From the UHGV virus genome UHGV-1371743: a DNA stretch of 62,614 nt, one strand, 5' to 3'. The notes beneath the pieces are model-generated. The model was not told the origin of the DNA and made no database searches. It was given only the letters and a program-made list of their open reading frames with translations. The stretch is from a virus. The translations under genes and the position numbers were made by a program. Of the stretch, positions 1 to 62,614 are shown piece by piece (positions within the stretch are counted from its first letter, which is position 1; the number at the start of each line of letters is the position of its first letter).

Positions 1-980
1 AATATACGCCATTGCCGGAACTTGCAGAAGACGATTTGATTTGTCCGACTTGCGGTCAATCTCTTCCGAAAGAAGTTCGAGAAAAGCGTATTTCTGATTA
101 TGAGGAAAGAAAAAAAAATGACGAAGAGAGATATAAAAAATCGAAGGCTGAATATGAAGAACGCTACATTTCAGATAAAGAAAAGTTTGAAAAGAACAGA
201 GAAAACAATCTGAAATCCATTACAGAAAAAGGACAGAAAGCAGCAGATAATATTCGAGAATATCAGAAAATCATTAATGATAAACAACAGGAACTGGAAG
301 CAGTCAATGCAGAAATCGCAAAATTCGAAGAAACATTAAAAGAAAAGGAAGAAATCATTGATTCAATCCCGGCTGTAGCCGATATGTCAAAAAATGAAGA
401 GTACCAAAAAATCAGCGAACAGATTCTTATGTTGGAAAACGAAATCGAAGAAATGAGCAAAGAAACAGTTGGAAAAACAGAATTAGAAGCAAAAAAAGCT
501 GTTTTGCGTGATGAAATCTCAGATATTATTGCGAAAATCAAATCTGTGGACAATTCAAAAGTTAAAGAGCGTATTGCAGAGTTGGAAAAAGAAAAAGCGG
601 AAGTCGGACAGAAGATTGCAGAACAGGAACAAATGATTGATTTAACAGAAGAATTTATCAGAGAGAAAATGAATCGAATTTCTTCTGTGATTAACGAGAA
701 GTTTGGGGGAAGAGTTACGTTTAAACTTTTTGAAGTTCAGATAAATTCTGGAATCAGAGAAACTTGTGAATGTCAGTGGGATGGAAGAACCAATATGAGT
801 AATGGAGAATCTATCGTGGCAGGAATGTATATTTGCAAGGCGCTATCTGAATTATATGAAGTTAGTTGCCCTCTTTTCGTAGATAATTCGGAAGCGGTCA
901 GCGATGGTAGATTTCCAGATATGAACTGCCAAGTTATAAAATTGTTTGTTTCTAATGATAAGGAGCTTGTAGTTTGCTAG
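1..980 (+). CDS. SMC/RecF-like AAA ATPase, C-terminal part; continues in-frame from the open ORF at 61543..62614 across the window junction
   Basis: Long coiled-coil segment followed by an ABC-signature-like 'NGESIVAG' and a Walker B/D-loop 'PLFVDNSEAV'. Frame arithmetic shows (62614+12-61543) is divisible by 3, so the terminal ORF reads straight into this one. Confidence 0.6.
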   Translation, partial: YTPLPELAEDDLICPTCGQSLPKEVREKRISDYEERKKNDEERYKKSKAEYEERYISDKEKFEKNRENNLKSITEKGQKAADNIREYQKIINDKQQELEAVNAEIAKFEETLKEKEEIIDSIPAVADMSKNEEYQKISEQILMLENEIEEMSKETVGKTELEAKKAVLRDEISDIIAKIKSVDNSKVKERIAELEKEKAEVGQKIAEQEQMIDLTEEFIREKMNRISSVINEKFGGRVTFKLFEVQINSGIRETCECQWDGRTNMSNGESIVAGMYICKALSELYEVSCPLFVDNSEAVSDGRFPDMNCQVIKLFVSNDKELVVC

Positions 981-1003
981 AAATGTTTGATTAGGAGTGG
1001 AAA

Positions 1004-1429
1004 ATGAGAGCAGAATGGAGAATCAAAGGAATTTATAAGGCTGATGCTCAAAAAGTCGCTGATGAAATCGGAGATAAAAAAGTTACACCACAAGAAATTC
1101 TTGAAAAGGCTAGAGATGAAACGTCTGAACTTCACAAGTGCTTTGAATGGGATGATAGTGTGGCAGCAGAACGATACCGATTGCAACAGGCAGGAAATGT
1201 ATTGAGGATGTTGGTATTTACTCCAAAAACAAGTGAAGAACAGCCGGTGCGATGTTTTCACATAACTACGGAGAAAAATACATATCAGCCGACACAGCAA
1301 TTCCTTGTTCAAGAAAACGAGTATCAGAGTCTTTTGAAAAAGGCATTGAATGAGTTAGAAACATTTAAACGAAAATACCATACACTTTCCGAATTGGAAC
1401 AGGTATTTGAAGCGATTGAAAGCATTTAA
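1004..1429 (+). CDS. hypothetical protein
   Basis: 141 aa ORF, compact spacing after the ATPase gene, no recognisable motif. Confidence 0.4.
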   Translation: MRAEWRIKGIYKADAQKVADEIGDKKVTPQEILEKARDETSELHKCFEWDDSVAAERYRLQQAGNVLRMLVFTPKTSEEQPVRCFHITTEKNTYQPTQQFLVQENEYQSLLKKALNELETFKRKYHTLSELEQVFEAIESI

Positions 1430-1818
1430 CAACTGAATATCTGTTTAATGGTAGGTGTAGTTGTTGGCTTGATTTCCAGCGATCAAATTTTAATTCAAAA
1501 AACAATAGCGAAATAGATTATAGGAAAGGAAAAAACAGAACATCGCAAACATTCAAGTCAATACCTACGCCTATCATTGGCAGGAAACAGCTAAGTAAAA
1601 TTCAGTATAACTTAGAAAAGTAAATAACAACATAGGATAACGAAAAAAACAGTTTGACCGTCTTGTTGGTTGCAATAGCAACTGAAACCACACTTTACGA
1701 ATGAATAGGACAGAATAATGAAGATTACGAAACCGAAGAATAGAAGAGCATATAAGAAAACAGACTATTGCAACGAACTGGGCGGTCAAATAGAAAATCA
1801 TACAAGAGGGATATAAAA

Positions 1819-2451
1819 ATGAAAAATGAAGATGTAATTGAATTAAAGCCATTAGGAAATAAGTTTATGGAAGTAACCATAGTAGGGGATAGTGATTTAG
1901 TCCTTAATAAAATGAATGATGTCAATGCAAAGCAGTTGATTGATAAGAGAAAGGATAAGGCAAAAGACACTACAAAACCTAATACGTGGGAAGAAATCAT
2001 TACCTCTATGCACTGGTATAACGGAAAACCTACCGATTTTTCAGAAAAAGGTCTTGCAAAAGCATTAAAGGAAAATGCGCCTTGCATTACTGATTTTGGG
2101 TTGAAAAAATCTTTCGGAGACGCTGTAGTTCGCGCCGAGATCGACAAGTACAAGACAAAATTTGATGCAAACGTGAACATGGTGGATAAAAGCGGTTTAG
2201 TTCCGATTAAATTTGCAGAGCATTTTATTGATGAGAAATTGATGTCTCCAAAGAAAGGAAGTCCAGTGCTTGTTCATCTAAATCGATTTGCTGGATGGAG
2301 CGCAACATTCACAATTTCTTATATGGAAAATGTATATTCTGCGGAACAGATTATCAATATCATCAATATTGCAGGATTTGGACTTGGAATTGGAAGTGGC
2401 AGAACGAGTGGTTTTGGAAGATACCATGTAGAAAATGTAAGGGCGGTGTAA
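1819..2451 (+). CDS. hypothetical protein (Gly-rich C-terminus GFGLGIGSGRTSGFGRY)
   Basis: ORF 1768..2451 trimmed to the ATG at 1819, which has an upstream 'agaggga' RBS. Preceded by a roughly 390 bp non-coding stretch. Confidence 0.45.
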   Translation: MKNEDVIELKPLGNKFMEVTIVGDSDLVLNKMNDVNAKQLIDKRKDKAKDTTKPNTWEEIITSMHWYNGKPTDFSEKGLAKALKENAPCITDFGLKKSFGDAVVRAEIDKYKTKFDANVNMVDKSGLVPIKFAEHFIDEKLMSPKKGSPVLVHLNRFAGWSATFTISYMENVYSAEQIINIINIAGFGLGIGSGRTSGFGRYHVENVRAV

Positions 2452-2454
2452 AGA

Positions 2455-2658
2455 ATGATCGCAATTAAAGCACGATACTTAAAGCATGGAGAAGCCATCG
2501 GAAAAGACTATGTTTTTGCTTGTAACTTTCTTCCGAAACTGGGAGATATTGTAAAAGCCGGAAAAGCAAAGGCGGTTGTGACGGAAGTAGATACATCAGA
2601 TGGTGCGGTTTATAAGTACGATGGAGAATTGAGAGTAGCAGAAGAAATGGAGGAGTAG
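2455..2658 (+). CDS. hypothetical small protein
   Basis: 67 aa ORF tightly packed between flanking genes. Confidence 0.3.
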   Translation: MIAIKARYLKHGEAIGKDYVFACNFLPKLGDIVKAGKAKAVVTEVDTSDGAVYKYDGELRVAEEMEE

Positions 2659-2664
2659 TAACAA

Positions 2665-3408
2665 ATGAAAGAAGAATTACTTAACATTGCCATGCAGTCT
2701 TTATCTGATGATGATGTGAAAGAAATTGTAAAAGATAAGTTTAAAAAGATGATAGAAAGAGCAGTAGAAGATGCTTTTAAGTGGGGAGATGCGGAAAAAG
2801 CAATTAAAAGAAAGGTTACAGAGGTTATGGTTCCGTATATTGAAAAATATGACTTCTCCGAATATCTTCCTAAGTTAGATTCGGTTTTGACGGAAATTGT
2901 CAATTCTGATGCTTGCATGGGAAATAAAACGATTCTTGAAAATTTCAGAGATTTGATGATTGAACCAGAGCAAAAAGAAATCAAAGTAACTGATTTATTT
3001 AAGATTTGGAAAAAGCGGTGCGAAAAGGAAATTGATACAGATGGATTGGAAATTGATTACGATGATGGAGTTTCTTATTCGTGTGTAGACTGCGAAATGA
3101 GCGTAGAAGAACTTGATAAACCGTCATGGGGAAATGTACAAAGAGCAGTAATTACATTTCAAAACGAGCACGATGAATCACTTAATATCGAAATTCCTAT
3201 TTCGAAATGGGCGCGGGATAGTGGAAAAGAAAAACCGTATACACTTTCATTAGAAAACGATTTGATGATTTCATCGTTGAGGTATATGGATGATTTCAAG
3301 ATATTACTTATGCGTCTTACTAGAGCAAGAACATCAATCATTATTGATAAAGATTATGATACTGATGATATTTTTCCGGAAGCAGAACCAGAATCAAGTT
3401 TTAGTTAG
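2665..3408 (+). CDS. hypothetical acidic protein
   Basis: 247 aa ORF, D/E-rich, with a 'ggag' RBS. Confidence 0.4.
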   Translation: MKEELLNIAMQSLSDDDVKEIVKDKFKKMIERAVEDAFKWGDAEKAIKRKVTEVMVPYIEKYDFSEYLPKLDSVLTEIVNSDACMGNKTILENFRDLMIEPEQKEIKVTDLFKIWKKRCEKEIDTDGLEIDYDDGVSYSCVDCEMSVEELDKPSWGNVQRAVITFQNEHDESLNIEIPISKWARDSGKEKPYTLSLENDLMISSLRYMDDFKILLMRLTRARTSIIIDKDYDTDDIFPEAEPESSFS

Positions 3409-3428
3409 TAGAAGAGGAGGAATAAATT

Positions 3429-4244
3429 ATGTCAGAAAATACACAGGTGGTAACGCAGAATACAGGAACAGTAGCACAGAAACCAAAGACATTTGATATG
3501 GCTTTAATGGAGAAACTGGATAGCGTGAATGACGCACTTCCGAAAGATTTTAATAAACAGAGATTCGTGCAGAATACTCTTGCGCTGATCCACGATAACC
3601 CAAAACTCATGGAGTATAAGCAGTCGGAGATTATGTCCGGCTTGATGAAAGGTGCTACGCTGGGATTGGACTTCTTCAACAAAGAAGCATACCTCGTTCC
3701 ATATGGAAGCCAGTTGAATTATCAGACGGATTATCGTGGAGCAAAGAAACTCGCAAAGAAGTATTCTATCCGTCCAATCAAGGATATTTACGCAAAACTT
3801 GTTCGTGAAGGTGATGAATTCGAAGAAGTTATCGAAAACGGAGAGCAGGGAATCAACTTCAAACCAAAGGCTTTTAATGATGGAAAGATTATTGGCGCAT
3901 TTGCAGTGTGCTTATTCGCCGATGGGGGAATGGTATACGACACAATGAGCCTTGCAGACTTGGAGAACACAAGAAAATCCAGTAAGGCGAGCAATTCTCC
4001 GGCTTGGAAGAATTTCACCGGGGAAATGTATAAAAAGACAGTGCTGCATAGACTTTGCAAACATATTGAACTTGATTTTGAGAATCCGACTCAGCAGAGT
4101 AACTTTATGGCTGGAATGGAAATTGAAACAGATGTAAGCGAGATTGCACACAGAAAAATCGCAGAAAACGAAAATTCACAGCCATTTGAAGTTGTGGCAG
4201 ACGTGGAAGCGAAAGAAGAACCAAGTTTCGTGACGGAGGGATAG
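3429..4244 (+). CDS. recT: RecT-family single-strand annealing recombinase
   Basis: The 271 aa product has the RecT-like core 'FNKQRFVQNTLALI...EAYLVPYGSQLNYQTDYRG' and an acidic C-tail. RBS is 'gaggagg'. Confidence 0.8.
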   Translation: MSENTQVVTQNTGTVAQKPKTFDMALMEKLDSVNDALPKDFNKQRFVQNTLALIHDNPKLMEYKQSEIMSGLMKGATLGLDFFNKEAYLVPYGSQLNYQTDYRGAKKLAKKYSIRPIKDIYAKLVREGDEFEEVIENGEQGINFKPKAFNDGKIIGAFAVCLFADGGMVYDTMSLADLENTRKSSKASNSPAWKNFTGEMYKKTVLHRLCKHIELDFENPTQQSNFMAGMEIETDVSEIAHRKIAENENSQPFEVVADVEAKEEPSFVTEG

Positions 4245-4247
4245 AAA

Positions 4248-4616
4248 ATGAGAGTAATTAGCCAGGATGGAATGCAAGATATTCCGTATAAGAAATTTGT
4301 ATTTTCAATTACAAAAGACAACAGGATTGTAGCAACGATAGGTTGTACTGCTCCTCCAACAGAATTGTATATGTCATCAGTTGCAAAATATTCTATACAA
4401 GAAAAAGCCATGAAAGCAATGGAAATGTTGAGAAGTGCTTATACAGGGATGCCAGTTGTTTTTCAAAATATAGAACCTTCAGAAAAGTTTAGGGAATTAC
4501 TTGAAATAACAAAAACGAACGGAATTATCACAATCACAGATGATAAAAAGTCGAAAATCGAATATGTCAATAATGTGATTTTTCAGTTTCCGAAAGATGA
4601 AGATGTGGAGGTATAG
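4248..4616 (+). CDS. hypothetical protein
   Basis: 122 aa ORF in an operon-like arrangement. Confidence 0.35.
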   Translation: MRVISQDGMQDIPYKKFVFSITKDNRIVATIGCTAPPTELYMSSVAKYSIQEKAMKAMEMLRSAYTGMPVVFQNIEPSEKFRELLEITKTNGIITITDDKKSKIEYVNNVIFQFPKDEDVEV

Positions 4617-4619
4617 TAT

Positions 4620-4910
4620 ATGAAATTACATTTTTACATTTTGAAAGGACTATACGGAAGTAATCCAAAACTCACATATTCTGAATGTGAAGTGGACGAA
4701 AAGCCAAAAACTTATAAACCGATAAGCAGATTCCCGGACGGATATTTTAGTTCGTTCGTTAAAAAAGAAGATGTTGCGAGTTTAATCGGAGGAAACGTAG
4801 TTGTCTTAGAAGAAAAAGATGATAAGAAAGCAAAAGAAATATTTGCACATTATTTTGATCGAGCCATTGATCTTAAGAAAAGTGAAATAGATAACTTGGA
4901 AAAAAGTTAA
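4620..4910 (+). CDS. hypothetical protein
   Basis: 96 aa ORF. Confidence 0.35.
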   Translation: MKLHFYILKGLYGSNPKLTYSECEVDEKPKTYKPISRFPDGYFSSFVKKEDVASLIGGNVVVLEEKDDKKAKEIFAHYFDRAIDLKKSEIDNLEKS

Positions 4911-4925
4911 AAGCTATTAACGAAT

Positions 4926-5261
4926 TTGGGGATGTATAGCATGGACGAAGCAGAGAAAATAAAGATTATTGCCGAACATTACGGATATGACTCGCAAAGC
5001 AGACAGTGCATTGAAGAGATGGCAGAATTGACACAAGCCATCAATAAGTGGTGGAGAGTTTGCGGAAACGGTCAAAGGACTGAGAAAAGTATTGCAGAGT
5101 GCAGAGACAATTTGGTTGAAGAAATTGCGGATGTGCAGATTATGTTATGGCAGATCGAATACCTGCTTCTTTCTACACCGGAAGTAAATCAGATGATTAC
5201 ACAGAAATTGAACAGGCAGTTGGAAAGGATTAAGAGAGAATGGTTGAATTTGAACAATTAA
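4926..5261 (+). CDS. MazG-like nucleotide pyrophosphohydrolase (start uncertain: 4932 or 4941 ATG)
   Basis: Shows the 'EEMAELTQAI ... EEIADVQIMLWQI' pattern, a paired EExxE/EExxD signature typical of the MazG/HisE fold. Confidence 0.5.
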   Translation: MGMYSMDEAEKIKIIAEHYGYDSQSRQCIEEMAELTQAINKWWRVCGNGQRTEKSIAECRDNLVEEIADVQIMLWQIEYLLLSTPEVNQMITQKLNRQLERIKREWLNLNN

Positions 5262-6199
5262 GCTTTTTAGACGATGAAAAACCTTTATTCAAAATTAAAA
5301 ATCCCATTATGTTGATTGAACTTTTTGCAGGAGTTGGAAGTCAAGCAATGGCACTTAGAGATTTAGGAGCAGATTTTGAACATTACAGAGTGGTTGAACT
5401 CGATAAGTATGCTATTAAAAGTTATAACTCAATTCATGGAACAGAATTTCCAAAAATGGACATTACCCAAATTCATGGTTCAGATTTAGGAATTGAAGAT
5501 GTAGAAAAGTTTACATATTTGATGACATATTCATTTCCATGCCAAGATTTATCAGTTGCCGGGAAACAAAAAGGAATGGCAAAAGACAGTGGTACAAGGT
5601 CTGGATTGTTGTGGGAAGTGGAACGATTGTTGAATGAAGTTGAGAATTTGCCACAAGTGCTGCTTATGGAAAATGTGCCACAGGTTCACGGAAAGAAAAA
5701 TATAGAAGATTTTCAAAACTGGATATCATTTCTTGAAAGTAAAGGCTATTCGAATTATTGGCAAGACCTAAACGCAAAGAATTATGGAGTTGCACAAAAT
5801 AGAAATCGTTGCTTTATGGTTAGCATTTTGGGAGATTGGAAGTTTACATTTCCAGAACCAATAGAACTAAAAAGAGTAATGAAAGACTATTTAGAAGATG
5901 TAGTAGATGAGAAGTATTACATAAACAATGAGAAAGCGCAAAAGCTGATACAAAAACTTATTGACAATGGAACACTTCAAAATACAATTCCTACAGACGG
6001 ACAGACGGACAGACGGACAGACGGACAGACGGACAGACGGACAGACGGACAGACGGACAGACGGACAGTTGACGGAACTGTCAATAAGCCAAAGGCAAGA
6101 GCAATTGGAAATTGTATCAAAGCAAGGTATGATGCCGGTATCAGCAATTTGCGGTCAGACGGAAACTGTGTTGTTGAAAGCAATAGACTTGTCACTTAA
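5240..6199 (+). CDS. DNA (cytosine-5)-methyltransferase, N-terminal catalytic portion (motifs I, IV, VI, VIII); ends shortly after an internal 8-bp microsatellite
   Basis: Motifs 'LFAGVGS' (I), 'SFPCQDLSVAG' (IV), 'ENVPQV' (VI) and 'QNRNRCFMV' (VIII) are present. It then reads through (ACAGACGG)n as TDGQTDRR repeats and stops at 6197. Confidence 0.8.
   Translation: MVEFEQLSFLDDEKPLFKIKNPIMLIELFAGVGSQAMALRDLGADFEHYRVVELDKYAIKSYNSIHGTEFPKMDITQIHGSDLGIEDVEKFTYLMTYSFPCQDLSVAGKQKGMAKDSGTRSGLLWEVERLLNEVENLPQVLLMENVPQVHGKKNIEDFQNWISFLESKGYSNYWQDLNAKNYGVAQNRNRCFMVSILGDWKFTFPEPIELKRVMKDYLEDVVDEKYYINNEKAQKLIQKLIDNGTLQNTIPTDGQTDRRTDGQTDRRTDGQTDRRTVDGTVNKPKARAIGNCIKARYDAGISNLRSDGNCVVESNRLVT
5993..6068. 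repeat. 8-bp microsatellite (ACAGACGG) x9.5 inside the C5-MTase gene
   Basis: Nine perfect tandem units plus a partial 'acag', counted directly. The unit length is not a multiple of 3. Confidence 0.9.
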
Positions 6200-6301
6200 C
6201 AACCCAAAAGAAAAAGATATTTCTAATTGTATTTTGTCTCATGTTTCAAAAGACGGAAATTCAATAGGGAAATATGCATCATTAAACAACGGAGTGATTG
6301 A

Positions 6302-6961
6302 ATGCAAGATGTAAAGGTTATAGGTTCATTTGAAAGCAAGTTTGAGAGTACGAACCGAATTTATGACGAGGGGTGGTGTAGTCCAACATTGAGTACAATG
6401 CAAGGCGGAAATAAAGAACCGAAAATTTTACAAGCTAGTTCGATACGAATGGTGCGAACGGAAGAGGGCAAAGCATTGAGAAAACAATATGAAAACCACG
6501 AATTGCAACACGGATTTAATGAATATCGAGAGCCGGAGTTAAGGAAAGACGGAGTGACTAATACATTAAGTACGGTTCCAAAAGATAATTATGTTTGCGT
6601 TGCTATGCGTGGCAGAAATCCGGAGAATCCATCAGACAGAACGTCAGGAGTACATACAGAGCAATGCTTGGAAATAAATCAAAACGGAACGAGTAATACG
6701 CTCACAAGCGTTCAGAAAGACAATCTAGTGATGCAAACCAATAATTGCATTGATATACAATACAGAATACGAAAACTAACTCCGAGAGAATGTTGGAGAT
6801 TAATGGATTTCAAAGATTATGATTTTGAAAAAGCACAAGAAGTAAATTCAAATACACAGTTGTATAAACAAGCAGGGAATTCGATTGTGAAGAATGTGCT
6901 TGTTGCAATATTTGGACAAATGATTGATGGAAAGGAAAATGTTTACAAGGAGGTGGTCTAA
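6302..6961 (+). CDS. DNA (cytosine-5)-methyltransferase, C-terminal portion (duplicated TRD modules plus motifs IX and X)
   Basis: Carries 'RKLTPRECWRLMDF' (motif IX) and 'LYKQAGNSIVKNVL' (motif X), with two TRD-like 'GVTNTLSTV' / 'GTSNTLTSV' modules. Same frame as 5240..6199 but separated from it by several stops. Confidence 0.75.
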   Translation: MQDVKVIGSFESKFESTNRIYDEGWCSPTLSTMQGGNKEPKILQASSIRMVRTEEGKALRKQYENHELQHGFNEYREPELRKDGVTNTLSTVPKDNYVCVAMRGRNPENPSDRTSGVHTEQCLEINQNGTSNTLTSVQKDNLVMQTNNCIDIQYRIRKLTPRECWRLMDFKDYDFEKAQEVNSNTQLYKQAGNSIVKNVLVAIFGQMIDGKENVYKEVV

Positions 6962-7704
6962 TGCTTATGAAATGTATAAATTCTGGTAGTAGTGGTAATG
7001 GATATGCACTCATTTCAGATGATGAAGTTCTACTAATAGAATGTGGAGTTCCGTCGAAAGAAATGTTGCGTGCGATTGATTATCAGACAAGTAAAGTTGC
7101 CGGATGCCTTATCTCTCATGAGCATGGTTAAGGAGACCATGCAAAGTATATCAAGCAGTACATGAAATACGGTATCAAGTGTTACACCTCTGATGAGGTA
7201 CAGGAACGTATTGAAACAATCTATGGAGAAAAAACGATAGGAATGAATCGTATGCACGTTGCAAAAATCGGTTCATTCCAAGTGATACCGTTCCAGTCAC
7301 CACATAACGGTACAGAATGTGACGGTTTCTTGATTAAACATGAAAAAATAGGTTGCTTGCTATTTATTACAGACGCAGAATATTGCAAATATGATTTCTC
7401 AAAAATGGGTATCAACCATGCAATGATCGAGTGCAATTATTCCGAGGATTACTTAGATGTGGAAGAAAATCAAGGTAAAACAAATCATGTACTGCAAGGA
7501 CACATGGAATTACAAACTTGTAAAAGGCTCATACAGACGATTAACAGTCCAATGCTAAGAAGTGTAGGCTTACTGCATTTAAGTTCACAGAATGGAAATC
7601 CTGAACGATTCAGAGAGGAAATAGAAGAATTGGTCGATTGTGATGTAGATGTGTGGGTAGCAGAAAAAGGTATAGAAAGGGAATTACGGTTGGAACCGTT
7701 TTAG
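6961..7704 (+). pseudogene. MBL-fold metallo-hydrolase interrupted by one in-frame TAA (7129..7131) inside the HxHxDH motif
   Basis: N-terminal segment 'SGSSGNGYALISDDEVLLIECG ... LISHEHG' then TAA then 'GDHAKY...' in the same frame, with ORF 7162..7704 continuing. Deleting 6 nt (ttaagg) would restore HEHGDH. Confidence 0.6.
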
Positions 7705-7711
7705 GTGAGAA

Positions 7712-7933
7712 ATGAAAGAAACATTAAAAGTCAAAGATATTCTTTCGCATTGCGAAGAATCTGCGAAAAAGTGCAGAATTTTAGCAGATAAGGCAATCGA
7801 GAATGTCGGTCATGGAGAAAGTGAAGAATCAGCGATTGGGGCGTGTGCGTTCTTCATGCAGGAGCAGAGAATGTATCGGCAGATTATACCGGACATTATA
7901 AAAGAGCTTGCAGAAAGTGAGGATAAGGAATGA
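7712..7933 (+). CDS. hypothetical protein
   Basis: 73 aa ORF that overlaps the ssb start by 4 nt. Confidence 0.3.
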   Translation: MKETLKVKDILSHCEESAKKCRILADKAIENVGHGESEESAIGACAFFMQEQRMYRQIIPDIIKELAESEDKE

Positions 7934-8370
7934 ACAGCATTGTAATTGTCGGTCGGGCGGTCAGAGACGCAGAAGTGAGATATTCCACAGGCGAAAAGTC
8001 AACAGCATTTGGAAATTACACACTTGCAGTTGATAGACCGTACAAAAAAGACGGAGAGAAAGAAACAGATTTTATCATGTGCAAGGTAGTTGGGAAAACT
8101 GCTGAATTTGCAGAAAAGTATATCACAAAAGGTGTGAAGATGATCGTTCGTGGTCGCATGCAGATTGATAACTACACAGACAGGTACGGAAACAAAAGAC
8201 AATCAGCGTATGTTTTCGTTGAGCAACAGGAATTTGCAGAAAGCAAAAATGCGAATCAGCAGAATAACAATGTGCAGGCTGGTCCGTCACCTTTTGGTAA
8301 TATGCCTACCGATTCGGAGGGGTTCATGAACATTCCTGATGGAATAGACGAAGAATTACCATTTAATTAA
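7930..8370 (+). CDS. ssb: single-stranded DNA-binding protein
   Basis: OB-fold N-terminus 'IVGRAVRDAEVRY...', a Q/N-rich linker and the acidic tail 'DEELPF' characteristic of SSB. Confidence 0.85.
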   Translation: MNSIVIVGRAVRDAEVRYSTGEKSTAFGNYTLAVDRPYKKDGEKETDFIMCKVVGKTAEFAEKYITKGVKMIVRGRMQIDNYTDRYGNKRQSAYVFVEQQEFAESKNANQQNNNVQAGPSPFGNMPTDSEGFMNIPDGIDEELPFN

Positions 8371-8389
8371 AAGAAGGCGGTGACAAAGA

Positions 8390-8986
8390 TTGAGTTATCA
8401 AAACTTTAGACAAATAAAGGCTATTGAGCAAAAGAATAAACAACGGTTGCTTGAGGTTAATTCGAGGTTAGATGATGAAAGTGGAATTTACTTTCTGACA
8501 AGAGAAGATGAACAAGGTTTCCGATACGCTTACATCGGACAAGCAGTACACATTTTGACTAGACTTGCGCAACACCTTGTCGGTTATCAGCATATTGATT
8601 TGTCGCTGAAAAAGCATGGTCTGTATTCAGAAGAGAATCCGTATGGGTGGAAAGTGAATTTTAGACACTATACAACAAATTTGCTTGATAAAATGGAGCA
8701 GTTATGGATTAAGCAGTATGCGGATAAAGGTTATCAGTTAAGAAATAAAACTTCTGGAAGTCAAGGCGAGGGAAAGGCACAGATTGCAGATTATCGACCG
8801 CAGAAAGGTTACAGAGACGGTTTAAAACAAGGAAGAATTAATCTAGCTAGGGAATTATCATCTATCGCAGAAAAGCACCTTAAAATCGAAATTAGAGATG
8901 ACAAGAAGAACAATAAGATTTCACAGAGACAGTTTGAGAAGTTTAAGGAACTGTTAGGAACCGAAAATTATATGGGAGGAAATTAA
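8390..8986 (+). CDS. GIY-YIG domain nuclease-like protein
   Basis: 'SGIYFLT...(11)...YAYIGQA' gives the GIY ... YIG spacing, with a basic C-terminal region. Confidence 0.6.
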   Translation: MSYQNFRQIKAIEQKNKQRLLEVNSRLDDESGIYFLTREDEQGFRYAYIGQAVHILTRLAQHLVGYQHIDLSLKKHGLYSEENPYGWKVNFRHYTTNLLDKMEQLWIKQYADKGYQLRNKTSGSQGEGKAQIADYRPQKGYRDGLKQGRINLARELSSIAEKHLKIEIRDDKKNNKISQRQFEKFKELLGTENYMGGN

Positions 8987-9604
8987 ATGTGTAACATGAA
9001 CAAAATTTTAGAAAAAGCAAAAGAATTAGTAGCAATGTTGGAGGAAAAGGAAATATCGGATAAAGTTGAACTTTCCACAGTTTCTCCGGGCTGTGTGATT
9101 GACCTTGGGGAAGATGAATTTGTGGTGTTAGACCATGATGATGGCGGAACATTGATTATTTCAAAGGGTTTCATGGAAGAAAATGTGAAATTTGGTGATA
9201 ACACTGATTTCAATGGTTCTAATGTGCAGCGTGTGTTGTATGAAGATATTCTTCCGAAGATTGAAGCAACTGTTGGAAAAGACAATGTTCTTTCACAGAC
9301 TGTGAAATTAACAACAGTTGATAATCAGAATATTTATGAAGATGTGACTGGAAGAATCCGGTTACTGACATTTGATGAAGTTAGAAAATACAATCCGTTG
9401 ATCGTGAATAAAGATTTGGATGATTATTGGTGGACAATGACTCCGTGGACAAGCAATGATAGATGGAAATATCCAATCGCCGTTGTTTCGCCGGTTGGCG
9501 GCATCTACGACTGGTTCTACTATGGCAGCAACGGTGTTCGCCCGGTTTTGTATCTTAAATCTAATATCTTTGTATCTTTGGGAGGAAAATTCGATGAGAA
9601 ATAA
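8987..9604 (+). CDS. DGR target protein 1 (DUF1566/C-type-lectin-fold-like, VR1 at C-terminus)
   Basis: C-terminal 'RLLTFDEVRKY...YWWTMTPW...AVVSPVGGIYDWFYYGSNGVRPV' fits the DUF1566/CLec pattern. Its 3' end is a near-copy of the TR that differs only at TR adenines. Confidence 0.7.
   Translation: MCNMNKILEKAKELVAMLEEKEISDKVELSTVSPGCVIDLGEDEFVVLDHDDGGTLIISKGFMEENVKFGDNTDFNGSNVQRVLYEDILPKIEATVGKDNVLSQTVKLTTVDNQNIYEDVTGRIRLLTFDEVRKYNPLIVNKDLDDYWWTMTPWTSNDRWKYPIAVVSPVGGIYDWFYYGSNGVRPVLYLKSNIFVSLGGKFDEK
9480..9544 (+). repeat. DGR variable repeat VR1
   Basis: 65-nt alignment to TR 10611..10675 gives 10 mismatches, all at TR adenine positions. Confidence 0.8.
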
Positions 9605-10211
9605 ACTTGAGCAAAAATTAAATGAACTGGAACGGAAGTTAGACGACGGTTTAAATGAATTAAAAAAGTTAAAAGCAAAATTAGAAGCGGAAAAGCTCGC
9701 AGGATTAAAAATCGGAGATACCTTTGAATTAATTGGGAAAAAATGGAAGATTCTGGATTCGAATGAAAATGACATGCTATGCATTTGTATGGAATCTCTA
9801 GGAGATAAAACATTTGATTCAGAATGCAACAAATGGACATCAAGTAATTTAAGAAATTATCTCAATACAGAAATATATAAAAAAATCTGTGAAGAAATTG
9901 GTGAAGAGAATGTGATTGAGTTTGAACGCAATCTGTTGTCTCTTGATGGTCAAACAGAGTACGGAGCTTGCAAAGATTTTGTTTCATTGATTTCGATTGA
10001 TGAATACAGAACGTATCGAAGTCTGATTCCAAATTTTGATGAATGGTGGTGGATGCTTTCACCGTATAGCACAAAATGTAACGAGGATTCAAGTTATGTT
10101 TCCGTTGTTTCGCCGGTTGGCGGCATCAACTTCGGGAACTACGTTAACAGCATCGGTGTTCGCCCAGTTTGTATCTTTTCATCTACGCTCTTTGAATCAG
10201 AGGATGAGTAA
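9594..10211 (+). CDS. DGR target protein 2 (paralog of target 1; N-terminal coiled coil; VR2 at C-terminus)
   Basis: ATG at 9594 with a GGAGG RBS, in the same frame as listed ORF 9456..10211. C-terminal 'WWWMLSPY...VVSPVGGINFGNYVNSIGVRPV'. Confidence 0.7.
   Translation: MRNKLEQKLNELERKLDDGLNELKKLKAKLEAEKLAGLKIGDTFELIGKKWKILDSNENDMLCICMESLGDKTFDSECNKWTSSNLRNYLNTEIYKKICEEIGEENVIEFERNLLSLDGQTEYGACKDFVSLISIDEYRTYRSLIPNFDEWWWMLSPYSTKCNEDSSYVSVVSPVGGINFGNYVNSIGVRPVCIFSSTLFESEDE
10102..10166 (+). repeat. DGR variable repeat VR2
   Basis: 65-nt alignment to the TR gives 7 mismatches, all at TR adenines (A to G or T). Confidence 0.8.
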
Positions 10212-10583
10212 ATGGCAGAAACAGAGTTGCAGGTAATTTTAAAAGCAATGGAACTTTCCGAGCATACATTGAGACTGACATCGAACTGTAACCGTTATCC
10301 AAAAAAATATCGGTTTTCACTTGTAGATAAAATGCAAAATAAATGTCTTTGTATCTACGAATCGTTGATGGAAGCAAACCGGACTGACATAAGAGAATAT
10401 AAACGTGAACGTATGGAATTGCAGACCAAAGCGATTACATATTGCGATGAGATGTTGTTTTATATCGAATTATCTATGAAACTAAACATCATCAATACAA
10501 AAAGCATGGAATATTGGTCGAAAATGGTAAAAGATATTAAACACATGACGATCGCTTGGAGGAAGAAAGATAGAGGAAGATAG
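10212..10583 (+). CDS. avd: DGR accessory variability determinant (Avd-like four-helix-bundle protein)
   Basis: 123 aa basic helical protein sitting between the target genes and the TR, as in the canonical target-avd-TR-RT layout. The 'NRYPKKYRF...LCIYESL' region resembles the Avd family. Confidence 0.6.
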   Translation: MAETELQVILKAMELSEHTLRLTSNCNRYPKKYRFSLVDKMQNKCLCIYESLMEANRTDIREYKRERMELQTKAITYCDEMLFYIELSMKLNIINTKSMEYWSKMVKDIKHMTIAWRKKDRGR

Positions 10584-10610
10584 TAAAATCATAGGTTATA
10601 TATCGTTAAA

Positions 10611-10675
10611 CCGTTGTTTCGCCGGTTGGCGACATCAACAACAGGAACTACAATAACAGCAACGGTGTTCGCCCA
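10611..10675 (+). repeat. DGR template repeat (TR), non-coding, A-rich (AAC-type codons in the VR frame)
   Basis: Intergenic copy of the VRs. In the VR frame it contains gac/aac aac agg/aac tac aat aac agc aac, and the adenines are exactly the positions that differ in VR1 and VR2. Confidence 0.8.
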
Positions 10676-10737
10676 TTCTGTATTACAGACAGTCGGAGTA
10701 GGCAGCAAGCTGAAACCAGAGAAAGAGATACAAAAAG

Positions 10738-11808
10738 ATGTATGACCTTCCCCAAATGGGTAAATACAAAGGAGTTTATGAAATGGACAAGGACATTATT
10801 ACGAATTTTGAAAATCTGTACCGCGCTTATAAAAAAGCGAAACTTGGTAAAAGTCATAATGGAAGTTGTGCAAGATTTCAAAATATGAGTCTTGAGGGAA
10901 TTCATCTGCTGAAAGAACAATTAGAAAACCAGACGTATCAGATTGGAAAGTACAGTCAGTTTAAGATTTATGAGCCAAAAGAGCGAGTGATAATGTCCTG
11001 CTCATTCAAAGATAAGGTTGTTCAGCATTGTTTGTGTGATAATATCTTGCATCCACGATTGCAAAATGTGTTCATTGAAACTAATTCTGCCGGGCAAGTT
11101 GGTAAAGGTACGTTATTCGGTATGGATAAGTTGAAAGAACAAATGCTGGCATTCTATAGAGAACATAGAATAGACGGTTGGATTTTGAAATGCGACATTG
11201 CAAAATTCTTTTACAGTATCAACCATGAGGTCTTGAAAGATATTGTGGATTACTATTTTCCGAATAGTTATACAACATGGTTGAACCACTTGTTTATTGA
11301 TAGCACGAACGGTTTTGGACTTCCACTAGGAAATCAAGTTGCACAAGTATATGCCTTAATGATGTTGGACTGCATTGATCATATGATAACTGGAGAGCTT
11401 GGAATCAGATATTACGGTCGATATATGGATGATTTCTATTTGATACACTACGATAAATCATATTTGAAATACTGCCTTCTTTATATAGAAGAAATGGTTT
11501 CAAGTTTAGGATTATCACTGAATGGGAAAACACAAATTTGTCCGTTCAAAAATGGTATTCGGTATCTTGGGTTTCATCATTATATGACGAAAGATGGAAA
11601 ATATATTCGACGGTTGAATTCCGAAAATAAACGTAGAGCGAAGAAGAAAGTCAGAAATATGTTGCGATTGTTAAAAGCAAGGAAAATAAGTGAGAAAGAA
11701 TTTCAAAATAAGTACGGTTCGTGGAAGAATCATGCCTCACATGGAAATACAGTGAAGCTGGTACATTCAATGGATTTGCACATAAAATCAGAGATTGAGA
11801 AAGGATAG
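10738..11808 (+). CDS. DGR-type reverse transcriptase (start may be the ATG at 10783 with an AAAGGAG RBS)
   Basis: RT motifs present: 'YEPKERVIMSCSFKDKVVQHCL', 'DIAKFFYSINHEVL', DGR-style motif 4 'GLPLGNQVAQVYA', 'YGRYMDDF', and 'GLSLNGKTQICPF...RYLGFH'. Confidence 0.85.
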   Translation: MYDLPQMGKYKGVYEMDKDIITNFENLYRAYKKAKLGKSHNGSCARFQNMSLEGIHLLKEQLENQTYQIGKYSQFKIYEPKERVIMSCSFKDKVVQHCLCDNILHPRLQNVFIETNSAGQVGKGTLFGMDKLKEQMLAFYREHRIDGWILKCDIAKFFYSINHEVLKDIVDYYFPNSYTTWLNHLFIDSTNGFGLPLGNQVAQVYALMMLDCIDHMITGELGIRYYGRYMDDFYLIHYDKSYLKYCLLYIEEMVSSLGLSLNGKTQICPFKNGIRYLGFHHYMTKDGKYIRRLNSENKRRAKKKVRNMLRLLKARKISEKEFQNKYGSWKNHASHGNTVKLVHSMDLHIKSEIEKG

Positions 11809-11851
11809 GTTATATAAAACGGTAATTTTATGATAACGGAGTACCTCTGAA

Positions 11852-12358
11852 ATGAGCGGCTGGATAAAAATACATAGAGACATTTTGTATCACGAAATAT
11901 GGAGTGATAAGCCATTTTCAAAAGGGCAGGCGTGGATAGACCTTATTCTACTGGCGAATCATTCAGACAATAAATGCATGGTCGGGAATAAGGTGGAAGA
12001 AGTTAAACGTGGTAGTTTTATCACATCAGAATTGAAATTGATGGACAGATGGGGATGGGGCAGAAAAAAGGTTCAGTTGTTCTTGAAGTTTCTGGAAAGT
12101 GAATCCATGATTGTCCGAAGTGCGAACAACAAAAGAACAGCAATAACCATTGTGAATTATGATGTTTATCAATATCAGGGAACATCAAAAGAACAACAAA
12201 AGAACAACAAAGGAACATCAAAAGCACACAAACAAGAAAGAAAGAATGAAAAGAATGTAAGAAATTATAATAATTTCGAGCGTAGGAAGTACGACATGGA
12301 TTCACTAGAAAGTAAGTTGATGGAGGTGAATATGAATGGCAAAATCAATAAAGCATAG
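11852..12358 (+). CDS. phage replisome organizer / DnaD-like N-terminal wHTH protein
   Basis: 'IKIHRDIL...KGQAWIDLILLANH' matches the replisome-organizer N-terminal region. The C-terminus is low-complexity K/N/Q-rich. Confidence 0.5.
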   Translation: MSGWIKIHRDILYHEIWSDKPFSKGQAWIDLILLANHSDNKCMVGNKVEEVKRGSFITSELKLMDRWGWGRKKVQLFLKFLESESMIVRSANNKRTAITIVNYDVYQYQGTSKEQQKNNKGTSKAHKQERKNEKNVRNYNNFERRKYDMDSLESKLMEVNMNGKINKA

Positions 12359-12832
12359 TTTCAATGGAAGTCCAAGGAAACAGTCGATAGGATACAAGAC
12401 TGGTAATATGGCAGCTTTTATGTATGCCGGTTCAAAACGAAAGAGAAAGAAAAGGGTGAAAGGAAAATGAACTGGGTGAACAAAGCACATAAGAGAATAG
12501 AAAAGCAAAAATCTGACGAAAAGTATAGTAAGGATTTGAGAAATGCATTAGATTTATTCTTCTTGATCACAGCAGACTATCTGCACAGGCATGAGTGATA
12601 TTCAAAAAAGAGACTTATTAGGTTCATCGATTTTGCAGTTCAACAACTGCATTACGCGGAAGAAGATAGTAACTACTTTCTCTTGATGAATGAAGCGTTA
12701 TGTGACGAAACCGGGATAAATGTTTTAAAGGGATTTGTGAGAAAGAAAAAGAAATATAAGAAGTGACAACAGGAATTTTGATACTGGCAGCGTTTCTGAT
12801 CGGAGCAATGGTCGGGTACTGCTGCGGAAAGG

Positions 12833-13354
12833 ATGAATAATATGGAAAAGGAATTTACAAAAGCAGATTTGAAAGATGGTATGGTGATTGAAACAAGAGA
12901 AAGAGGAAGATACCTTGTGCTTGGAAATATAGTTGTAAGAAATGGTGGTTACAACAGGTTAAGCAGATATGGGGATGATTTAAAAGAACATTCATTTCAC
13001 AATAAAGCATATGACATTGTTAGAGTTTTTAAGGTAAGGAATGATTGCTCGAGCAATTTAGAAGGTCTACTTGAAGATTGCAATCTTGAAATTATCTGGG
13101 ATCGCAAAGAAACCAAGCGCATGACTGCCGAAGCAATGCGACAGAAGTTGGAAGAACTGACAGGAGAGAAGATTGAGGTTGAACCAAGTAGAGAAGAGAT
13201 GATTGGTGCGTGTTATGAGTTCTGCAATAAAAGAAAATGTTTGAGCACATGTGCTTTGAGAGATAGCGGAACTTGCACTTTTAGAAACTATTCCGATGAA
13301 CAATTAAAAGAATGCTACGAGAAGGCGATGAAAGATGAACGAAAAGAAAGTTAG
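12833..13354 (+). CDS. hypothetical protein
   Basis: 173 aa ORF. Confidence 0.35.
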   Translation: MNNMEKEFTKADLKDGMVIETRERGRYLVLGNIVVRNGGYNRLSRYGDDLKEHSFHNKAYDIVRVFKVRNDCSSNLEGLLEDCNLEIIWDRKETKRMTAEAMRQKLEELTGEKIEVEPSREEMIGACYEFCNKRKCLSTCALRDSGTCTFRNYSDEQLKECYEKAMKDERKES

Positions 13355-13631
13355 AGAAGCGATATATTGCATGAAGTCATTTGCAGACGATACAGTGTGT
13401 GAAGAGTGCGATAACTATGATAGATGTGATCATACAATGGTTGCCGATAATGCCAGAACTGCAATCGAAGCACTGGAAAAGCAGTTGCCAAAGGAAGCAG
13501 TAAAAAGAAGTCTGGTCAAAGATAATGGTATCGTTGTTGGACCTGTTGGCAGATGTCCTTGTTGCAATGAAATTATTGATGATACTATGACGGTTTGTGA
13601 TTGTGGACAGAAGATTGATTGGTCGGAATAA
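13335..13631 (+). CDS. hypothetical Cys-rich (zinc-ribbon-like) protein
   Basis: 'CEECDNYDRCDH' and 'CPCCNE...CDCG' motifs. Confidence 0.35.
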   Translation: MNEKKVREAIYCMKSFADDTVCEECDNYDRCDHTMVADNARTAIEALEKQLPKEAVKRSLVKDNGIVVGPVGRCPCCNEIIDDTMTVCDCGQKIDWSE

Positions 13632-13681
13632 TATATTTGAGTTCCCTGCGAGTGACTGTTGGGAACGGAAAGGTGGAAAAT

Positions 13682-13954
13682 ATGAAATTATATGTATGCA
13701 GTAATAGCACAAATGGAATAAAAAATATTGACGGTATTTATTATTTGATTACGGAAGAAGGAGAATGTTTAGCATCTCATTTGTGTTCTTCTAAGTATTA
13801 TGCAAAAGGTGATTTATACGAGAACAGACCAGAAAGAATTAAAAAATATACAGAACGTTTTGGTAAATGCAAATGTTTGTATCTTGGAGAAGACGATATG
13901 ACTTTTGAGAAACTTCTTGAATTAAATTACAAGTTCGCACAGGAAGAAAAATAA
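13682..13954 (+). CDS. hypothetical protein
   Basis: ATG with an 'aaggtgg' RBS, trimmed from ORF 13619..13954. Confidence 0.3.
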   Translation: MKLYVCSNSTNGIKNIDGIYYLITEEGECLASHLCSSKYYAKGDLYENRPERIKKYTERFGKCKCLYLGEDDMTFEKLLELNYKFAQEEK

Positions 13955-14056
13955 GTGAGTAAATTGAGTTTCCTTGGAGAATCTGTAGAACCAGAAGATG
14001 CCGAGGTTATCGGAAACATTTTCGATAATCAGGAGTTGTTGGAGGTGGAGAGATAA

Positions 14057-14338
14057 ATGAAAGCACCTAAAGAAATAGCAAGTAAAGCAGAAAGATATAA
14101 GGAGCTAAAAAAAGAAATAGATAAACTTTATGAAGAATTGGAAGAGTTTGCTAATGAAAATGGTTTTGAGGATTTTTGGATAGACGGTTTTGGGGTATCT
14201 CAAGAACCAAACGGAGAAGAACAAACAGATGGAGAATATTGTGACCAATGGATGCGCGGGGAAGATTCCGGAGATGGAATATATTACTATCCGATTGAAG
14301 GAAGTACGCAATATTTTTGGGTAGCATATTCATTTTGA
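14057..14338 (+). CDS. hypothetical acidic protein
   Basis: 93 aa ORF with a GGAGGTGGAG RBS. Confidence 0.3.
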   Translation: MKAPKEIASKAERYKELKKEIDKLYEELEEFANENGFEDFWIDGFGVSQEPNGEEQTDGEYCDQWMRGEDSGDGIYYYPIEGSTQYFWVAYSF

Positions 14339-14352
14339 TTGGAGGTGAAGTG

Positions 14353-14841
14353 ATGCTAAAACCAGCGCAATTATACAAAGAGAAATTAGAAAAACTTTTT
14401 TTGAGGACATGGTACGACCTTAAATATATGTTCTATAGCGGATGGACAGGGAGCGAACTACCAACAATTCCTGACAATAATTATGACGCTCATCATTTCG
14501 CATCAGTTGATAACAATGGAAATGTGATTGGGTACATATCTTATCGTATAAGTTGGATAACAATGAGTGCAGATAACTTCGGAATTATAAGTTTTGGAAA
14601 TCATATAGAGTTCGCAAGAGATGTTTATAAAGTGATTTGTGATTTATTTGAAAAACACGGCATGAATAGAGTATCATGGAGTGCATTTGTCGAGAACCCA
14701 GCAGTTAAAGGATATAGAAATTTTATTAAAAAGCATGGCGGTAGAGAGTGTGCTTATCATAGACAGGTTGCAAAACTACTGGATGGAAAGTTGCATGACG
14801 ATGTGGAATTCGAGATTTTAGCATGTGAATTTAAGAAATAG
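14353..14841 (+). CDS. GNAT-like acetyltransferase fold protein (tentative)
   Basis: 'HGMNRVSWSAFVENPAVKGYRNFIKKHGGRE' resembles the GNAT acetyl-CoA binding region. GGAGGTG RBS. Confidence 0.4.
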   Translation: MLKPAQLYKEKLEKLFLRTWYDLKYMFYSGWTGSELPTIPDNNYDAHHFASVDNNGNVIGYISYRISWITMSADNFGIISFGNHIEFARDVYKVICDLFEKHGMNRVSWSAFVENPAVKGYRNFIKKHGGRECAYHRQVAKLLDGKLHDDVEFEILACEFKK

Positions 14842-14856
14842 TTTGTTGGAGGTGGA

Positions 14857-15081
14857 GTGATGAAAATTCCGAAGAAAGTTCAAAGACTTATTGACCGGCG
14901 CGAGAAACTTGCAAAGAATTTGATTGACGTATGTAATGAATTAGACACATGGCTTGAAAAGAATGGCGCAGATTTTAATGATTCTGATTTGGTGGACAGC
15001 ACGGTGACAGGATGCAGGATTTATTGTGAGCCGGAAAATGCAAAAAGTGATGTTGAAGATTATATAAAAAATAGAATGTGA
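14857..15081 (+). CDS. hypothetical protein
   Basis: 74 aa ORF with a GGAGGTGGAG RBS. Confidence 0.3.
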   Translation: MMKIPKKVQRLIDRREKLAKNLIDVCNELDTWLEKNGADFNDSDLVDSTVTGCRIYCEPENAKSDVEDYIKNRM

Positions 15082-15095
15082 ATTATACTTAGGAG

Positions 15096-15728
15096 ATGAA
15101 CTATATGGAAATATTAGAGAAGATTTTGGAAGAGGTAACGCAATATACAAAAGATGTATACGAATGCGATCTTGACGATATCGTTGAGTATCAAAGAAGA
15201 AACAAAGAGGATAAATGTACATATATTGTACAAGGAATTGAAGAAGCAACAGAGTTTATCCGTTCACACATGGATGAAACTATTTCTGAAATGGAAAAAG
15301 TTGAAAAAGAGAAAGTAACAAGCGCAGAGATAATAACCAGACAAATTGATGGAAAACCATATTATCATATTAAGTTTAAAAAAGTCGGTGAAGATGAATA
15401 CACCATAGGGTATAGTTCTTTCAAATTGGATTATGTTGTTAAATGGCTTAATGATTACTTTGAGTTTTACGGAGAAGCAAAGGTATCTTGTGATGATAAC
15501 GGTTGGATTCCGGTACAAGGGCGGTTACCGGAAGATAATCATAAAGGAATCTATGATATGCAACTGGTTACTCTTGAAGATGGAGAAGTATGTATGGGAG
15601 TGTATAATAATCGCGAAAAAGAATGGTGGACTAGAAAACAAGAGGGAGAAAGATGGTATACAAATAAGCATAATGTTATTGCATGGCAACCTCTTCCAGA
15701 ACCATACAAGGAGGAAAAGAAATGCTGA
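15096..15728 (+). CDS. DUF551-like phage protein
   Basis: C-terminal 'DDNGWIPVQGRLPEDN...VIAWQPLPEPYK' resembles DUF551. Confidence 0.5.
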   Translation: MNYMEILEKILEEVTQYTKDVYECDLDDIVEYQRRNKEDKCTYIVQGIEEATEFIRSHMDETISEMEKVEKEKVTSAEIITRQIDGKPYYHIKFKKVGEDEYTIGYSSFKLDYVVKWLNDYFEFYGEAKVSCDDNGWIPVQGRLPEDNHKGIYDMQLVTLEDGEVCMGVYNNREKEWWTRKQEGERWYTNKHNVIAWQPLPEPYKEEKKC

Positions 15729-15946
15729 GAAAGGCCAAAACAAACGAAGCACAGCGCCGGAAGCAGGCAGAGAGCATCCGGCAACGCGGAATTGAGCAGA
15801 TGGCAGAGCATGATCCATCCGCGACGGCAAAGCGTCAGATGAATCACAAGCCATATCAGGCTGCGGTGCTGATCCGGGAGCAGGGAGAGCAGATGCGAAG
15901 AGAAACAGCAGAATCTTGGTTAAAACGAAAAAATGTATTAATTTAA
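15722..15946 (+). CDS. hypothetical basic protein
   Basis: ATG with an AGGAGG RBS, trimmed from ORF 15683..15946. Confidence 0.3.
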   Translation: MLRKAKTNEAQRRKQAESIRQRGIEQMAEHDPSATAKRQMNHKPYQAAVLIREQGEQMRRETAESWLKRKNVLI

Positions 15947-15966
15947 TAGAAAGGAACTTAAGGCTT

Positions 15967-16200
15967 ATGAGATTAGGAAAGTATTTATCCTCATTGACTA
16001 AGCCGGAACTTGAAGAATTAAGAGATTTATTAAATTTATCCGATGATGAATATCCGATTTTTGAAGAATTATCTCACGGTAGAAGCAAAGTATATATTTC
16101 CGATCAATGTAAAATATGTGTTTCTACCGTGGATAATCGGATAAGAGCAATTCGGAAGAAATTAGAACGGTTACAGAATGGTGGTGTTACCGGTGGCTGA
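15967..16200 (+). CDS. sigma-70 region-4-like small transcriptional regulator (RinA/ArpU-like, tentative)
   Basis: 'ISDQCKICVSTVDNRIRAIRKKL' is an HTH resembling sigma region 4. Confidence 0.4.
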   Translation: MRLGKYLSSLTKPELEELRDLLNLSDDEYPIFEELSHGRSKVYISDQCKICVSTVDNRIRAIRKKLERLQNGGVTGG

Positions 16201-17404
16201 GTTATCAAAAGCTGAATTATTGAATTATGCGGTAGAAAATGGTATAGTTGATATCAACACCATAACCAAGCAAATTGAGATGAATGAAAGAAAAAAATAT
16301 CTTGAAATGCACAAATATGAAATTTGGCAAGGGGAAAAAGACAACAAATGGTATACTTACTTGCCGGATGATAAGAAAGGGAGGCGTTTACTAAAGCGGA
16401 TTTCGTTGGAGTCGCTGCAAGAGTGTATTATTTCCTATTATAAAGAAGAAAAATATAATCCAACGGTATATGATATTTTTAAGGAGTGGATTGACGGTAA
16501 ATTAGATCGTGACGAAATACAAAAATCTACTTGGGATAGATATTACAGACAATACGATGAAAGCATGAGGGACTTTGGAAAAAGAAGAATAAAATCCATT
16601 GAGGAATGTGACATTGAAGATTTTATACTTTCTGCTATCCATGAGAACGAGTTGACTTCAAAAGGGTATAGTAATCTACGGACATTAATTTATGGCACGT
16701 TTAAGAGGGCAAAAAAGAGAAAGCTGGTCGGATTTAGCATAACAGAAGTGATTTCAGATATGGAAATATCGAAAAAGAGTTTTAGAAAAAATATAAAACA
16801 AGACGAAGAGTTGGTATTTTCAGAAATTGAAAAGGACAAAATCATCAATCATATCAAGGATTCAGATATGGATATTATTTCTCTTGGTATACTTTTGTAT
16901 TTTAAAACCGGTATGAGACCAGGGGAACTAGTAGCGATAAAACAGTCGGACATCAATGAACGTGTTATACATATATGCAGAACTGAAATTTGCTACAAAA
17001 ATGAAAATAAAAAGAACGTATATGAGGTTCGTGATTTTCCTAAAACAGAAGCAGGGATACGCGATATAATTCTTCCCACCTCATCAAAATGGATTATTAA
17101 AAAAATAAAAATGATAAATCCTTTTGGGGAATATCTATTTGAATTAAACGGGAAAAGAATAAGAACATATAGTTTTACATCAAGATTAAAGTCAATATGC
17201 AAAAAGCTAGATATTAGTCCGAAGTCTTTAAATAAAATAAGAAAAACTTATGCCACCACTTTAATAGATAGTGGAGTAGAAGAGTCTTTGATTATATCTC
17301 AAATGGGACATACAGATATTGATACAACAAAAAAATATTATTACAAAAACAGAAAAAATCTGGAACAAAAAGAAAAGGCAATAGATATGGTTTCTAATCT
17401 ATAA
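16178..17404 (+). CDS. int: tyrosine site-specific integrase (start uncertain; alternative ATG at 16280)
   Basis: C-terminal catalytic region '...MGHTDIDTTKKYY' with the conserved Tyr, and a SAM-like N-terminal domain. Confidence 0.8.
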   Translation: MVVLPVAELSKAELLNYAVENGIVDINTITKQIEMNERKKYLEMHKYEIWQGEKDNKWYTYLPDDKKGRRLLKRISLESLQECIISYYKEEKYNPTVYDIFKEWIDGKLDRDEIQKSTWDRYYRQYDESMRDFGKRRIKSIEECDIEDFILSAIHENELTSKGYSNLRTLIYGTFKRAKKRKLVGFSITEVISDMEISKKSFRKNIKQDEELVFSEIEKDKIINHIKDSDMDIISLGILLYFKTGMRPGELVAIKQSDINERVIHICRTEICYKNENKKNVYEVRDFPKTEAGIRDIILPTSSKWIIKKIKMINPFGEYLFELNGKRIRTYSFTSRLKSICKKLDISPKSLNKIRKTYATTLIDSGVEESLIISQMGHTDIDTTKKYYYKNRKNLEQKEKAIDMVSNL

Positions 17405-17612
17405 AGTAATCAAAAAGTAATCAAAGGTAATCATAATAAAAACTGAAAAACCCTTATTTTTCAATGAATTTTGAGGTTTTGAAAGGGGTTCGATTCCCCT
17501 CGGAGTCACTTTTTTAAAGTGCTGAAAGCCTTGAAAATATGCGGGTTTTCAGCATTTTTTATTTTTTGAAAAAACAGAAGGTAATCAAAAAGGTAATCAA
17601 AAGCTAAAAGAA
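17405..17612. other. attP-like region: arm-type direct repeats GTAATCAAAR x3 (17405..17434) and x2 (17589..17612) flanking a tRNA 3'-end fragment (17484..17508)
   Basis: The fragment 'AGGGG-TTCGATT-CCCCT-CGGAGTC-A' forms a T-arm plus acceptor 3' strand with no 5' half present, and lies immediately downstream of int. Confidence 0.5.
17521..17567 (+). terminator. rho-independent terminator
   Basis: 'gctgaaa'...'tttcagc' stem followed by a T run. Confidence 0.6.
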
Positions 17613-17736
17613 AGGAAAATGGTTATGGTGTTCTTTTAGTTTTCCTTTAAGTAAAAAGTATATTGAATATTAAGCGAACGCTGTGTTAGTGCGTTCTTTT
17701 TTTATGCGAAAATTTAAGCATAAGGAGGTATATTTT

Positions 17737-17904
17737 ATGCTTACCGATGAATTTTTAGAAAGAGTTTTTGCGAACAAAGAAATGCAGAAAATGCCGATCG
17801 GTTGTCAATCGACCGCTGTTCATGCATTTCAAAAAGTTTTAGAAGATATGAAGGAGGAAAATCCTTATGCAGACTTATCCGCAATATTATCCTCAGATGA
17901 ATAA
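17737..17904 (+). CDS. hypothetical protein
   Basis: Strong 'taaggaggt' RBS, trimmed from ORF 17683..17904. An intrinsic terminator hairpin (17668..17695) sits just upstream. Confidence 0.3.
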   Translation: MLTDEFLERVFANKEMQKMPIGCQSTAVHAFQKVLEDMKEENPYADLSAILSSDE

Positions 17905-18382
17905 TTATGGTCAACAGTACAATCCGCAACAACCTTATATGGATAGGTTGGCAGGTTTACAGCAATATCAACAGACGTTACAACAACCGCAAATGGCAGG
18001 GATACAAATGTCCTTACCAAATCAGCCTATCGGATTGAATGGGAAAGTGGTAGATACTATAGAACAAATCACAGCGAATGATGTTCCGATGGATGGAAGT
18101 GTTGCAATCTTTCCCAAAAAAGATATGTCGGAGATTTATTTAAAGTCATGGACGCCGAACGGAACAATCGCAACCGTAGTTTATCATCCAGTCATGGAAG
18201 AGTCAAGCAATTCTGCATCAGTTCAAGATAATTTAAAAATAGGATTATCCGATGAAGTGACAGAAATATTTATGCAGAAGTTTGACGAACTCGCAAATAA
18301 GATTGAAGAACTAGAAAAATCTATGACTAAACCAATGACAAAAACAACGGTTTCTAGGACTAAAAAGGAGAGTGAGACATAA
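17867..18382 (+). CDS. hypothetical protein with a Q/Y/P-rich N-terminus
   Basis: 171 aa, opening 'MQTYPQYYPQMNNYGQQYNPQQPY...'. Confidence 0.35.
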   Translation: MQTYPQYYPQMNNYGQQYNPQQPYMDRLAGLQQYQQTLQQPQMAGIQMSLPNQPIGLNGKVVDTIEQITANDVPMDGSVAIFPKKDMSEIYLKSWTPNGTIATVVYHPVMEESSNSASVQDNLKIGLSDEVTEIFMQKFDELANKIEELEKSMTKPMTKTTVSRTKKESET

Positions 18383-18621
18383 TGAATCCTTTGACAATGA
18401 TAGGACAAATGATAAAAAATGGAGGAAATCCGCAGCAGATTTTCCGACAGATGATGGGGAATAATCCTGCAATGAATAATCCAATTATGAAAAATGCGTT
18501 TGAAATGGCGCAAAAAGGAGACTCAAGAGGGGTCGAAGAACTTGCAAGGAATTTGTGCAAGGAAAAAGGGATTAATCCCGATGAAGCAATAGAAAAAGTT
18601 AGACAGCAATTAGGAATGTAG
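18382..18621 (+). CDS. hypothetical protein
   Basis: 79 aa ORF with a GGAG RBS. Confidence 0.3.
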   Translation: MNPLTMIGQMIKNGGNPQQIFRQMMGNNPAMNNPIMKNAFEMAQKGDSRGVEELARNLCKEKGINPDEAIEKVRQQLGM

Positions 18622-18690
18622 CATATTAGAGGTTGCCGGCATAATACTTAAGTTCCTCTTTATGAATAAAAAATAAGGAGGACATCTAAT

Positions 18691-19452
18691 ATGTTCAATA
18701 CAGGTAATTGTTCCGTTCCATTGGTAGCATCTATTGATGGAAATGGAAACAACGGAAATGGTTTCGGAGATGGCGGCTGGGCATGGTGGATCATTATTCT
18801 CTTAATCTTCGGATGGGGCGGTAATGGTTTTGGCTTCGGTGGTAATGGTGGAGCAAATTCACCTGGATTACAAGGACTTGCAACAAGAGCAGATATCAAT
18901 GAAGGATTTGCTCTGAACAACTTGCAGTCTGGAATTAACGCTTTGCAGCAAGGAATTTGCGACAGCACCTATGCGTTAAATAATGCAATCACAAACGGTT
19001 TCAACAACACAAACATGGGAATGATGCAGGGATTTAACGGCGTAGAACGTGGCTTCTGTAATCTTTCTGCACAGTTGGCTCAGTGCTGCTGTGATAACAG
19101 AGAAGCAATTTCACAAGTTCGTTACGACATTGCAACTCAGGCTTGCGACACAAGAAACGTGATTCAGAACAGCACGAAAGATATTATCGAGGGTCAGAAC
19201 GCAGGAACAAGAGCAATCCTTGACTTCTTAACACAGGACAAGATTGCATCTCTTCAGGCTGAAAATCAGAGCCTTAAGTTCCAGGCTTCTCAGACAGCTC
19301 AGAATGCTTACATCACTGCTAATCAGGATGCACAGACAGCGGAATTGATCCGAAGACTTGGAGCTGATTGTCCGCAACCGGCTTACGTGGTTCAACCGCC
19401 ACAGCCAGTCACATTTCCTAACTACAACTCTTGCGGTTGTGGATGCGCGTAA
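18691..19452 (+). CDS. Gly/Asn/Gln-rich membrane-associated protein with a Cys-rich C-terminus
   Basis: GNG repeats, a hydrophobic 'WAWWIIILLIFGW' segment and a terminal 'CGCGCA'. RBS 'aaggagg'. Confidence 0.4.
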   Translation: MFNTGNCSVPLVASIDGNGNNGNGFGDGGWAWWIIILLIFGWGGNGFGFGGNGGANSPGLQGLATRADINEGFALNNLQSGINALQQGICDSTYALNNAITNGFNNTNMGMMQGFNGVERGFCNLSAQLAQCCCDNREAISQVRYDIATQACDTRNVIQNSTKDIIEGQNAGTRAILDFLTQDKIASLQAENQSLKFQASQTAQNAYITANQDAQTAELIRRLGADCPQPAYVVQPPQPVTFPNYNSCGCGCA

Positions 19453-19540
19453 TTAAATAAACTCGCCGATTTAGGCTGATAACATTTCTATGGGATAGGT
19501 CTAATGGCTTATCCCATATTGATTTAAGGAGGAAAATATT

Positions 19541-19948
19541 ATGGCTTGTAAAAATACTTGTCGGCTTTGTGATCGCTTGGTTATCTCAGAATCAGTCGTA
19601 TATACAGCCGGAATAGGTCTTGTTATAAGAATTCCGGCAGGCTCTTATAACGATAATGAAAAATATTGTATCGTTGTTGGACAGGCGATTCCTGATACAA
19701 CAGTAATCAATGCTCCTGTTTTTATTCAAATTGGAACCGGAGCAGTACTATATCCACTCACACAGCCGGGGTGTGACCAAGTTACAGCATGCGGTATTAA
19801 AACCAGAACGCGATATGCAACAGTTGTTCATACATCCGCAGATTCCGGTACATTCAGATTGTGTAAAAGAGTTTGTTGCACAACAAAAAATTTGAGGGCA
19901 ATTAATGGAGAGGGAACAGCAGTAACACCAACAGGAGGTGACGCATAA
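19541..19948 (+). CDS. Cys-rich hypothetical protein
   Basis: 135 aa with multiple Cys residues. RBS 'aaggagg'. Confidence 0.35.
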   Translation: MACKNTCRLCDRLVISESVVYTAGIGLVIRIPAGSYNDNEKYCIVVGQAIPDTTVINAPVFIQIGTGAVLYPLTQPGCDQVTACGIKTRTRYATVVHTSADSGTFRLCKRVCCTTKNLRAINGEGTAVTPTGGDA

Positions 19949-20682
19949 TGCATAAATTTGCAAAACAGATAGCAGAATGTCTGAAATCAAAGGTAGAAGG
20001 AAAAGGAATTGACAATCTCAATTTGTCAGAAGTTGAAGAGCTAAAGGCTTGGTCTGAAATCATTAAAAACATTGTATGCTATGATAAGGATTATCGTATC
20101 ATTGAAGCGATGGATAAGGAAGAAAAAGAAGAGGAAGAATCTGAAAAGTATTTTCTGAAAATGCTGAAAGAAGAATACGGCATGGAAGACGAAGAGGCAC
20201 GAAGATTTTACCGTGGACAGCCGCGAAGTAAAACAAGCGGTCGTTTTATGAGACGTGGTGATGGTAGACGTAATTATACTCCATATTCCTACATGATGCC
20301 GGAAATGTATGACGAAGATGCGGAATATTACAGGGATATGGATAGAAGCGAAGGACGCATGTATTATTCCGGTGATTCCGGAAGTGCACCGACTCCAAAT
20401 TCTGGTAACGGAAACTATTCTGGTGGTCGTAGAGGATACGGAAAAACACGTTTCAACGATGGCACAAGCACCCGATACGAGATGGCAAAAAGAAATTACA
20501 CAGAAGCGAAAGAACTTCATAACGGAAATAGCACAGAGGACAAACAAGCAAAAATGAAAGAGCTTGAGAAATACATGTCTGAACTTGGAAGTGACATTAC
20601 AGAAATGATTTCTGATGCATCCAATGAAGAAAAAACTCTTCTCAAGAATAAGTTGCAGGTATTGGCGCAGAAGGTAGTATAA
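19948..20682 (+). CDS. hypothetical charged protein (E/K/R/G/Y-rich)
   Basis: 244 aa ORF. Confidence 0.4.
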   Translation: MHKFAKQIAECLKSKVEGKGIDNLNLSEVEELKAWSEIIKNIVCYDKDYRIIEAMDKEEKEEEESEKYFLKMLKEEYGMEDEEARRFYRGQPRSKTSGRFMRRGDGRRNYTPYSYMMPEMYDEDAEYYRDMDRSEGRMYYSGDSGSAPTPNSGNGNYSGGRRGYGKTRFNDGTSTRYEMAKRNYTEAKELHNGNSTEDKQAKMKELEKYMSELGSDITEMISDASNEEKTLLKNKLQVLAQKVV

Positions 20683-20688
20683 GATTAA

Positions 20689-20711
20689 GGGGTCGAATCA
20701 GACCCCTTTTT
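20689..20711 (+). terminator. rho-independent terminator
   Basis: ggggtc-gaatca-gacccc stem-loop followed by ttttt. Confidence 0.7.
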
Positions 20712-20725
20712 AAGTAGGTGATAAT

Positions 20726-21055
20726 ATGACGTTTATAATAAATAATCGAATGTGGCACATTGAATTTGTAAATGCTTCAAGTGAAAAACTGCATAGAAGT
20801 GACGATTCTTTAACGGTTGGTGTTACAGATGGAAATGATAATTGCGTGTATCTATCAGATTTGTTATCCGGCTCATTTCTTAAAAAAGTATTGTGCCACG
20901 AATTATGCCACTGTTTTATGATGTCCTATAATATTTCAATTCCGATTGAACAGGAGGAATTTCTTGCAGACTGGATCAGCATTTATGGAGAAGATTTAAT
21001 TTATCTTCTGGATGATTTAATGAGTGCAATGTCAAGAGAGGTGCGATATGGATAA
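20726..21055 (+). CDS. HExxH metallopeptidase-like protein (ImmA/IrrE-like, tentative)
   Basis: 'CHELCHC' contains an HExxH motif in a small roughly 110 aa protein. Confidence 0.4.
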   Translation: MTFIINNRMWHIEFVNASSEKLHRSDDSLTVGVTDGNDNCVYLSDLLSGSFLKKVLCHELCHCFMMSYNISIPIEQEEFLADWISIYGEDLIYLLDDLMSAMSREVRYG

Positions 21056-21276
21056 AATAGATGAATTGTTGCAATATGTTAGGAAAACGAATCCTGAAAT
21101 GACAAGAGCAAGACTGATTTTCGAGTTATCACAAAGCCGATATTCGACAGCAGGGTTGTGGAATACATATAAAAATAGTGCATTTAATAAAGGTAAGAGG
21201 TAGCCTAGTCTACTTCTTTCTTTTTACGCTTTTTTGTGGTAGAATGTTGGTATCATACGAATGGGAGGATATGAGG

Positions 21277-21846
21277 ATGAAAAAGAAAATTTTATCAATG
21301 TTACTCGTAGGGACAATGGCTTTATCAATGACGGCTTGTGGAAGTGGAAAAGAAAGCGGAGTATCAGAAGCGGAATACGACAAGGTTGTAAAAGAACGCG
21401 ATCAGTACAAGGAAGAGTTAGAAGAAATTAAAAAGAAGGAAGAGGAGAGTAAAGAAACAAAAGAATTTAAAGTAGGCGAAACATGGGAAGTTGATGGGAA
21501 GTTTAAAGTTACTGTAAATTCTGTAATCGCAACAGATTATCGTAATCAATTTGATGAAAGTAATCCAGCCGCAGTGTATGTAATTAATTATACATATGAA
21601 AATATCGGATTAAAAGAAGATTTGTATGTTAATTTTGAATCGAAAGTTGTGGACAATGCCGGAAAAGTGGCAAGTTCTTATCCCGGTGATACTGAAAAAT
21701 ATCCAGAATCAGTTCCTACAGGAGCGTTTTGTGAAGCAGAAGTTACGATAGGCGTTGAAAATGCCGGAAGCTTTAAAGACTATGTTTCGATTTATGACGA
21801 CGATTACAATGAGTATTCAGCTATATTTAATTTAGAAGTACAATAA
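21277..21846 (+). CDS. putative lipoprotein (DUF4352-like)
   Basis: 'MKKKILSMLLVGTMALSMTAC' gives a signal peptide plus lipobox-like Cys. GGGAGGA RBS. Confidence 0.5.
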   Translation: MKKKILSMLLVGTMALSMTACGSGKESGVSEAEYDKVVKERDQYKEELEEIKKKEEESKETKEFKVGETWEVDGKFKVTVNSVIATDYRNQFDESNPAAVYVINYTYENIGLKEDLYVNFESKVVDNAGKVASSYPGDTEKYPESVPTGAFCEAEVTIGVENAGSFKDYVSIYDDDYNEYSAIFNLEVQ

Positions 21847-21863
21847 AAAAGGAGAAATTTGTT

Positions 21864-22220
21864 ATGAAAACTTGGAAATTGGTATCTGGTATTTTGTCAA
21901 TTATTTTATTCGTAGTGGTATCTTTTCAATCTTGCGCGGTTGGAATCGGAAACACGCTTGGGGAAACAGGGGAAGTTGGTGGAAGTGGAGGAATTGTTCT
22001 TTCAATCTTAATGCTTGCTGGAGGAATTGTTTCAATCGCTACTAGAAACACAAAAGGAAAAGGCGGGAACATTTCTTTAATTATTCTTTTTGGGTTAGCT
22101 TCATTTTTCGGTTTTGTATTGGCAGGAAGTTATACAGACTTGAAAATTTGGGCGGGATGGTGTTTAATCAATGCTATTTTAGCAGTTGTTGCGATCGTAA
22201 AAAGTAAGAAAACAGAATAA
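21864..22220 (+). CDS. small integral membrane protein
   Basis: Three or four hydrophobic helices. RBS 'aaaggagaaa'. Confidence 0.45.
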   Translation: MKTWKLVSGILSIILFVVVSFQSCAVGIGNTLGETGEVGGSGGIVLSILMLAGGIVSIATRNTKGKGGNISLIILFGLASFFGFVLAGSYTDLKIWAGWCLINAILAVVAIVKSKKTE

Positions 22221-22275
22221 TTTTTGATGTACTGATAGCGGTGGAGAAATCTACCGCTATTTTCTTAAAAAACAC

Positions 22276-22313
22276 TTGACAAAATGTAATTACAATATTA
22301 ATATGTAATTACA
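22276..22313 (+). promoter_or_regulatory. sigma70-like promoter (TTGACA-17-TAATAT) carrying two perfect palindromic operators TGTAATTACA
   Basis: Palindromes at 22285..22294 (in the spacer) and 22304..22313 (-10/+1). The whole region is nested in a larger cactt...aagtg dyad. Confidence 0.5.
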
Positions 22314-22335
22314 TTAAGTGAAAGGAGATGGTATA

Positions 22336-22518
22336 TTGTCACCGATGAAAGGTCAGAAAATTAAAGATGACCCAATCAATAAGCTTGTTCACTTTAGAAT
22401 AAACGATGAGACAAATAAACAGCTTGAATTTGTTTCTCAAAAAAACAATGTGAGCAAATCAGAAGTGATAAGAAAAGGTATTGAAATTCAATACAAAGAG
22501 TTAAAAGAAAAAGAGTAA
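22336..22518 (+). CDS. ribbon-helix-helix (CopG/Arc-like) small regulator (TTG start assumed)
   Basis: 'KLVHFRINDETNKQLEFVSQKNNVSKSEVIRKGIE' gives a beta-strand plus two helices. AAAGGAG RBS lies 8 nt upstream of the TTG. Confidence 0.45.
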   Translation: MSPMKGQKIKDDPINKLVHFRINDETNKQLEFVSQKNNVSKSEVIRKGIEIQYKELKEKE

Positions 22519-22633
22519 TCGTTCCACCGACCAAAGCGACACGATTACTCCACAAAGCACACACCAAAGGAGCATGCACAATTATTGTATCTCTTTTTGG
22601 TGTAGTTGTCAAACATCGAAAGGAGATTTTTTT

Positions 22634-22882
22634 ATGGAAAAAGATGTAAAACGTACTATTTTACGAGTATTAAAAGGCAAGAAAGGAACCGGTAGAAAGC
22701 GTACACAAAAAGAAGTTTATTCTCAAATGCAAAGATATAGACAAATAACTGCAACCGTTGAACCGAATCTTGATTGGGAAGATTACCTCAATCTGATTGA
22801 TATTGGAACAAAAATCAACGTGAATAACGCAGTGGATTTAGCATTTAGAATAGGCTTTTTAGCTGGAAAGCGGGGAAAATAG
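22634..22882 (+). CDS. hypothetical protein
   Basis: AAAGGAG RBS, trimmed from ORF 22574..22882. Confidence 0.3.
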   Translation: MEKDVKRTILRVLKGKKGTGRKRTQKEVYSQMQRYRQITATVEPNLDWEDYLNLIDIGTKINVNNAVDLAFRIGFLAGKRGK

Positions 22883-22883
22883 T

Positions 22884-23126
22884 ATGGACAAATTTTTAGA
22901 AATCACATTTGAAAACCAGATACTTGCAACAAAAGACGGAGATAAATTCGTAGAATATTTCGCTCCGTTTATGGAAAAGCTGAAAGGAATTGTCAGCGCA
23001 GAACTGTATGAGGAGTTTGACGAACTGTTAAACGGTTGCGCCAATCAGAATAACATATTCTATGGCGTGCAGGGAATGAAGCTTGCTATGGGTGTTCTTG
23101 ACGGAACATATCAGTTGACGGTTTAG
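22884..23126 (+). CDS. hypothetical protein
   Basis: 80 aa ORF. Confidence 0.3.
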   Translation: MDKFLEITFENQILATKDGDKFVEYFAPFMEKLKGIVSAELYEEFDELLNGCANQNNIFYGVQGMKLAMGVLDGTYQLTV

Positions 23127-23138
23127 GAGGTGTAGATC

Positions 23139-24200
23139 ATGAGTGATGTTATGACAGTTCGAAAGAGCTGGAATAGGAAAGATATTACAGGACAAACATT
23201 TGGCTATTTAACTGCAATTGGATACGATCATTTTGATGGTAAGAGTAGTTATTGGAAATTTAGATGTAAATGTGGAAACACTGTTATACGTTCTTTAAAA
23301 AAATTAAGAGAAGCGAAAACTCCTAGTTGCGGCTGTTACGCAGAAGAAATAAAAGCAGAAGCGAAAAGGAGACGTGATGAAAAAGAATCTAAAAGTAAAT
23401 ACTATCACGAAAATGCAAAATGCAATCGAAATCTTGAGGGAAACAAAATAGGAAAACTAAAAGTGATTAAGTTGCTTTCAGAAAAATCTGGAATAGACGC
23501 TGAATATTTGTGCAGATGCGATTGTGGAAACGCTGTAATAAAAAAGCAGAAATACTTGATAAACACTTCTAATAATCACAGTTGTGGTTGTGGAAGAAAG
23601 AATGCTGCTTGCAGGGATAAATCAAGGAATAGATTGCTTGGTATATATAGAAATATGATTTATAGATGTTATAACAAGAACAGTTCATCTTACAAATATT
23701 ATGGAGAAAAAGGAATTACGGTTAATAAGATTTGGCTCGGAGACAATGGCTTTGAAAAATTTTATCAATGGGCAATACATAATGGATATAACGATGAATT
23801 GACGATTGATAGAATAAATCCAAACGGTAATTATACACCAGAGAATTGCAGGTGGGCTGACGCAGAAACCCAAGCTAATAACAAAACAAACAACATTCAC
23901 GTTCAATACGAAGATGAAGTAATGACTTTATCAGAGTTTTGTAGAAAATTAGGATTAGATTACAAAATGTCAAGATTGATTATACAAAATGATTGCGTTT
24001 TTTCTGGAGAATATATCGAAAAAATATTGCAGAAAAAAACAAATCCCCCCCCTATAGTTAAAATTGAAGTGAAAAATGAACTAAAAAATATCGAAAATTT
24101 TATTGCAAAAATTTTTAAAGCCCCCCCTATATACTTTTATGGGTCGAAATTTCAGATAAAATCCGTTGAAAATTTCACACCGATTTTGAACCGATTTTAA
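23139..24200 (+). CDS. HNH (HNH_3/AP2-like) homing-endonuclease-like protein; C-terminal roughly 60 aa are low-complexity and doubtful
   Basis: 'IDRINPNGNYTPENCRWADAETQANN' is an HNH_3 signature, with an upstream Cys-rich zinc-binding region. Two poly-C tracts lie in the 3' tail. Confidence 0.6.
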   Translation: MSDVMTVRKSWNRKDITGQTFGYLTAIGYDHFDGKSSYWKFRCKCGNTVIRSLKKLREAKTPSCGCYAEEIKAEAKRRRDEKESKSKYYHENAKCNRNLEGNKIGKLKVIKLLSEKSGIDAEYLCRCDCGNAVIKKQKYLINTSNNHSCGCGRKNAACRDKSRNRLLGIYRNMIYRCYNKNSSSYKYYGEKGITVNKIWLGDNGFEKFYQWAIHNGYNDELTIDRINPNGNYTPENCRWADAETQANNKTNNIHVQYEDEVMTLSEFCRKLGLDYKMSRLIIQNDCVFSGEYIEKILQKKTNPPPIVKIEVKNELKNIENFIAKIFKAPPIYFYGSKFQIKSVENFTPILNRF

Positions 24201-24420
24201 GGCTGGAAGTAGTGCGGAACTGCCAAAAAAAACGCGGACTTTTAGCGCATTTCTTCTGGTGATCTGTCGAACTGACAGCGCACAACATAACTGTACACGC
24301 TCGTATTTTGACCGTATAGCGCATTTTGTTATAAAAGCATGAATTATAGTGTAAACGGTAAAGATGTCTCATATCGTCAAATATAGACTTTTTCATGGCA
24401 TTTGTCAAGGTGCAGAAAAA

Positions 24421-24446
24421 GCCCGGAATAATTCCGGGCGCGTTTT
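24421..24446. terminator. bidirectional hairpin terminator
   Basis: gcccgga-ataat-tccgggc stem, followed by gcgtttt on the + strand and tttttctgc on the - strand. Confidence 0.5.
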
Positions 24447-24743
24447 AATAGCCAAATACAAGCCAGTATATAAACATAAAAAAAGATTGATCCAAACGAT
24501 AAAGCGAACAGCTCAAGCCATTCAATAAATACTTTTATTTTTCTTTTCATTTCCATCACCTCTTAAATTTTAATAACTGGCAGTTATGCTGCCGCCGATC
24601 AGCTACAACCCGGAATCTGATACGCTCACGCCGGAAAGCGGATATTTTTAATAAATGGGATGTATCAACCCTTTCTCTGTCCTCTGCCTTTTCACGGAGT
24701 TGGAACCGCCCACGCTGGCATTACAGAGCCGGAACACGTCCGG

Positions 24744-24974
24744 CTATGCTTCTTCCATCCAGATGTTATATATCTGCTCTGGGCTGTATTCTGTAAACCA
24801 CGAAACAACCATTTCTAATTGTTCGCCCATTTCTTCCCAGATGATTTTTAAATCATTTCCGATTGTTTCACAGTCAAGGAATTTTCCGCTGATACCGTAA
24901 TCAATTTCACTGTTCTTGTACCAACTATTTGTAATTTTCTCATTTAGATAATTTTTAATATTTTCAATTTTCAT
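24744..24974 (-). CDS. hypothetical protein (minus strand)
   Basis: 76 aa ORF with a hairpin downstream of its stop. Confidence 0.4.
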   Translation of the reverse strand: MKIENIKNYLNEKITNSWYKNSEIDYGISGKFLDCETIGNDLKIIWEEMGEQLEMVVSWFTEYSPEQIYNIWMEEA

Positions 24975-25059
24975 GTTTTCCCTTTCTGGTCTGCCATCAT
25001 CAGCACCGGGAGACCGTCCCGCGGTGGACGCTCCTAAGAGCGTTTCGGCTGTTTATAAA

Positions 25060-25362
25060 TTACAAAAAAACTTCATCTTCTCTATAGTATTCTTCCATGT
25101 CAACAGCTGCACTGAATCGGTCTGAAACGCTGAAAGAATAGCCAAAATCTTTATTATAATTTTTGCTTGCCTCTGTCGCTATGTAGTAGTATGCGTCAAC
25201 GGCTTTTTCCTTGTCATATGCGCCTTTGATGGCTTTCTTTCTTAAGTTTTCGATTATCGGCGTTATCATTCTTCTGTATAAATCGTCGTCGCTCGTTGCG
25301 TATAAAAATAAATCTATGCTTTTAGAGGTTTCTTTGTAAATCATGGATTTTGTTCTTTTCAT
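25060..25362 (-). CDS. hypothetical protein (minus strand)
   Basis: 100 aa ORF. Confidence 0.4.
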   Translation of the reverse strand: MKRTKSMIYKETSKSIDLFLYATSDDDLYRRMITPIIENLRKKAIKGAYDKEKAVDAYYYIATEASKNYNKDFGYSFSVSDRFSAAVDMEEYYREDEVFL

Positions 25363-25609
25363 TGTTTTTTACCTTTCACCCTGTTATAATGGGTTTACCT
25401 TTCTTTTTTTTGATTGGTGCCGGTTGCTTGTCTTGCTAGGATTTCAACCGGCTTTTGTTTTATTTGATGATATTATAATAGCATATATAAGGCACAAAAA
25501 CAATTATTAATAATACACAAATATAAGGCACAAAATTAACTATAATATTGTTTAAAGTGTATAAGGCACAAAGAAAGAGATTAAACAATCATAATATCTT
25601 TTAATCATA

Positions 25610-25638
25610 TTGACATATAAGGCACAAAGAAATATAAT
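25610..25638 (+). promoter_or_regulatory. sigma70-like promoter TTGACA-17-TATAAT upstream of gene 25665
   Basis: The 17 bp spacer contains the AAGGCACAAA motif. Confidence 0.55.
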
Positions 25639-25664
25639 TATAGAAAAGAAAGGAGTTAAATATA

Positions 25665-25994
25665 ATGAATAATAATGTAATAGAAATAACAGAAACCGAG
25701 CTGAATGGCTACCACATTAAAAAAGTGTATAATGGATGGATGATTGCGGAAAATGGGGAGATGTTCAAAACTTGCGTTGATGCGGAACGTTATATAAGGA
25801 ACGGATTGAAAAGAACGACAGAAGCGCAAAGAAGAGCGGTTTATAATTATGATGATACTTTTGAACGTGTAAATTGTCGTTTTGCTAAAGGCACGAAAGA
25901 ACGCATAAAGAAAATAGGATATAAAAGCGTTAATGATTACATAAAATTAGCAGTCATGGAAAAGTTGGAACGTGACGAAAAAATATTGAACTAA
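25665..25994 (+). CDS. ribbon-helix-helix-type DNA-binding protein (C-terminal RHH)
   Basis: C-terminal 'VNCRFAKGTKERIKKIGYKSVNDYIKLAVMEKLERDE' looks like an RHH. RBS 'aaaggag'. Confidence 0.5.
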   Translation: MNNNVIEITETELNGYHIKKVYNGWMIAENGEMFKTCVDAERYIRNGLKRTTEAQRRAVYNYDDTFERVNCRFAKGTKERIKKIGYKSVNDYIKLAVMEKLERDEKILN

Positions 25995-26009
25995 GGCACA
26001 AAATAAATA

Positions 26010-26041
26010 TTGACATATAAGGCACAAAATGTTATTATAAT
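26010..26041 (+). promoter_or_regulatory. sigma70-like promoter TTGACA-17-TATTAT(AAT)
   Basis: The spacer again contains AAGGCACAAA. Upstream of small ORF 26083. Confidence 0.5.
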
Positions 26042-26082
26042 ATTGTCGAAAGGCAATAACCCGAACGGGAGAAAGGAGAACC

Positions 26083-26229
26083 ATGAACGAGATGACCAAA
26101 GAAGAAATGCAGAGATTTTTAAATCGTGAAGCTGAAAAGGGCAGCACAGAGTACGAAGCACTTAAGGCACTAGCGGACATTCTTGGGATTGAATTTCCGG
26201 AATTGAAGCAAAAAGAAAAAGCAGAATAA
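26083..26229 (+). CDS. hypothetical small protein (48 aa)
   Basis: Strong 'aaaggagaa' RBS. Not in the supplied ORF track because it is under 60 aa. Confidence 0.3.
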   Translation: MNEMTKEEMQRFLNREAEKGSTEYEALKALADILGIEFPELKQKEKAE

Positions 26230-26297
26230 CCGGACAGCATAAGCAAAAAAGGGGCGGAGAGATTCGCCCCCAATATTTTTAGAAAGGAAGCGAGGAC

Positions 26298-26915
26298 TTG
26301 AAGAACAAAACAAAGAACAGTACAAGGGCGGCTGTGAGTCGATACGATGAAAAATTTGAGCGAGCAATGATAAGAATGCCAATAGGAACTAGAGCAATGA
26401 TAGCAGACACAGATCTGAGTGTTAACGCTTTCGCGAACGATGCAATAGAAAGACAGTTAAAAGCGTTGGAAATGTTTGATTTTGAGGACGATATAAAGAG
26501 TATGACACCGCCGAAAGAAGTTGACGGAAAGCCGGTTTATAATTTCGTGGACGAAAGAAAACATATAAAACCGGGCAGATGGTGGCATGACGTTGTATTC
26601 TTTTGGGATGATCTGGAACTAAACGACTTATTTATCAGGTTTATGGACGAAGAAGAGCCAGGAAATAATAACTACAAAGACGGATGCCGGATTATTTTTG
26701 ACATTGTCGATACTTCCAGATATGAAATTGTAGACGCAAAATACACGGACGAAGAGCTGGCACGAATGACATACAAGCAGTTAAAGAAGATTCCCGAAAA
26801 AGACTTTGGGGGAAAGCAGGACAACGCCGATAAATTAAAACGTAAGTTTAGAAAATACCTGTATAAAGGCGAGAAACAACCGTTATATGATTTTCTCGGA
26901 GTTGGTCAAGAATGA
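26298..26915 (+). CDS. hypothetical protein (TTG start as in the ORF track; true start uncertain)
   Basis: 205 aa ORF with an acidic middle region. Confidence 0.4.
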   Translation: MKNKTKNSTRAAVSRYDEKFERAMIRMPIGTRAMIADTDLSVNAFANDAIERQLKALEMFDFEDDIKSMTPPKEVDGKPVYNFVDERKHIKPGRWWHDVVFFWDDLELNDLFIRFMDEEEPGNNNYKDGCRIIFDIVDTSRYEIVDAKYTDEELARMTYKQLKKIPEKDFGGKQDNADKLKRKFRKYLYKGEKQPLYDFLGVGQE

Positions 26916-27205
26916 ACGGAAAACAATTTATTTGCAACAGCTCTATTATGACAGATAGCACTTTGAGCAGATCCGCGAAATGGCTGTATGTGGTGCTGTC
27001 GTTCCTGTATGGTCAATATGGCTTTAAAACGGGATATTTCTACCGTACAAATGAACAGCTTGAAAATGATTCTGGAATTGAAAACAGAACATTAAAAAAG
27101 TGCAAAAAGGAACTTATTGACGCCGGATATATAAAGGTTTGGCATCATAACACGAATGAAAATACAAAAAATATTAGGGTGTGTTTTTATTCAATTTTGA
27201 AGTGA
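26912..27205 (+). CDS. wHTH DNA-binding protein (RepA_N/DnaD-like N-terminal domain, truncated-size)
   Basis: 'LSRSAKWLYVVLSFL...FYRTNEQLENDSGIENRTLKKCKKELIDAGYI' matches the LS..AK.LY..L ... wHTH pattern. Confidence 0.4.
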   Translation: MNGKQFICNSSIMTDSTLSRSAKWLYVVLSFLYGQYGFKTGYFYRTNEQLENDSGIENRTLKKCKKELIDAGYIKVWHHNTNENTKNIRVCFYSILK

Positions 27206-27207
27206 AA

Positions 27208-27231
27208 GGGGTGTAAAAACATCCCTTTTTT
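27208..27231 (+). terminator. rho-independent terminator
   Basis: ggggtgt-aaaa-acatccc stem followed by tttttt. Confidence 0.55.
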
Positions 27232-27785
27232 GATGCCTAAAAATATATAAGCATCTTATACGATTTCAAAATAAGCAGCTTATACGCTCAAACATACCGC
27301 AAATCCCTATTTTACAAGGGTTCGCATTACTTTTCTAAAACTCTAAAATACATGGATTTTCTATCTTTTTTCTTCAAAATTTCGATTTTATATAAGTTGC
27401 TTATATGTTTTTTGTCCTTTAGATGGTGTAAAATTTTCCCCTAGGTATGGTGTAAAAAAATCACCACCTAAAAGATTATTGATAAAGATTACAAGAAGAA
27501 AAAGAAATATTAAAGAAAAAGTGAACTCACTGACTGAATCATTTTCGAGGTATTTTGGGGATGATCTGACATCCGATCAACCAGACATTCGGGAATTGAT
27601 ATTTTTTAATCTATGCTTGACGATTATATTTTATCGGTGTATATTATGGGCATACAAACAAACGGTTTTTAATTTATAAAATTAAATACAATTAAATCCG
27701 CCCAAATCCCGGCGGTGTGAGAATGGATTCGGGAGATCCGCAACTATATGTTGTGGGTCTCTTTTTTATTATTAAGTGTTAGGAG

Positions 27786-28472
27786 GTGCGGAAAATGGAG
27801 AGAGTACAGGATGCAGAGCAGACAGTCGAAGTATTTGAGAATGAAATACAAATGTATTTGTCTATGTTCTGCGAATCCAACGCGATAGAAAGTGAGTATG
27901 ATATATTGCCGAGCCAATGGAACGCAGCGCTGAGCTATATTTATAAACACGTTATAAAACCAAATCCCGATATATTAACTATACCTCATACCGTTAGTAA
28001 TAGTTATAATATTAATGCTGTTGATGATCTGTTAGAGATGTATATCTATATGTGTTACTGCCATAATCAAGAGATAAGTATAAAGGGATTTTGTTTATTA
28101 TCTGGTATATCAAGAGATACAATACATTCGTGGGGGAATAGTAATACAAGGGCTTATATATACAAGGACTTACAAGGGAATATTATAAGTGATATAGCAG
28201 TTAACAACCTGAAAGAAGGGGAGTATATCAAAGAACCAAGTACAGCGGCCTCAGACATTTACAAAAAATTAGTGGAAAATAACGAGGAGTCTCTCGTTTG
28301 TTTGCTAAAAGACAGAAGAAACAACCCAATGAAATACTTGCCGATACTTAACAAACGTCACGGTTGGAATCTTCCGGGAGTGAGCAAGGAACGGACTAGC
28401 GAAAGAGCATTAACAGCTTCGGAACTTCCGAAACTGGGAGAAGTAAAGCAGATCGAGAGCGAAAAAGATTGA
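27786..28472 (+). CDS. hypothetical protein (possible small terminase or DNA-binding packaging protein; unrecognised)
   Basis: 228 aa ORF. RBS 'aggaggtg'. Confidence 0.35.
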   Translation: MRKMERVQDAEQTVEVFENEIQMYLSMFCESNAIESEYDILPSQWNAALSYIYKHVIKPNPDILTIPHTVSNSYNINAVDDLLEMYIYMCYCHNQEISIKGFCLLSGISRDTIHSWGNSNTRAYIYKDLQGNIISDIAVNNLKEGEYIKEPSTAASDIYKKLVENNEESLVCLLKDRRNNPMKYLPILNKRHGWNLPGVSKERTSERALTASELPKLGEVKQIESEKD

Positions 28473-28721
28473 TGTATTTTAACATTTAGAAACGGAGAAT
28501 AATTTAGATTAAAATATATCATTGACATTGGTGCAAATATAATAAAACACGTATAGATGTATTTGATAAATAAGGATTTATTCGATAGATACATATGTTC
28601 GATAGTAAATGAATGATACCTACCCCTCTATACACGAACGCAAAAATCTGCCTACTTAGTCCCCCAAATTCCGAAATAAACAAAAAGAGGTATTTATGAG
28701 ACAGACAGGAGGTTATATGTC

Positions 28722-29066
28722 GTGATATTAGCACTAACAGAAGAACAGGCAATAGAAATACGAAAAACCGGATTGTCTGTTATACAGTTTAAGTATTGCA
28801 TCAAGAATGGAATTAGCATAGCGGTCTACAATTTAAGACAATTCCTCATTGCTGCTAAATCAGCATTCGAGAAAATGGGAAAATTATTCAAGCGTGTTAG
28901 AGATGTCATTGACGATATTCGGTACTTTTTTGAGACAGTACAAGACAGGCTCGGATATCCGGTTTCAAGAAGATATAATTTTGTGAAAATTCTTGGCAAT
29001 ATTGGATACCGGAAACATGACGTTTGGGTTGCGACTCGCACGTATTTGCCAAGAAGTAACTGCTGA
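28722..29066 (+). CDS. hypothetical protein
   Basis: 114 aa ORF. Confidence 0.3.
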   Translation: MILALTEEQAIEIRKTGLSVIQFKYCIKNGISIAVYNLRQFLIAAKSAFEKMGKLFKRVRDVIDDIRYFFETVQDRLGYPVSRRYNFVKILGNIGYRKHDVWVATRTYLPRSNC

Positions 29067-29106
29067 TTTCAAAAATTTTTCAAAAAATAAAAAGAGGGTG
29101 ATACAC

Positions 29107-29259
29107 ATGAACGGATGTTGCGGAACTTGCAAATATGGTCACTACGATAAAATGCAAGGTTATGTATGTGTGAATGATGAAAGTGAATATGTAGCCGATT
29201 TCGTAGAATATGAGCATTGGTGTGAAGATTGGGTGAGTAAGAATAATGAAGATGATTAA
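29107..29259 (+). CDS. hypothetical small Cys-rich protein
   Basis: RBS 'aagagggtg', trimmed from ORF 28993..29259. Confidence 0.3.
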   Translation: MNGCCGTCKYGHYDKMQGYVCVNDESEYVADFVEYEHWCEDWVSKNNEDD

Positions 29260-29328
29260 GCGGTTATTCTGTAAGCATAAACATGTTGATCCATTATACA
29301 CATACCTGGAACGACAGGAAGATGGTTC

Positions 29329-29544
29329 ATGGATTACGCATCATGTTTGGAAGTGCATAGATTGTGGAAAGGAGATTTATTAATGATTAAAGGATTTTTG
29401 TTAGCGTTTAATGTAATTTTGTTTGCACTGTTCTTGATCGGAATGATTTTTGGATTAAAAACCAAAGAAACAGGAATGGGGTTGTTAAGCGGATCGGTCG
29501 CATTGATCATTGCATTAAATTCATTATTTATTTTAAATTCATAA
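29329..29544 (+). CDS. small membrane protein
   Basis: Two hydrophobic helices. Confidence 0.35.
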   Translation: MDYASCLEVHRLWKGDLLMIKGFLLAFNVILFALFLIGMIFGLKTKETGMGLLSGSVALIIALNSLFILNS

Positions 29545-29699
29545 GATTCTGTGAGGTGCTGGAAAAGGTAGACAGATTTAGTCGTGAGAACTGTGCAAAT
29601 TACTTATCTTGTGACACGAGCGAAAGCGTAGACTGTCGGAAAAAAGAAATCGAAAAGACATGGTTCATGTGTGGTGCAAATCCACACCCTCACAATCGA

Positions 29700-30324
29700 C
29701 GCAGTTTTTATTTTTTATTGTTTCATCCTTTCTCCCCATAGCGGAATGCTGTTAAGAGCCGTCACAAGGCTCGTGGGGATTTGAATAAGCAATTAAATAC
29801 AGCGTGAAGAGACGGTAGCGGAACAAGGTTTCGTGGAAGCACATATTTGTGTGGATGGTACAAGTCGGGTAAACATCTGGTCGAAACCCTGCCGATAAAC
29901 AACAGAAAATCATAACGCTTGTCCTCATTCGTGAGTGCCGACTAACTGTTGCATAATCTCAGTTGCTTGTTCTTGTCAGTAAAGACGTTAAAACCCGTCC
30001 TTATACCGAGACGATGAATCTGTTCCATCACGAGAAGATGGTTAAAAACTGTCGCCCTGGCATATGGCAAGTTCGCAATAATGTGCCGATATAGACATTT
30101 TCCACTCGTGGTCGGTTTGAAGTCCTGCAATGCTATACAATCGACAAAAAACTTAATCCAAAGGAAATGAGACAAATTCAGTGATTGCAGTAGTCTGGAT
30201 GCTTTGGATATTCGCCGGAAGTAATTAAATGAGTGACTGCTGGGCGGTCGAGGGTGGTTTATAAGGCGGATTAGTGTCAAGCATGGCACGATAAATATGA
30301 ATGCAAGCAGGGAAGACCTGCTTT
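29700..30324 (+). ncRNA. candidate large structured non-coding RNA immediately upstream of tRNA-Gln (GOLLD/ROOL-like class hypothesis)
   Basis: Roughly 600 nt with no credible ORF on either strand; the 115 aa minus ORF has a non-protein-like R/H/L-rich composition. Locally GC-enriched in an AT-rich genome, with several local stem candidates, and abutting a tRNA. Confidence 0.3.
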
Positions 30325-30395
30325 AGCCCTATGGTGTAATGGTAGCACACGAGACTTTGACTCTCGTAGAATAGGTTCAAATCCTGTTAGGGTTG
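30325..30395 (+). tRNA. tRNA-Gln (anticodon UUG)
   Basis: Manual cloverleaf: acceptor AGCCCTA/TAGGGTT; D-arm GTGT-AATGGTA-GCAC; anticodon stem CGAGA/TCTCG with loop CTTTGAC (U33, UUG, A37); T-arm ATAGG-TTCAAAT-CCTGT; discriminator G. Confidence 0.8.
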
Positions 30396-30532
30396 TGCGT
30401 CCCGCTCATTACCGGATAGACGAGCGCATGAGGTCAATGCCTCGGCAAAAAAAATCAATGCAAAGATAGGAGCAACTGCAAATCCTAGGAAGTTGTTCTC
30501 ATCTTGGAAACCTCACAGAAAGGGGAATTGTT

Positions 30533-31030
30533 ATGTGTGAATTTTGTGAAGAACAAAAGATAATTGAATTTTTTGATGGGAAAATTACATGGCATATCAG
30601 AGAAAAAGGAAAAGGTTATGACACGTACTATGCAAATAGCAAGACTGGGGAACTTGGAATAATCGATATTTCGTATTGCCCTATCTGTGGAAGAAAACTA
30701 ACAGATGGAGAAGAAAAGCATCTGCACGAAAATGAAGAAAAATTTACAAAATGCGATAAATGTGAGCAACTAGAAGAATGTAAGGAAAATAGAAAAGTGC
30801 TTAATATTAATTCTGGTTGCGAAGAATTTCCACATTATGTTCCAAACATAGGAACATTTTGTGGAAAAAAAGAAGTTGAAACAAATACAGACATTGCAGA
30901 ATCTATTGATAAAATTGCAAAACTAAACGATAGACATCAATCCGATTGCATTAAAATCAATCAACTAAATGTGGTAATTGATGTGCTTGTGGAAAAGTAT
31001 GCGAGATTACGGGAGGTCCATGGATTATGA
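30533..31030 (+). CDS. hypothetical Cys-rich protein
   Basis: 'CEFCEE...CPICGRK' zinc-ribbon-like N-terminus. Confidence 0.4.
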   Translation: MCEFCEEQKIIEFFDGKITWHIREKGKGYDTYYANSKTGELGIIDISYCPICGRKLTDGEEKHLHENEEKFTKCDKCEQLEECKENRKVLNINSGCEEFPHYVPNIGTFCGKKEVETNTDIAESIDKIAKLNDRHQSDCIKINQLNVVIDVLVEKYARLREVHGL

Positions 31031-31329
31031 TTCACGAGGAAAAATGGTACACATGTGATCGCTGCGGAGAACGGATTGAAAATCTGGTAGAAGATGTTCT
31101 TGATTGTCTGCCGGAAGAAGTTTCAGCACAAATTCCAAGAGACGATTATTTGAAAATTATGAGCGGAGAATCGGATATTTCTATCGTAAATGCGGAATTT
31201 GATGGAAAAGATACTGAAACAGTTACAATACGAAAAGTGTTCTTAACGAAAGAAGATACAATTCATTTGTGCGGCAAGTGTAAAAGGAAATTTGAGAGGT
31301 TTATGAAAAATGATAAAGAGGTTATGTAA
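31027..31329 (+). CDS. hypothetical zinc-ribbon protein
   Basis: 'CDRCGE ... CGKCKRK' motifs. Confidence 0.35.
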   Translation: MIHEEKWYTCDRCGERIENLVEDVLDCLPEEVSAQIPRDDYLKIMSGESDISIVNAEFDGKDTETVTIRKVFLTKEDTIHLCGKCKRKFERFMKNDKEVM

Positions 31330-31584
31330 TCTGTACATAAAGAGAAAAACAAAAAATCTAACACGAATTCCATTGTTCACAATGACATTTAATTATAAAA
31401 AATATAAAGAAAATGGAAAAGAGAATAGTTGTATGTTGTATACACTACACCCGGATATTGCGCGAGACGAATTTTTGAAAGAAAATTTGCAGAAATGTGT
31501 AGATTACATAAGAGAAAATTACGATATGGAAGTTTTTACTAAAATTTGAAATTGGAAATAGAATTTTGAAAAGAGGTATGCAAG

Positions 31585-31860
31585 ATGAAAATATATAATC
31601 CGTTCAAAAAAATTAGTAAACTGGAAAGAGAGCTAAAAGATTCTTTACTCGATTTAGATGACTTGAAAAGAGAAAACGAAAGACTTAGTGGAAAACTTGA
31701 ATATTTGAGAGAAAATAAAGAAAACCATGAAACAGGAATGTGGTGTAATGGATGCAAAAATCTTGTAAAATCAATGGAAGATACTGCTTTTGGTAGAAAA
31801 GAACTAAGATTTTGTATGTTAGACAACAAATGCAAAGACAGGGAGATAGAGAATGAGTGA
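31585..31860 (+). CDS. hypothetical coiled-coil protein
   Basis: 91 aa ORF. Confidence 0.3.
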   Translation: MKIYNPFKKISKLERELKDSLLDLDDLKRENERLSGKLEYLRENKENHETGMWCNGCKNLVKSMEDTAFGRKELRFCMLDNKCKDREIENE

Positions 31861-32212
31861 AAAAGAGATTCAGAAAAAGATTGTGGAGCAGTCTGGAACG
31901 ATTGCGAAAGCAATTTGTAAAGGGAAAGACGTGGAATTAAGAAAATCTGCAAGTGGCGTGTCTGTTGCGGAGATTTCCAAGAAAGTTGTGGCGAGATGAG
32001 CACAGCGAAAGGAATTATTTCTGTTATATTAGTAATACCATACATATTGCTACTAGGATCAATGACTTTTAGCGTGGAATTTTCAGATGGAACAGAAATA
32101 TGCTACAACGGATGGATGATATAATATCTAATGACATAGCCGAGATGGTGGCTATGTAACAAGTCGAAATGGAGGCTTCTTTTATTTTTGAGTAAAGGAG
32201 GTCTCTTTCTTT

Positions 32213-33958
32213 ATGTCTTTGGAACTTCAACAAGCAATCCAATCATACGAAAATTATATATCGGATAACGGAATAGATGAATCTGTCATTGATGCAATGA
32301 TAGAAGCGTGCAAAGTGGCATATCAGACGGAAAAAGACATTCCGTATGCACTAAAATTGTCTAAAAGGACAAAAGAGATTATTGAAAAGTTTGTTCTAAA
32401 CCTGACAGGTACTGATATTTGGGGGTTAGAGAAGTATTCTTTTAAAAACAAGGTCAAGTATGAAATTATAGACAAGTTTTATGAAGTTCTCTTGTTGGAA
32501 GCTCAGAACAAGATTGTCGACAGCGGTTTTCGGTATTTAGAACGAAAAAGAGAACCGAAAGAACGGTTTTATATGCCTAGAAGAAAACAATTCTTGAAAA
32601 TTGGTCTCGTGGATGCGTTGCAAGGAATGATTGATGATAAATATGACATTTTGTGCATGTCGTTAATTCCGGGTGCAGGGAAAACAACAATCGAAAAATT
32701 CTTAAATGCCTTAGTGATTGGTTGGTTTCCGAAAGATTTCACACTTTTTTACTCCCATAGTGGCGATATTACACGAATGTATTATGACGGTGTGTACGAT
32801 ATTGTGACAAACACGGACGAATATACATGGAATGAAATCTTCCCTGATTTACACGTTACAAGTACCAATGCGAAGATGGAGCAGTTTAACGTAGGAAAAT
32901 ATAAACCGTTCCCAAGTGTGCAATGTACATCTGTCGGAAGTAAAAATGCTGGTAAGGTTCGTGCTTCCAAGTTTTTGCTTGTTGATGATATGATTGGTGG
33001 AATCGAAGAAGCGATGAATCCAAGCATTTTGGATAAACTGTGGAATAAATACGCCGTAGATGCACGTCAGAGAAAGATACAAGACACAGACGGGAAAAAC
33101 TGCAAGGAAATACACATAGCGACTCGTTGGAGCGTACATGATGTGATCGGGCGCATTCAAAACATGTACGCCGGAAACCCAAGAGTAAAAGTGATTGCGG
33201 TGCCGGATATTGACCCGGTTACTGGAGAAAGCAATTTCGAGTATGAGTATAGCGGTTTTAAAAAAGAGTTTTTCGCAGACCAACAATTACTTATGGATGA
33301 TATTTCTTATCGATGCCTGTATAAGCAAGAGCCAATTGAGCGTGAGGGATTATTGTTCCCAGACGATAAAATCAGACGCTATCTGCATTTACCACATGGA
33401 GAACCAGAGATTATTACAGCTCAATGCGATACAAAAGGAAAAGGTACGGACTATTTTGTTATGCCTGTATTACAGAAGTACGGAGAAGATTATTACTGCG
33501 TGGATGCAGTTTGTGATAATACAGCCGATTATGAAATGCAGTATGAAAATGCGTCTAATGCGATTGTAAATAACCAAGTGCAAGAGTGCGAATTTGAGCG
33601 AAATGCCGGTGGAGATCGTGTGGCAATGGAAGTGAATAAGCGAGTAGAGCAAAAAGGATGGGTATGCAATATTACAGACGTTCCGACAGAGACGAATAAG
33701 GAAGCGAGAATATTTCAATGTTCTAACTGGATTTTGCAACACGTTATATTCAAGGACTCATCACTTTACAAACTGAATGAACCATATGGAGTGATGATGT
33801 CACTATTGAAACAATATTCAGTTTCGGGCAAAAAGCAATTAGACGATGTGCCGGATGTTTTTTCAAACTTTGCTATCCGAATGACAAAAGGGAACAGAGT
33901 TGCTAAAGCTGAAGCAATACACAACCCATTCAGAGGAGGATACGGACATGGTTACTAA
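32213..33958 (+). CDS. terminase large subunit
   Basis: Walker A 'LIPGAGKTT', Walker B 'KFLLVDDMIGG', and a C-terminal Asp-rich nuclease-like region. Sits immediately upstream of the portal. RBS 'aaaggagg'. Confidence 0.65.
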   Translation: MSLELQQAIQSYENYISDNGIDESVIDAMIEACKVAYQTEKDIPYALKLSKRTKEIIEKFVLNLTGTDIWGLEKYSFKNKVKYEIIDKFYEVLLLEAQNKIVDSGFRYLERKREPKERFYMPRRKQFLKIGLVDALQGMIDDKYDILCMSLIPGAGKTTIEKFLNALVIGWFPKDFTLFYSHSGDITRMYYDGVYDIVTNTDEYTWNEIFPDLHVTSTNAKMEQFNVGKYKPFPSVQCTSVGSKNAGKVRASKFLLVDDMIGGIEEAMNPSILDKLWNKYAVDARQRKIQDTDGKNCKEIHIATRWSVHDVIGRIQNMYAGNPRVKVIAVPDIDPVTGESNFEYEYSGFKKEFFADQQLLMDDISYRCLYKQEPIEREGLLFPDDKIRRYLHLPHGEPEIITAQCDTKGKGTDYFVMPVLQKYGEDYYCVDAVCDNTADYEMQYENASNAIVNNQVQECEFERNAGGDRVAMEVNKRVEQKGWVCNITDVPTETNKEARIFQCSNWILQHVIFKDSSLYKLNEPYGVMMSLLKQYSVSGKKQLDDVPDVFSNFAIRMTKGNRVAKAEAIHNPFRGGYGHGY

Positions 33959-34382
33959 GGAAATTTTGATACAATATTCTGACTTGCAAGAAGAAATCAA
34001 GGAAGTTAGGGATAGAATAGAAAAAACCGAAAATCAGATTGAAAGAATCGAAAGGGAAGGTGCTGTATGCGATAAGGTAATGGGCGGAGACGGAGGTTTG
34101 CAACCGTTCAAAATAGAAGGTTTCCCATATCCAGAGTACAGCAGAAAAAAGACGCTTCTCTATGCGAGAAAAGCAACACTGACAGGGTTAGAGATGGAAC
34201 TCCTCGAAACATTAAACCAAGTAGAAGAATTTATAGCGAGTGTAACAGACAGCAGAATGAGAAGAATAATTACTCTTCGGTTTATTGAAAATCTATCGTG
34301 GAATAAAGTCGCTGACAGAATAGGCGGTGGGAACAGCGAAGACGGAGTTAGGATGTCATTTGAGAGATTTATGAAAAAATAA
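33948..34382 (+). CDS. sigma-70 region-4-like / ArpU-family-like regulator (tentative)
   Basis: C-terminal 'RMRRIITLRFIENLSWNKVADRIGG...RMSFERFMKK'. Confidence 0.4.
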   Translation: MVTKEILIQYSDLQEEIKEVRDRIEKTENQIERIEREGAVCDKVMGGDGGLQPFKIEGFPYPEYSRKKTLLYARKATLTGLEMELLETLNQVEEFIASVTDSRMRRIITLRFIENLSWNKVADRIGGGNSEDGVRMSFERFMKK

Positions 34383-34517
34383 AAGTTGTTCGGTATGTTC
34401 GGAAAAATTCTGTTAAACTTATAATTAGAGAAATAATAAATATTTCCAACAACATAAAACCCATAAGTATGATTGAAAAAGGACGCTTGATTGCGTCCTT
34501 TTTTCGTGGAGAAAACT

Positions 34518-34718
34518 ATGAAAGAGTATGAAGAAAAGAAGATATACTGTCCAAAGTGCGGACGGAAAGTCGGAACGCATGATGGGCGGTCAACAATAAA
34601 TAAAATTTGTAGATGCAAAAAATGCAATAAAAGAATTGTGTATCACGTTGATACAGGAGAAACAGAAATTAAAAATATTCCAAAAAGAAATTGTTCTTCA
34701 GGAATGACATTTGTTTAA
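34518..34718 (+). CDS. small zinc-ribbon protein
   Basis: 'CPKCGRK ... CRCKKCNKR' motifs. Confidence 0.3.
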   Translation: MKEYEEKKIYCPKCGRKVGTHDGRSTINKICRCKKCNKRIVYHVDTGETEIKNIPKRNCSSGMTFV

Positions 34719-34729
34719 GGTGGTGCTTT

Positions 34730-36172
34730 ATGTATAACTATCCACATAAAAATTACAGACCGTTTTCTGCTATTTGCGATTGTGGATTTGGTAGGAAAAT
34801 CATTTACACAAGGCAACGACAGATCACATGGAGAAATATCGTAGATGAATTGAACAAAGCACTTGCAATTCACAGACAGAATGCAGCGGAAATCGAGTAT
34901 CTTGACCGTTACTATCGTGGAGATCAGCCGATTTTATATCGAAAAAAAGTTAATAGACCAGAAGTGAACAATAAAATTGTTGTCAATCTTGCATATGAGT
35001 TGGTAGAGCGAAAAACTGCTGATATTTGTGCAGAGCCGATACAATACGTCCTTCGTGGTACGGACGATAAGAAGTCAGATGAAATCTCATGGCTCAACGC
35101 AATTATGGATTCCGAGAATAAACAGGAATGCGATATTGATATTTGCAGATGGCGATCCATCTGCGGTACTGCATATCGGTTTATCGGAAATGATGAGGGA
35201 AATGGTTCGGTTTTGGACGAAAGCGACTTTGAGTTGTCTTCTGAAAACCCGATTTATACATTCGTGGTGTACTTTCCGAATAATAAACCGGCTTTTTCAT
35301 GCCAGATTCGAGAAGATGAAAATGGTCAGGAGTTTTATTTTTGCTATACGAACGGTCAGTGGTTTGAAATTTCAGAAGGGAAATTGAGAAGATTCGGGGT
35401 AAATGGAAATGGAGCAATTCCGGTTATTGAATATCCGAATAATTCCCGTAGGCTTTCTGATATTGAAATGACTATTGCCATTACAGACGCAATCAACACA
35501 CTTTCTTCTGACAGAATCAATGGAATTGAGCAATTTGTCTCTTCGTGGGTGAAATTCGTAAACTGCGAAGTAGATAGAGATAGCTTCTTGAGCATGAGAC
35601 AAGAAGGTGCGCTTGTTGTGAAGTCTAACAATGGAATGGAAAACAAAGCGGACGTTGATGTAATGACAACGGAACTGAATCAGACAGAGGGGCAAGTTGT
35701 ATTTAATGATTTATTTGAGCGTTTTCTTGATATTCAAGGGTTGGCAAACCGAGCAAGTATAAATTCTGGTGGAGATACCCAAGGCGCAGTCAATCTACGC
35801 AACGGACATTATGATGCCGGACTTCGGACAGCAATTAATGAGCCTATCTTGAAAAAGTCGGAGAATATGTCTATTAAGATTATCCTGAACCGACTGAGAA
35901 TTTCAAAAGGTTTTACGCTTGTGCCGAGCGACGTAGAAATTCATATTAACCACAACAAGTTAGACAATATGATGGTAAAAGCGGAAGTTTTACAGATTTT
36001 GTTGAACTGCGGAATTCATTATAAACGTGCAATCAAGGTCATTGACATGTTTAGCGATCCAGAACAAGTTGCAATCGAAAGTAAAAACCGGATGGAAAGC
36101 CTTTATCCAGACAAAATAGAGAAACAAGAAAAAATAGAAGAACCAGTTAATAAAAAAGTAGTCGAACAGTAA
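34730..36172 (+). CDS. portal protein (SPP1 Gp6-like)
   Basis: Roughly 480 aa with 'YYRGDQPILYRK...VNNKIVVNLAYELVERK...', directly after terminase. RBS 'aaggtgg'. Confidence 0.75.
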   Translation: MYNYPHKNYRPFSAICDCGFGRKIIYTRQRQITWRNIVDELNKALAIHRQNAAEIEYLDRYYRGDQPILYRKKVNRPEVNNKIVVNLAYELVERKTADICAEPIQYVLRGTDDKKSDEISWLNAIMDSENKQECDIDICRWRSICGTAYRFIGNDEGNGSVLDESDFELSSENPIYTFVVYFPNNKPAFSCQIREDENGQEFYFCYTNGQWFEISEGKLRRFGVNGNGAIPVIEYPNNSRRLSDIEMTIAITDAINTLSSDRINGIEQFVSSWVKFVNCEVDRDSFLSMRQEGALVVKSNNGMENKADVDVMTTELNQTEGQVVFNDLFERFLDIQGLANRASINSGGDTQGAVNLRNGHYDAGLRTAINEPILKKSENMSIKIILNRLRISKGFTLVPSDVEIHINHNKLDNMMVKAEVLQILLNCGIHYKRAIKVIDMFSDPEQVAIESKNRMESLYPDKIEKQEKIEEPVNKKVVEQ

Positions 36173-36282
36173 TCGGCTACTTTTTTATTTTATAAATTTG
36201 CAGTTATGCGTCAAATAGCAAAAGCAAAAAATCCAAGCTGATAGAACAGCGAAAACAAATGTAGATCACGGAGGTAATCAAA

Positions 36283-36852
36283 ATGACAAGAGAAGAAGCA
36301 AGACAAAACTTAGTGGCTTTAGGAATTGAAGAGCCAAGTGAAGCACAGGTAACAAATTATCTGAATCAGTTTCACAGCAATCGACCGAATCCACAACCAC
36401 AGCCGTCACCACAGCCAACGCCTACACCGCAACCACAGCCAACTCCGACACCGGAGACAACACCATCTCATGATGATGGCGGAGAATTGGAAACATTGAG
36501 AAATCAGATTGCACAGCTTCAGAAAGAAAATGTGCAGAAAGATATTCGTGCGTATGCAGCTGAAAAAGGATTAACAGGAGAACAGGCAGAAAGCGTGCTC
36601 GCAGGATTTCAGACAGATTTAGAAGCTGCTAAGAAAGCGATTGACTCTATCGCACAGATTATTTCCGATAAAGAAACCGCAGCAGCCACAGCGAAAGAAC
36701 AAGAGCTATTAAAAGGTACTCCGAATCCAGGTGGTGGAACTGGCGGTAATCCAGGCGATGATAAGCCGGAAGATGTGAAGAATGCGGAAAGCATCTCTTT
36801 TGGAAACAAAGCGGACGAACAGTCCATGAAAGATTATTACGTTTTGAAATAG
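36283..36852 (+). CDS. scaffolding protein
   Basis: P/Q/T-rich linker plus coiled coil, between portal and capsid. Confidence 0.55.
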   Translation: MTREEARQNLVALGIEEPSEAQVTNYLNQFHSNRPNPQPQPSPQPTPTPQPQPTPTPETTPSHDDGGELETLRNQIAQLQKENVQKDIRAYAAEKGLTGEQAESVLAGFQTDLEAAKKAIDSIAQIISDKETAAATAKEQELLKGTPNPGGGTGGNPGDDKPEDVKNAESISFGNKADEQSMKDYYVLK

Positions 36853-36866
36853 GAGGTTAAAAGACT

Positions 36867-37208
36867 ATGGGAAAGCCTATCGTACATGAGTATGGACAAA
36901 ATAAAGGTATTTTGAAGTTTTTCCCTTATGAGGGCGCAGCGTGTGTTGTTCCTCAGACAATGAAATCTTCACCGGATGAAAACGGTTTGAAAATTGTTCC
37001 GGCTGGAACGCCATTTCCGGCAAATGATAACAGTTGCCTTGGCTATCTTCTGCATGATGTTGACGTAACACAGGGAGATGCACCCGGAACATATGTTTAT
37101 CAAGGAACAATCGACTGGAAAAAAGTAGAATCACTATCAATCGCAGATGCAGCTAGAAAAGTAACACCGAGAGTTACATTTTACGGCGCACCGGCGATCT
37201 CGGAGTAA
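36867..37208 (+). CDS. hypothetical head protein (decoration/accessory?)
   Basis: 113 aa ORF immediately upstream of the major capsid gene. Confidence 0.35.
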   Translation: MGKPIVHEYGQNKGILKFFPYEGAACVVPQTMKSSPDENGLKIVPAGTPFPANDNSCLGYLLHDVDVTQGDAPGTYVYQGTIDWKKVESLSIADAARKVTPRVTFYGAPAISE

Positions 37209-37223
37209 AAGGAGGAATAAAAA

Positions 37224-38312
37224 ATGGCATTACCATTGAGAGAAGCGTTTACCGCTAGAGCTTTAGGAGTCCTGTGGAATGATTATAAGGCAAAGCTCGG
37301 TACGGGACCGTATAGTGGAAGAATGAAGTTTGGAACGGTGAAACAGGACAGCCTTGATTTGAAGTTTATTAAAGGAAAGAACGGTCTCCCGGTATCTTTG
37401 AAAGCATCAAATTTTGACGCGCAAGCACCATTAAGGGATGTTGGTGGATTTTCCGATATTCAGAATGAAATGCCTTTTTACCGTGAAAGTTACATGGTAA
37501 CAGAGAAAGAAGAACAGGAATATGCAAATTATCAGTCTGCGGAAAATTCCAACATGGCAAATCAGGTTTTACAAGAAATTGCTAAAAAGCCTTTTTCTCT
37601 GATTCAAGGCGCTTTGGTTGTACCAGAACGTCAGATTTGGGAACTTTTGGCACCGGAAGATGGTGTTCCGAAAGTAACCGTAAATATCGAAGGAAAGAAA
37701 TATGTTGTTGAATATACAACAGATAGTGGAGCGGCGCATAAGAAAGATCACTTTGTTGAGATTTCCGGCGATGAAGATAAGTGGAATGCTTCGGCAACTG
37801 CAACGCCACTTGACGATTTGATTCAAGCAAGACGTGATTTTGCGAAGAAAACCGGATACTCTTTGACAAGATTTTCCATGAATACAGAGACATTTGAAAT
37901 GATTCTGAAAGCAGAAGATACAAAGAAGCAGGTACTTGGAATCACTGCATACAATGGCGGTATCAGAGTGAGACAGGCTGATGTACTTTCTTACTTAAGA
38001 GAGTACGGAATTGAGATCGAAGTATACGACAAAGTATACATTGATGAAGAAGGAAATACAAAGTATTTCATTCCAACAAACATTGTTTCTGCTCAATCTG
38101 CCGGAGTATATCTTGGTGATTATACATTTGGTAGAACACCGGAAGAGAGAAGTGGAAGTTTGACAGATGGAAATCTTTCTCTCGTAGAAACAGGTATTTC
38201 AGTATATTCATATACCACAAATCATCCAATTAACACACATTGTGTAGTTTCCATGATTGGACTTCCTACTTTTGAGGGTATGGACAGCGTTGTTGTTATG
38301 AAGGTTGCGTAA
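37224..38312 (+). CDS. major capsid protein
   Basis: 362 aa ORF in the expected position and of the expected size. RBS 'aaaggagga'. Confidence 0.65.
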   Translation: MALPLREAFTARALGVLWNDYKAKLGTGPYSGRMKFGTVKQDSLDLKFIKGKNGLPVSLKASNFDAQAPLRDVGGFSDIQNEMPFYRESYMVTEKEEQEYANYQSAENSNMANQVLQEIAKKPFSLIQGALVVPERQIWELLAPEDGVPKVTVNIEGKKYVVEYTTDSGAAHKKDHFVEISGDEDKWNASATATPLDDLIQARRDFAKKTGYSLTRFSMNTETFEMILKAEDTKKQVLGITAYNGGIRVRQADVLSYLREYGIEIEVYDKVYIDEEGNTKYFIPTNIVSAQSAGVYLGDYTFGRTPEERSGSLTDGNLSLVETGISVYSYTTNHPINTHCVVSMIGLPTFEGMDSVVVMKVA

Positions 38313-38323
38313 GGAGTGGTTAC

Positions 38324-38575
38324 ATGATTGCTACACACAATATCAAGATAGGTGGACGTTGGTATAAAGCCGGGGAAGAAATCAATTCCTCGGCTGATTT
38401 TATGAATACGCCAGAGATTCCAGAATATGGAGAGAAGAAGTTTACTAAAACAGAGATTTATCAAATGCCCGTAAAAGAACTTCGGGAGCTTGCTACCGAG
38501 TATGGGATTGACGGTGCAGAGTATTTGAACGGTTCGGATATTAAGAAACTTCTTATTGATAAGTTAGGACTGTAG
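38324..38575 (+). CDS. small head-associated protein with a Rho-N/HeH-like motif
   Basis: 'VKELRELATEYGIDGAEYLNGSDIKKLL'. Confidence 0.35.
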   Translation: MIATHNIKIGGRWYKAGEEINSSADFMNTPEIPEYGEKKFTKTEIYQMPVKELRELATEYGIDGAEYLNGSDIKKLLIDKLGL

Positions 38576-38585
38576 GTGAAAAAAT

Positions 38586-38915
38586 ATGGCGTACTCAAGA
38601 TTAGAACAACTTAAAATTCGGTTGAGACAATCTAATGTTTCATGCGAGCAAGAAGATAAGTTCTTAGAACAGCTTCTTTATCAATCAGAACAAGATGTGC
38701 GTCTTTACCGAAATTATCCAGACAATTACACAGAGGAGATGATTGAAAAGGATATGAAGAAATTCGACAGTATCATCATAGACTTGGCTTTGTATGATTG
38801 CAACCAAGAGGGAGGAGAATTTCAGATTTCCTCTTCTGAAAACGGAACTTCAAGGAGTTGGATTGACCGGGATAAAATTCTCGGAAAAGTTACTCCTTTT
38901 GTGAACGTGTTATAG
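38586..38915 (+). CDS. head-tail connector (gp6-like adaptor)
   Basis: 'MAYSRLEQLKIRL...' opening typical of Phage_connect_1 proteins. Confidence 0.5.
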   Translation: MAYSRLEQLKIRLRQSNVSCEQEDKFLEQLLYQSEQDVRLYRNYPDNYTEEMIEKDMKKFDSIIIDLALYDCNQEGGEFQISSSENGTSRSWIDRDKILGKVTPFVNVL

Positions 38916-39012
38916 AAAGGGTACGGTGATCCAATCATCTCCCGGCTACTGGGTTAAGTGGCAGACGATTGTGCGTACCATAGCGGTGAGTTTACTGTGA
39001 TGGTGCAGGGAT

Positions 39013-39579
39013 ATGGCACTTGGCGGTGGTGGGCGGCTATATAAAAATTCCCGAAAGGAGAAAGAAGAAATGGAATATTTTTTAAATTCCCTCGGTGATA
39101 TAACAATCGGAAATGTGGCTATTTTGCTGTGCACAGTAATTTTTCTTTTTAGATGCTATAAGAAAGTGGAAAAATATTTTTCTGAAAAGGCTATAAAGGA
39201 AAAAGAGTACGACGAAAGAATTAAAAAAGTGATTAGTCAAGCAGAAAATTATCCGAAATGGCATGAACAAAGCCTTTGTATACAGAAAAAGTTTGGAAAT
39301 TCTATTGACAATTTAGATAGAAAGATGGATAAATTGCAAAAATTAAATGATGAGGGAATGGCTCTTACTTGGAGATACAGAATCCTTAGATTTGATGATG
39401 AAGTTCTGCATGACGATAAGCACACAAAAGAACACTTTGACCAGATACTTGAAGATATTACAAAATATGAGAGGTTTTGCAAGGACAATCCTGATTTTGA
39501 AAATAATAAGGCGTATCTTGCAATAGACAATATCAAAAAAGTGTATAAAAAATGCACAGACGAAGGAACGTTTTTGTAA
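39013..39579 (+). CDS. hypothetical protein with one N-terminal TM segment
   Basis: 188 aa ORF. Confidence 0.3.
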   Translation: MALGGGGRLYKNSRKEKEEMEYFLNSLGDITIGNVAILLCTVIFLFRCYKKVEKYFSEKAIKEKEYDERIKKVISQAENYPKWHEQSLCIQKKFGNSIDNLDRKMDKLQKLNDEGMALTWRYRILRFDDEVLHDDKHTKEHFDQILEDITKYERFCKDNPDFENNKAYLAIDNIKKVYKKCTDEGTFL

Positions 39580-39593
39580 AGGAGTGATTTTAA

Positions 39594-39929
39594 ATGGAAC
39601 AGATTGTTATAAACATGACACTTGTTATCGGAATTGTTGGAATTTTTGCTTTCGCAGTTTCAATAATTACGCAAGTTTTTAAAGGAGTATCGGGATTGAA
39701 GAAAATTCCGACCGATATTTTGGTTTTTGTATTGTCAATCGGTCTTACGGTTACAGCTTTTATAGCTTATATGCAGTATATACAGCAAACGATTCTGTGG
39801 TACATGATTCTAGCAGCAATTCTAGCCGGCCTATTAGTAGCTTTTGTGGCAATGTACGGTTGGGAAAAAGTAGCAGAATTGTGGAAACGATTTTACAGAG
39901 TGAATAAGAATGATTTAGAGGATGAGTAA
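39594..39929 (+). CDS. holin
   Basis: 111 aa with three hydrophobic helices and a charged C-tail, immediately upstream of the endolysin. Confidence 0.55.
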   Translation: MEQIVINMTLVIGIVGIFAFAVSIITQVFKGVSGLKKIPTDILVFVLSIGLTVTAFIAYMQYIQQTILWYMILAAILAGLLVAFVAMYGWEKVAELWKRFYRVNKNDLEDE

Positions 39930-39977
39930 TCGTCCTCTTTTTTGTACAGGTGCAAATGCCGGAGAAAGGAGAAAATT

Positions 39978-40994
39978 ATGGAAAATTTAAGAGTAATTGA
40001 TGTAAGCGAACATCAAGGAACTATTAACTGGGATGCGGTAAAAGGACATATAGATGGGGCAATCTTACGATGCGGATATGGAGATAATATTGCAAGTCAG
40101 GACGATAAGCAATGGAAAAGAAATGCAGATGAATGTACAAGACTTGGGATTCCGTTCGGAGTTTATATCTATTCCTACGCGACAAGTGACGCACAGGCGA
40201 AAAGCGAAGCGGAACACGTCCTTAGAATGGTAAGCGGATATAAACTTTCGTACCCAATTTATTTGGATTTGGAACAGGCAGGAACGGAAAATGGAGCAAT
40301 TCAAAGAGCGAATATCTTCGGGGATATCATCGAAAAAGCTGGATACTGGTGCGGAGTTTATGCGAATACAAACTGGTGGACAAACTACCTGGTAGGGTTG
40401 GAACGGTTTGTAAAATGGGTAGCACAGTATAATTCGGTTTGCACATATCAAGGAACATACGATATCTGGCAGTATACGTCAGGCGGATCTGTTCCGGGAA
40501 TTTCCGGAAACGTGGATATGAATCATTGTTATAGAGATTATCCAGCAGAAATTACAGGAGGGGATACAAAACCGACGCCGCCGGCAGTAGCACCATCTGG
40601 ATCTACGCTTGATCTTGTTGTTGGAGTTATGCAGGGAAAATATGGAGACGGAGACGCTAGAAAAAATGCTCTAGGAAATCGGTATAATGAGGTGCAGAAT
40701 ATGATTAACTATATTGCATCTGCCTCCGTAGATACACTTGTGAAAGAAGTTTATGCGGGAAAATATGGAAATGGAGATACAAGAAAGGCGGCGCTTGGAA
40801 ACCGGTACAATGAGGTACAAAACAAGATTAATGGTTCCTCCGGCGGCGGTGCAGTATACTACACAGTCCAGTCTGGGGATACGCTTTCTGGAATCGCTGC
40901 TAAATACGGTACTAATTATCAGGCAATCGCAAATCTGAACGGTATTCAGAATCCGAACTTAATTTATCCGGGGCAGAAGCTACGCGTAAAATAA
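39978..40994 (+). CDS. endolysin: GH25 muramidase + 2x CW_7 (Cpl-7-like) repeats + LysM
   Basis: GH25 N-terminal domain, two '[21 protein letters not shown]' repeats, and a C-terminal LysM '[17 protein letters not shown]...'. Confidence 0.85.
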
Positions 40995-41007
40995 GGAGGG
41001 TCTCTGT

Positions 41008-41442
41008 ATGCGACTTTTAGAAAAAAACAAGCAGAATTTAAAGTATGCGTTACAAGTCGGAGAAGTTCCAGTTTATGAGAGAGACGAAGACGGAAACATC
41101 ATATACATTGAGATCGATGGTCAGAAAGTTCCGGTAGAAACAGGAGAGATGGAAATCGGCTATTCAAAACCAGTAGATTTCCGAGGAAATATCGCAATGT
41201 CTGGCGGTGAAGCAGAAGCGAAGTCTTTTGGAGTTGATATCAGTGAGTATGACGCTGTTCTTCTTATGGAGAAAGATAGAATACCTATTGATGAAACGTC
41301 TCTAATTTGGCATATGAGCGAAGTTAAATATGCAGACGAACAAAATACCATTGTAGATAAAAAGTCGGCTGATTACACCGTTAAACGTGTTCAGCCGAGT
41401 CTTAATTTTACAAGGTATCTTCTGAAAAGGGTTGTGAAGTAG
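41008..41442 (+). CDS. hypothetical structural protein
   Basis: 144 aa ORF. RBS 'aaggagg'. Confidence 0.35.
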   Translation: MRLLEKNKQNLKYALQVGEVPVYERDEDGNIIYIEIDGQKVPVETGEMEIGYSKPVDFRGNIAMSGGEAEAKSFGVDISEYDAVLLMEKDRIPIDETSLIWHMSEVKYADEQNTIVDKKSADYTVKRVQPSLNFTRYLLKRVVK

Positions 41443-41443
41443 C

Positions 41444-41974
41444 ATGGCAAAGAAAGTATTGAAAGCAAATATCTTTTCAATGTCCAGTATTCAAGAATTG
41501 CAGAAGCAGTTGAGGGAATATCAAGATTCTCTCAATAAAAAATGTGAAATATTCACAGAGGAATTAGCGAAACGAGGTGTAGAGATTGCGAAAGCAAGGG
41601 TTACTACACTTGACGCAATATTTACAGGTGAACTCTTAAACAGCATACACACAAGGAAAGGTAACGGAGATAAAAACACCGTTATCTTTTTTATTGTGGC
41701 TGATTCTAAGCACTCGGCATTTGTTGAATTTGGTACTGGTCAACTTGGACTTGAGGGAAGTTATCCATATCCATTCCCGGAGGGCGTGGAGTGGAATTAT
41801 AACACCGGAAAGACAATTTTTGAGATTGCGCCCGGAAAATACGGATGGTTCTATCCGAAAGATGGAAAATGGTATTTTACGCAAGGTATGCCGTCAAGAC
41901 CGTTTATGTATGAAACATCATTGGAACTCATGCAAGAGATTCCAAGAATTGCAAAAGGAGTATTTGGAAAATGA
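41444..41974 (+). CDS. HK97 gp10-like head-tail joining / tail completion protein
   Basis: 'EIAKARVTTLDAIFTGELLNSIHT' is typical of the HK97 gp10 family. Confidence 0.45.
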   Translation: MAKKVLKANIFSMSSIQELQKQLREYQDSLNKKCEIFTEELAKRGVEIAKARVTTLDAIFTGELLNSIHTRKGNGDKNTVIFFIVADSKHSAFVEFGTGQLGLEGSYPYPFPEGVEWNYNTGKTIFEIAPGKYGWFYPKDGKWYFTQGMPSRPFMYETSLELMQEIPRIAKGVFGK

Positions 41975-42261
41975 AATACAGAAAAAAACCAGTTGAGATC
42001 GAAGCATTCCAATATGATGGAGATTTAAAAGGTTCAGATGGAAAATATTATGTTCCAGAGTGGGCGGTATCTGCATTTGAAAATGGAGAACTAATCTATA
42101 TGTCGTTATCACCACTACATCCGCCATGCGATTTATATGTAAAAACACTCGAAGGTTATATGCATGTTTCTGTTGGAGATTACATCATTAAGGGCATAAA
42201 TGGAGAACTTTATCCATGCAAGCCGGATATATTTGAGAAAACGTATGAGGCGGTGGAATAA
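41971..42261 (+). CDS. hypothetical protein
   Basis: 96 aa ORF. Confidence 0.3.
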   Translation: MKYRKKPVEIEAFQYDGDLKGSDGKYYVPEWAVSAFENGELIYMSLSPLHPPCDLYVKTLEGYMHVSVGDYIIKGINGELYPCKPDIFEKTYEAVE

Positions 42262-42657
42262 ATGCTGGACATGCTAGAATCACAAGTTATCACTCGGATA
42301 AAGACGCAGTTTTCTCAAAAAATGAAAGACCGTTATCCAAATTTAAAATTTACAAACTCTGACAGAGCCGATACTGTTCCGAAATTCCCAACTGTGTATA
42401 TACACGAAATGCCGGGAATGGAAACAGGAGAGGACTTACAAGGAGATACGATCAATGCTGTTTGGTCTTCTTTTCAGATTGAGGTAACAACAAATACCAA
42501 AATGAATGACGCAAAAGAAGTAATGAATGAGGTTGTACGCATTATGAAAACCATGAGATTCCAAGTGATTGCAACACCGGAATTTCAGAACACAGACAGC
42601 ACATATCGAAGAGTAGCACGTTTTCGGCGAATGATAGCCGATGACGATATTTTATAG
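42262..42657 (+). CDS. hypothetical tail-associated protein
   Basis: 131 aa ORF. Confidence 0.35.
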   Translation: MLDMLESQVITRIKTQFSQKMKDRYPNLKFTNSDRADTVPKFPTVYIHEMPGMETGEDLQGDTINAVWSSFQIEVTTNTKMNDAKEVMNEVVRIMKTMRFQVIATPEFQNTDSTYRRVARFRRMIADDDIL

Positions 42658-42705
42658 AACCGAAAGGTTCTTATTTTTTTACAAAGAATAAGGAGGAAAA
42701 ACAAC

Positions 42706-43197
42706 ATGGCTTCAACAAGTTATAAAACTAGGGTGATTATTTCAGAAGAAGAAGTGACTGATTTGAAAAAAGTTGATTTTGCTGGAACTTACAAACTTCT
42801 AGTTGCCGCAAAATCAATCCCAGCACCAGTATCAGCGCCTAACACAGTAGAATCAACAACAACGGAAGATGATGCGCAGACGTTTGAAATGGGTATCAAG
42901 ACATCAGATTCTAAAGAAATTACAGGAAATCTGGACAAGAAAGACTTGCAAGCGATTAATAAGTTGGGCGGAAAAAAAGTGAAAGTCATGCAACTTTACG
43001 GAACTGATGGTATCGGCGGCGTAGCGAAATATGCTTATGTTGGTCAGACGATAGCAACGCCTACAGATGTTGGTGGAAATGATGAAATTCTAGAAATGGC
43101 GGCAACAATCATTCCAAATACCGTAGCGGCGGAGGTAACAGACGAATATACAGTTACCGACAATAAAGATGGCACATTTACAGTGTCAAAAGCGTAA
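42706..43197 (+). CDS. major tail protein
   Basis: 163 aa ORF positioned before the chaperones and tape measure. RBS 'aaggagg'. Confidence 0.5.
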   Translation: MASTSYKTRVIISEEEVTDLKKVDFAGTYKLLVAAKSIPAPVSAPNTVESTTTEDDAQTFEMGIKTSDSKEITGNLDKKDLQAINKLGGKKVKVMQLYGTDGIGGVAKYAYVGQTIATPTDVGGNDEILEMAATIIPNTVAAEVTDEYTVTDNKDGTFTVSKA

Positions 43198-43336
43198 ATC
43201 GCCTTTCTTATAAATCGGCAGAAAGAAAAGGCGACACGTTATTTGATGCCGAAACAGAACTTGAAGAAATGATTTATTAAAAATGAGTGGGGCGGTCTAC
43301 GGACTGCCCCCTCTGATTAATCGGAGGGTAAGTAAG

Positions 43337-43666
43337 ATGAGAAAATTTAAACTTAATGGAAAAGAATATAACGCAAAAGGATTCAGTTTCAACACAGTCT
43401 GCGATTTGGAAGATTGCGGATTTTCAATGGGAGATATGCAGAGAAAACCGATGTCTATGGTTCGTGCATACTTGTCTATTTGCTTAAACACTTCTCTGGA
43501 AGTGGCGGGAAAAGAAATGGAAGAACATATCGTTTCCGGCGGTGATTTTGAAGAAATTATGAAAGTAATTACAGATGAAATGAACGATTCCGATTTTTTT
43601 CAGAATCTCAACAAGACAGAGGAAGAGGAAATTGTAGAGAAACCGGAAGAGAAAACAGCGGAATAA
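43337..43666 (+). CDS. tail assembly chaperone
   Basis: Small acidic protein immediately upstream of the tape measure gene. RBS 'ggaggg'. Confidence 0.4.
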   Translation: MRKFKLNGKEYNAKGFSFNTVCDLEDCGFSMGDMQRKPMSMVRAYLSICLNTSLEVAGKEMEEHIVSGGDFEEIMKVITDEMNDSDFFQNLNKTEEEEIVEKPEEKTAE

Positions 43667-43734
43667 ATCCGATAATAGAATACAAAACGCAAAGGGAACT
43701 ATTTGAAAAAGAATGGTTCCCAAAGGCTCATGCA

Positions 43735-44073
43735 ATGGGTGTTTCTTGGAATGAGTTCTGGATGCTTAATCCAAGAATTATCAAATGTATTGCAGACGGA
43801 TATTCAGAAAAAATGAAACAACAGGATTATTTAAACTGGGTATCAAATCAATATACATTATCTGCGGTTTCGGTTGCGATTGATAGAGTGTTAAACAGTA
43901 AGAAATCAAAGGCTGAGTACATAAAAGAGCCTGTTTTATGGAAATTCCTTGAAGAGTCGCAACTGACCGAAGAAGAGCGTGAAAAAAGAGAGATGGAAAA
44001 GGAGATTCTTGCTATGGAACAGTGGATCGCGAATGACAGAGCAAGAGGACTTCCGGAAACAAATATTGAATAA
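43735..44073 (+). CDS. tail assembly chaperone (second)
   Basis: 112 aa ORF. Confidence 0.4.
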   Translation: MGVSWNEFWMLNPRIIKCIADGYSEKMKQQDYLNWVSNQYTLSAVSVAIDRVLNSKKSKAEYIKEPVLWKFLEESQLTEEEREKREMEKEILAMEQWIANDRARGLPETNIE

Positions 44074-44129
44074 CTAGGACGATAGTGTGTTACAGCCTAT
44101 CGTCTTTTTTTAATGAAAGGATGTGTGAA

Positions 44130-47100
44130 ATGGGAACAACAGTTGATAGTCTTGAAATACAATTACAAGCACAGGCCGGAAAAGCAAATTCGGCGATCGA
44201 TACGTTGATATCAAAGCTTGGTACATTAAACACATCACTTACAAAAATTAATGGCAGTGGATTGTCCGGTGTATCGAATGGAGTTGATAAACTAAGTCGC
44301 TCCATGCAAGGATTAAAAAATGTAGGCGCAGCGGACTATACAAGACTTGCAAAAGGAATTGAGAAAATATCAAATTTGGATAGTGGACAGATTTCAAAGG
44401 CAGCAAGCGCGATTGTAGGTTTCGGGAAAGGCTTGCAAAGCCTTAACTCAGTGAATGTGTCTAAAACATCTGAGCAAGTTGCAAACTTAGCAAAGGGAAT
44501 ATCGCAACTTGGATATAAAAGCTCTACAAAAGCGATTGAAAACATACCTTTGCTTGCTAAGTCTATGCGACAGTTAATGTCTGAACTATCTAAAGCACCT
44601 AAAGTAAGTCAGAACTTGATTGATATGACAAATGCATTGGCAAAATTGGCTCGGACAGGCGCATCTTCCGGTCGTGCGGCGAATGCTCTTAGCGGAAGCC
44701 TTAATACTTATACAAAATCTACACATAAGGCAAGTAGAGGAACAAAAGGACTTGCGTCTGCACTTGGAAAGATGTACGCAACGTACTGGCTATTATTCCG
44801 ATTTGTTGGGAAAATAGGAGATTCCATAACCATTGCATCAGACCTTGTGGAAGTACAGAATGTTGTAGACACTGTATTTGGAGATATGTCAAGTAAAGTG
44901 GAAGAGTACGCACAAAATTCCATTAAGCAATTAGGAATGTCTGAATTGTCATTTAAACAATATGCGAGCCGGTTTCAAGCCATGGGTTCTGCAATGGGGA
45001 TTGACACAAGTTCCATTGAAAACGCAAATTCATTTTTGAATAAAGCAACGAACGGATATGTTGGCTTGTCTAATTCTATGGCAGATGTATCTTTAACATT
45101 GACACAATTAACAGCCGATATGGCATCGTTCTACAATGTCAGTCAAAAGGATGTAGCAGAAGATTTATCAGCTATCTTTACAGGAGAGACACGACCGCTG
45201 CGTACATACGGACTTGATTTAACACAGGCTACACTTGCAGAGTGGGCGATGAAAAATGGATTGGATGCAAATGTGAAGTCTATGTCGCAGGCAGAAAAGA
45301 CGATGCTTCGTTATCAATACGTATTGGCGAATACTTCGGCAGCGCAAGGCGATTTTGCCCGGACTTCTAATACATGGGCGAACCAAATTCGTATTTTGCA
45401 AGAGCAAATTAAGAAATTTGCTTCCGTCATTGGAACAGGTTTTATCGCAGCGTTTAAACCATTTGTCCAAACGCTAAATAAAGTCATGGCAAAAGTAATT
45501 GACTTTACGCAAAATGTATTGAATGCACTTGGTCAAATTTTTGGATGGAAATTTGAAATCAGCGGTGGTGGAATTGCTGATGATTTAGGAGATGTATCTG
45601 GTGATTTGGCTGATTCAGCCGGAAGTTCCGGCGATCTATCTGATAATCTTGGACAAGCTGCTAAAAATGCAAAGAAGCTTCACACTTTAGGAATTGATGA
45701 ATTAAATATTGTTGAGCCTGATAATGGTAGTACTGGTAGTGGTGGAGCTGGTGGCTCAGGTGGATCAGGAGGTGCTGGTTCAGGTGAAGTGGGAGGTTTA
45801 ATTGCCAGCTTTAAGCCGAACGATGAGATGTTAGACGCATATAAAAGTAGCATTAAAAGTTTAGAACAGTTAGGCGAATATATAAGCGTCACATTATCAA
45901 ACACGTTAGAAAAAATTAACTGGGATTCCGTGTATGAAAAAGCAAAAAATTTCGGAACAGGGTTGGCGGATTTTTTGAATGGTTTAATAAAACCTAGACT
46001 TTTTTATGATTTAGGGAAAACTGTTGCTAATTCAATCAATACAGCTTTTCAATCTGCAAATGCGTTCGCTGTAGAGTTTGACTGGGGAAATTTAGGGAAA
46101 TCTATAGCAAAGAGCATAAAAGGATTCTTTGAAAATTGGGATCCTGAAATCGCAGCGGATACATTTAGTAATTTCGCCAACGGAATTTTAGAGTCTTTAA
46201 CGGAATTTATAAACACTTTACAAGACGATAAAACATTTGAAGATATTGGTCAAAAAATAGTTGAATTTATATGTGGAATAGAGTGGGGAGATTTAACTTG
46301 GAACTTATACAAATTCGGAAAGGCATTAGTTAAAGCTATAGCGAACCTTCCGAATGATTTTGCAAAAGGTGCATTGCAATCACTGGTTGATAAAATCTTT
46401 AGTGAAGACGCCGAAGTTAAAGTCGGAGACATTGCATTACCCCCAACGAGTCTTTCTGGATTAATGTTGCAATTAGGAAATATTAAGGAATGGGTTGGAG
46501 AAACAACATCATCAATAGGCGAACAATTCAGAAAAGGATGGGATGAAGCAAAAAAATCTTGGGAGAACGGAAGTGGATTTTTTGAAGGATTATGGGAAGG
46601 AATAAAAGTAGTATTTTCTCCTGTAACGGAATGGTTTGGCGAAAAGTTTGATAAAGGGTATGAAGGTATTAAAAAAGCTTGGTCATTCATTGAATCTTGG
46701 TTCTCAAAAAAATGGGAAGCCATTAAATCTCCTTTTAAAAATGTGGGTCCGTGGTTTAAAACGGCTTTTAAAAACGCATATGATGCCATAAAGAACATTT
46801 GGAAGGGGTTAGGAGACTTCTTTAAAGAAATTGCAGAAAACGCATTTAAGCCTATTAAAACACTTGTGAATGGCGTTATAAAAGGTGTGAACTGGGTGCT
46901 TAAAAAAGTGGGATCAGACACACGAGTAAGTGAGTGGGATGGAATAAAGTTCGCTAAAGGATCGGATGGAGTTCCGCAAAACACACTTGGAATCGTGAAT
47001 GACCAAGCAGGATCAACTTACAAAGAGCTTATTATTCCGCCGTCAGGAAAACCGTTTATACCCGATGGGCGAAATGTCATGTTGCCGCTTGAAAAAGGTA

Positions 47101-48074
47101 CAAAAATAATGCCCGCGAATCAAACAAAGGCGTTTATGTCAGGCGCTCCACATTTTAAAGGCGGAATAGGTGAGTTTTTTGAAAACGCATGGAGTTCGGT
47201 AAAAAGTTTTACAGGGAATGTGTTGGATTATCTTACAAACCCGGGAGAAATTGTAAAAGTTGCAATAAGCAAGTTTGCAAATATATCAAATTTATTTGAA
47301 CCGTGGGCGAGCGTGGCAGGTGGAATTATAAACAAGACGTTTGACGGAATTGTACAGTATGTAAGCGGAATATTTGATTCAATACAGCCAAAATATAACC
47401 CATCAGCCGGAGTTGAACAATGGAGAAACATTGCCACTAAAGCATTGAAAATGACAGGTCAATTTTCAAAATCAAATTTAGACCTTTTGCTTTATCAGAT
47501 GCAGACGGAATCCGGTGGAAACCCAAAAGCAATTAATAAATGGGATATAAATGCAATCAAAGGAACACCTTCCAAAGGATTGATGCAGGTAATTGATCCG
47601 ACTTTTAGAACGTACGCATATCCTGGATATGATAAGGATATTTACGATCCATTGTCAAACATATTAGCATCTATTAGGTATACATTGGCTAGATACGGAA
47701 GCTTGTCAAACGGCTGGAAAGGACATGGATATGCTTCTGGAATAGGAAGAATTACATTAGCAGATTTAATTCCGAAATATTCTGTTGGTGGCTTCCCGGA
47801 AGATGGTTTATTTATGGCAAATCATAATGAACTTGTTGGACAGTTTTCTGATGGAAGAACGGCGGTTGCAAATAATTTGGATATTCAAAAAGGAATTGAA
47901 GAAGCGGCATACAGAGGTTTTTCTCGTGCAAACGCAGAGAATCGAGAGCAAGAAAATCTATTGAGAGAATTGATACAAGCGGTTAGAGATGGAAAACGAA
48001 TTGTAGTAGACGGAAGAGAATTAGTGTCGATTACAGATTCGAGACGTGCAAGGAATGGATATTCGTTTACTTAA
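44130..48074 (+). CDS. tail tape measure protein with a C-terminal lytic transglycosylase (SLT) domain
   Basis: Roughly 1314 aa helical protein with SLT motifs near the C-terminus: 'ESGGNPKAINKWD...GLMQVIDPTF...YDPLSNILASIRY'. Confidence 0.8.
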   Translation: MGTTVDSLEIQLQAQAGKANSAIDTLISKLGTLNTSLTKINGSGLSGVSNGVDKLSRSMQGLKNVGAADYTRLAKGIEKISNLDSGQISKAASAIVGFGKGLQSLNSVNVSKTSEQVANLAKGISQLGYKSSTKAIENIPLLAKSMRQLMSELSKAPKVSQNLIDMTNALAKLARTGASSGRAANALSGSLNTYTKSTHKASRGTKGLASALGKMYATYWLLFRFVGKIGDSITIASDLVEVQNVVDTVFGDMSSKVEEYAQNSIKQLGMSELSFKQYASRFQAMGSAMGIDTSSIENANSFLNKATNGYVGLSNSMADVSLTLTQLTADMASFYNVSQKDVAEDLSAIFTGETRPLRTYGLDLTQATLAEWAMKNGLDANVKSMSQAEKTMLRYQYVLANTSAAQGDFARTSNTWANQIRILQEQIKKFASVIGTGFIAAFKPFVQTLNKVMAKVIDFTQNVLNALGQIFGWKFEISGGGIADDLGDVSGDLADSAGSSGDLSDNLGQAAKNAKKLHTLGIDELNIVEPDNGSTGSGGAGGSGGSGGAGSGEVGGLIASFKPNDEMLDAYKSSIKSLEQLGEYISVTLSNTLEKINWDSVYEKAKNFGTGLADFLNGLIKPRLFYDLGKTVANSINTAFQSANAFAVEFDWGNLGKSIAKSIKGFFENWDPEIAADTFSNFANGILESLTEFINTLQDDKTFEDIGQKIVEFICGIEWGDLTWNLYKFGKALVKAIANLPNDFAKGALQSLVDKIFSEDAEVKVGDIALPPTSLSGLMLQLGNIKEWVGETTSSIGEQFRKGWDEAKKSWENGSGFFEGLWEGIKVVFSPVTEWFGEKFDKGYEGIKKAWSFIESWFSKKWEAIKSPFKNVGPWFKTAFKNAYDAIKNIWKGLGDFFKEIAENAFKPIKTLVNGVIKGVNWVLKKVGSDTRVSEWDGIKFAKGSDGVPQNTLGIVNDQAGSTYKELIIPPSGKPFIPDGRNVMLPLEKGTKIMPANQTKAFMSGAPHFKGGIGEFFENAWSSVKSFTGNVLDYLTNPGEIVKVAISKFANISNLFEPWASVAGGIINKTFDGIVQYVSGIFDSIQPKYNPSAGVEQWRNIATKALKMTGQFSKSNLDLLLYQMQTESGGNPKAINKWDINAIKGTPSKGLMQVIDPTFRTYAYPGYDKDIYDPLSNILASIRYTLARYGSLSNGWKGHGYASGIGRITLADLIPKYSVGGFPEDGLFMANHNELVGQFSDGRTAVANNLDIQKGIEEAAYRGFSRANAENREQENLLRELIQAVRDGKRIVVDGRELVSITDSRRARNGYSFT

Positions 48075-48132
48075 AAGGAAAAGCGCCTACTTCGGTAGGC
48101 ACTTTTCCTTATTTAAAAACAGGAGGTTGAAT

Positions 48133-48522
48133 ATGGCATTATCATCGTTTTTGAACGTAAATGGTTATGACTTTCCACCGCCGAGACGCGGGTTTTCGTG
48201 GACAATAACAACGACAGTAAACGGTGGAAGGAATGGGAACAACGCAGTTATTGGTCAAAGAGTTGGAAGGGATTTGTACAAACTTAGCGATCTCGAGTGG
48301 GTTGGTCTTAATCCGGAAACTCGAAAGATGATGTTAGATGCCATAAAACCATTTTACGTTCCTGTTACGTTTGAAGATATGGCGAATCCGGGACACCCGA
48401 TCACTATTATAATGTACCCCGGAGATAGGAGCGGAAAACCGTTATTTGTAGATAGGCTAACTCATATGGTAACAAAAGATGAGACGCTTTCATTTAATTT
48501 GATTGACGCCGGTTTGGAGTGA
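48133..48522 (+). CDS. distal tail protein (Dit-like)
   Basis: Lies after the tape measure gene. RBS 'aggagg'. Confidence 0.5.
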   Translation: MALSSFLNVNGYDFPPPRRGFSWTITTTVNGGRNGNNAVIGQRVGRDLYKLSDLEWVGLNPETRKMMLDAIKPFYVPVTFEDMANPGHPITIIMYPGDRSGKPLFVDRLTHMVTKDETLSFNLIDAGLE

Positions 48523-48528
48523 TCGTAT

Positions 48529-50760
48529 ATGCAAATGGCAAGTAAAGAATACATAGAATCAATGAAACTTCCGTTTCGGAATAGAGGATATGTAAAAGTA
48601 AGCATAGGAGTTGTAAATTCTGATGCACAGAACAATGCTAAAGTAACAAACACGGAATTATTGTATCTGGCAAATAAAGAAAAACCGTTTGATGGTTACG
48701 ATGTAAATAAAATATACGCAACATGTGAACAAAATTTCTCAAAAGTCGATGGGACAATGTATTTTCCGCCGCGAAAAGATAGTGGATTAGAAATTTATAA
48801 CAACGGAATCATCACAAATGAAATTCTTGGAAGTGCGAAAATAGAATTTACAGATAAATCAGGATTAGACATAAAAGGAATAACAATAGATTTCGGTCAT
48901 TGTTATCCGACAGAATTTACTATAGAGACAAATTTGACCACTAGAATCTATAAAAATAGTTCGGAAAAATTTGTTACCGAAGATTCTTTTGACGGAACGA
49001 ATTATTTTTGGATAAAGCCAAAAACTATGGTGAATGGGAAAGGCAGACTCAGAATTGGAAACATGATATTTGGAATTGCAAATACATTTACAAATGAAAA
49101 AGTGATGGGTTGCAGCATGAAAGAATATGTTTCTCCGATATCAGAAAGTATTCCAAGTATGGATGTTTCTATCAAGGTTGATAACCAAGATTTGTATTAT
49201 AGCGTAGACAATCCAGAAAGCGCTATTGCGTATATGGAAATAGGACAGGAAGTGAAAGTTACCTTCGGATATGATGTGACAGGAAACGGGGATATAGAAT
49301 GGTTAAATGAAACAACAACATATCTTAATTCTTGGTCAGCGAATGATACAGAAGCGGTATTTACATCAACGGACAGGTTCTATCAGTTGAGTGATAACTT
49401 TTACGGCGGTAAATACAGAAAAGATGGAATCTCTTTATATGATTTGGCTTTAGAAGTTTTGGAAAGCGCCGGAATTACAGATGAAAGAGAATATTATATA
49501 GATCCATATTTAAAAAAGATAATTGTGTATAATCCACTTCCAGTTGTAAGTCATGCAGAAGCGTTGCAGATTATTGCAAATGCCGGAAGATGTGCATTGA
49601 GAGAAGATAGAAAAAATAAAATCATATTGCGTTCATCATTTGTTCCCAATATGATTGCCGAAACAAATGATATTGCAAATTTTGGTAAGATAGACAACAT
49701 CTTGAAAGAGAGTAAAAAAGATGCTTACGCAAATGCAAGTAAAGACTTTTCCGCGGTAGATGGAAGCCTTTATTTTTTACCGAAAGACAATAATTACCTA
49801 AATACTGGATATGTAAGCGATTCTGTTTCGGATGGAAATGGAATATTTCAAAAAAACCCGAAAATCACAGTGAACTTGGAATCTTCATTCGATGCGTATG
49901 GCTTGATTATTAATTTTAGAAACACAGCACCGGAAGAATTTAAAATAGTAACATATAACAATGGAGTCTTAAAAGAAGAGTTTATTGTAAAAAAACCGGA
50001 TATTAGTTTTTTAACAGATCATGTTTTTCTTGAGTTTAATAAAATGGTAATTGAGGTAACAAAAGGATATTCAAATTCAAGATTATTCATAGATAATATT
50101 TTGATTAATGATGTTACGGATTATAGATTGGACAGGGTAAGGGATTTGATTAAAAATCCTACCGGAACACGATATGAAAAAATAAAAAATATTGTGATTA
50201 CTAGAGAAAATTACAAGGAAAGCACCGGAGCGATTGAAGAGCTTATCCAAGAAACAGTTTCTTTTGAAAGCGATTCTGAATATACGATTTACTTTAACAG
50301 GCCGTCATACGGATTTAAAGTATCAGTTCCAGAAAATCCAGAGTTAAAAGTGAGTATTGTTGATTCAAGCGATTTTTACATTAAAGTGCGAATCACTAAT
50401 ATAAAGGCAAAAACAGATGTAAAAGTAAAGGTTGAGGGATATGAGTATCTTACAGAAGAAAATAACTACATTGTGAATCACAACGTAAACGGTCAAGAAA
50501 TCACATGGAATAACCCTCTTATAAGCACAATTCAGCACGCAAAAGATTTGGAAGAATGGATAGCGGAATATTATCTCGGAAACATAGACTACGAAATCTC
50601 GTGGCGTGGAGACCCAAGAACGGAGGCGAATGATTTGTTCTACATGGAACTAAAAGGAAGAGAAGACGCTTTGATTCGCTCTTATCAAAATGAAATATCC
50701 TTTAACGGAGCGTGGTCTGGAAACATGAAAGCTAGAAAGGTGGAAATGTCATGGAGGTAG
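48529..50760 (+). CDS. tail-associated protein (Tal/endopeptidase-tail-like)
   Basis: 743 aa, beta-rich, after Dit. Confidence 0.5.
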   Translation: MQMASKEYIESMKLPFRNRGYVKVSIGVVNSDAQNNAKVTNTELLYLANKEKPFDGYDVNKIYATCEQNFSKVDGTMYFPPRKDSGLEIYNNGIITNEILGSAKIEFTDKSGLDIKGITIDFGHCYPTEFTIETNLTTRIYKNSSEKFVTEDSFDGTNYFWIKPKTMVNGKGRLRIGNMIFGIANTFTNEKVMGCSMKEYVSPISESIPSMDVSIKVDNQDLYYSVDNPESAIAYMEIGQEVKVTFGYDVTGNGDIEWLNETTTYLNSWSANDTEAVFTSTDRFYQLSDNFYGGKYRKDGISLYDLALEVLESAGITDEREYYIDPYLKKIIVYNPLPVVSHAEALQIIANAGRCALREDRKNKIILRSSFVPNMIAETNDIANFGKIDNILKESKKDAYANASKDFSAVDGSLYFLPKDNNYLNTGYVSDSVSDGNGIFQKNPKITVNLESSFDAYGLIINFRNTAPEEFKIVTYNNGVLKEEFIVKKPDISFLTDHVFLEFNKMVIEVTKGYSNSRLFIDNILINDVTDYRLDRVRDLIKNPTGTRYEKIKNIVITRENYKESTGAIEELIQETVSFESDSEYTIYFNRPSYGFKVSVPENPELKVSIVDSSDFYIKVRITNIKAKTDVKVKVEGYEYLTEENNYIVNHNVNGQEITWNNPLISTIQHAKDLEEWIAEYYLGNIDYEISWRGDPRTEANDLFYMELKGREDALIRSYQNEISFNGAWSGNMKARKVEMSWR

Positions 50761-51167
50761 ATTGGATAAAACCAAAAACAAATTGGGCGTCTACAGACAA
50801 AATGAATTTAGAAGATTACAACCGAATAAAAAACAATATCCTATATTTAAAAGAAAAAGCAAATGAAGTTAATAAAGAATTTTCGATTCAAAATATGGGA
50901 GAAGATATTGTTGATTATTTGGAGTTGTGGGATTATGAGAAATTCAATTTGTTTGAGGGTAATATAGAAAAGATAAATCAATCAATTTTCACACAGGATA
51001 TCGGAATCAAAAAGACGTTCTATCCGAATGGAATGTTTATCAAATACGATGAACTTAACAGATTGGAAAAAGCATGTGAAAAAATGAAAGATATTATTGA
51101 AAGACAGACTATCGGTCTTAGAAAAATTCCATTTATTCTTGGAAGATTTAAGGAGGTAAGAATATAA
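50751..51167 (+). CDS. hypothetical tail protein
   Basis: 138 aa ORF. Confidence 0.3.
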   Translation: MEVDWIKPKTNWASTDKMNLEDYNRIKNNILYLKEKANEVNKEFSIQNMGEDIVDYLELWDYEKFNLFEGNIEKINQSIFTQDIGIKKTFYPNGMFIKYDELNRLEKACEKMKDIIERQTIGLRKIPFILGRFKEVRI

Positions 51168-51829
51168 TGCCAAAGCAAGAATTACCTGTTAATTTTAAAG
51201 ATGATATATTAGCTTCAAGCATGGCTGGAAAAAGAAAGTACTTAATTACTCAAAACGAAGATGCAAGCTATTCTTTGGAAGACGTAACAGATTATACTCA
51301 ATCCGGGAGTAATCTAGGGGCTAAACAAATTAATGAAATATGCCAAGCTATAAACGATTCCGCCGATAAATCTAGAATCATAGACAATCTTGATGATATA
51401 GTGGCGAACAAAACACCGGGGATGATCGCAGGAGCGCAGGCTGTAGCTGCGCTAAATGCATATTTGTTACAATTACAAGCGCATCATGATAAAAAGACGC
51501 TCACACCGACCGATCTGGGAATAAGGGTCGGAGTGTGGACAGCCATAGCAAACAACTCGTATAAAATCGGTAAAACGATACACCTAAATATGGAAATTTA
51601 TACAGCTGCCACAATAGTCGCGAATAATGTGTACGACAATGTTTTTACGATACCGTCACAGTATCGCCCATTAAATGATACTGTTGTAAATGTGACAGCG
51701 TCAGATGGGTCATATAAAAATCCGGTGGCCTGCACATCTATGGCAAGGACAAACGGAAATTTGTTTATCTGCATACCAAAAGCAACAAACAGCTATCTTT
51801 TTATCGATGCGGAGTGGGAAATTAAATAA
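51167..51829 (+). CDS. hypothetical tail fibre-like protein
   Basis: 220 aa ORF. Confidence 0.35.
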   Translation: MPKQELPVNFKDDILASSMAGKRKYLITQNEDASYSLEDVTDYTQSGSNLGAKQINEICQAINDSADKSRIIDNLDDIVANKTPGMIAGAQAVAALNAYLLQLQAHHDKKTLTPTDLGIRVGVWTAIANNSYKIGKTIHLNMEIYTAATIVANNVYDNVFTIPSQYRPLNDTVVNVTASDGSYKNPVACTSMARTNGNLFICIPKATNSYLFIDAEWEIK

Positions 51830-51835
51830 CGCTTA

Positions 51836-52255
51836 TCACTTCCACGTTCCACGCGCGTAATAGGATAAATCAAAACTTGCTGTATTCCATACCGTAGCAG
51901 CAAGCAAATGGTATGAAAAGCTTGATTTGTAGTCATTTGCAGATCCGTACACCTTGCCCCATATCGCGCCGCCAGCTCCTATTGTGAGCACGATATTACA
52001 TTTTGTTTTTGATGCAACCGGGAAGTTTAATGTAAATTGTCCGCTTGTGTAAATGCTACCAGCTTTTGTTCCGATCGCGCACGTAAATGGAGAATTGAAC
52101 CACATTTCAAGAGTTCCGTCGCTCCATTTGCGATATTTACCATTAGCATTGCTATCTTCTTCGATAACATGATTTTTGACTTTTCCAGTTTCAGGTTGCA
52201 ACTCCAACAAATACGCATTATTCAAACAAATAAAAAGGAGAAATACATATGGCAT
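51836..52255 (-). CDS. minus-strand gene embedded in the tail fibre cluster (beta-rich, fibre-like)
   Basis: Longest ORF in this gap, with a protein-like composition. It lies convergent to 51167..51829 (stops 6 bp apart), and its start codon overlaps the start of 52249 on the opposite strand. Confidence 0.35.
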   Translation of the reverse strand: MPYVFLLFICLNNAYLLELQPETGKVKNHVIEEDSNANGKYRKWSDGTLEMWFNSPFTCAIGTKAGSIYTSGQFTLNFPVASKTKCNIVLTIGAGGAIWGKVYGSANDYKSSFSYHLLAATVWNTASFDLSYYARGTWK

Positions 52256-53427
52256 ATATAAGATTCTTAGGAGAAAAAACTCCGCACAAAGCAACCGTAA
52301 TTCCGACAAATAATATCGTTACGGTTAAGTTTGGAACTGATGTAATAGAAAATAAAAATGGGTTTGATCTATTTCTTGATAAAGAATGCACAATAGATAT
52401 CGGCGGGACTTTTTATCAAAAATTTACAACTATTTACAGGAATGATTCTGTTACAAAAAAGTACAACGGATATCAATTATCAAACGACGGAAGCGTATAT
52501 GTCGAGCCTGAAATTTCTCCTAATCCTAAACCTTACAACCCTACATTGGATGAGGTAAAGGAAAGTAAAAAAGCGGAAATTAAGATGAAAGTACAAAATG
52601 AAATATTGTCAGATGTTATGATAGCGTCTTATGCGTTTGACTACAACGAATCTGACATGATTGCCATTAGAAACGCATACGAAGACAGTATTTCAAGCGG
52701 AATGTCAGTTATTTTAAAAGATTCAACCGGACAGTCACGAGAATTGAATGAGGAAGAAATTACTGACTTGTATAAAAAGCAAGAGATCAAGCGTTTAGAA
52801 AAAGAAAGTTATGCGCAGTGTTTGTTGGATTATATTGATGGATTAACGAGCAAGGAAGCGGTTAATTCGGTTGAGTACGGCGATGAATTAACAGGAAAAT
52901 ATCTCGAAAAGTATAACGAAAAGGTATCAAACACTCAAAGTTACATCGAAAAAGTGATTAGCGGTAAAAAAGCGGTTGTGGATCAGGCAAAAATCGCTTC
53001 TCTCACTAATACGGACGCACAAGCCGTTGAAGTAAAAGGGCTGTACGCAGATTGGGAAGATGATCCAGACGGGTACGCATATGATGTACAAAACCAAAAA
53101 GATAAAAGAAGAAACTTTGGAGGGTTCTTGTGGAATCTGAATAAGAATCACCAGAAACAAAAGGACCGTTTTCCGGGGGCAGAACCTACATTGTGGACAC
53201 AGCTTGTCGAAGGTTACGAAGGATCGTATTCAGATCCTATTCCCGTGCCAGATAGCGTAAACGTAAGTGGATTTGAATATGAATACGGGAAGTATTATAT
53301 CGAAAATGAGTTAGTTTATTTGTGTAAGAGAGGTGGAGTTCTTAATCCAGAATCAATGTATGGTCAAAAAGAAAAATTGTATTTTAAACCATCGGCACTC
53401 ATTGGACAATATTTTGAAATAGCGTAG
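52249..53427 (+). CDS. tail fibre / host-specificity-like protein (C-terminal domain shared with 55674..56390)
   Basis: C-terminal 'DPIPVPDS...GKYYIENELVYLCKRGG...LIGQYFEIA'. Confidence 0.4.
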   Translation: MAYIRFLGEKTPHKATVIPTNNIVTVKFGTDVIENKNGFDLFLDKECTIDIGGTFYQKFTTIYRNDSVTKKYNGYQLSNDGSVYVEPEISPNPKPYNPTLDEVKESKKAEIKMKVQNEILSDVMIASYAFDYNESDMIAIRNAYEDSISSGMSVILKDSTGQSRELNEEEITDLYKKQEIKRLEKESYAQCLLDYIDGLTSKEAVNSVEYGDELTGKYLEKYNEKVSNTQSYIEKVISGKKAVVDQAKIASLTNTDAQAVEVKGLYADWEDDPDGYAYDVQNQKDKRRNFGGFLWNLNKNHQKQKDRFPGAEPTLWTQLVEGYEGSYSDPIPVPDSVNVSGFEYEYGKYYIENELVYLCKRGGVLNPESMYGQKEKLYFKPSALIGQYFEIA

Positions 53428-53438
53428 GAGGAACAGAA

Positions 53439-53681
53439 ATGGCGATAGCACAAACAATAACGGTTGTGGACGGAAAGACGTATCAGCCGGGAGAAGAGAT
53501 ATGGGATTTAGGCAGTTTTGCTTGTGTGGATGTGAGAGGGAATATCAGAAGCTATGAGGGATTATCGAGTGATATATCAAAACTTCCGCATTATGTAGGC
53601 ACAGGAAGTTCGGCGTTATGTCTTGACACCGGAGATTATTATAAATTCCATAAGGAAACAGATCAATGGTATAAATTGTAA
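53439..53681 (+). CDS. hypothetical protein
   Basis: 80 aa ORF. RBS 'aggagg'. Confidence 0.3.
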   Translation: MAIAQTITVVDGKTYQPGEEIWDLGSFACVDVRGNIRSYEGLSSDISKLPHYVGTGSSALCLDTGDYYKFHKETDQWYKL

Positions 53682-53698
53682 ATTGATGAGGTACAACT

Positions 53699-54100
53699 AT
53701 GAGAGCAGACGAAGTATATGCAATTTTGCTAAAGAAAATTAGAAGTAGCGGAGGCGAGATTTCACCAGAGCAGCTTCAGGAAGCAATTAAAAATTATTTA
53801 CAGAAAAATCCGATCAGTACAAACATAAAAGAAGAACGTCCTCAAGAAACTACATATGCGTTAAAACCGAACGTACAAGCAGTATGGGGAGAAGTTACAG
53901 AGTTAAATTTAACGCTTGAAGAAGAGTTACCTGATGCCGTAAATATCTATCCATTTTGGTTCACAAGTGGATCAACGCCAACTAAGGTGATACTACCGTC
54001 AACAATCGCGTTAGATGGATTCGTCACACAGGCAAACAAGAAATATTGTTGTCAGATTGAACAAAATGCGATGTTTTGGAAGGAGTTTGATATTACATGA
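53699..54100 (+). CDS. hypothetical protein
   Basis: 133 aa ORF. Confidence 0.3.
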   Translation: MRADEVYAILLKKIRSSGGEISPEQLQEAIKNYLQKNPISTNIKEERPQETTYALKPNVQAVWGEVTELNLTLEEELPDAVNIYPFWFTSGSTPTKVILPSTIALDGFVTQANKKYCCQIEQNAMFWKEFDIT

Positions 54101-55677
54101 TATTTTTAAAAAGAAGAGCTTTTACGACTTTCAAATTTAACTACGAAACGTCAAAAGGAATAAAGCAAGTGATATTGACAAATTGCGGACAAGCTCCTTT
54201 TAAACGATTTAGTATACTAGGTAATTCACATCAAGACAGCACAACAGGAAAACAGTTGTTTAAACTAACAGACAATTATTTACATGCATATTTTTATCAC
54301 GGAGAAAATAAAGAAATTGTACCATATTCTAGTAATGCTGTGGTGTATTTGCCCTGTGAACCAAACACAACCTACACAATACATGGTAGAAAAAATATTA
54401 ACAATGATATGACAAGAAAAAATAGGGTTGGTTTAACATCGGAACTCCCAGCGTTTAATGTTAAGATTACTAAAACGGCTGAAACAACATTAGATAAACC
54501 TTTAACTATTACTACCGAAGAAGATACAAAATATCTTGTTATAATGGCTATTACCGATGGAGAGATTGGGAAGTTAAATTTTGATAAGGTTCTTGAGAAT
54601 AACACATCTAAGCTTATGGTGGAGGTTGGAGACAAAGCATCTCCTTATGAGTCATACACAGGCGGTAAACCATCCCCATCACCCGATTATCTACAAGAAA
54701 TCAAGAGTGTCGGAAAATGGAATGAGAAAACACAAAAATATGAAGTCGATATAAAAGTTACAGGAAAGAATTTATTTGATATAGATAGTTTTTTAAAATT
54801 ACCATTGCAACCTGTGAGTGGAAACGATAGCGTTAGAAAACTTATATTGACTTTGAAACCAAACACAAAGTACACTTTATCAACAAATAACGAAGGTATT
54901 TGCAATAGTCAAGATAAAGACACAAGTGGAAGTTTATATTTTACAAATGCTGATGATGAAATATATCAATGTAATACTACCGCAGTTTTTAAAGGAAAAA
55001 AAGTAACGGTGACAAGCGATGAAAACGGTCGAGTGAAAATTGTCTTATTTGACAGAACAAATTCTAAACCTATCGAAAACAAACAGTGTTATGTAATGTT
55101 AAATGAGGGAACTTTTGCCGAGCCGTATGAACCATATTTCCCCGAACAGACTGCTACAATAACAATGGATGAACCTCTTAGGGGCATCGGAAAATATCAA
55201 GATAAAATTACAAAAGATGGGATTGCTAGAAGAATCAGAAGCGTTATGTTAAATGGGAATGAAGATTGGAAGTTTTATGGAAGTAACGGAAACATCAATA
55301 ATTTTGGGTATATACTTAGAGAAGCCATTAGTAATAATGTGGGGCAAAGGTCGTCTTTAACTTTTTCATCATATAAGTCCGGAGTTTGGGCAACTGATAG
55401 GTTAGGTCAAGATATGTTCACAAGGATTATAAGAATTAATTTGCCTAAAGATGTGTTTCCTGATGTAGAAACGCTAAGAAATTGGTTGTCACAAAGCAAA
55501 ACTACATTGCAATATGTGTTAGAAAAAGAGGTGATAGTCCCTATCTCACAATCCGAACAAGATGCAATCAGAGCATTAACAACATACCATCCAACAACAG
55601 TTATCACGGTAGACGGTGGAGACGTAGATGCGGGAATTGAAGTGGAATATGCTGTAAAAAATAAGGAGAAAATATGA
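54097..55677 (+). CDS. tail fibre-like protein
   Basis: 526 aa, beta-rich. Confidence 0.4.
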   Translation: MIFLKRRAFTTFKFNYETSKGIKQVILTNCGQAPFKRFSILGNSHQDSTTGKQLFKLTDNYLHAYFYHGENKEIVPYSSNAVVYLPCEPNTTYTIHGRKNINNDMTRKNRVGLTSELPAFNVKITKTAETTLDKPLTITTEEDTKYLVIMAITDGEIGKLNFDKVLENNTSKLMVEVGDKASPYESYTGGKPSPSPDYLQEIKSVGKWNEKTQKYEVDIKVTGKNLFDIDSFLKLPLQPVSGNDSVRKLILTLKPNTKYTLSTNNEGICNSQDKDTSGSLYFTNADDEIYQCNTTAVFKGKKVTVTSDENGRVKIVLFDRTNSKPIENKQCYVMLNEGTFAEPYEPYFPEQTATITMDEPLRGIGKYQDKITKDGIARRIRSVMLNGNEDWKFYGSNGNINNFGYILREAISNNVGQRSSLTFSSYKSGVWATDRLGQDMFTRIIRINLPKDVFPDVETLRNWLSQSKTTLQYVLEKEVIVPISQSEQDAIRALTTYHPTTVITVDGGDVDAGIEVEYAVKNKEKI

Positions 55678-56390
55678 ATACGAACTTTGGAAAATTAGAA
55701 GACGGAATATTGATATATGCACCATCTGTTTTACGCGTTGGCGATAAACAAATTATTTCCCCCGATAAAGATGATTATCTTAACAGTGGATATTTACCGA
55801 TCGTAACAGGCGATGATTTGGAATACAAGGAAGGATTTGAAATCGTCACCTCATATAAGGTAGTTGAAGAAAGTCAAGCACCTGACGGAGAAATGATTCC
55901 GAAACATATTTTAAGGGTTCAAGAATATCAGGAGATCTTTGAAACTCCATACATCCCCACAAAAAATGATCTTGCGATGGAGCTTATGATGGTGAGAATT
56001 CCAGAAGAAATTAACACTTATAATCTCACAAATGATGAAGCGATTCGTTATAAGTCGCTACACCCTACATTTAGTGAAATCGTTGGACAAACGGTGAAAA
56101 GAGGATTTAGGTTTGTTTACGAAAACGAACTCTATTCCGTAAATCAAGATAACCTCACGATTCAAGAGCAGCATTCGCCCGGAACTGGAACAGAAAGTTT
56201 GTACGAAATTGTAGATGAGGAACACAGTGGAACAAAAGATGATCCTATTCCGTGGAGAAAAAACATGCAATGTTACAAAGATAAATATTATATTCAAAAT
56301 GAGATTGTGTATAAATGTACAAGAGATTCAGGAAATGCATTGCAAAATGATATCATAGATTTGATCGGACATTATTTTGAAGTTGCATAA
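55674..56390 (+). CDS. tail fibre-associated protein (C-terminal domain paralogous to 52249..53427)
   Basis: C-terminal 'DDPIPWRKN...DKYYIQNEIVYKCTRDSG...LIGHYFEVA'. Confidence 0.4.
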   Translation: MNTNFGKLEDGILIYAPSVLRVGDKQIISPDKDDYLNSGYLPIVTGDDLEYKEGFEIVTSYKVVEESQAPDGEMIPKHILRVQEYQEIFETPYIPTKNDLAMELMMVRIPEEINTYNLTNDEAIRYKSLHPTFSEIVGQTVKRGFRFVYENELYSVNQDNLTIQEQHSPGTGTESLYEIVDEEHSGTKDDPIPWRKNMQCYKDKYYIQNEIVYKCTRDSGNALQNDIIDLIGHYFEVA

Positions 56391-56394
56391 TCAA

Positions 56395-56413
56395 TAGGCG
56401 GGGCATCCCCGCC
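56395..56413. terminator. hairpin between convergent late and repressor transcripts (no clear U-tract)
   Basis: aggcgggg-cat-ccccgcct with a perfect 8-bp stem. Confidence 0.45.
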
Positions 56414-56420
56414 TATAATA

Positions 56421-57152
56421 TTAAACAGTGGTAGTTTCGACAATGTATCCCATTAACTCATCAATGTCGGATTCGTTTATAATGGCATTTCTATTGCGAA
56501 TTCCATAATATTTAACACTATTCTCTTCTTCTTTTCTTATTCCGATCATCATTTTCCCGTAATAAAGAAAAACGCACTTTTCTGTTTCGTATGGTTTTCT
56601 GTCGTTCGCAAGCAAAAGGATATCATACGGAGAATAATGGGGCATAAAATCTTCACAATTAACTTGGATTCCCAAAAATACTTTTGCCTTAATATTGTCG
56701 GAAAAATCATCAATATCAATCGAGAAAAAATCGTTTGATGGAACTAAATGACCATTTTTATACTTAGGCTTCATAATACTTACTGATTTATGGTTTTCTT
56801 TCCTATTATTCAATGTCTTTTGATGTTGTATAAACCAACTGATCAGATATCTCGAATTTTCCGGAAGTTCTCTGCAAGTATTCAAACAATCTGTTGTACG
56901 TTCTTCCATTGTGTTCGCTCCGAATAGTTCGTCTACACTGATGCTGAATACCTTGGCGAGTTTTACAGCATTCGACAAGTTACAGTCAGAACTATTTTCG
57001 TACAGCATACCTCGTAGCGTGGAAAATGGGATTCCGGCGCGCTCTGATAATTCGCTTAGTGTCATGTTACCAATATAAGAGTTAATGTTTTCACGAAAAT
57101 TATCCATTAGTGTAAAACCTTTGTCCGTTATTGATTTGTTACTTTTGTTCAT
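56421..57152 (-). CDS. CI-like repressor (XRE-family HTH with a C-terminal LexA/S24-like domain)
   Basis: N-terminal 'MTLSELSERAGIPFSTLRGMLYE' HTH on a roughly 240 aa protein, divergent from the early genes. Confidence 0.7.
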   Translation of the reverse strand: MNKSNKSITDKGFTLMDNFRENINSYIGNMTLSELSERAGIPFSTLRGMLYENSSDCNLSNAVKLAKVFSISVDELFGANTMEERTTDCLNTCRELPENSRYLISWFIQHQKTLNNRKENHKSVSIMKPKYKNGHLVPSNDFFSIDIDDFSDNIKAKVFLGIQVNCEDFMPHYSPYDILLLANDRKPYETEKCVFLYYGKMMIGIRKEEENSVKYYGIRNRNAIINESDIDELMGYIVETTTV

Positions 57153-57601
57153 TTCTTTACCTCTCGTAGTATTCTTTTTGGTTGTTTTATATGGTAAACT
57201 ATGAATTGTCCTGTTAAACAGGGCGCTTCAAGTTCTGGCTTGGGAGTGTTTGTGAACCGCAATTCACTCCCAAAACCGATAACATTTTAACATTTTTGAA
57301 GTTATTATTCAAATTTTCAAGTCGACAAAAAACGACAACTGTTTTAAAACAACGTCCACATGTAAAAATACAGGATATAAAGAAAACATATGTTCTAAAT
57401 ATTCTTGTAATTGAGCAATTCCTGTTGGATAATATAAAAAAAGGAATTTCGGATGTGTTTTTGCAAAAGGAGGGTTACTGTGGAGTACAAAGAGAAAATT
57501 ATTGAGATGGTTAATGAGATTGATTGTGAAGATTATCTTTTCAAGATTTATCATTACATACTGGTTAAATATAGAAAATACAAAGAAAAAAAGTCGGAAG
57601 A

Positions 57602-57973
57602 TTAATTCTCCCGGCTTTTATACTTTTCTGCCATTTCTTTTGCAATTTTTCTTAATGCGCTTTTACTATCTTCATCTAATCCCATATATACAGTGATTAA
57701 GCTTTTGATAAAATCATCATCAGATTCTTCCAACTCTGATAAAAGTTCTGTGAACGAACCGTCTCTTTCTTTATACATATCTCCAGTTCCATTTTTTAAC
57801 CAATCTTCATTGACGTTAAATTCCCTACATATATCAGAAATAGTTCTATCAGACGGGATGCGATTTCCTGTTTCTATAAGAGAAATGTAATTTTTTGTTA
57901 AATTCAATCTCAATCCGAAGTCTTCTTGATTCAATTTAGAATCCTTTCTTATTTTTAAAATTCTATTTTTCAT
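57602..57973 (-). CDS. XRE-family HTH transcriptional regulator
   Basis: 'LNQEDFGLRLNLTKNYISLIETGNRIPS' is a classic cro/C1 HTH. Confidence 0.65.
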   Translation of the reverse strand: MKNRILKIRKDSKLNQEDFGLRLNLTKNYISLIETGNRIPSDRTISDICREFNVNEDWLKNGTGDMYKERDGSFTELLSELEESDDDFIKSLITVYMGLDEDSKSALRKIAKEMAEKYKSREN

Positions 57974-58040
57974 TATATCACCTCCTTATGATTTGATAAT
58001 ACCAAAAAAATCACACCCTGTCAAACAAAAGTGTTGACGA

Positions 58041-58060
58041 AGTCATAATAGTGTGATAGT
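58041..58060. promoter_or_regulatory. palindromic operator GTGTGATagtatAATCACAC overlapping a TATAAT box, with extra TCACAC/GTGTGA half-sites at 58001 and 58064
   Basis: Lies in the divergent intergenic region between the XRE regulator and the rightward early genes. Confidence 0.45.
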
Positions 58061-58094
58061 ATAATCACACAAGGTGTGATAAGGAGGCGAAAAC

Positions 58095-58418
58095 ATGGCT
58101 AAATATCTCAAAGAAAATTCAGAAGTATTAGAAGCCTTTATGTTTTCCTATTTAAAGTTGGATGAATTTTTCAAAGAGTTTGGAGGAATTTCAGATGCTA
58201 TAATATTTCGACTTTCCGCAGAGGAAAAAAGTGTTGAAATTTCTTTCCCATTTGAAGAACAGGAAAGTATAAAGGCTTTTTCGGGAGATTATCTCGTGCG
58301 AGGAGAAGAAATCCCCCGAAGTATTCCTACACGCTATCGCTATTATGTTATTAGCGGTCAAGAATTTTGTAAAAAGTTCAAGCCTTTGGATGTTAAAGAA
58401 CAATTTTCTAGTTCTTGA
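58095..58418 (+). CDS. hypothetical protein
   Basis: Strong 'aaggagg' RBS. Confidence 0.3.
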   Translation: MAKYLKENSEVLEAFMFSYLKLDEFFKEFGGISDAIIFRLSAEEKSVEISFPFEEQESIKAFSGDYLVRGEEIPRSIPTRYRYYVISGQEFCKKFKPLDVKEQFSSS

Positions 58419-58609
58419 AAAACAAAAGAGTTATTTGCCGTTTTGGAAACATGTATGCTAGTTGCATAATCTTCTTTTATACATTCTGCGAGAGCAAATG
58501 CATAAGCGGTATCTTTTAAAAGAAGTTCATTGATATGTTTGACATCATGTTCATTTACACAAATAAGAAGTTCTTTAACAATGCTTTTAGCACTATCCAT
58601 GAGAAACAC
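58358..58609 (-). CDS. hypothetical protein (minus; convergent overlap with 58095..58418)
   Basis: Strong GGGAGGTG RBS on the minus strand. Confidence 0.35.
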   Translation of the reverse strand: MFLMDSAKSIVKELLICVNEHDVKHINELLLKDTAYAFALAECIKEDYATSIHVSKTANNSFVFQELENCSLTSKGLNFLQNS

Positions 58610-58652
58610 CTCCCTTCAGGGAAAATTATATCACAGAAAGGGGCGATAGAAA

Positions 58653-59402
58653 ATGAACGAGCTTATCAAAGTGAATTTTGATAAAGAACAGCCGACAGTA
58701 TCGGCAAGAGATTTACACGAACAACTAAATATAGGAAAACGCTTTAGTGCGTGGTTTGAAACAAATAGTAAAGGGTTTGTTGAAGGGGAAGATTTTGAAG
58801 GGGCGTACCTAAAGGTACAGGGCAATCAATACGGCGGAGAACAAGAAATTCAAGACTACAATCTTTCTATTGATATGGCGAAACATATTTGTCTTATGAG
58901 TAGAACTGAAAAAGGAAGAGAATGCAGGCAGTACTTCATTGACCTTGAGAAAGCATGGAATACACCAGAGCAGATTATGGCAAGAGCATTGAAGATGGCA
59001 GATAAGACTATTGAACAGTTAAAAACAGATAACAAGGCTCTTGAACAGAAAATCGAACAGGACAAGCCGAAAACAATCTTTGCAGATGCAGTCAGCACAA
59101 GCCACACATCAATTCTTATCGGAGACTTGGCAAAGTTGATTTGTCAGAATGGTGTGCAAATCGGGCAGAAACGATTATTCGAGTGGATGAGACAGAATAA
59201 CTTCCTTATTAAAAGTGGTTCCTCAAGAAATATGCCGATGCAACGGTATGTAGAACAAGGGCTGTTTGAGATTAAGGAAAGCAACGTTCAGAATCCAGAC
59301 GGAAGTGTAAGAATTACGAAAACTACGAAAGTTACTGGGAAAGGGCAGATATATTTCGTGAATCAGTTTTTAAAGGGAAATACTTTAGAGAAGAGGTGTT
59401 AA
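58653..59402 (+). CDS. phage antirepressor (ORF6N / KilAC domains)
   Basis: N-terminal 'LIKVNFDKEQPTVSARDLHEQLNI...RFSAWFE' and C-terminal 'IFADAVSTSHTSILIGDLAKL...' KilAC-like region. Confidence 0.7.
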   Translation: MNELIKVNFDKEQPTVSARDLHEQLNIGKRFSAWFETNSKGFVEGEDFEGAYLKVQGNQYGGEQEIQDYNLSIDMAKHICLMSRTEKGRECRQYFIDLEKAWNTPEQIMARALKMADKTIEQLKTDNKALEQKIEQDKPKTIFADAVSTSHTSILIGDLAKLICQNGVQIGQKRLFEWMRQNNFLIKSGSSRNMPMQRYVEQGLFEIKESNVQNPDGSVRITKTTKVTGKGQIYFVNQFLKGNTLEKRC

Positions 59403-59404
59403 AA

Positions 59405-59569
59405 ATGGCAGGAGATGTATTAGAAATGGCAATACCAAAAGAAGAACAGGAAGAAATCAAAGAATTTATTTCTACATTATTAGTTCTTCCGAAAGAGGAC
59501 AGGGCAGTTCTGTTGTCAAATGCAAATGCTTTTCGGGTAAGAAGAGACATTGAGAAAGCAAAGAGGTAA
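59405..59569 (+). CDS. hypothetical small protein (54 aa)
   Basis: RBS 'agaggtg'. Not in the ORF track because it is under 60 aa. Confidence 0.25.
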   Translation: MAGDVLEMAIPKEEQEEIKEFISTLLVLPKEDRAVLLSNANAFRVRRDIEKAKR

Positions 59570-59577
59570 AAAGAAAT

Positions 59578-59793
59578 ATGAAGCAGCCAAAGAAATTAAC
59601 GAGACAGCAAAAGGAATGCTTATCCGCGCATCACTTGAATGCTGAAAATTGGGCGCTTGTCCAAGAAACGGATTTTTATTTGAAAATTATTAATAAGAGA
59701 ACGGGAAATATTAAGAATGTGGATAAGTTTAGAAGAATAAGAAAGGGTGAAAGAAAGTATGCGGGAAACAAAACCGACGAAGTGCAAAATTGA
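59578..59793 (+). CDS. hypothetical basic protein
   Basis: 71 aa ORF. Confidence 0.3.
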   Translation: MKQPKKLTRQQKECLSAHHLNAENWALVQETDFYLKIINKRTGNIKNVDKFRRIRKGERKYAGNKTDEVQN

Positions 59794-59968
59794 TGTACTT
59801 AAATTTGAGCACACAACGAACACTCCGGTTATTGAAGCAATGAAAAAAAGAAAAATAAAATAAGTGATGAACAAATAATAATTACCGCGCAATGGATCAT
59901 CATTGTTGTCATGGCTGTAATCATTTATATCTTGCAGGCAGGACCGATTTAAGGAGGCGAACAAAGAA

Positions 59969-60175
59969 ATGTACAAAGAAATGGACAGAGAGGTAAAGAA
60001 AGACGCTGAAGAAGAAATGAACTGCATCTTGGATCTGCTCGAAGATTGGTGTCTGAAATACGATCAGGATTATGTAAATACGGTCGTACTTGTAAAAAAT
60101 GATCAGATCACATCGTGGGGAAGCGTAGGCAACCAAGAAGACTTTGACGTTTACAGAACAAAAAAGCGCCCATAA
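59969..60175 (+). CDS. hypothetical protein
   Basis: 68 aa ORF. RBS 'aaggagg'. Confidence 0.3.
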   Translation: MYKEMDREVKKDAEEEMNCILDLLEDWCLKYDQDYVNTVVLVKNDQITSWGSVGNQEDFDVYRTKKRP

Positions 60176-60232
60176 GAGGCGGCAGCCTCTAGGACGCATA
60201 ACTAAACAACCAAGATTATTGTAACAGAAAGG

Positions 60233-61093
60233 ATGAGAAAAGTGAAGAAGTTTAAACTAACAAGCGAATTTATTGTAGATATTTCCGGCGTGAAATTGTT
60301 TCGCATTAAAGCGTTAATTGAGTTTGGCAATGTAAAAGCCGGGGATTTGGGAGGATACATAGAAAAAGAAGAAAACCTGAGTCATATGGGCAATGCATGG
60401 GTTTCCGGCAATGCACAGGTTTCCGGCGATGCACGGGTTTTCGGCGATGCACGGGTTTTCGGCAATGCACAGGTTTCCGGCGATGCACAGGTTTTCGGCG
60501 ATGCACGGGTTTTCGGCAATGCATGGGTTTTCGGCGATGCACGGGTTTCCGGCAATGCACAGGTTTCCGGCGATGCACAGGTTTTCGGCGATGCACGGGT
60601 TTTCGGCAATGCACGGGTTTTCGTCGATGCACGGGTTTTCGGCAATGCACGGGTTTTCGTCGATGCACGGGTTTTCGGCAATGCACGGGTTTTCGGCGAT
60701 GCACGGGTTTTCGGCAATGCACGGGTTTTCGGCAATGCACAGGTTTCCGGCGATGCACAGGTTTTCGGCGATGCACGGGTTTTCGGCAATGCATGGGTTT
60801 CCGGCAATGCACAGGTTTCCGGCAATGCACAGGTTTCCGGCGATGCACAGGTTTTCGGCGATGCACGGGTTTCCGGCGATAAGGATTATGCATATGCTCA
60901 CGGTTTCGGATCTTGTAATCGCACAACCACATTCTTCCGGCTTAAAGATGGAGATGTAGGCGTACGCTGTGGATGTTTCTACGGAACGCTTGCGCAGTTC
61001 AGAGATAATGTCTGCGAAACGCATGGAGAGACAAAGAAAGCACAAGAATATTTAATGTTAGCGGACTTAATGGATTTCAGATTCAAAAATTAA
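60233..61093 (+). CDS. hexapeptide-repeat (beta-helix-type) protein with roughly 27 G-[DN]-A-[RQW]-V-[FS] repeats and a Cys/His-containing C-terminal domain
   Basis: Only this frame spans the N-terminal and C-terminal non-repeat domains. The 18-nt periodicity is read as hexapeptides. Confidence 0.6.
   Translation: MRKVKKFKLTSEFIVDISGVKLFRIKALIEFGNVKAGDLGGYIEKEENLSHMGNAWVSGNAQVSGDARVFGDARVFGNAQVSGDAQVFGDARVFGNAWVFGDARVSGNAQVSGDAQVFGDARVFGNARVFVDARVFGNARVFVDARVFGNARVFGDARVFGNARVFGNAQVSGDAQVFGDARVFGNAWVSGNAQVSGNAQVSGDAQVFGDARVSGDKDYAYAHGFGSCNRTTTFFRLKDGDVGVRCGCFYGTLAQFRDNVCETHGETKKAQEYLMLADLMDFRFKN
60389..60874. repeat. 18-bp tandem repeat array, 27 units (ggcRatgcaYRggtttYc)
   Basis: Counted directly: 486 nt is exactly 27 x 18, with a few variable positions per unit. 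Confidence 0.9.
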
Positions 61094-61122
61094 AAAAAAC
61101 TAACGAAAGGAGATTTGTAAAG

Positions 61123-61368
61123 ATGATTACATGCGATAAAGGGAATGTGGAAATGGAAGGAAATTTAATATTATTAGAAGCAGAAACAATCGCGATATTA
61201 AGAGGAATAAGAAACACCCTCGAAGAATCGTGTGAAAAAAAACATGCAGAAGAATTAATGCAAAAAATATTTGAATTATCCGCAATGACGCGAGAAGAAA
61301 TAGAAGAGGAAATGAAAAAATTAGCACAAGAAATAGAGAGAGAAATAGCGGAACACCTAATGAAATGA
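61123..61368 (+). CDS. hypothetical acidic protein
   Basis: 81 aa ORF with an 'aaaggag' RBS. Confidence 0.3.
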   Translation: MITCDKGNVEMEGNLILLEAETIAILRGIRNTLEESCEKKHAEELMQKIFELSAMTREEIEEEMKKLAQEIEREIAEHLMK

Positions 61369-61542
61369 ACGAGGAGCTTATTTTGTGGATCATCCGCTGG
61401 GAAGATCCGTATGCATTAGAGTGTAAGACAATGACCAGACTGGAAGTCGAAAAGTACGCTCAAGAAAATCAAAAAAGCGCGGAGGTACATATATAATCAA
61501 TTAAAAAATGTGAATAAATTAAGTAGAAAGGAAAGAAGATGT

Positions 61543-62614
61543 ATGAAAATAATTAAATTAAAAAGTATTCACATCCAGAATTTTAAGGGATGTGTGAACA
61601 AGTTAATTTCATTCGGCGAATTAACGAAAATATATGGCGCAAATGCAACTGGAAAGACAACGGTATTTGATGCTTTCACATGGTTGTTGTTCGGAAAAGA
61701 TTCGCATGGAAGTGCAAAGTTTGATATTCGCACATTAGATAAAGACGGAAAGATGATTGACAATCTGGAAATATGCGTAGAAGCAATCCTTTCTGTCGAT
61801 GGAGAAGAATATACCTTGAAAAAAGTTCAAAAACAAAAATTTGTGAAGAAAAGAGGGACAGGAACAACAGAGTTTCAAGGAAATGTTAATGAGTTTGAAA
61901 TCAACGGTTATCCGAAATCAGAAAAAGATTTTAAAAAGTTTATTTCCGGCATGATTGACGAAAAGATTTTCAACCTTGTTACAAATCCGATCGCATTTAC
62001 TTCTTTACCGTGGAAAGAACAGAGAGAAATCTTGATGCAGTTCGTTGCAGATTCTTCAGATGTTCAGATTGCAGAGGGGTACGGAGAAAAGTTTTTAAAA
62101 CTTATTCCAGAGCTGAAAATCGCAAGCACGGACGATATTCTGAAAAAGTATACAAAAGCGAAGAATACATTAAAAGAGAAAATGACAGAGATCCCGGCAC
62201 GCATTGATGAAGTATCGAAACAGCTTGTCACAGTAGATGTCGGTGCTCTTGAAGTGGAAAAAGCTGCGAAAGAAACTGCTTTGAAAAAAGTAGAGGATAA
62301 ACTTGCTGGTGGAACTGAGAAAAGCAAAGAGATCAATGCTAAAAGAGAACAAGTGATGAACCTGAAATTTGATTTAAGCGATATCAGCAATAAAGAAACA
62401 GAGATTCTGATGGAAAAGAGAAGAGGTGTGGCTTCTGAATGCAACGAAGTAGAAGAAAAACTAATGTCTTTGAAAAGACAGGCTAATTCTATTGCGGTGG
62501 ATATCGAAAGCGCAGAAAAGCAAAAAGAGAGTGCGGAAACTGATAAAAAGAAATTTATAGATGAATGGAGACGCGAAAAAGCAAGCGTGTTCCCAGAAAT
62601 GAAGACATTCCTAG
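61543..62614 (+). CDS. SMC/RecF-like AAA ATPase, N-terminal part; open at the window end and continuing in-frame at position 1
   Basis: ATG at 61543 with an 'aaggaaagaag' RBS. Walker A 'GANATGKTT' followed by a long coiled coil, with no stop before 62614. Confidence 0.65.
   Translation, partial: MKIIKLKSIHIQNFKGCVNKLISFGELTKIYGANATGKTTVFDAFTWLLFGKDSHGSAKFDIRTLDKDGKMIDNLEICVEAILSVDGEEYTLKKVQKQKFVKKRGTGTTEFQGNVNEFEINGYPKSEKDFKKFISGMIDEKIFNLVTNPIAFTSLPWKEQREILMQFVADSSDVQIAEGYGEKFLKLIPELKIASTDDILKKYTKAKNTLKEKMTEIPARIDEVSKQLVTVDVGALEVEKAAKETALKKVEDKLAGGTEKSKEINAKREQVMNLKFDLSDISNKETEILMEKRRGVASECNEVEEKLMSLKRQANSIAVDIESAEKQKESAETDKKKFIDEWRREKASVFPEMKTFL

Follow-up and report, generated by a model that had tools for sequence, protein, structure and literature searches.

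[quoted passage not shown]

The window, that is the whole stretch of 62,614 nucleotides analysed here (UHGV-1371743), represents the 62.6-kb circular genome of a temperate human-gut phage, and its positions 8987-11808 very probably form an intact and currently active DGR with targets of the same DUF6273 type. The activity is read from differences between assembled metagenome contigs, which speak for diversification in the recent past and not for today's rate. Each canonical element was tested for and found, in the order target1-target2-avd-TR-RT, which supports the original prediction of a complete DGR. The unusual point of the cassette is its location among replication genes instead of tail genes.

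Organization of the cassette and adenine-specific differences between the repeats

The genes and repeats of the cassette are the following.

8987..9604, + strand: target gene 1, 205 aa; short N-terminal helix and DUF6273 / C-type-lectin-fold domain
9480..9544, + strand: variable repeat VR1, codons 165-186 of target 1; hypervariable residues 172-182
9533..9554, + strand: VR1 3' end and flank, IMH-like, GGTGTTCGCCC[G/A]GTTTTGTATC
9594..10211, + strand: target gene 2, 205 aa; N-terminal 35-residue helix and DUF6273 / C-type-lectin-fold domain
10102..10166, + strand: variable repeat VR2, codons 170-191 of target 2; hypervariable residues 177-187
10155..10175, + strand: VR2 3' end and flank, IMH-like, GGTGTTCGCCCAGTTTGTATC; one T fewer than the VR1 flank
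10212..10583, + strand: avd (accessory variability determinant), 123 aa, beginning immediately after the stop codon of target 2
10611..10675, + strand: TR, 65 nt with 18 adenines, non-coding
10783..11808, + strand: DGR reverse transcriptase (RT), 341 aa if begun at ATG 10783, 356 aa in the longest ORF, from 10738

The three 65-nt copies, VR1 (9480-9544), VR2 (10102-10166) and TR (10611-10675), were found exactly where they had been predicted, and a scan of both strands of the window, any base being allowed at the TR adenine sites, yielded no fourth copy. Recounting over the 65-nt core gave the same mismatches as before, 10 between TR and VR1 and 7 between TR and VR2, all 17 being adenines in the TR; they occupy 13 distinct sites, all among the 18 adenines of the 65 positions (hypergeometric P 5.2e-10). 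Differences at other bases begin only past the core, as anticipated, the first being at offset 65, where the TR has T10676 and both VRs have G. The adenine rule had also been extended to the three nucleotides immediately 5' of the repeat, AAA in the TR against TCG and TTT in the VRs. The letters are indeed so, but these positions are not mutagenised: throughout 21 related contigs VR1 is always preceded by TCG and VR2 by TTT. Because these triplets are constant while the core varies heavily, the AAA lies outside the transferred segment and its adenines are coincidental.

At the other end, GGTGTTCGCCC is an A-free, GC-rich 11-mer common to the TR and the VRs, after which the bases differ, with ATTCTGTATT in the TR and R-GTTTTGTATC and AGTTTGTATC in the VRs. 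By analogy, GGTGTTCGCCC and the flanking segments 3' of the VRs would act as IMH. A DNA hairpin or cruciform just 3' of the VR occurs in BPP-1 and in several other DGRs and is not universal. None was found 3' of VR1, whose flank folds no better than shuffles (z +2.45), and the flank of VR2 offers a weak stem at most (z +1.17); since such a hairpin is not universal among DGRs, its absence is not disqualifying.

Read in the VR frame, the TR is rich in AAC codons, as had been noticed (GAC ATC AAC AAC AGG AAC TAC AAT AAC AGC AAC). These 11 randomised codons, five AAC plus GAC, ATC, AGG, TAC, AAT and AGC, allow about 9e9 protein variants per target, and none of them can give a stop codon.

Diversification in natural populations

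The original prediction had named population sequencing as the observation able to overturn it. Among 21 public metagenome contigs of the same phage (22 element copies for the TR count), the TR is identical in 19 of the 22 copies while the VRs vary, and 186 of the 188 VR substitutions, collected over 18 distinct alleles, fall at TR adenines. In 15 copies, VR1 takes the form of 12 distinct alleles, and every one of their 128 substitutions is at an A site. For VR2, 14 copies gave 6 equal-length alleles, in which 58 substitutions fall at A sites and 2 at other bases, both at its extreme 5' end; two in-frame length variants exist besides. Ten collinear contigs display 9-22 differences in the 130 VR nucleotides versus 0-10 in the other 1684; two of them, L007 and L013, have 9 and 19 differences within the VRs and 0 elsewhere. 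In the contigs with a variant TR, the non-A change of the TR is mirrored in both VRs. The invariance of the TR, the variability of the VRs and the presence of the variant-TR changes in both VRs thus support the direction of transfer. As read from these contigs, information flows from TR to VR with changes confined to TR adenines, and both VRs are diversified in natural populations while the TR and the surrounding DNA remain nearly constant.

The same picture emerges at the protein level, where the 90% clusters comprise 1016 members for target 1 and 470 for target 2, hypervariable only at residues 172-182 and 177-187 respectively; hundreds of the variants in these clusters are distinguished by their VR alone.

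These data bear on the idea of a fossil, a formerly active DGR whose TR/VR differences would be relics and which would no longer diversify its targets. In its favour, the evidence is drawn from sequence alone, VR2 is the same in many contigs (the exact target-2 protein is carried by 506 public contigs), and one related prophage has kept both targets and is devoid of avd, TR and RT. On the other hand, RT, Avd and TR are intact, the catalytic YMDD is in place, and different VR alleles are found in contigs that are identical or nearly so elsewhere, L007 and L013 being the clearest case; the number of VR1 alleles and of VR-only protein variants points the same way. We therefore regard a fossil element as very unlikely and retain the active DGR.

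The reverse transcriptase and Avd

The RT probably starts at ATG 10783 rather than at 10738, a choice favoured by conservation in the family; among the close homologues, about half have a length of 339-344 aa and many begin with MDKDII. Its best solved relative by far is the BPP-1 bRT (PDB 8ub7, E 2.4e-37, residues 19-342), whereas group II intron and retron RTs are matched at E 6e-7 or worse, so that the grouping with these enzymes that had been considered damaging to the prediction is not observed in these comparisons. It matches phrog_1423 (E 5e-98), and its Pfam match is RVT_1. Judged by these profile and structure-sequence matches, the enzyme belongs to the DGR clade.

The motifs GLPLGNQVAQVYA and YGRYMDDF that had been pointed out are present in ORF 10738..11808, and the RT carries YMDD, EPKERVI (at the position of bRT R74) and LGNQVAQ (at the position of bRT I181..Q187). 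The description of motif 4 as SQ-type has to be corrected, however, since LGNQVAQ ends in AQ. Compared with the textbook DGR signature, [I/L/V]GxxxSQ, it keeps L (bRT I181) and Q (bRT Q187) and replaces S by A. AQ is found in each of the 118 close homologues whose motif 4 could be recognised (118/118), and natural diversification is seen in these elements; within this clade the serine therefore appears to be dispensable, and AQ to be a variant of the signature.

A different kind of explanation would make the RT a group II intron, retron or defence (DRT/UG) enzyme, the repeats resulting from paralogy or from gene conversion combined with positive selection. It could call upon weak partial NCBIfam and PADLOC matches to group II, Drt3a and UG-type RT models and upon a Pfam result limited to the generic RVT_1. 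Those matches, however, are far below their cut-offs and contrast with the full-length match to the BPP-1 DGR RT; the third repeat copy is non-coding and invariant; neither selection nor gene conversion would restrict 186 of 188 changes to the A positions of the TR; and Rfam reports neither intron RNA domains nor a retron msr/msd. The probability of a non-DGR origin is in our opinion negligible, and the DGR assignment is kept.

The 123-aa ORF had been proposed as Avd, and it does match the Avd models: PHROG 3206, 'Avd protein of DGR', with E 5e-21, and, below curated thresholds, NCBIfam DivGenRetAVD (E 5e-12, 46 bits for a cut-off of 80) and Pfam 23S_rRNA_IVP and bAvd (both below gathering).

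RNA structure around the TR and proposed mechanism

Alignment of the family points to the following elements in the RNA around the TR.

10593..10604, + strand: P1 5' strand, AGGUUAUAUAUC, between the avd stop and the TR; pairs with 10737-10748
10677..10689, + strand: hairpin P2, UCUGU-AUU-ACAGA, just 3' of the TR, in overlap with the IMH*-like segment
10727..10735, + strand: proposed primer strand, conserved GAUACAAAA, complementary to 10676-10684
10737..10748, + strand: P1 3' strand, GAUGUAUGACCU; includes the upstream ATG 10738
10750..10774, + strand: hairpin P4 (stems 10750-10752 / 10758-10760) and A-rich strand, conserved single-stranded UAAAUACAAAGGAG

P1 encloses the TR and the downstream spacer, and is followed by the small hairpin and the A-rich strand. 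Over 48 distinct family sequences, 97% of the cells of this 12-bp helix are paired, with compensatory changes in 9 of the 12 pairs; its score is reached by none of 500 shuffles, and registers slid by 1-3 columns fall to 22-46% paired. It is a positional analogue of the BPP-1 avd:Sp 'cPRT Stop' duplex (bioRxiv 10.1101/2023.10.23.563531). Beside it, P4 is 100% paired (first pair UA 31 / CG 15) and is followed by the invariant UAAAUACAAAGGAG tail, which includes the RT Shine-Dalgarno sequence; the two match the 'stem-loop followed by adenosines' that borders the BPP-1 stop duplex in the same study. P2, examined by RNAalifold and pair counts, has 5 bp, 99.6% paired, with compensatory change in 3 pairs, and is a possible counterpart of the Avd-binding stem-loop of BPP-1, though much shorter. 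For the long bRT-binding stem-loop of BPP-1, no counterpart was identified in the spacer of about 107 nt.

The complementarity of GAUACAAAA to 10676-10684 extends over 9 positions; across the family 88.5% is paired, and three compensatory events occur, each in a single sequence. Such pairing would put the first templated base at A10675, the last site seen to vary in VR1. Modelled on Sp47-56:TR117-129 of BPP-1, GAUACAAAA may be the cDNA primer; this template:primer duplex competes with hairpin P2 for the same bases.

The mechanism we propose by analogy with BPP-1 combines these elements. A transcript containing the 3' end of avd, the TR, the spacer and the 5' end of the RT gene would fold so that P1 serves as the stop element, and GAUACAAAA would pair with its complement and prime cDNA synthesis in cis at about A10675. 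The RT-Avd complex would copy the TR faithfully except opposite adenines, and the cDNA, ending just 5' of the TR, would replace VR1 or VR2, a replacement that would be guided by the identical A-free ends, a 21-nt block on the 5' side and the GC-rich GGTGTTCGCCC block on the 3' side.

The target proteins and their genomic setting

Target 2 overlaps target 1 by 11 nt, and its annotated start at 9594 agrees with homologues of 205 aa (the ORF finder lists 9456..10211). Target 1 matches phrog_9958 (E 1.2e-28) and target 2 belongs to the same PHROG, the two being 30% identical over 202 aa (E 5e-18). With DUF6273 (PF19789, gathering score 23.5), target 2 scores above gathering (33 bits) and target 1 weakly, below it (17.2 bits, E 0.005). 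The DUF1566 domain suggested earlier has thus to be replaced by DUF6273, of C-type-lectin fold, and in both proteins the VR lies at the C-terminus of this fold, where DGR targets carry it. The exact target proteins are assigned in NCBI to [Ruminococcus] torques, target 1 as a hypothetical protein. The diversified residues form a surface loop or hairpin of the lectin-like domain; the products are therefore most likely ligand-binding proteins whose specificity is continually re-drawn.

The cassette is situated in the recombination/replication (early) module and not with the tail genes, and this placement and the cassette layout are common to about 70 related IMG/VR phage contigs. Methyltransferase genes lie upstream of it, and in a related prophage Tad3 and Lar-type restriction-alleviation domains are encoded just downstream.

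Two functions can be considered for these binders. We give an even chance to virion-borne receptor-binding or adhesion proteins similar to Mtd or to the small 'tgt2' proteins: anchored by their N-terminal helices to a component of the tail or capsid, they would, as they diversify, shift host range or adherence to mucus or glycans. Several observations fit this poorly. More than 20 kb separates the genes from the head and tail modules; the SSB, phrog_19106 and DnaD-like genes are their immediate, tightly packed neighbours, and no promoter or terminator was predicted between the cassette genes and these early neighbours; the early-module placement is kept in the related phages; and the targets have no known tail-fibre-docking domain.

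Another function is possible, if with a lesser chance: the targets would be non-structural hypervariable binders made with the early genes, with their site of action within the infected or lysogenic cell or on it. They might counter host defence proteins that vary, take part in superinfection exclusion, or serve the lysogen as adhesins, secreted or cell-associated. The conserved position in the recombination/replication module, the packing with the SSB, phrog_19106 and DnaD-like genes, the upstream methyltransferases and the Tad3 and Lar-type domains of the related prophage all agree with it. There are also precedents, a Quimbyvirus DGR target being located in a defence-related island (PMC8008677) and a DUF6273 protein targeted by a prophage DGR having been seen in a bacterial secretome without phage particles (preprint, bioRxiv 10.64898/2026.05.08.723808). 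Against it, inspection of the target sequences discloses no signal peptide or membrane segment, the proteins have no similarity to known anti-defence proteins and PADLOC finds nothing, and gene position is weak evidence for timing or function. Generalized to the Lachnospiraceae-type gut phages of these roughly 70 contigs, the proposal that hypermutation serves an intracellular or cell-associated conflict function (for instance the binding of host defence or surface components that vary), and not host-range switching, is tentative and in our view rather unlikely.

Significance

The DGR is a textbook-clean case, demonstrably diversified in nature, and the human-gut phage that carries it is highly prevalent. 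Because it is compact, with a 65-nt TR, 11 randomised codons and two targets that can be compared in one genome, it is a convenient model. The family alignment brings independent covariation support for conservation of the BPP-1 RNA stop duplex in distant DGRs. The conserved early-module placement of the cassette is a second and much larger case beside the Quimbyvirus observation, and makes it directly testable whether phage DGRs also diversify non-structural proteins. Beyond placement and RNA covariation, the element adds no new principle.

Comparison with known systems

With BPP-1 (mtd-avd-TR-brt), the cassette shares the order target, avd, TR and RT, the presence of Avd, an RT homologous over its full length, the adenine-specific transfer from TR to VR into the C-terminus of a C-type-lectin-fold protein, and an RNA duplex that joins the spacer to the region before the TR, with a short hairpin and adenosines after it (bioRxiv 10.1101/2023.10.23.563531). 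It differs in having two targets in tandem instead of one, a TR of 65 nt instead of 134 nt, a shorter spacer and a much smaller post-TR hairpin, no hairpin after the VR, and a motif 4 ending in AQ instead of SQ. The 205-aa DUF6273 targets are without the beta-prism and beta-sandwich of BPP-1 Mtd, and the cassette lies in a replication module and not beside tail-fibre genes.

The DUF6273 DGRs of gut Firmicutes phages share with this one a C-lectin-like domain whose C-terminal end carries the VR, forming a surface hairpin, and a single TR serving two targets, with Avd-TR-RT present. Between the RT described here and those of nd12, nd4, Lelie, Brigit and Toutatis, identity is 37-48%; the target proteins share only 28-33% identity with their counterparts in the named DUF6273 phages. 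Targets without a DGR, found in some relatives of the present phage, are likewise noted in the Toutatisvirus preprint (bioRxiv 10.1101/2024.10.15.618418). In those phages, however, a large Ig-domain 'tentaclin'/Hoc-like protein is one of the targets, and the target genes are found within or close to structural or lysis modules, or a long way from the TR, whereas here the two are small single-domain paralogues that stand in tandem immediately before avd, within the early module. Outside phages, the N-terminal DUF6273 domain of the Thomasclavelia ramosa IgA peptidase (PDB 9qa6; 16% sequence identity) is a component of a secreted, cell-wall-anchored multidomain protease and not DGR-diversified (PMC12402451).

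In its setting, the cassette resembles that of Quimbyvirus (candidate family 'Quimbyviridae', Benler et al. 2021, PMC8008677), in which a C-type-lectin DGR target is likewise found away from structural genes and near methyltransferases and other conflict-related genes. In Quimbyvirus, a phage of Bacteroides, the RT is divided among three frames and tail-fibre genes still adjoin one of the two targets, whereas here both targets and the whole cassette reside in the early module.

Adenine-specific differences between the template and the two target genes

The cassette at 8987-11808 is, judging from its sequence and that of its relatives, very probably an active diversity-generating retroelement (DGR). 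The features to which we refer are the following:

7930-8370, SSB gene, upstream of the DGR
8390-8986, phrog_19106 gene (E 1e-99), directly upstream of target 1
8987-9604, target 1, DUF6273 protein, with variable repeat VR1 at 9480-9544
9594-10211, target 2, DUF6273 protein, with VR2 at 10102-10166
10212-10583, avd
10611-10675, template repeat (TR)
10783-11808, reverse transcriptase (RT)
11852-12358, DnaD-like loader, downstream of the DGR
16178-17404, integrase
24985-25050, minus strand, hammerhead ribozyme
30324-30396, plus strand, tRNA-Gln (anticodon UUG), just upstream of the packaging genes
32-38 kb, terminase, portal and major head protein
44-56 kb, tail genes

The repeat finder returns a family of three copies, at 9480, 10102 and 10611. 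Over the 65-nt core, the TR differs from VR1 at 10 positions and from VR2 at 7, and all 17 mismatches fall on TR adenines; they represent 13 distinct variable sites among the 18 adenines of the 65 positions (hypergeometric P of all lying on A, 5e-10), the first non-A mismatch occurring at offset 65. The original prediction of three copies with adenine-only mismatches is thus borne out, and its reading as a DGR was correct: the element is real. It had also placed the AAA 5' of the core under the same rule; across related contigs these positions never vary in the VRs, where they are always TCG or TTT, so that the AAA lies outside the transferred segment and was ruled out as part of the TR.

In the frame of both target genes the TR reads GAC ATC AAC AAC AGG AAC TAC AAT AAC AGC AAC. 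By the genetic code, A-to-N changes in these codons allow about 8.7e9 protein variants, and none of the changes can produce a stop. A scan of both strands of the window, allowing any base at TR-A positions, gave no further VR copies, and no convincing hairpin is present 3' of the VRs.

Natural diversification

Population heterogeneity, chosen beforehand as the test that could overturn the prediction, is found in public data, in which the VRs are variable and the TR is nearly constant. The 90%-identity cluster of target 1 has 1016 members and those of target 2 have 129 and 341, which is unusually large. Among the listed cluster members, the protein variation is almost wholly restricted to residues 172-182 of target 1 and 177-187 of target 2, where the hypervariable columns, with up to 11 different residues each, are exactly the codons containing TR adenines. 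Seven contigs of IMG/VR and fourteen from metagenomes carry the same element, and 19 of its 22 copies have an identical TR. Where this standard TR is present, the 15 copies of VR1 comprise 12 different alleles, with 128 substitutions that all fall at TR-A sites; the 14 copies of VR2 comprise 6 alleles, in which 58 substitutions are at A sites and 2, at the extreme 5' end, are not. Two in-frame length variants of VR2 (-3 and +3 nt) are also known from the related contigs. Ten collinear contigs present 9-22 differences in the 130 VR nt against 0-10 in the remaining 1684 nt. Contigs whose TR carries a non-A variant display the identical change in both VRs, which shows a flow from TR to VR.

Turnover seems to be lower in VR2 than in VR1 (6 against 12 alleles in 14-15 copies, related loci L002-L022). 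The exact target 2 protein of the window is found on 506 contigs and that of target 1 on 26. VR2 also keeps point mutations (CCATTG, CCGCTG) at the very start of its 5' side, and its 3' flank is one T shorter than that of VR1.

RT, Avd and target proteins

[quoted passage not shown] Defence-type RT models give weak matches, far under their cut-offs. Motif 4, previously described as SQ-type, is in fact AQ, an alanine replacing the usual serine; AQ occurs in all 118 homologues in which the motif was found, out of 120 close homologues examined, and is thus a trait of the clade. In bRT, contacts with the incoming nucleotide and the template have been reported for residues R74, I181 and Q187 (bioRxiv 10.1101/2023.10.23.563531). 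When aligned to bRT, these positions correspond to the R in EPKERVI and to the L and Q in GLPLGNQVAQ.

The 123-aa ORF matches the PHROG 'Avd protein of DGR' (5e-21) and, under its cut-off, the NCBIfam model DivGenRetAVD (5e-12); a sequence search of the PDB gave no significant match for it. The structural matches of the targets are the DUF6273 N-terminal domain of the Thomasclavelia ramosa IgA peptidase (score 15.1), the C-terminal domain of Legionella Lcl (8.3), Treponema TvpA, itself a DGR target (6.7), and dozens of C-type lectins (about 6). Among viral structures, those that match belong to DUF6273 proteins of gut phage metagenomes, all uncharacterised.

RNA structure around the TR

Eighty related loci were gathered via the RT alignment, and the segment between the avd stop and the RT start was aligned for the 48 distinct sequences; pairing was assessed by RNAalifold, explicit pair counts, 500 shuffles and register sliding. 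A 12-bp helix, P1, joins 10593-10604 to 10737-10748 and encloses the TR and the spacer. It is 97% paired, with compensatory changes in 9 of its 12 pairs (for example CG 25 / UA 22, or AU 25 / GC 17 / CG 2); none of the 500 shuffles attains the observed values, and sliding the register makes the pairing collapse. On its 3' side stand a 3-bp hairpin (first pair UA 31 / CG 15) and then an invariant A-rich strand, and a 5-bp hairpin, P2, lies immediately 3' of the TR. Rfam gave no match in the DGR region at gathering thresholds. In BPP-1, the spacer and the avd 3' end form a 'cPRT Stop' duplex, after which come a short stem-loop and then A-minor adenosines, and such duplexes, of 13 bp on average, are reported in 207 of 278 DGRs (bioRxiv 10.1101/2023.10.23.563531). 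The P1, short hairpin and A-rich strand of the window have the same layout as this ribonucleoprotein.

The conserved GAUACAAAA (10727-10735) is complementary to 10676-10684, with 88.5% pairing in the family and three compensatory events, each in a single sequence. By analogy with BPP-1, GAUACAAAA would act as a primer by pairing with 10676-10684, and initiation would take place at A10675, the last position seen varying in VR1. The proposed pairing competes with P2, and in the related locus L052 one change is compensated in both partners.

About half of the RT homologues are 339-344 aa long and many start with MDKDII, which corresponds to ATG 10783; this codon has AAAGGAG just upstream, and ATG 10738, which opens the longest ORF, sits within the conserved helix. 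We therefore take 10783 as the likely RT start.

An exact 12-nt direct repeat, ATAGGTTATATA (10591-10602 and 11805-11816), brackets TR-RT, its first copy being the 5' strand of P1. It was considered as the mark of a mobile TR-RT unit or as a second pairing partner and dropped because none of the other 47 family sequences has it; it is probably due to chance or a recombination scar.

Genome context and related loci

The window represents an entire, circular phage genome: an ORF for an SbcC-like AAA_23 protein (about 683 aa) extends from about 61.4 kb across the end and on to position 980, and it matches the intact gene of the related prophage L023. RecT, methyltransferases and a hydrolase are encoded upstream of the SSB/DGR block. 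The genes of the DGR block abut or overlap; no promoter or terminator was predicted within it, the scan of 6900-13000 being uninformative as it gave fewer sites than shuffles.

Megablast against 50,697 GenBank phage records gave no match for the cassette, and for the structural half the sole match is with Dulem virus 39, in terminase and portal (15% / 76%), so that no close relative is deposited as a named phage. An exact-pattern scan for the TR 3' end in one genome per species (GTDB) gave no match; the host assignment thus comes only from the NCBI names of the proteins identical to the window targets ([Ruminococcus] torques).

About 70 IMG/VR contigs share the arrangement of two small targets in tandem followed by avd, TR and RT. 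Their RTs are 68-72% identical, and RecT, hydrolase, SSB and DnaD-like genes lie next to the cassette in them too. One related contig (L079, IMGVR_UViG_3300045988_094465) has four tandem target genes for one TR, with four VRs at offsets -2196, -1604, -1098 and -506 from it. In L023, on the 2.4-Mb bacterial contig ERZ27273435, the order SSB, phrog_19106, target 1, target 2 is kept; both DUF6273 genes lie at L023:9394-11322, their VR-like ends share non-A differences from the window TR, and a 73-aa ORF stands where avd-TR-RT would be. In the related loci L029 and L032 the RT is followed by that same ORF, which indicates a clean presence or absence of avd-TR-RT.

The phrog_19106 gene, which accompanies both targets even in this DGR-less prophage, has a weak GIY-YIG-like match at its N-terminus and, over about 35 residues, weak matches to PDC-S14, a candidate-defence family of PADLOC (E 4e-8).

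That the targets are virion adaptors has, in our opinion, an even chance of being right. That they are non-structural conflict proteins is possible and clearly less probable; the prophage L023 encodes Tad3 (anti-Thoeris) and Lar restriction-alleviation domains 1-2 kb downstream. If true, the non-structural role would be more noteworthy than the element as such.

A minus-strand block with a ribozyme

At 24985-25050 on the minus strand, Rfam recognises a type II hammerhead ribozyme over its full length (RF02276; E 7e-10; 59.8 bits, the gathering threshold being 37). It lies in the 85-nt gap between the minus-strand ORFs 25060-25362 and 24744-24974, in the only reverse-oriented block of an otherwise plus-strand genome, where the GC skew is about 0. 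The hammerhead would cut the bicistronic transcript in the gap that separates its two genes. The sequence TATAAGGCACAAA occurs in five exact copies, at 25486, 25522, 25560, 25616 and 26016. Four of these fall in the divergent intergenic region that separates the minus-strand block from the plus-strand ORF at 25665, and the copies resemble the operators or iterons of a regulatory switch.

Comparison with known DGRs

C-lectin-like DUF6273 targets of DGRs have been published in phages of gut Firmicutes, including cases of one TR serving two targets and of small single-domain targets flanked by helices (PMC10743442; PMC11792537; bioRxiv 10.1101/2024.10.15.618418), and Quimbyvirus offers a precedent for a phage whose DGR has a target located away from the structural module (PMC8008677). 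The element of the window therefore belongs to an already known kind. What is particular to it is the combination of tandem small paralogous targets directly upstream of avd, a short TR, the AQ motif 4, the lack of a hairpin beside the VRs and an early-module position conserved across the family.

Follow-up and report, generated by a model that had tools for sequence, protein, structure and literature searches.

GOLLD is a phage RNA found near tRNA islands; its 3' region is universally conserved and its 5' part variable, and the linker sometimes contains tRNAs (PMC12286853). ROOL, with a mean length of 581 nt and several pseudoknots, occurs near tRNAs in phages and prophages of Firmicutes, and its function is unknown (PMC5737381). 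GOLLD and ROOL assemble into homo-oligomeric nanocages, a 14-mer and an 8-mer (PMC12286853). Both reside in the tRNA islands of phages and are among the largest bacterial RNAs without a known function. A related principle is found at the end of other non-coding RNAs, for example with mascRNA in MALAT1, where a mimic of the acceptor stem and T-arm or a real tRNA is placed such that RNase P or RNase Z makes the terminus.

Here we describe an RNA island in the viral genome UHGV-1371743, a Caudoviricetes genome of about 60 kb with nearly all genes on the + strand. The whole stretch of DNA analyzed, 62,614 nt, is referred to as the window. Its closest named relative is Dulem virus 39, whose terminase protein is 86.7% identical. 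A first-pass annotation had singled out a block directly 5' of a tRNA-Gln as a candidate large structured RNA and a possible member of GOLLD or ROOL. We find that the block contains two conserved, covarying folds, module A and module B, separated by a variable centre with a third small element, motif E. That A and B are real structured RNAs of the + strand can be regarded as close to certain.

Comparison with known RNA families

The setting typical of GOLLD and ROOL is indeed present, as the block sits in a phage tRNA island, and the island shares with GOLLD the appearance of a phage-borne structured RNA adjoining tRNA genes. Such a location describes the context, however, and is not what defines a family. 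The island is not a member of either family. With Rfam 15 at the gathering score, the whole window yields only tRNA and a type II hammerhead elsewhere, and covariance models run over 29400-30600 at E<=10 return no GOLLD, ROOL, HEARO, group I or group II intron, so that the check proposed for these families came back with zero matches. The remaining matches at E<=10 are at chance level (SNORD28, RAGATH-10). RAGATH-10 (RF03147) was rejected, with 16.6 bits against a gathering score of 41.2 and E = 4.6; it falls on the minus strand of module A, which is the wrong strand, since the G.U pairs of module A favour the + strand. Searches of related loci at the gathering score or E<=1 likewise gave no GOLLD, ROOL, HEARO or intron, and GOLLD (RF01998) is absent at the gathering score from the whole window and from 9 + 7 + 16 related loci. 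Over the window and 35 related loci, at gathering and permissive E-values, no Rfam family accounts for A, B, E or a further module C found in relatives.

The layout is analogous to that of GOLLD, with a conserved 3' domain (B), a variable centre, A at the 5' end, and in one relative (L080) tRNAs between A and B. In contrast, the sequences are unrelated and the k-mers of the modules are absent from the published GOLLD alignment; the predicted product of about 620 nt compares with more than 800 nt for many GOLLD members, and its conserved core, 180 nt long, is also found by itself. ROOL (RF03087) is similar in size to the predicted product, in having pseudoknots and in its tRNA-proximal location in Firmicutes phages and prophages. 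It differs in that its model matches neither the window nor the related loci and no k-mers are shared, while the supported structure here consists of one three-way junction (A) and a 180-nt domain with two pseudoknots (B), which are separable modules. Our guess is that the island RNA might be a functional analogue of GOLLD and ROOL, not a homologue. Literature searches returned neither a description nor the motif strings, and overlap with unnamed catalogue candidates, for example phage csRNA (PMC10690425), is possible. The block appears to hold undescribed RNA classes of the phage tRNA-island kind.

A block without protein-coding genes

The block follows the ORF of a small membrane protein (29329-29544) and lies upstream of the terminase gene (32213-33958). 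From 29545 to 30532 (988 nt) there are zero + strand ORFs of at least 70 aa. This is the second-longest + strand gap of the window; the sole longer one, 56391-58094, contains minus-strand genes, and 29545-30532 is the longest gap unexplained by such genes and the largest truly ORF-free block. The roughly 600 nt claimed at first therefore hold and are in fact part of a larger block, which begins at 29545 and continues past the tRNA. The plus frames had been described as full of stops, and 6-16 stops per frame are found in 29545-30323. All three stop kinds occur in all six frames, so that recoding of a stop codon rescues no ORF. A 115-aa ORF on the minus strand (29942-30289) had been judged unlike a protein; Pfam and PHROG searches with it and with the other small ORFs of the block gave zero matches, and the 115-aa ORF overlaps RNA structure that covaries on the + strand. 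The enrichment in G+C that had been noticed is also real, with 0.434 for 29700-30324 against 0.370 for the whole window, and only 3.8% of 625-nt windows are equally GC-rich.

On its 3' side the block abuts, as described before, a tRNA gene, tRNA-Gln(UUG) at 30324-30396 on the + strand, called by ARAGORN and by the Rfam tRNA model with 63.1 bits. A scan of the + strand of 29545-30532 detected no promoter-like or terminator-like site, which suggests that the island is co-transcribed with its flanking genes. The folding energy of the whole region is no better than that of shuffled sequences (z = +0.41 for the + strand and -1.40 for the minus strand), and the evidence for structure is therefore comparative and not thermodynamic.

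Homologs and their carriers

Homologs were collected by blastn against phage records, followed by pattern scans of viral, metagenome and genome collections. In the blastn searches two short conserved pieces of the block were found: Dulem virus 39 has one of them (95% over 60 nt), and Blautia phage Montmirail the other, upstream of a tRNA-Asn (78% over 82 nt). Montmirail is a sequenced carrier of module B with a named host, Blautia coccoides. The loci from the pattern scans include near-identical phages and mosaic relatives, but also contigs of metagenome-assembled genomes (MAGs) of Lachnospiraceae, Eubacterium and Eubacteriales. The homologs sit within tRNA arrays of viral contigs and of Clostridia MAG contigs, and the family can be assigned to phages of gut Clostridia on the basis of these carriers.

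How does the island travel between these phages? They are sharply mosaic, with blocks at 0-1 differences per 100 nt adjoining blocks that are 16-35% diverged. When positions 28400-30720 were compared with five relatives (L072, L009, L005, L013 and L018), the stretch from the start of a tRNA-like element, described below, to the end of tRNA-Gln differed at 0-1 positions per 100 nt, whereas the flanks of the mosaic relatives reached 16-35 per 100. The left boundary coincides with the start of the tRNA-like element and the right one with the 3' end of tRNA-Gln. Near-identity inside 29550-30400 despite diverged flanks indicates that the RNA island moves between phages as one cassette.

The same phages carry a number of other RNA elements. 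In Dulem virus 39 an RtcB RNA ligase is encoded beside the tRNA/RNA island. The relatives are rich in catalogued RNAs, namely RAGATH-27, type II hammerheads and int-alpA motifs (L001 2419-2502; L133 6448-6531; L014 7964-8029; L017 4338-4406; L161 7262-7329; L015 5522-5591 and 6228-6295; L041 2697-2762). Three further modules, C, D and F, recur in relatives and are absent or degenerate in the window (L001 3290-3360, L010, L012, L015, L016, L017, L020, L022, L024, L025 and L074). Module C (GGCAGCCGAAUGGCAG...CUGCACAGUCCUUGCAGACAUAAAAUGG) adjoins a tRNA or module B, module D is a helix of CUAUAUGG...CCAUAUAG, and module F is CGCUUGCUAGAGCGUAUAGG...CUACUGCUUGAGG; together with A, these three may build up a larger RNA, about 450-550 nt long. 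In the window itself, the type II hammerhead ribozyme lies at 25050-24985 on the minus strand (59.8 bits, above the gathering score), and a twister-P1-like match at 24727-24676 on the same strand, which is sub-threshold (39.2 against 67.2 bits; E = 1.2e-6 in a 1.5-kb search). The two are about 260 nt apart in an ORF-poor gap just after an HNH endonuclease gene (23139-24200). Two self-cleaving ribozymes on the minus strand could cut out a piece of RNA about 300 nt long.

Module A, a three-way junction

Module A comprises 46 nt on the + strand (29734-29779). Its closing helix P1 (CCCCA/UGGGG) encloses a first hairpin, AGC-GGAAU-GCU, a linker GUUAA and a second hairpin, GAGCC-GUCACAA-GGCUC. In 13 distinct homologs 100% of the cells are paired, compared with 34-50% when the partners are slid, and compensatory change is seen in 5 of the 13 pairs; an additional one, CCCCG/CGGGG, occurs in the copy of L133. 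The occurrence of G.U pairs points to an RNA of the + strand. Hairpin 1 (AGC-GGAAW-GCU) is invariant among the copies, and a pattern scan in which it was left free returned chance matches only (L087-L092), from which we conclude that this hairpin is fixed in sequence.

The module is always found about 32-72 nt 3' of a tRNA or of the tRNA-like element; a tRNA is the upstream partner in L001, L012, L016, L017 and L080, the tRNA-like element in the window clade. In the window the intervening sequence (29695-29733, + strand) is a U-rich spacer ending in UCCUUUCU (29726-29733), and is probably the 5' leader of the released RNA. Each of the 13 distinct module A copies has UCCUUUCU or a similar sequence in front of it, although this was not part of the search pattern. 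The usual ribosome-binding sequence of this phage, AGAAAGGA, is complementary to UCCUUUCU, which equals the 3' tail of Firmicutes 16S rRNA.

Module B, a double-pseudoknot domain

Module B is a domain of 180 nt on the + strand (30095-30275) with five helices and two pseudoknots. P0 (30111-30117/30139-30145) is a hairpin with a conserved loop, and a linker, AAAAACUUWAUCC, is conserved as well. P1 (30156-30163/30202-30209) and P2 (30177-30181/30195-30199) are followed by P3 (30211-30216/30265-30270), which encloses GGAAGUAAUU, the variable hairpin P4 (30235-30240/30244-30249) and GGURGUUUAUAAGG. The first pseudoknot, PK1 (30125-30131/30184-30190), pairs CUGCAAU of the P0 loop with AUUGCAG of the P2 loop; the second, PK2 (30102-30107/30252-30257), pairs CCACUC upstream of P0 with GGGUGG upstream of UUUAUAA.

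A covariance model (R1) was built from 11 sequences, with the pseudoknots left out. It retrieved 37 matches, 19 of them distinct, with E-values from 1e-9 to 1e-45, as well as L099 and L096; weak matches in L097, L098, L102 and L017 (1630-1771) were rejected since their helices are broken. Among the 19 distinct homologs 93.1% of the cells are paired, against 25-41% with the partners slid, and 32 of the 45 pairs show compensatory change, while 0 of 500 shuffles reach any of the measures. The pseudoknots, though absent from the model, are paired in 90% and 95%, with variants that include UCGCAA/UUGCGA, CACUU/AAGUG, CUACC/GGUAG and CUGCC/GGCAG. RNAalifold on a plain MAFFT alignment also finds compensatory change, in 11 of 17 pairs, and frequent G.U pairs again settle that the RNA is that of the + strand. 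The homolog and covariation analysis suggested at the outset therefore speaks for both modules, which are conserved and covary among relatives. A likeness of module B to RNase P RNA was considered and dropped; it rests on one short motif, GAAGUCC against GAAAGUCC.

In about 16 of 21 distinct copies a tRNA follows 3' of module B on the same strand. The gap is only 0-3 nt in L001, L007b, L039 and L041b, and tRNA-like sequences then follow the module in L022, L024 and L080. Within the window clade (8 relatives) the distance is fixed at 47-50 nt, and the tRNA can be Gln, Ile, His or Tyr. This clade-specific linker (30276-30323, + strand) forms two hairpins and is conserved in the 8 relatives whichever tRNA comes next. 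The first is GUGUC-AAGCAU-GGCAC (30274-30289, + strand), the second AGCAGG-GAAGA-CCUGCU (30306-30322, + strand). The latter, gcaggGAAGAcctgc, had already been noticed as a local hairpin and proved genuine, as it covaries in relatives (CCGG/CCGG, CCUG/CAGG).

On the 5' side, an upstream tRNA ends where module B begins in L007b and L096, and the module is there exactly the spacer between two tRNAs. The module is also duplicated within the tRNA arrays of L007 and L041. One of these copies, L041a, is followed by a terminator-like hairpin in place of a tRNA, which argues for a stand-alone RNA.

A variable centre and a widespread hairpin motif

Between the two modules lies a variable centre of 315 nt (29780-30094, + strand), which is lineage-specific except for motif E. 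In other phages it is swapped for a different sequence or absent. The spacing from A to B accordingly ranges from 97 nt in L031, where the centre is missing and A abuts B, to about 990 nt in L080, where two tRNA-like genes and an ORF are found between the modules. The search for homologs of the centre yielded, apart from motif E, only copies that are at least 99% identical, and about 275 nt are thus without comparative support.

Motif E (29975-30013, + strand) consists of a hairpin, GUC-AGUAAA-GAC, followed by GUUAAAACC and a second hairpin, CGUC...GACG. The consensus reads GUC-AAGGAAAA-GAC-GUUAAAACCCG and then a variable hairpin, the first hairpin and tail spanning roughly 25 nt. The copy in the window has the tail and the second hairpin; its loop, AGUAAA, lacks the GGA of the consensus. 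A pattern scan identified 85 viral loci of very different base composition, and copies are seen across the loci L103-L178. In 32 of 74 distinct copies AAGGAAAA is closed by at least 3 bp, using 19 different stems, compared with 0-8% for control 8-mers. Tandem repeats in MG-B1 and several contigs have the same loop on different covarying stems; arrays of such stem-AAGGAAAA-stem units are found in MG-B1, L103, L117 and L126. By blastn the motif was located in phi29-like Bacillus phages, in Pseudomonas phage LUZ100 and in phages of Escherichia and Vibrio, with nearly all copies falling between genes in DNA that carries no annotation. The LUZ100 copy stands a short way downstream of an annotated early/host promoter, beside a leader that contains a boxA. 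The second hairpin is less clear-cut: in a simple test it is not above shuffles overall (stem length 4.15 against 3.81), and a clean CG...CG-UAAAA pattern appears in a subset of copies only. Motif E is a hairpin motif common to very diverse phages, and no Rfam family covers it. A link to the phi29 pRNA was rejected, as the weak pRNA match in phage Harambe sits elsewhere.

The CsrA consensus is A(N)GGA in a hairpin loop, and motif E resembles the Csr/Rsm sponges (CsrB, RsmY/Z) in its repeated GGA-loop hairpins on variable stems. The loop in the window (AGUAAA) and several others (AGAAAA) are without GGA, however, and those sponges have nothing that corresponds to the 3' tail GUUAAAACCCG, which is just as well conserved. 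A role as decoy for CsrA or the ribosome may serve as a lead only.

tRNA-type punctuation and a proposed processing model

Upstream of module A the island begins with a tRNA-like element (TLE; 29550-29694, + strand), in which an acceptor-like stem is stacked on a T-arm-like hairpin. The stem of 7 bp pairs UGUGAGG (29550-29556) with CCUCACA (29688-29694), and the hairpin, GUGUGG-UGCAAAU-CCACAC, occupies 29669-29687. The ends of the element are conserved in L010, L014, L025, L031 and L074, between them lies an interior of 83 to 171 nt, and all five variants retained the same closing stem and T-arm on folding. The short 83-nt form (L031, L074) resembles a type II tRNA with odd loops, UACUCCC and UGCAAAU, and its anticodon-like stem shows compensatory change (CGAUU/GAUCG to CGAGU/GCUCG). 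ARAGORN and the Rfam tRNA model (RF00005) call neither the element in the window nor the short form of L074. Measured against a tRNA, its T-loop is UGCAAAU and not UUCRANN, and where a tRNA has a 7-nt anticodon loop with U33 the short form shows UACUCCC; only the minihelix of acceptor and T-arm is tRNA-like. We propose from these features that the element could be a processing signal for RNase P and RNase Z, where cleavage has to be assumed given that tRNA callers refuse the element and its T-loop deviates. Just as in mascRNA and tRNA-punctuated transcripts, the window RNA is flanked by such signals, the TLE and tRNA-Gln, at which cleavage is predicted here; unlike in mascRNA, the context is a bacterial phage and the interior of the element is long and variable.

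In relatives, real tRNAs occupy both flanking positions, the upstream site of the TLE and the downstream site of tRNA-Gln. From this arrangement it would appear that an RNA of about 620 nt is set free by RNase Z and RNase P. The island would accordingly be a rightward-transcribed, modular, structured non-coding RNA punctuated by tRNA-type processing signals. The cut of RNase Z would fall 3' of the tRNA-like minihelix on the upstream side; RNase P would cleave where tRNA-Gln begins and thereby set the 3' end of the upstream RNA. The product, roughly 29695-30323, would carry A at its 5' end, the variable centre with E in the middle, and B plus the two-hairpin linker at the 3' terminus. Other phages would release these modules singly, from between true tRNAs. 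We consider this picture of a modular island with tRNA-type punctuation and a processed product somewhat more probable than not, and hold the release of A and B by tRNA-type processing to be likely to the same modest degree. Our best guess is that the product is a processed, trans-acting RNA made during infection. It might be stable and act on a conserved component of the host translation or tRNA machinery.

Is this one RNA, or are there several? Structural evidence exists for module A with its 46 nt, for motif E with about 40 nt, and for B, which together with the linker measures about 230 nt. The order of A and B is constant wherever both are present. Module B occurs without A in L007, L039, L041, L030 and L096, and A without B in L012, L015, L016 and L017; in L001 and L080 ORFs or tRNAs separate the two. 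As the modules occur independently, they may be separate RNAs that are merely adjacent in this phage. A long-range helix between the leader of A and the linker of B was looked for, with no consistent candidate common to the window and L031. On the other hand, nothing tRNA-like was found between A and B in the window (Rfam, E<=10), which makes a single composite RNA the simplest product. With A and B separable and the centre without diverged homologs, it is by way of inference that we arrive at one large ornate RNA, and from the sequence we would give even chances that the window yields a single product of about 620 nt. What holds of the large structured RNA initially claimed is hence its non-coding nature, its direction, which is that of the tRNA, and its covarying structure; a single RNA of about 600 nt is unproven.

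Weighing the alternatives

Could module B, with or without the linker, instead be a cis-acting 5' leader of the tRNA array that guides, times or protects tRNA maturation, with A, E and the centre unrelated to it? It might, for example, block 5'-to-3' decay or present the precursor to RNase P. Exonuclease-resistant RNAs use compact double-pseudoknot folds, and the placement of B upstream of a tRNA in most copies, many of them at 0-3 nt, would suit such a role, as does its position before the first tRNA of the array in the window clade. The tRNA that follows, however, may be Gln, Ile, His, Tyr, Thr, Met, Ala or Asn, L041a ends in its terminator-like hairpin, and L030 has no tRNA after B. Other tRNAs of the same arrays lack the module, and its adjacency to a tRNA is equally explained by RNase P making the 3' end of B. 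We therefore regard a cis-acting leader as unlikely, if the most serious of the competing views.

Still less probable, to our mind, is a control RNA for processive antitermination of the put or nut type, or for the late operon, that would act on the very RNA polymerase transcribing it and allow readthrough into packaging and structural genes. In the window, in Dulem virus 39 and in Montmirail the island does lie immediately before the terminase and late genes, a terminator-like hairpin comes after one copy of B, and motif E of LUZ100 stands downstream of an early promoter beside a boxA-containing leader. Yet the scan of the window gave no terminator 3' of B, none of the Rfam put, nut or EAR models shows similarity, and the duplication of B inside the tRNA arrays of L007 and L041 is awkward for one control site. 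That the block is no RNA gene at all, and either represents coding sequence of a degenerate or unusual type or acts at the level of DNA, for instance as an origin or pac site, is scarcely credible. The 115-aa minus ORF and the neighbouring packaging genes might be cited in favour, but no Pfam or PHROG match was obtained and all three stop kinds occupy all frames. Moreover, compensatory and G.U changes in the helices make sense only for a + strand RNA, and it is the loops that are conserved and the stems that vary, whereas a site bound by protein as a duplex would show the reverse. The covariation already contradicts this last reading. The modular RNA island with tRNA-type punctuation remains the reading that we prefer.

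Implications for phage tRNA islands

Of the elements described here, module B offers the most direct access: with 180 nt, and occurring alone between two tRNAs, it is far more tractable than an RNA of 800 nt for structural and biochemical work. Motif E is perhaps of wider interest than the block itself, with copies in phages of Clostridia, Bacillus, Pseudomonas, Escherichia and Vibrio. A bolder idea, to which we attach little probability, would combine the two. In this idea B would supply the core, catalytic or for assembly, of a third and so far overlooked class of tRNA-island RNA, either as a ribozyme acting on tRNA precursors or as a self-assembling particle like GOLLD and ROOL. Motif E, which extends from gut Clostridia phages to phi29-like phages of Bacillus and T7-like ones of Pseudomonas, would be a pan-phage hairpin and serve as a decoy for a universally conserved host factor, for instance CsrA or the anti-Shine-Dalgarno end of the ribosome; both together would form a compact RNA tool-kit for host takeover. 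Beyond such speculation, the island adds a third, unrelated set of conserved folds to those of GOLLD and ROOL in phage tRNA islands. This suggests that the niche is a general one, in which tRNA-punctuated transcripts release structured RNAs.
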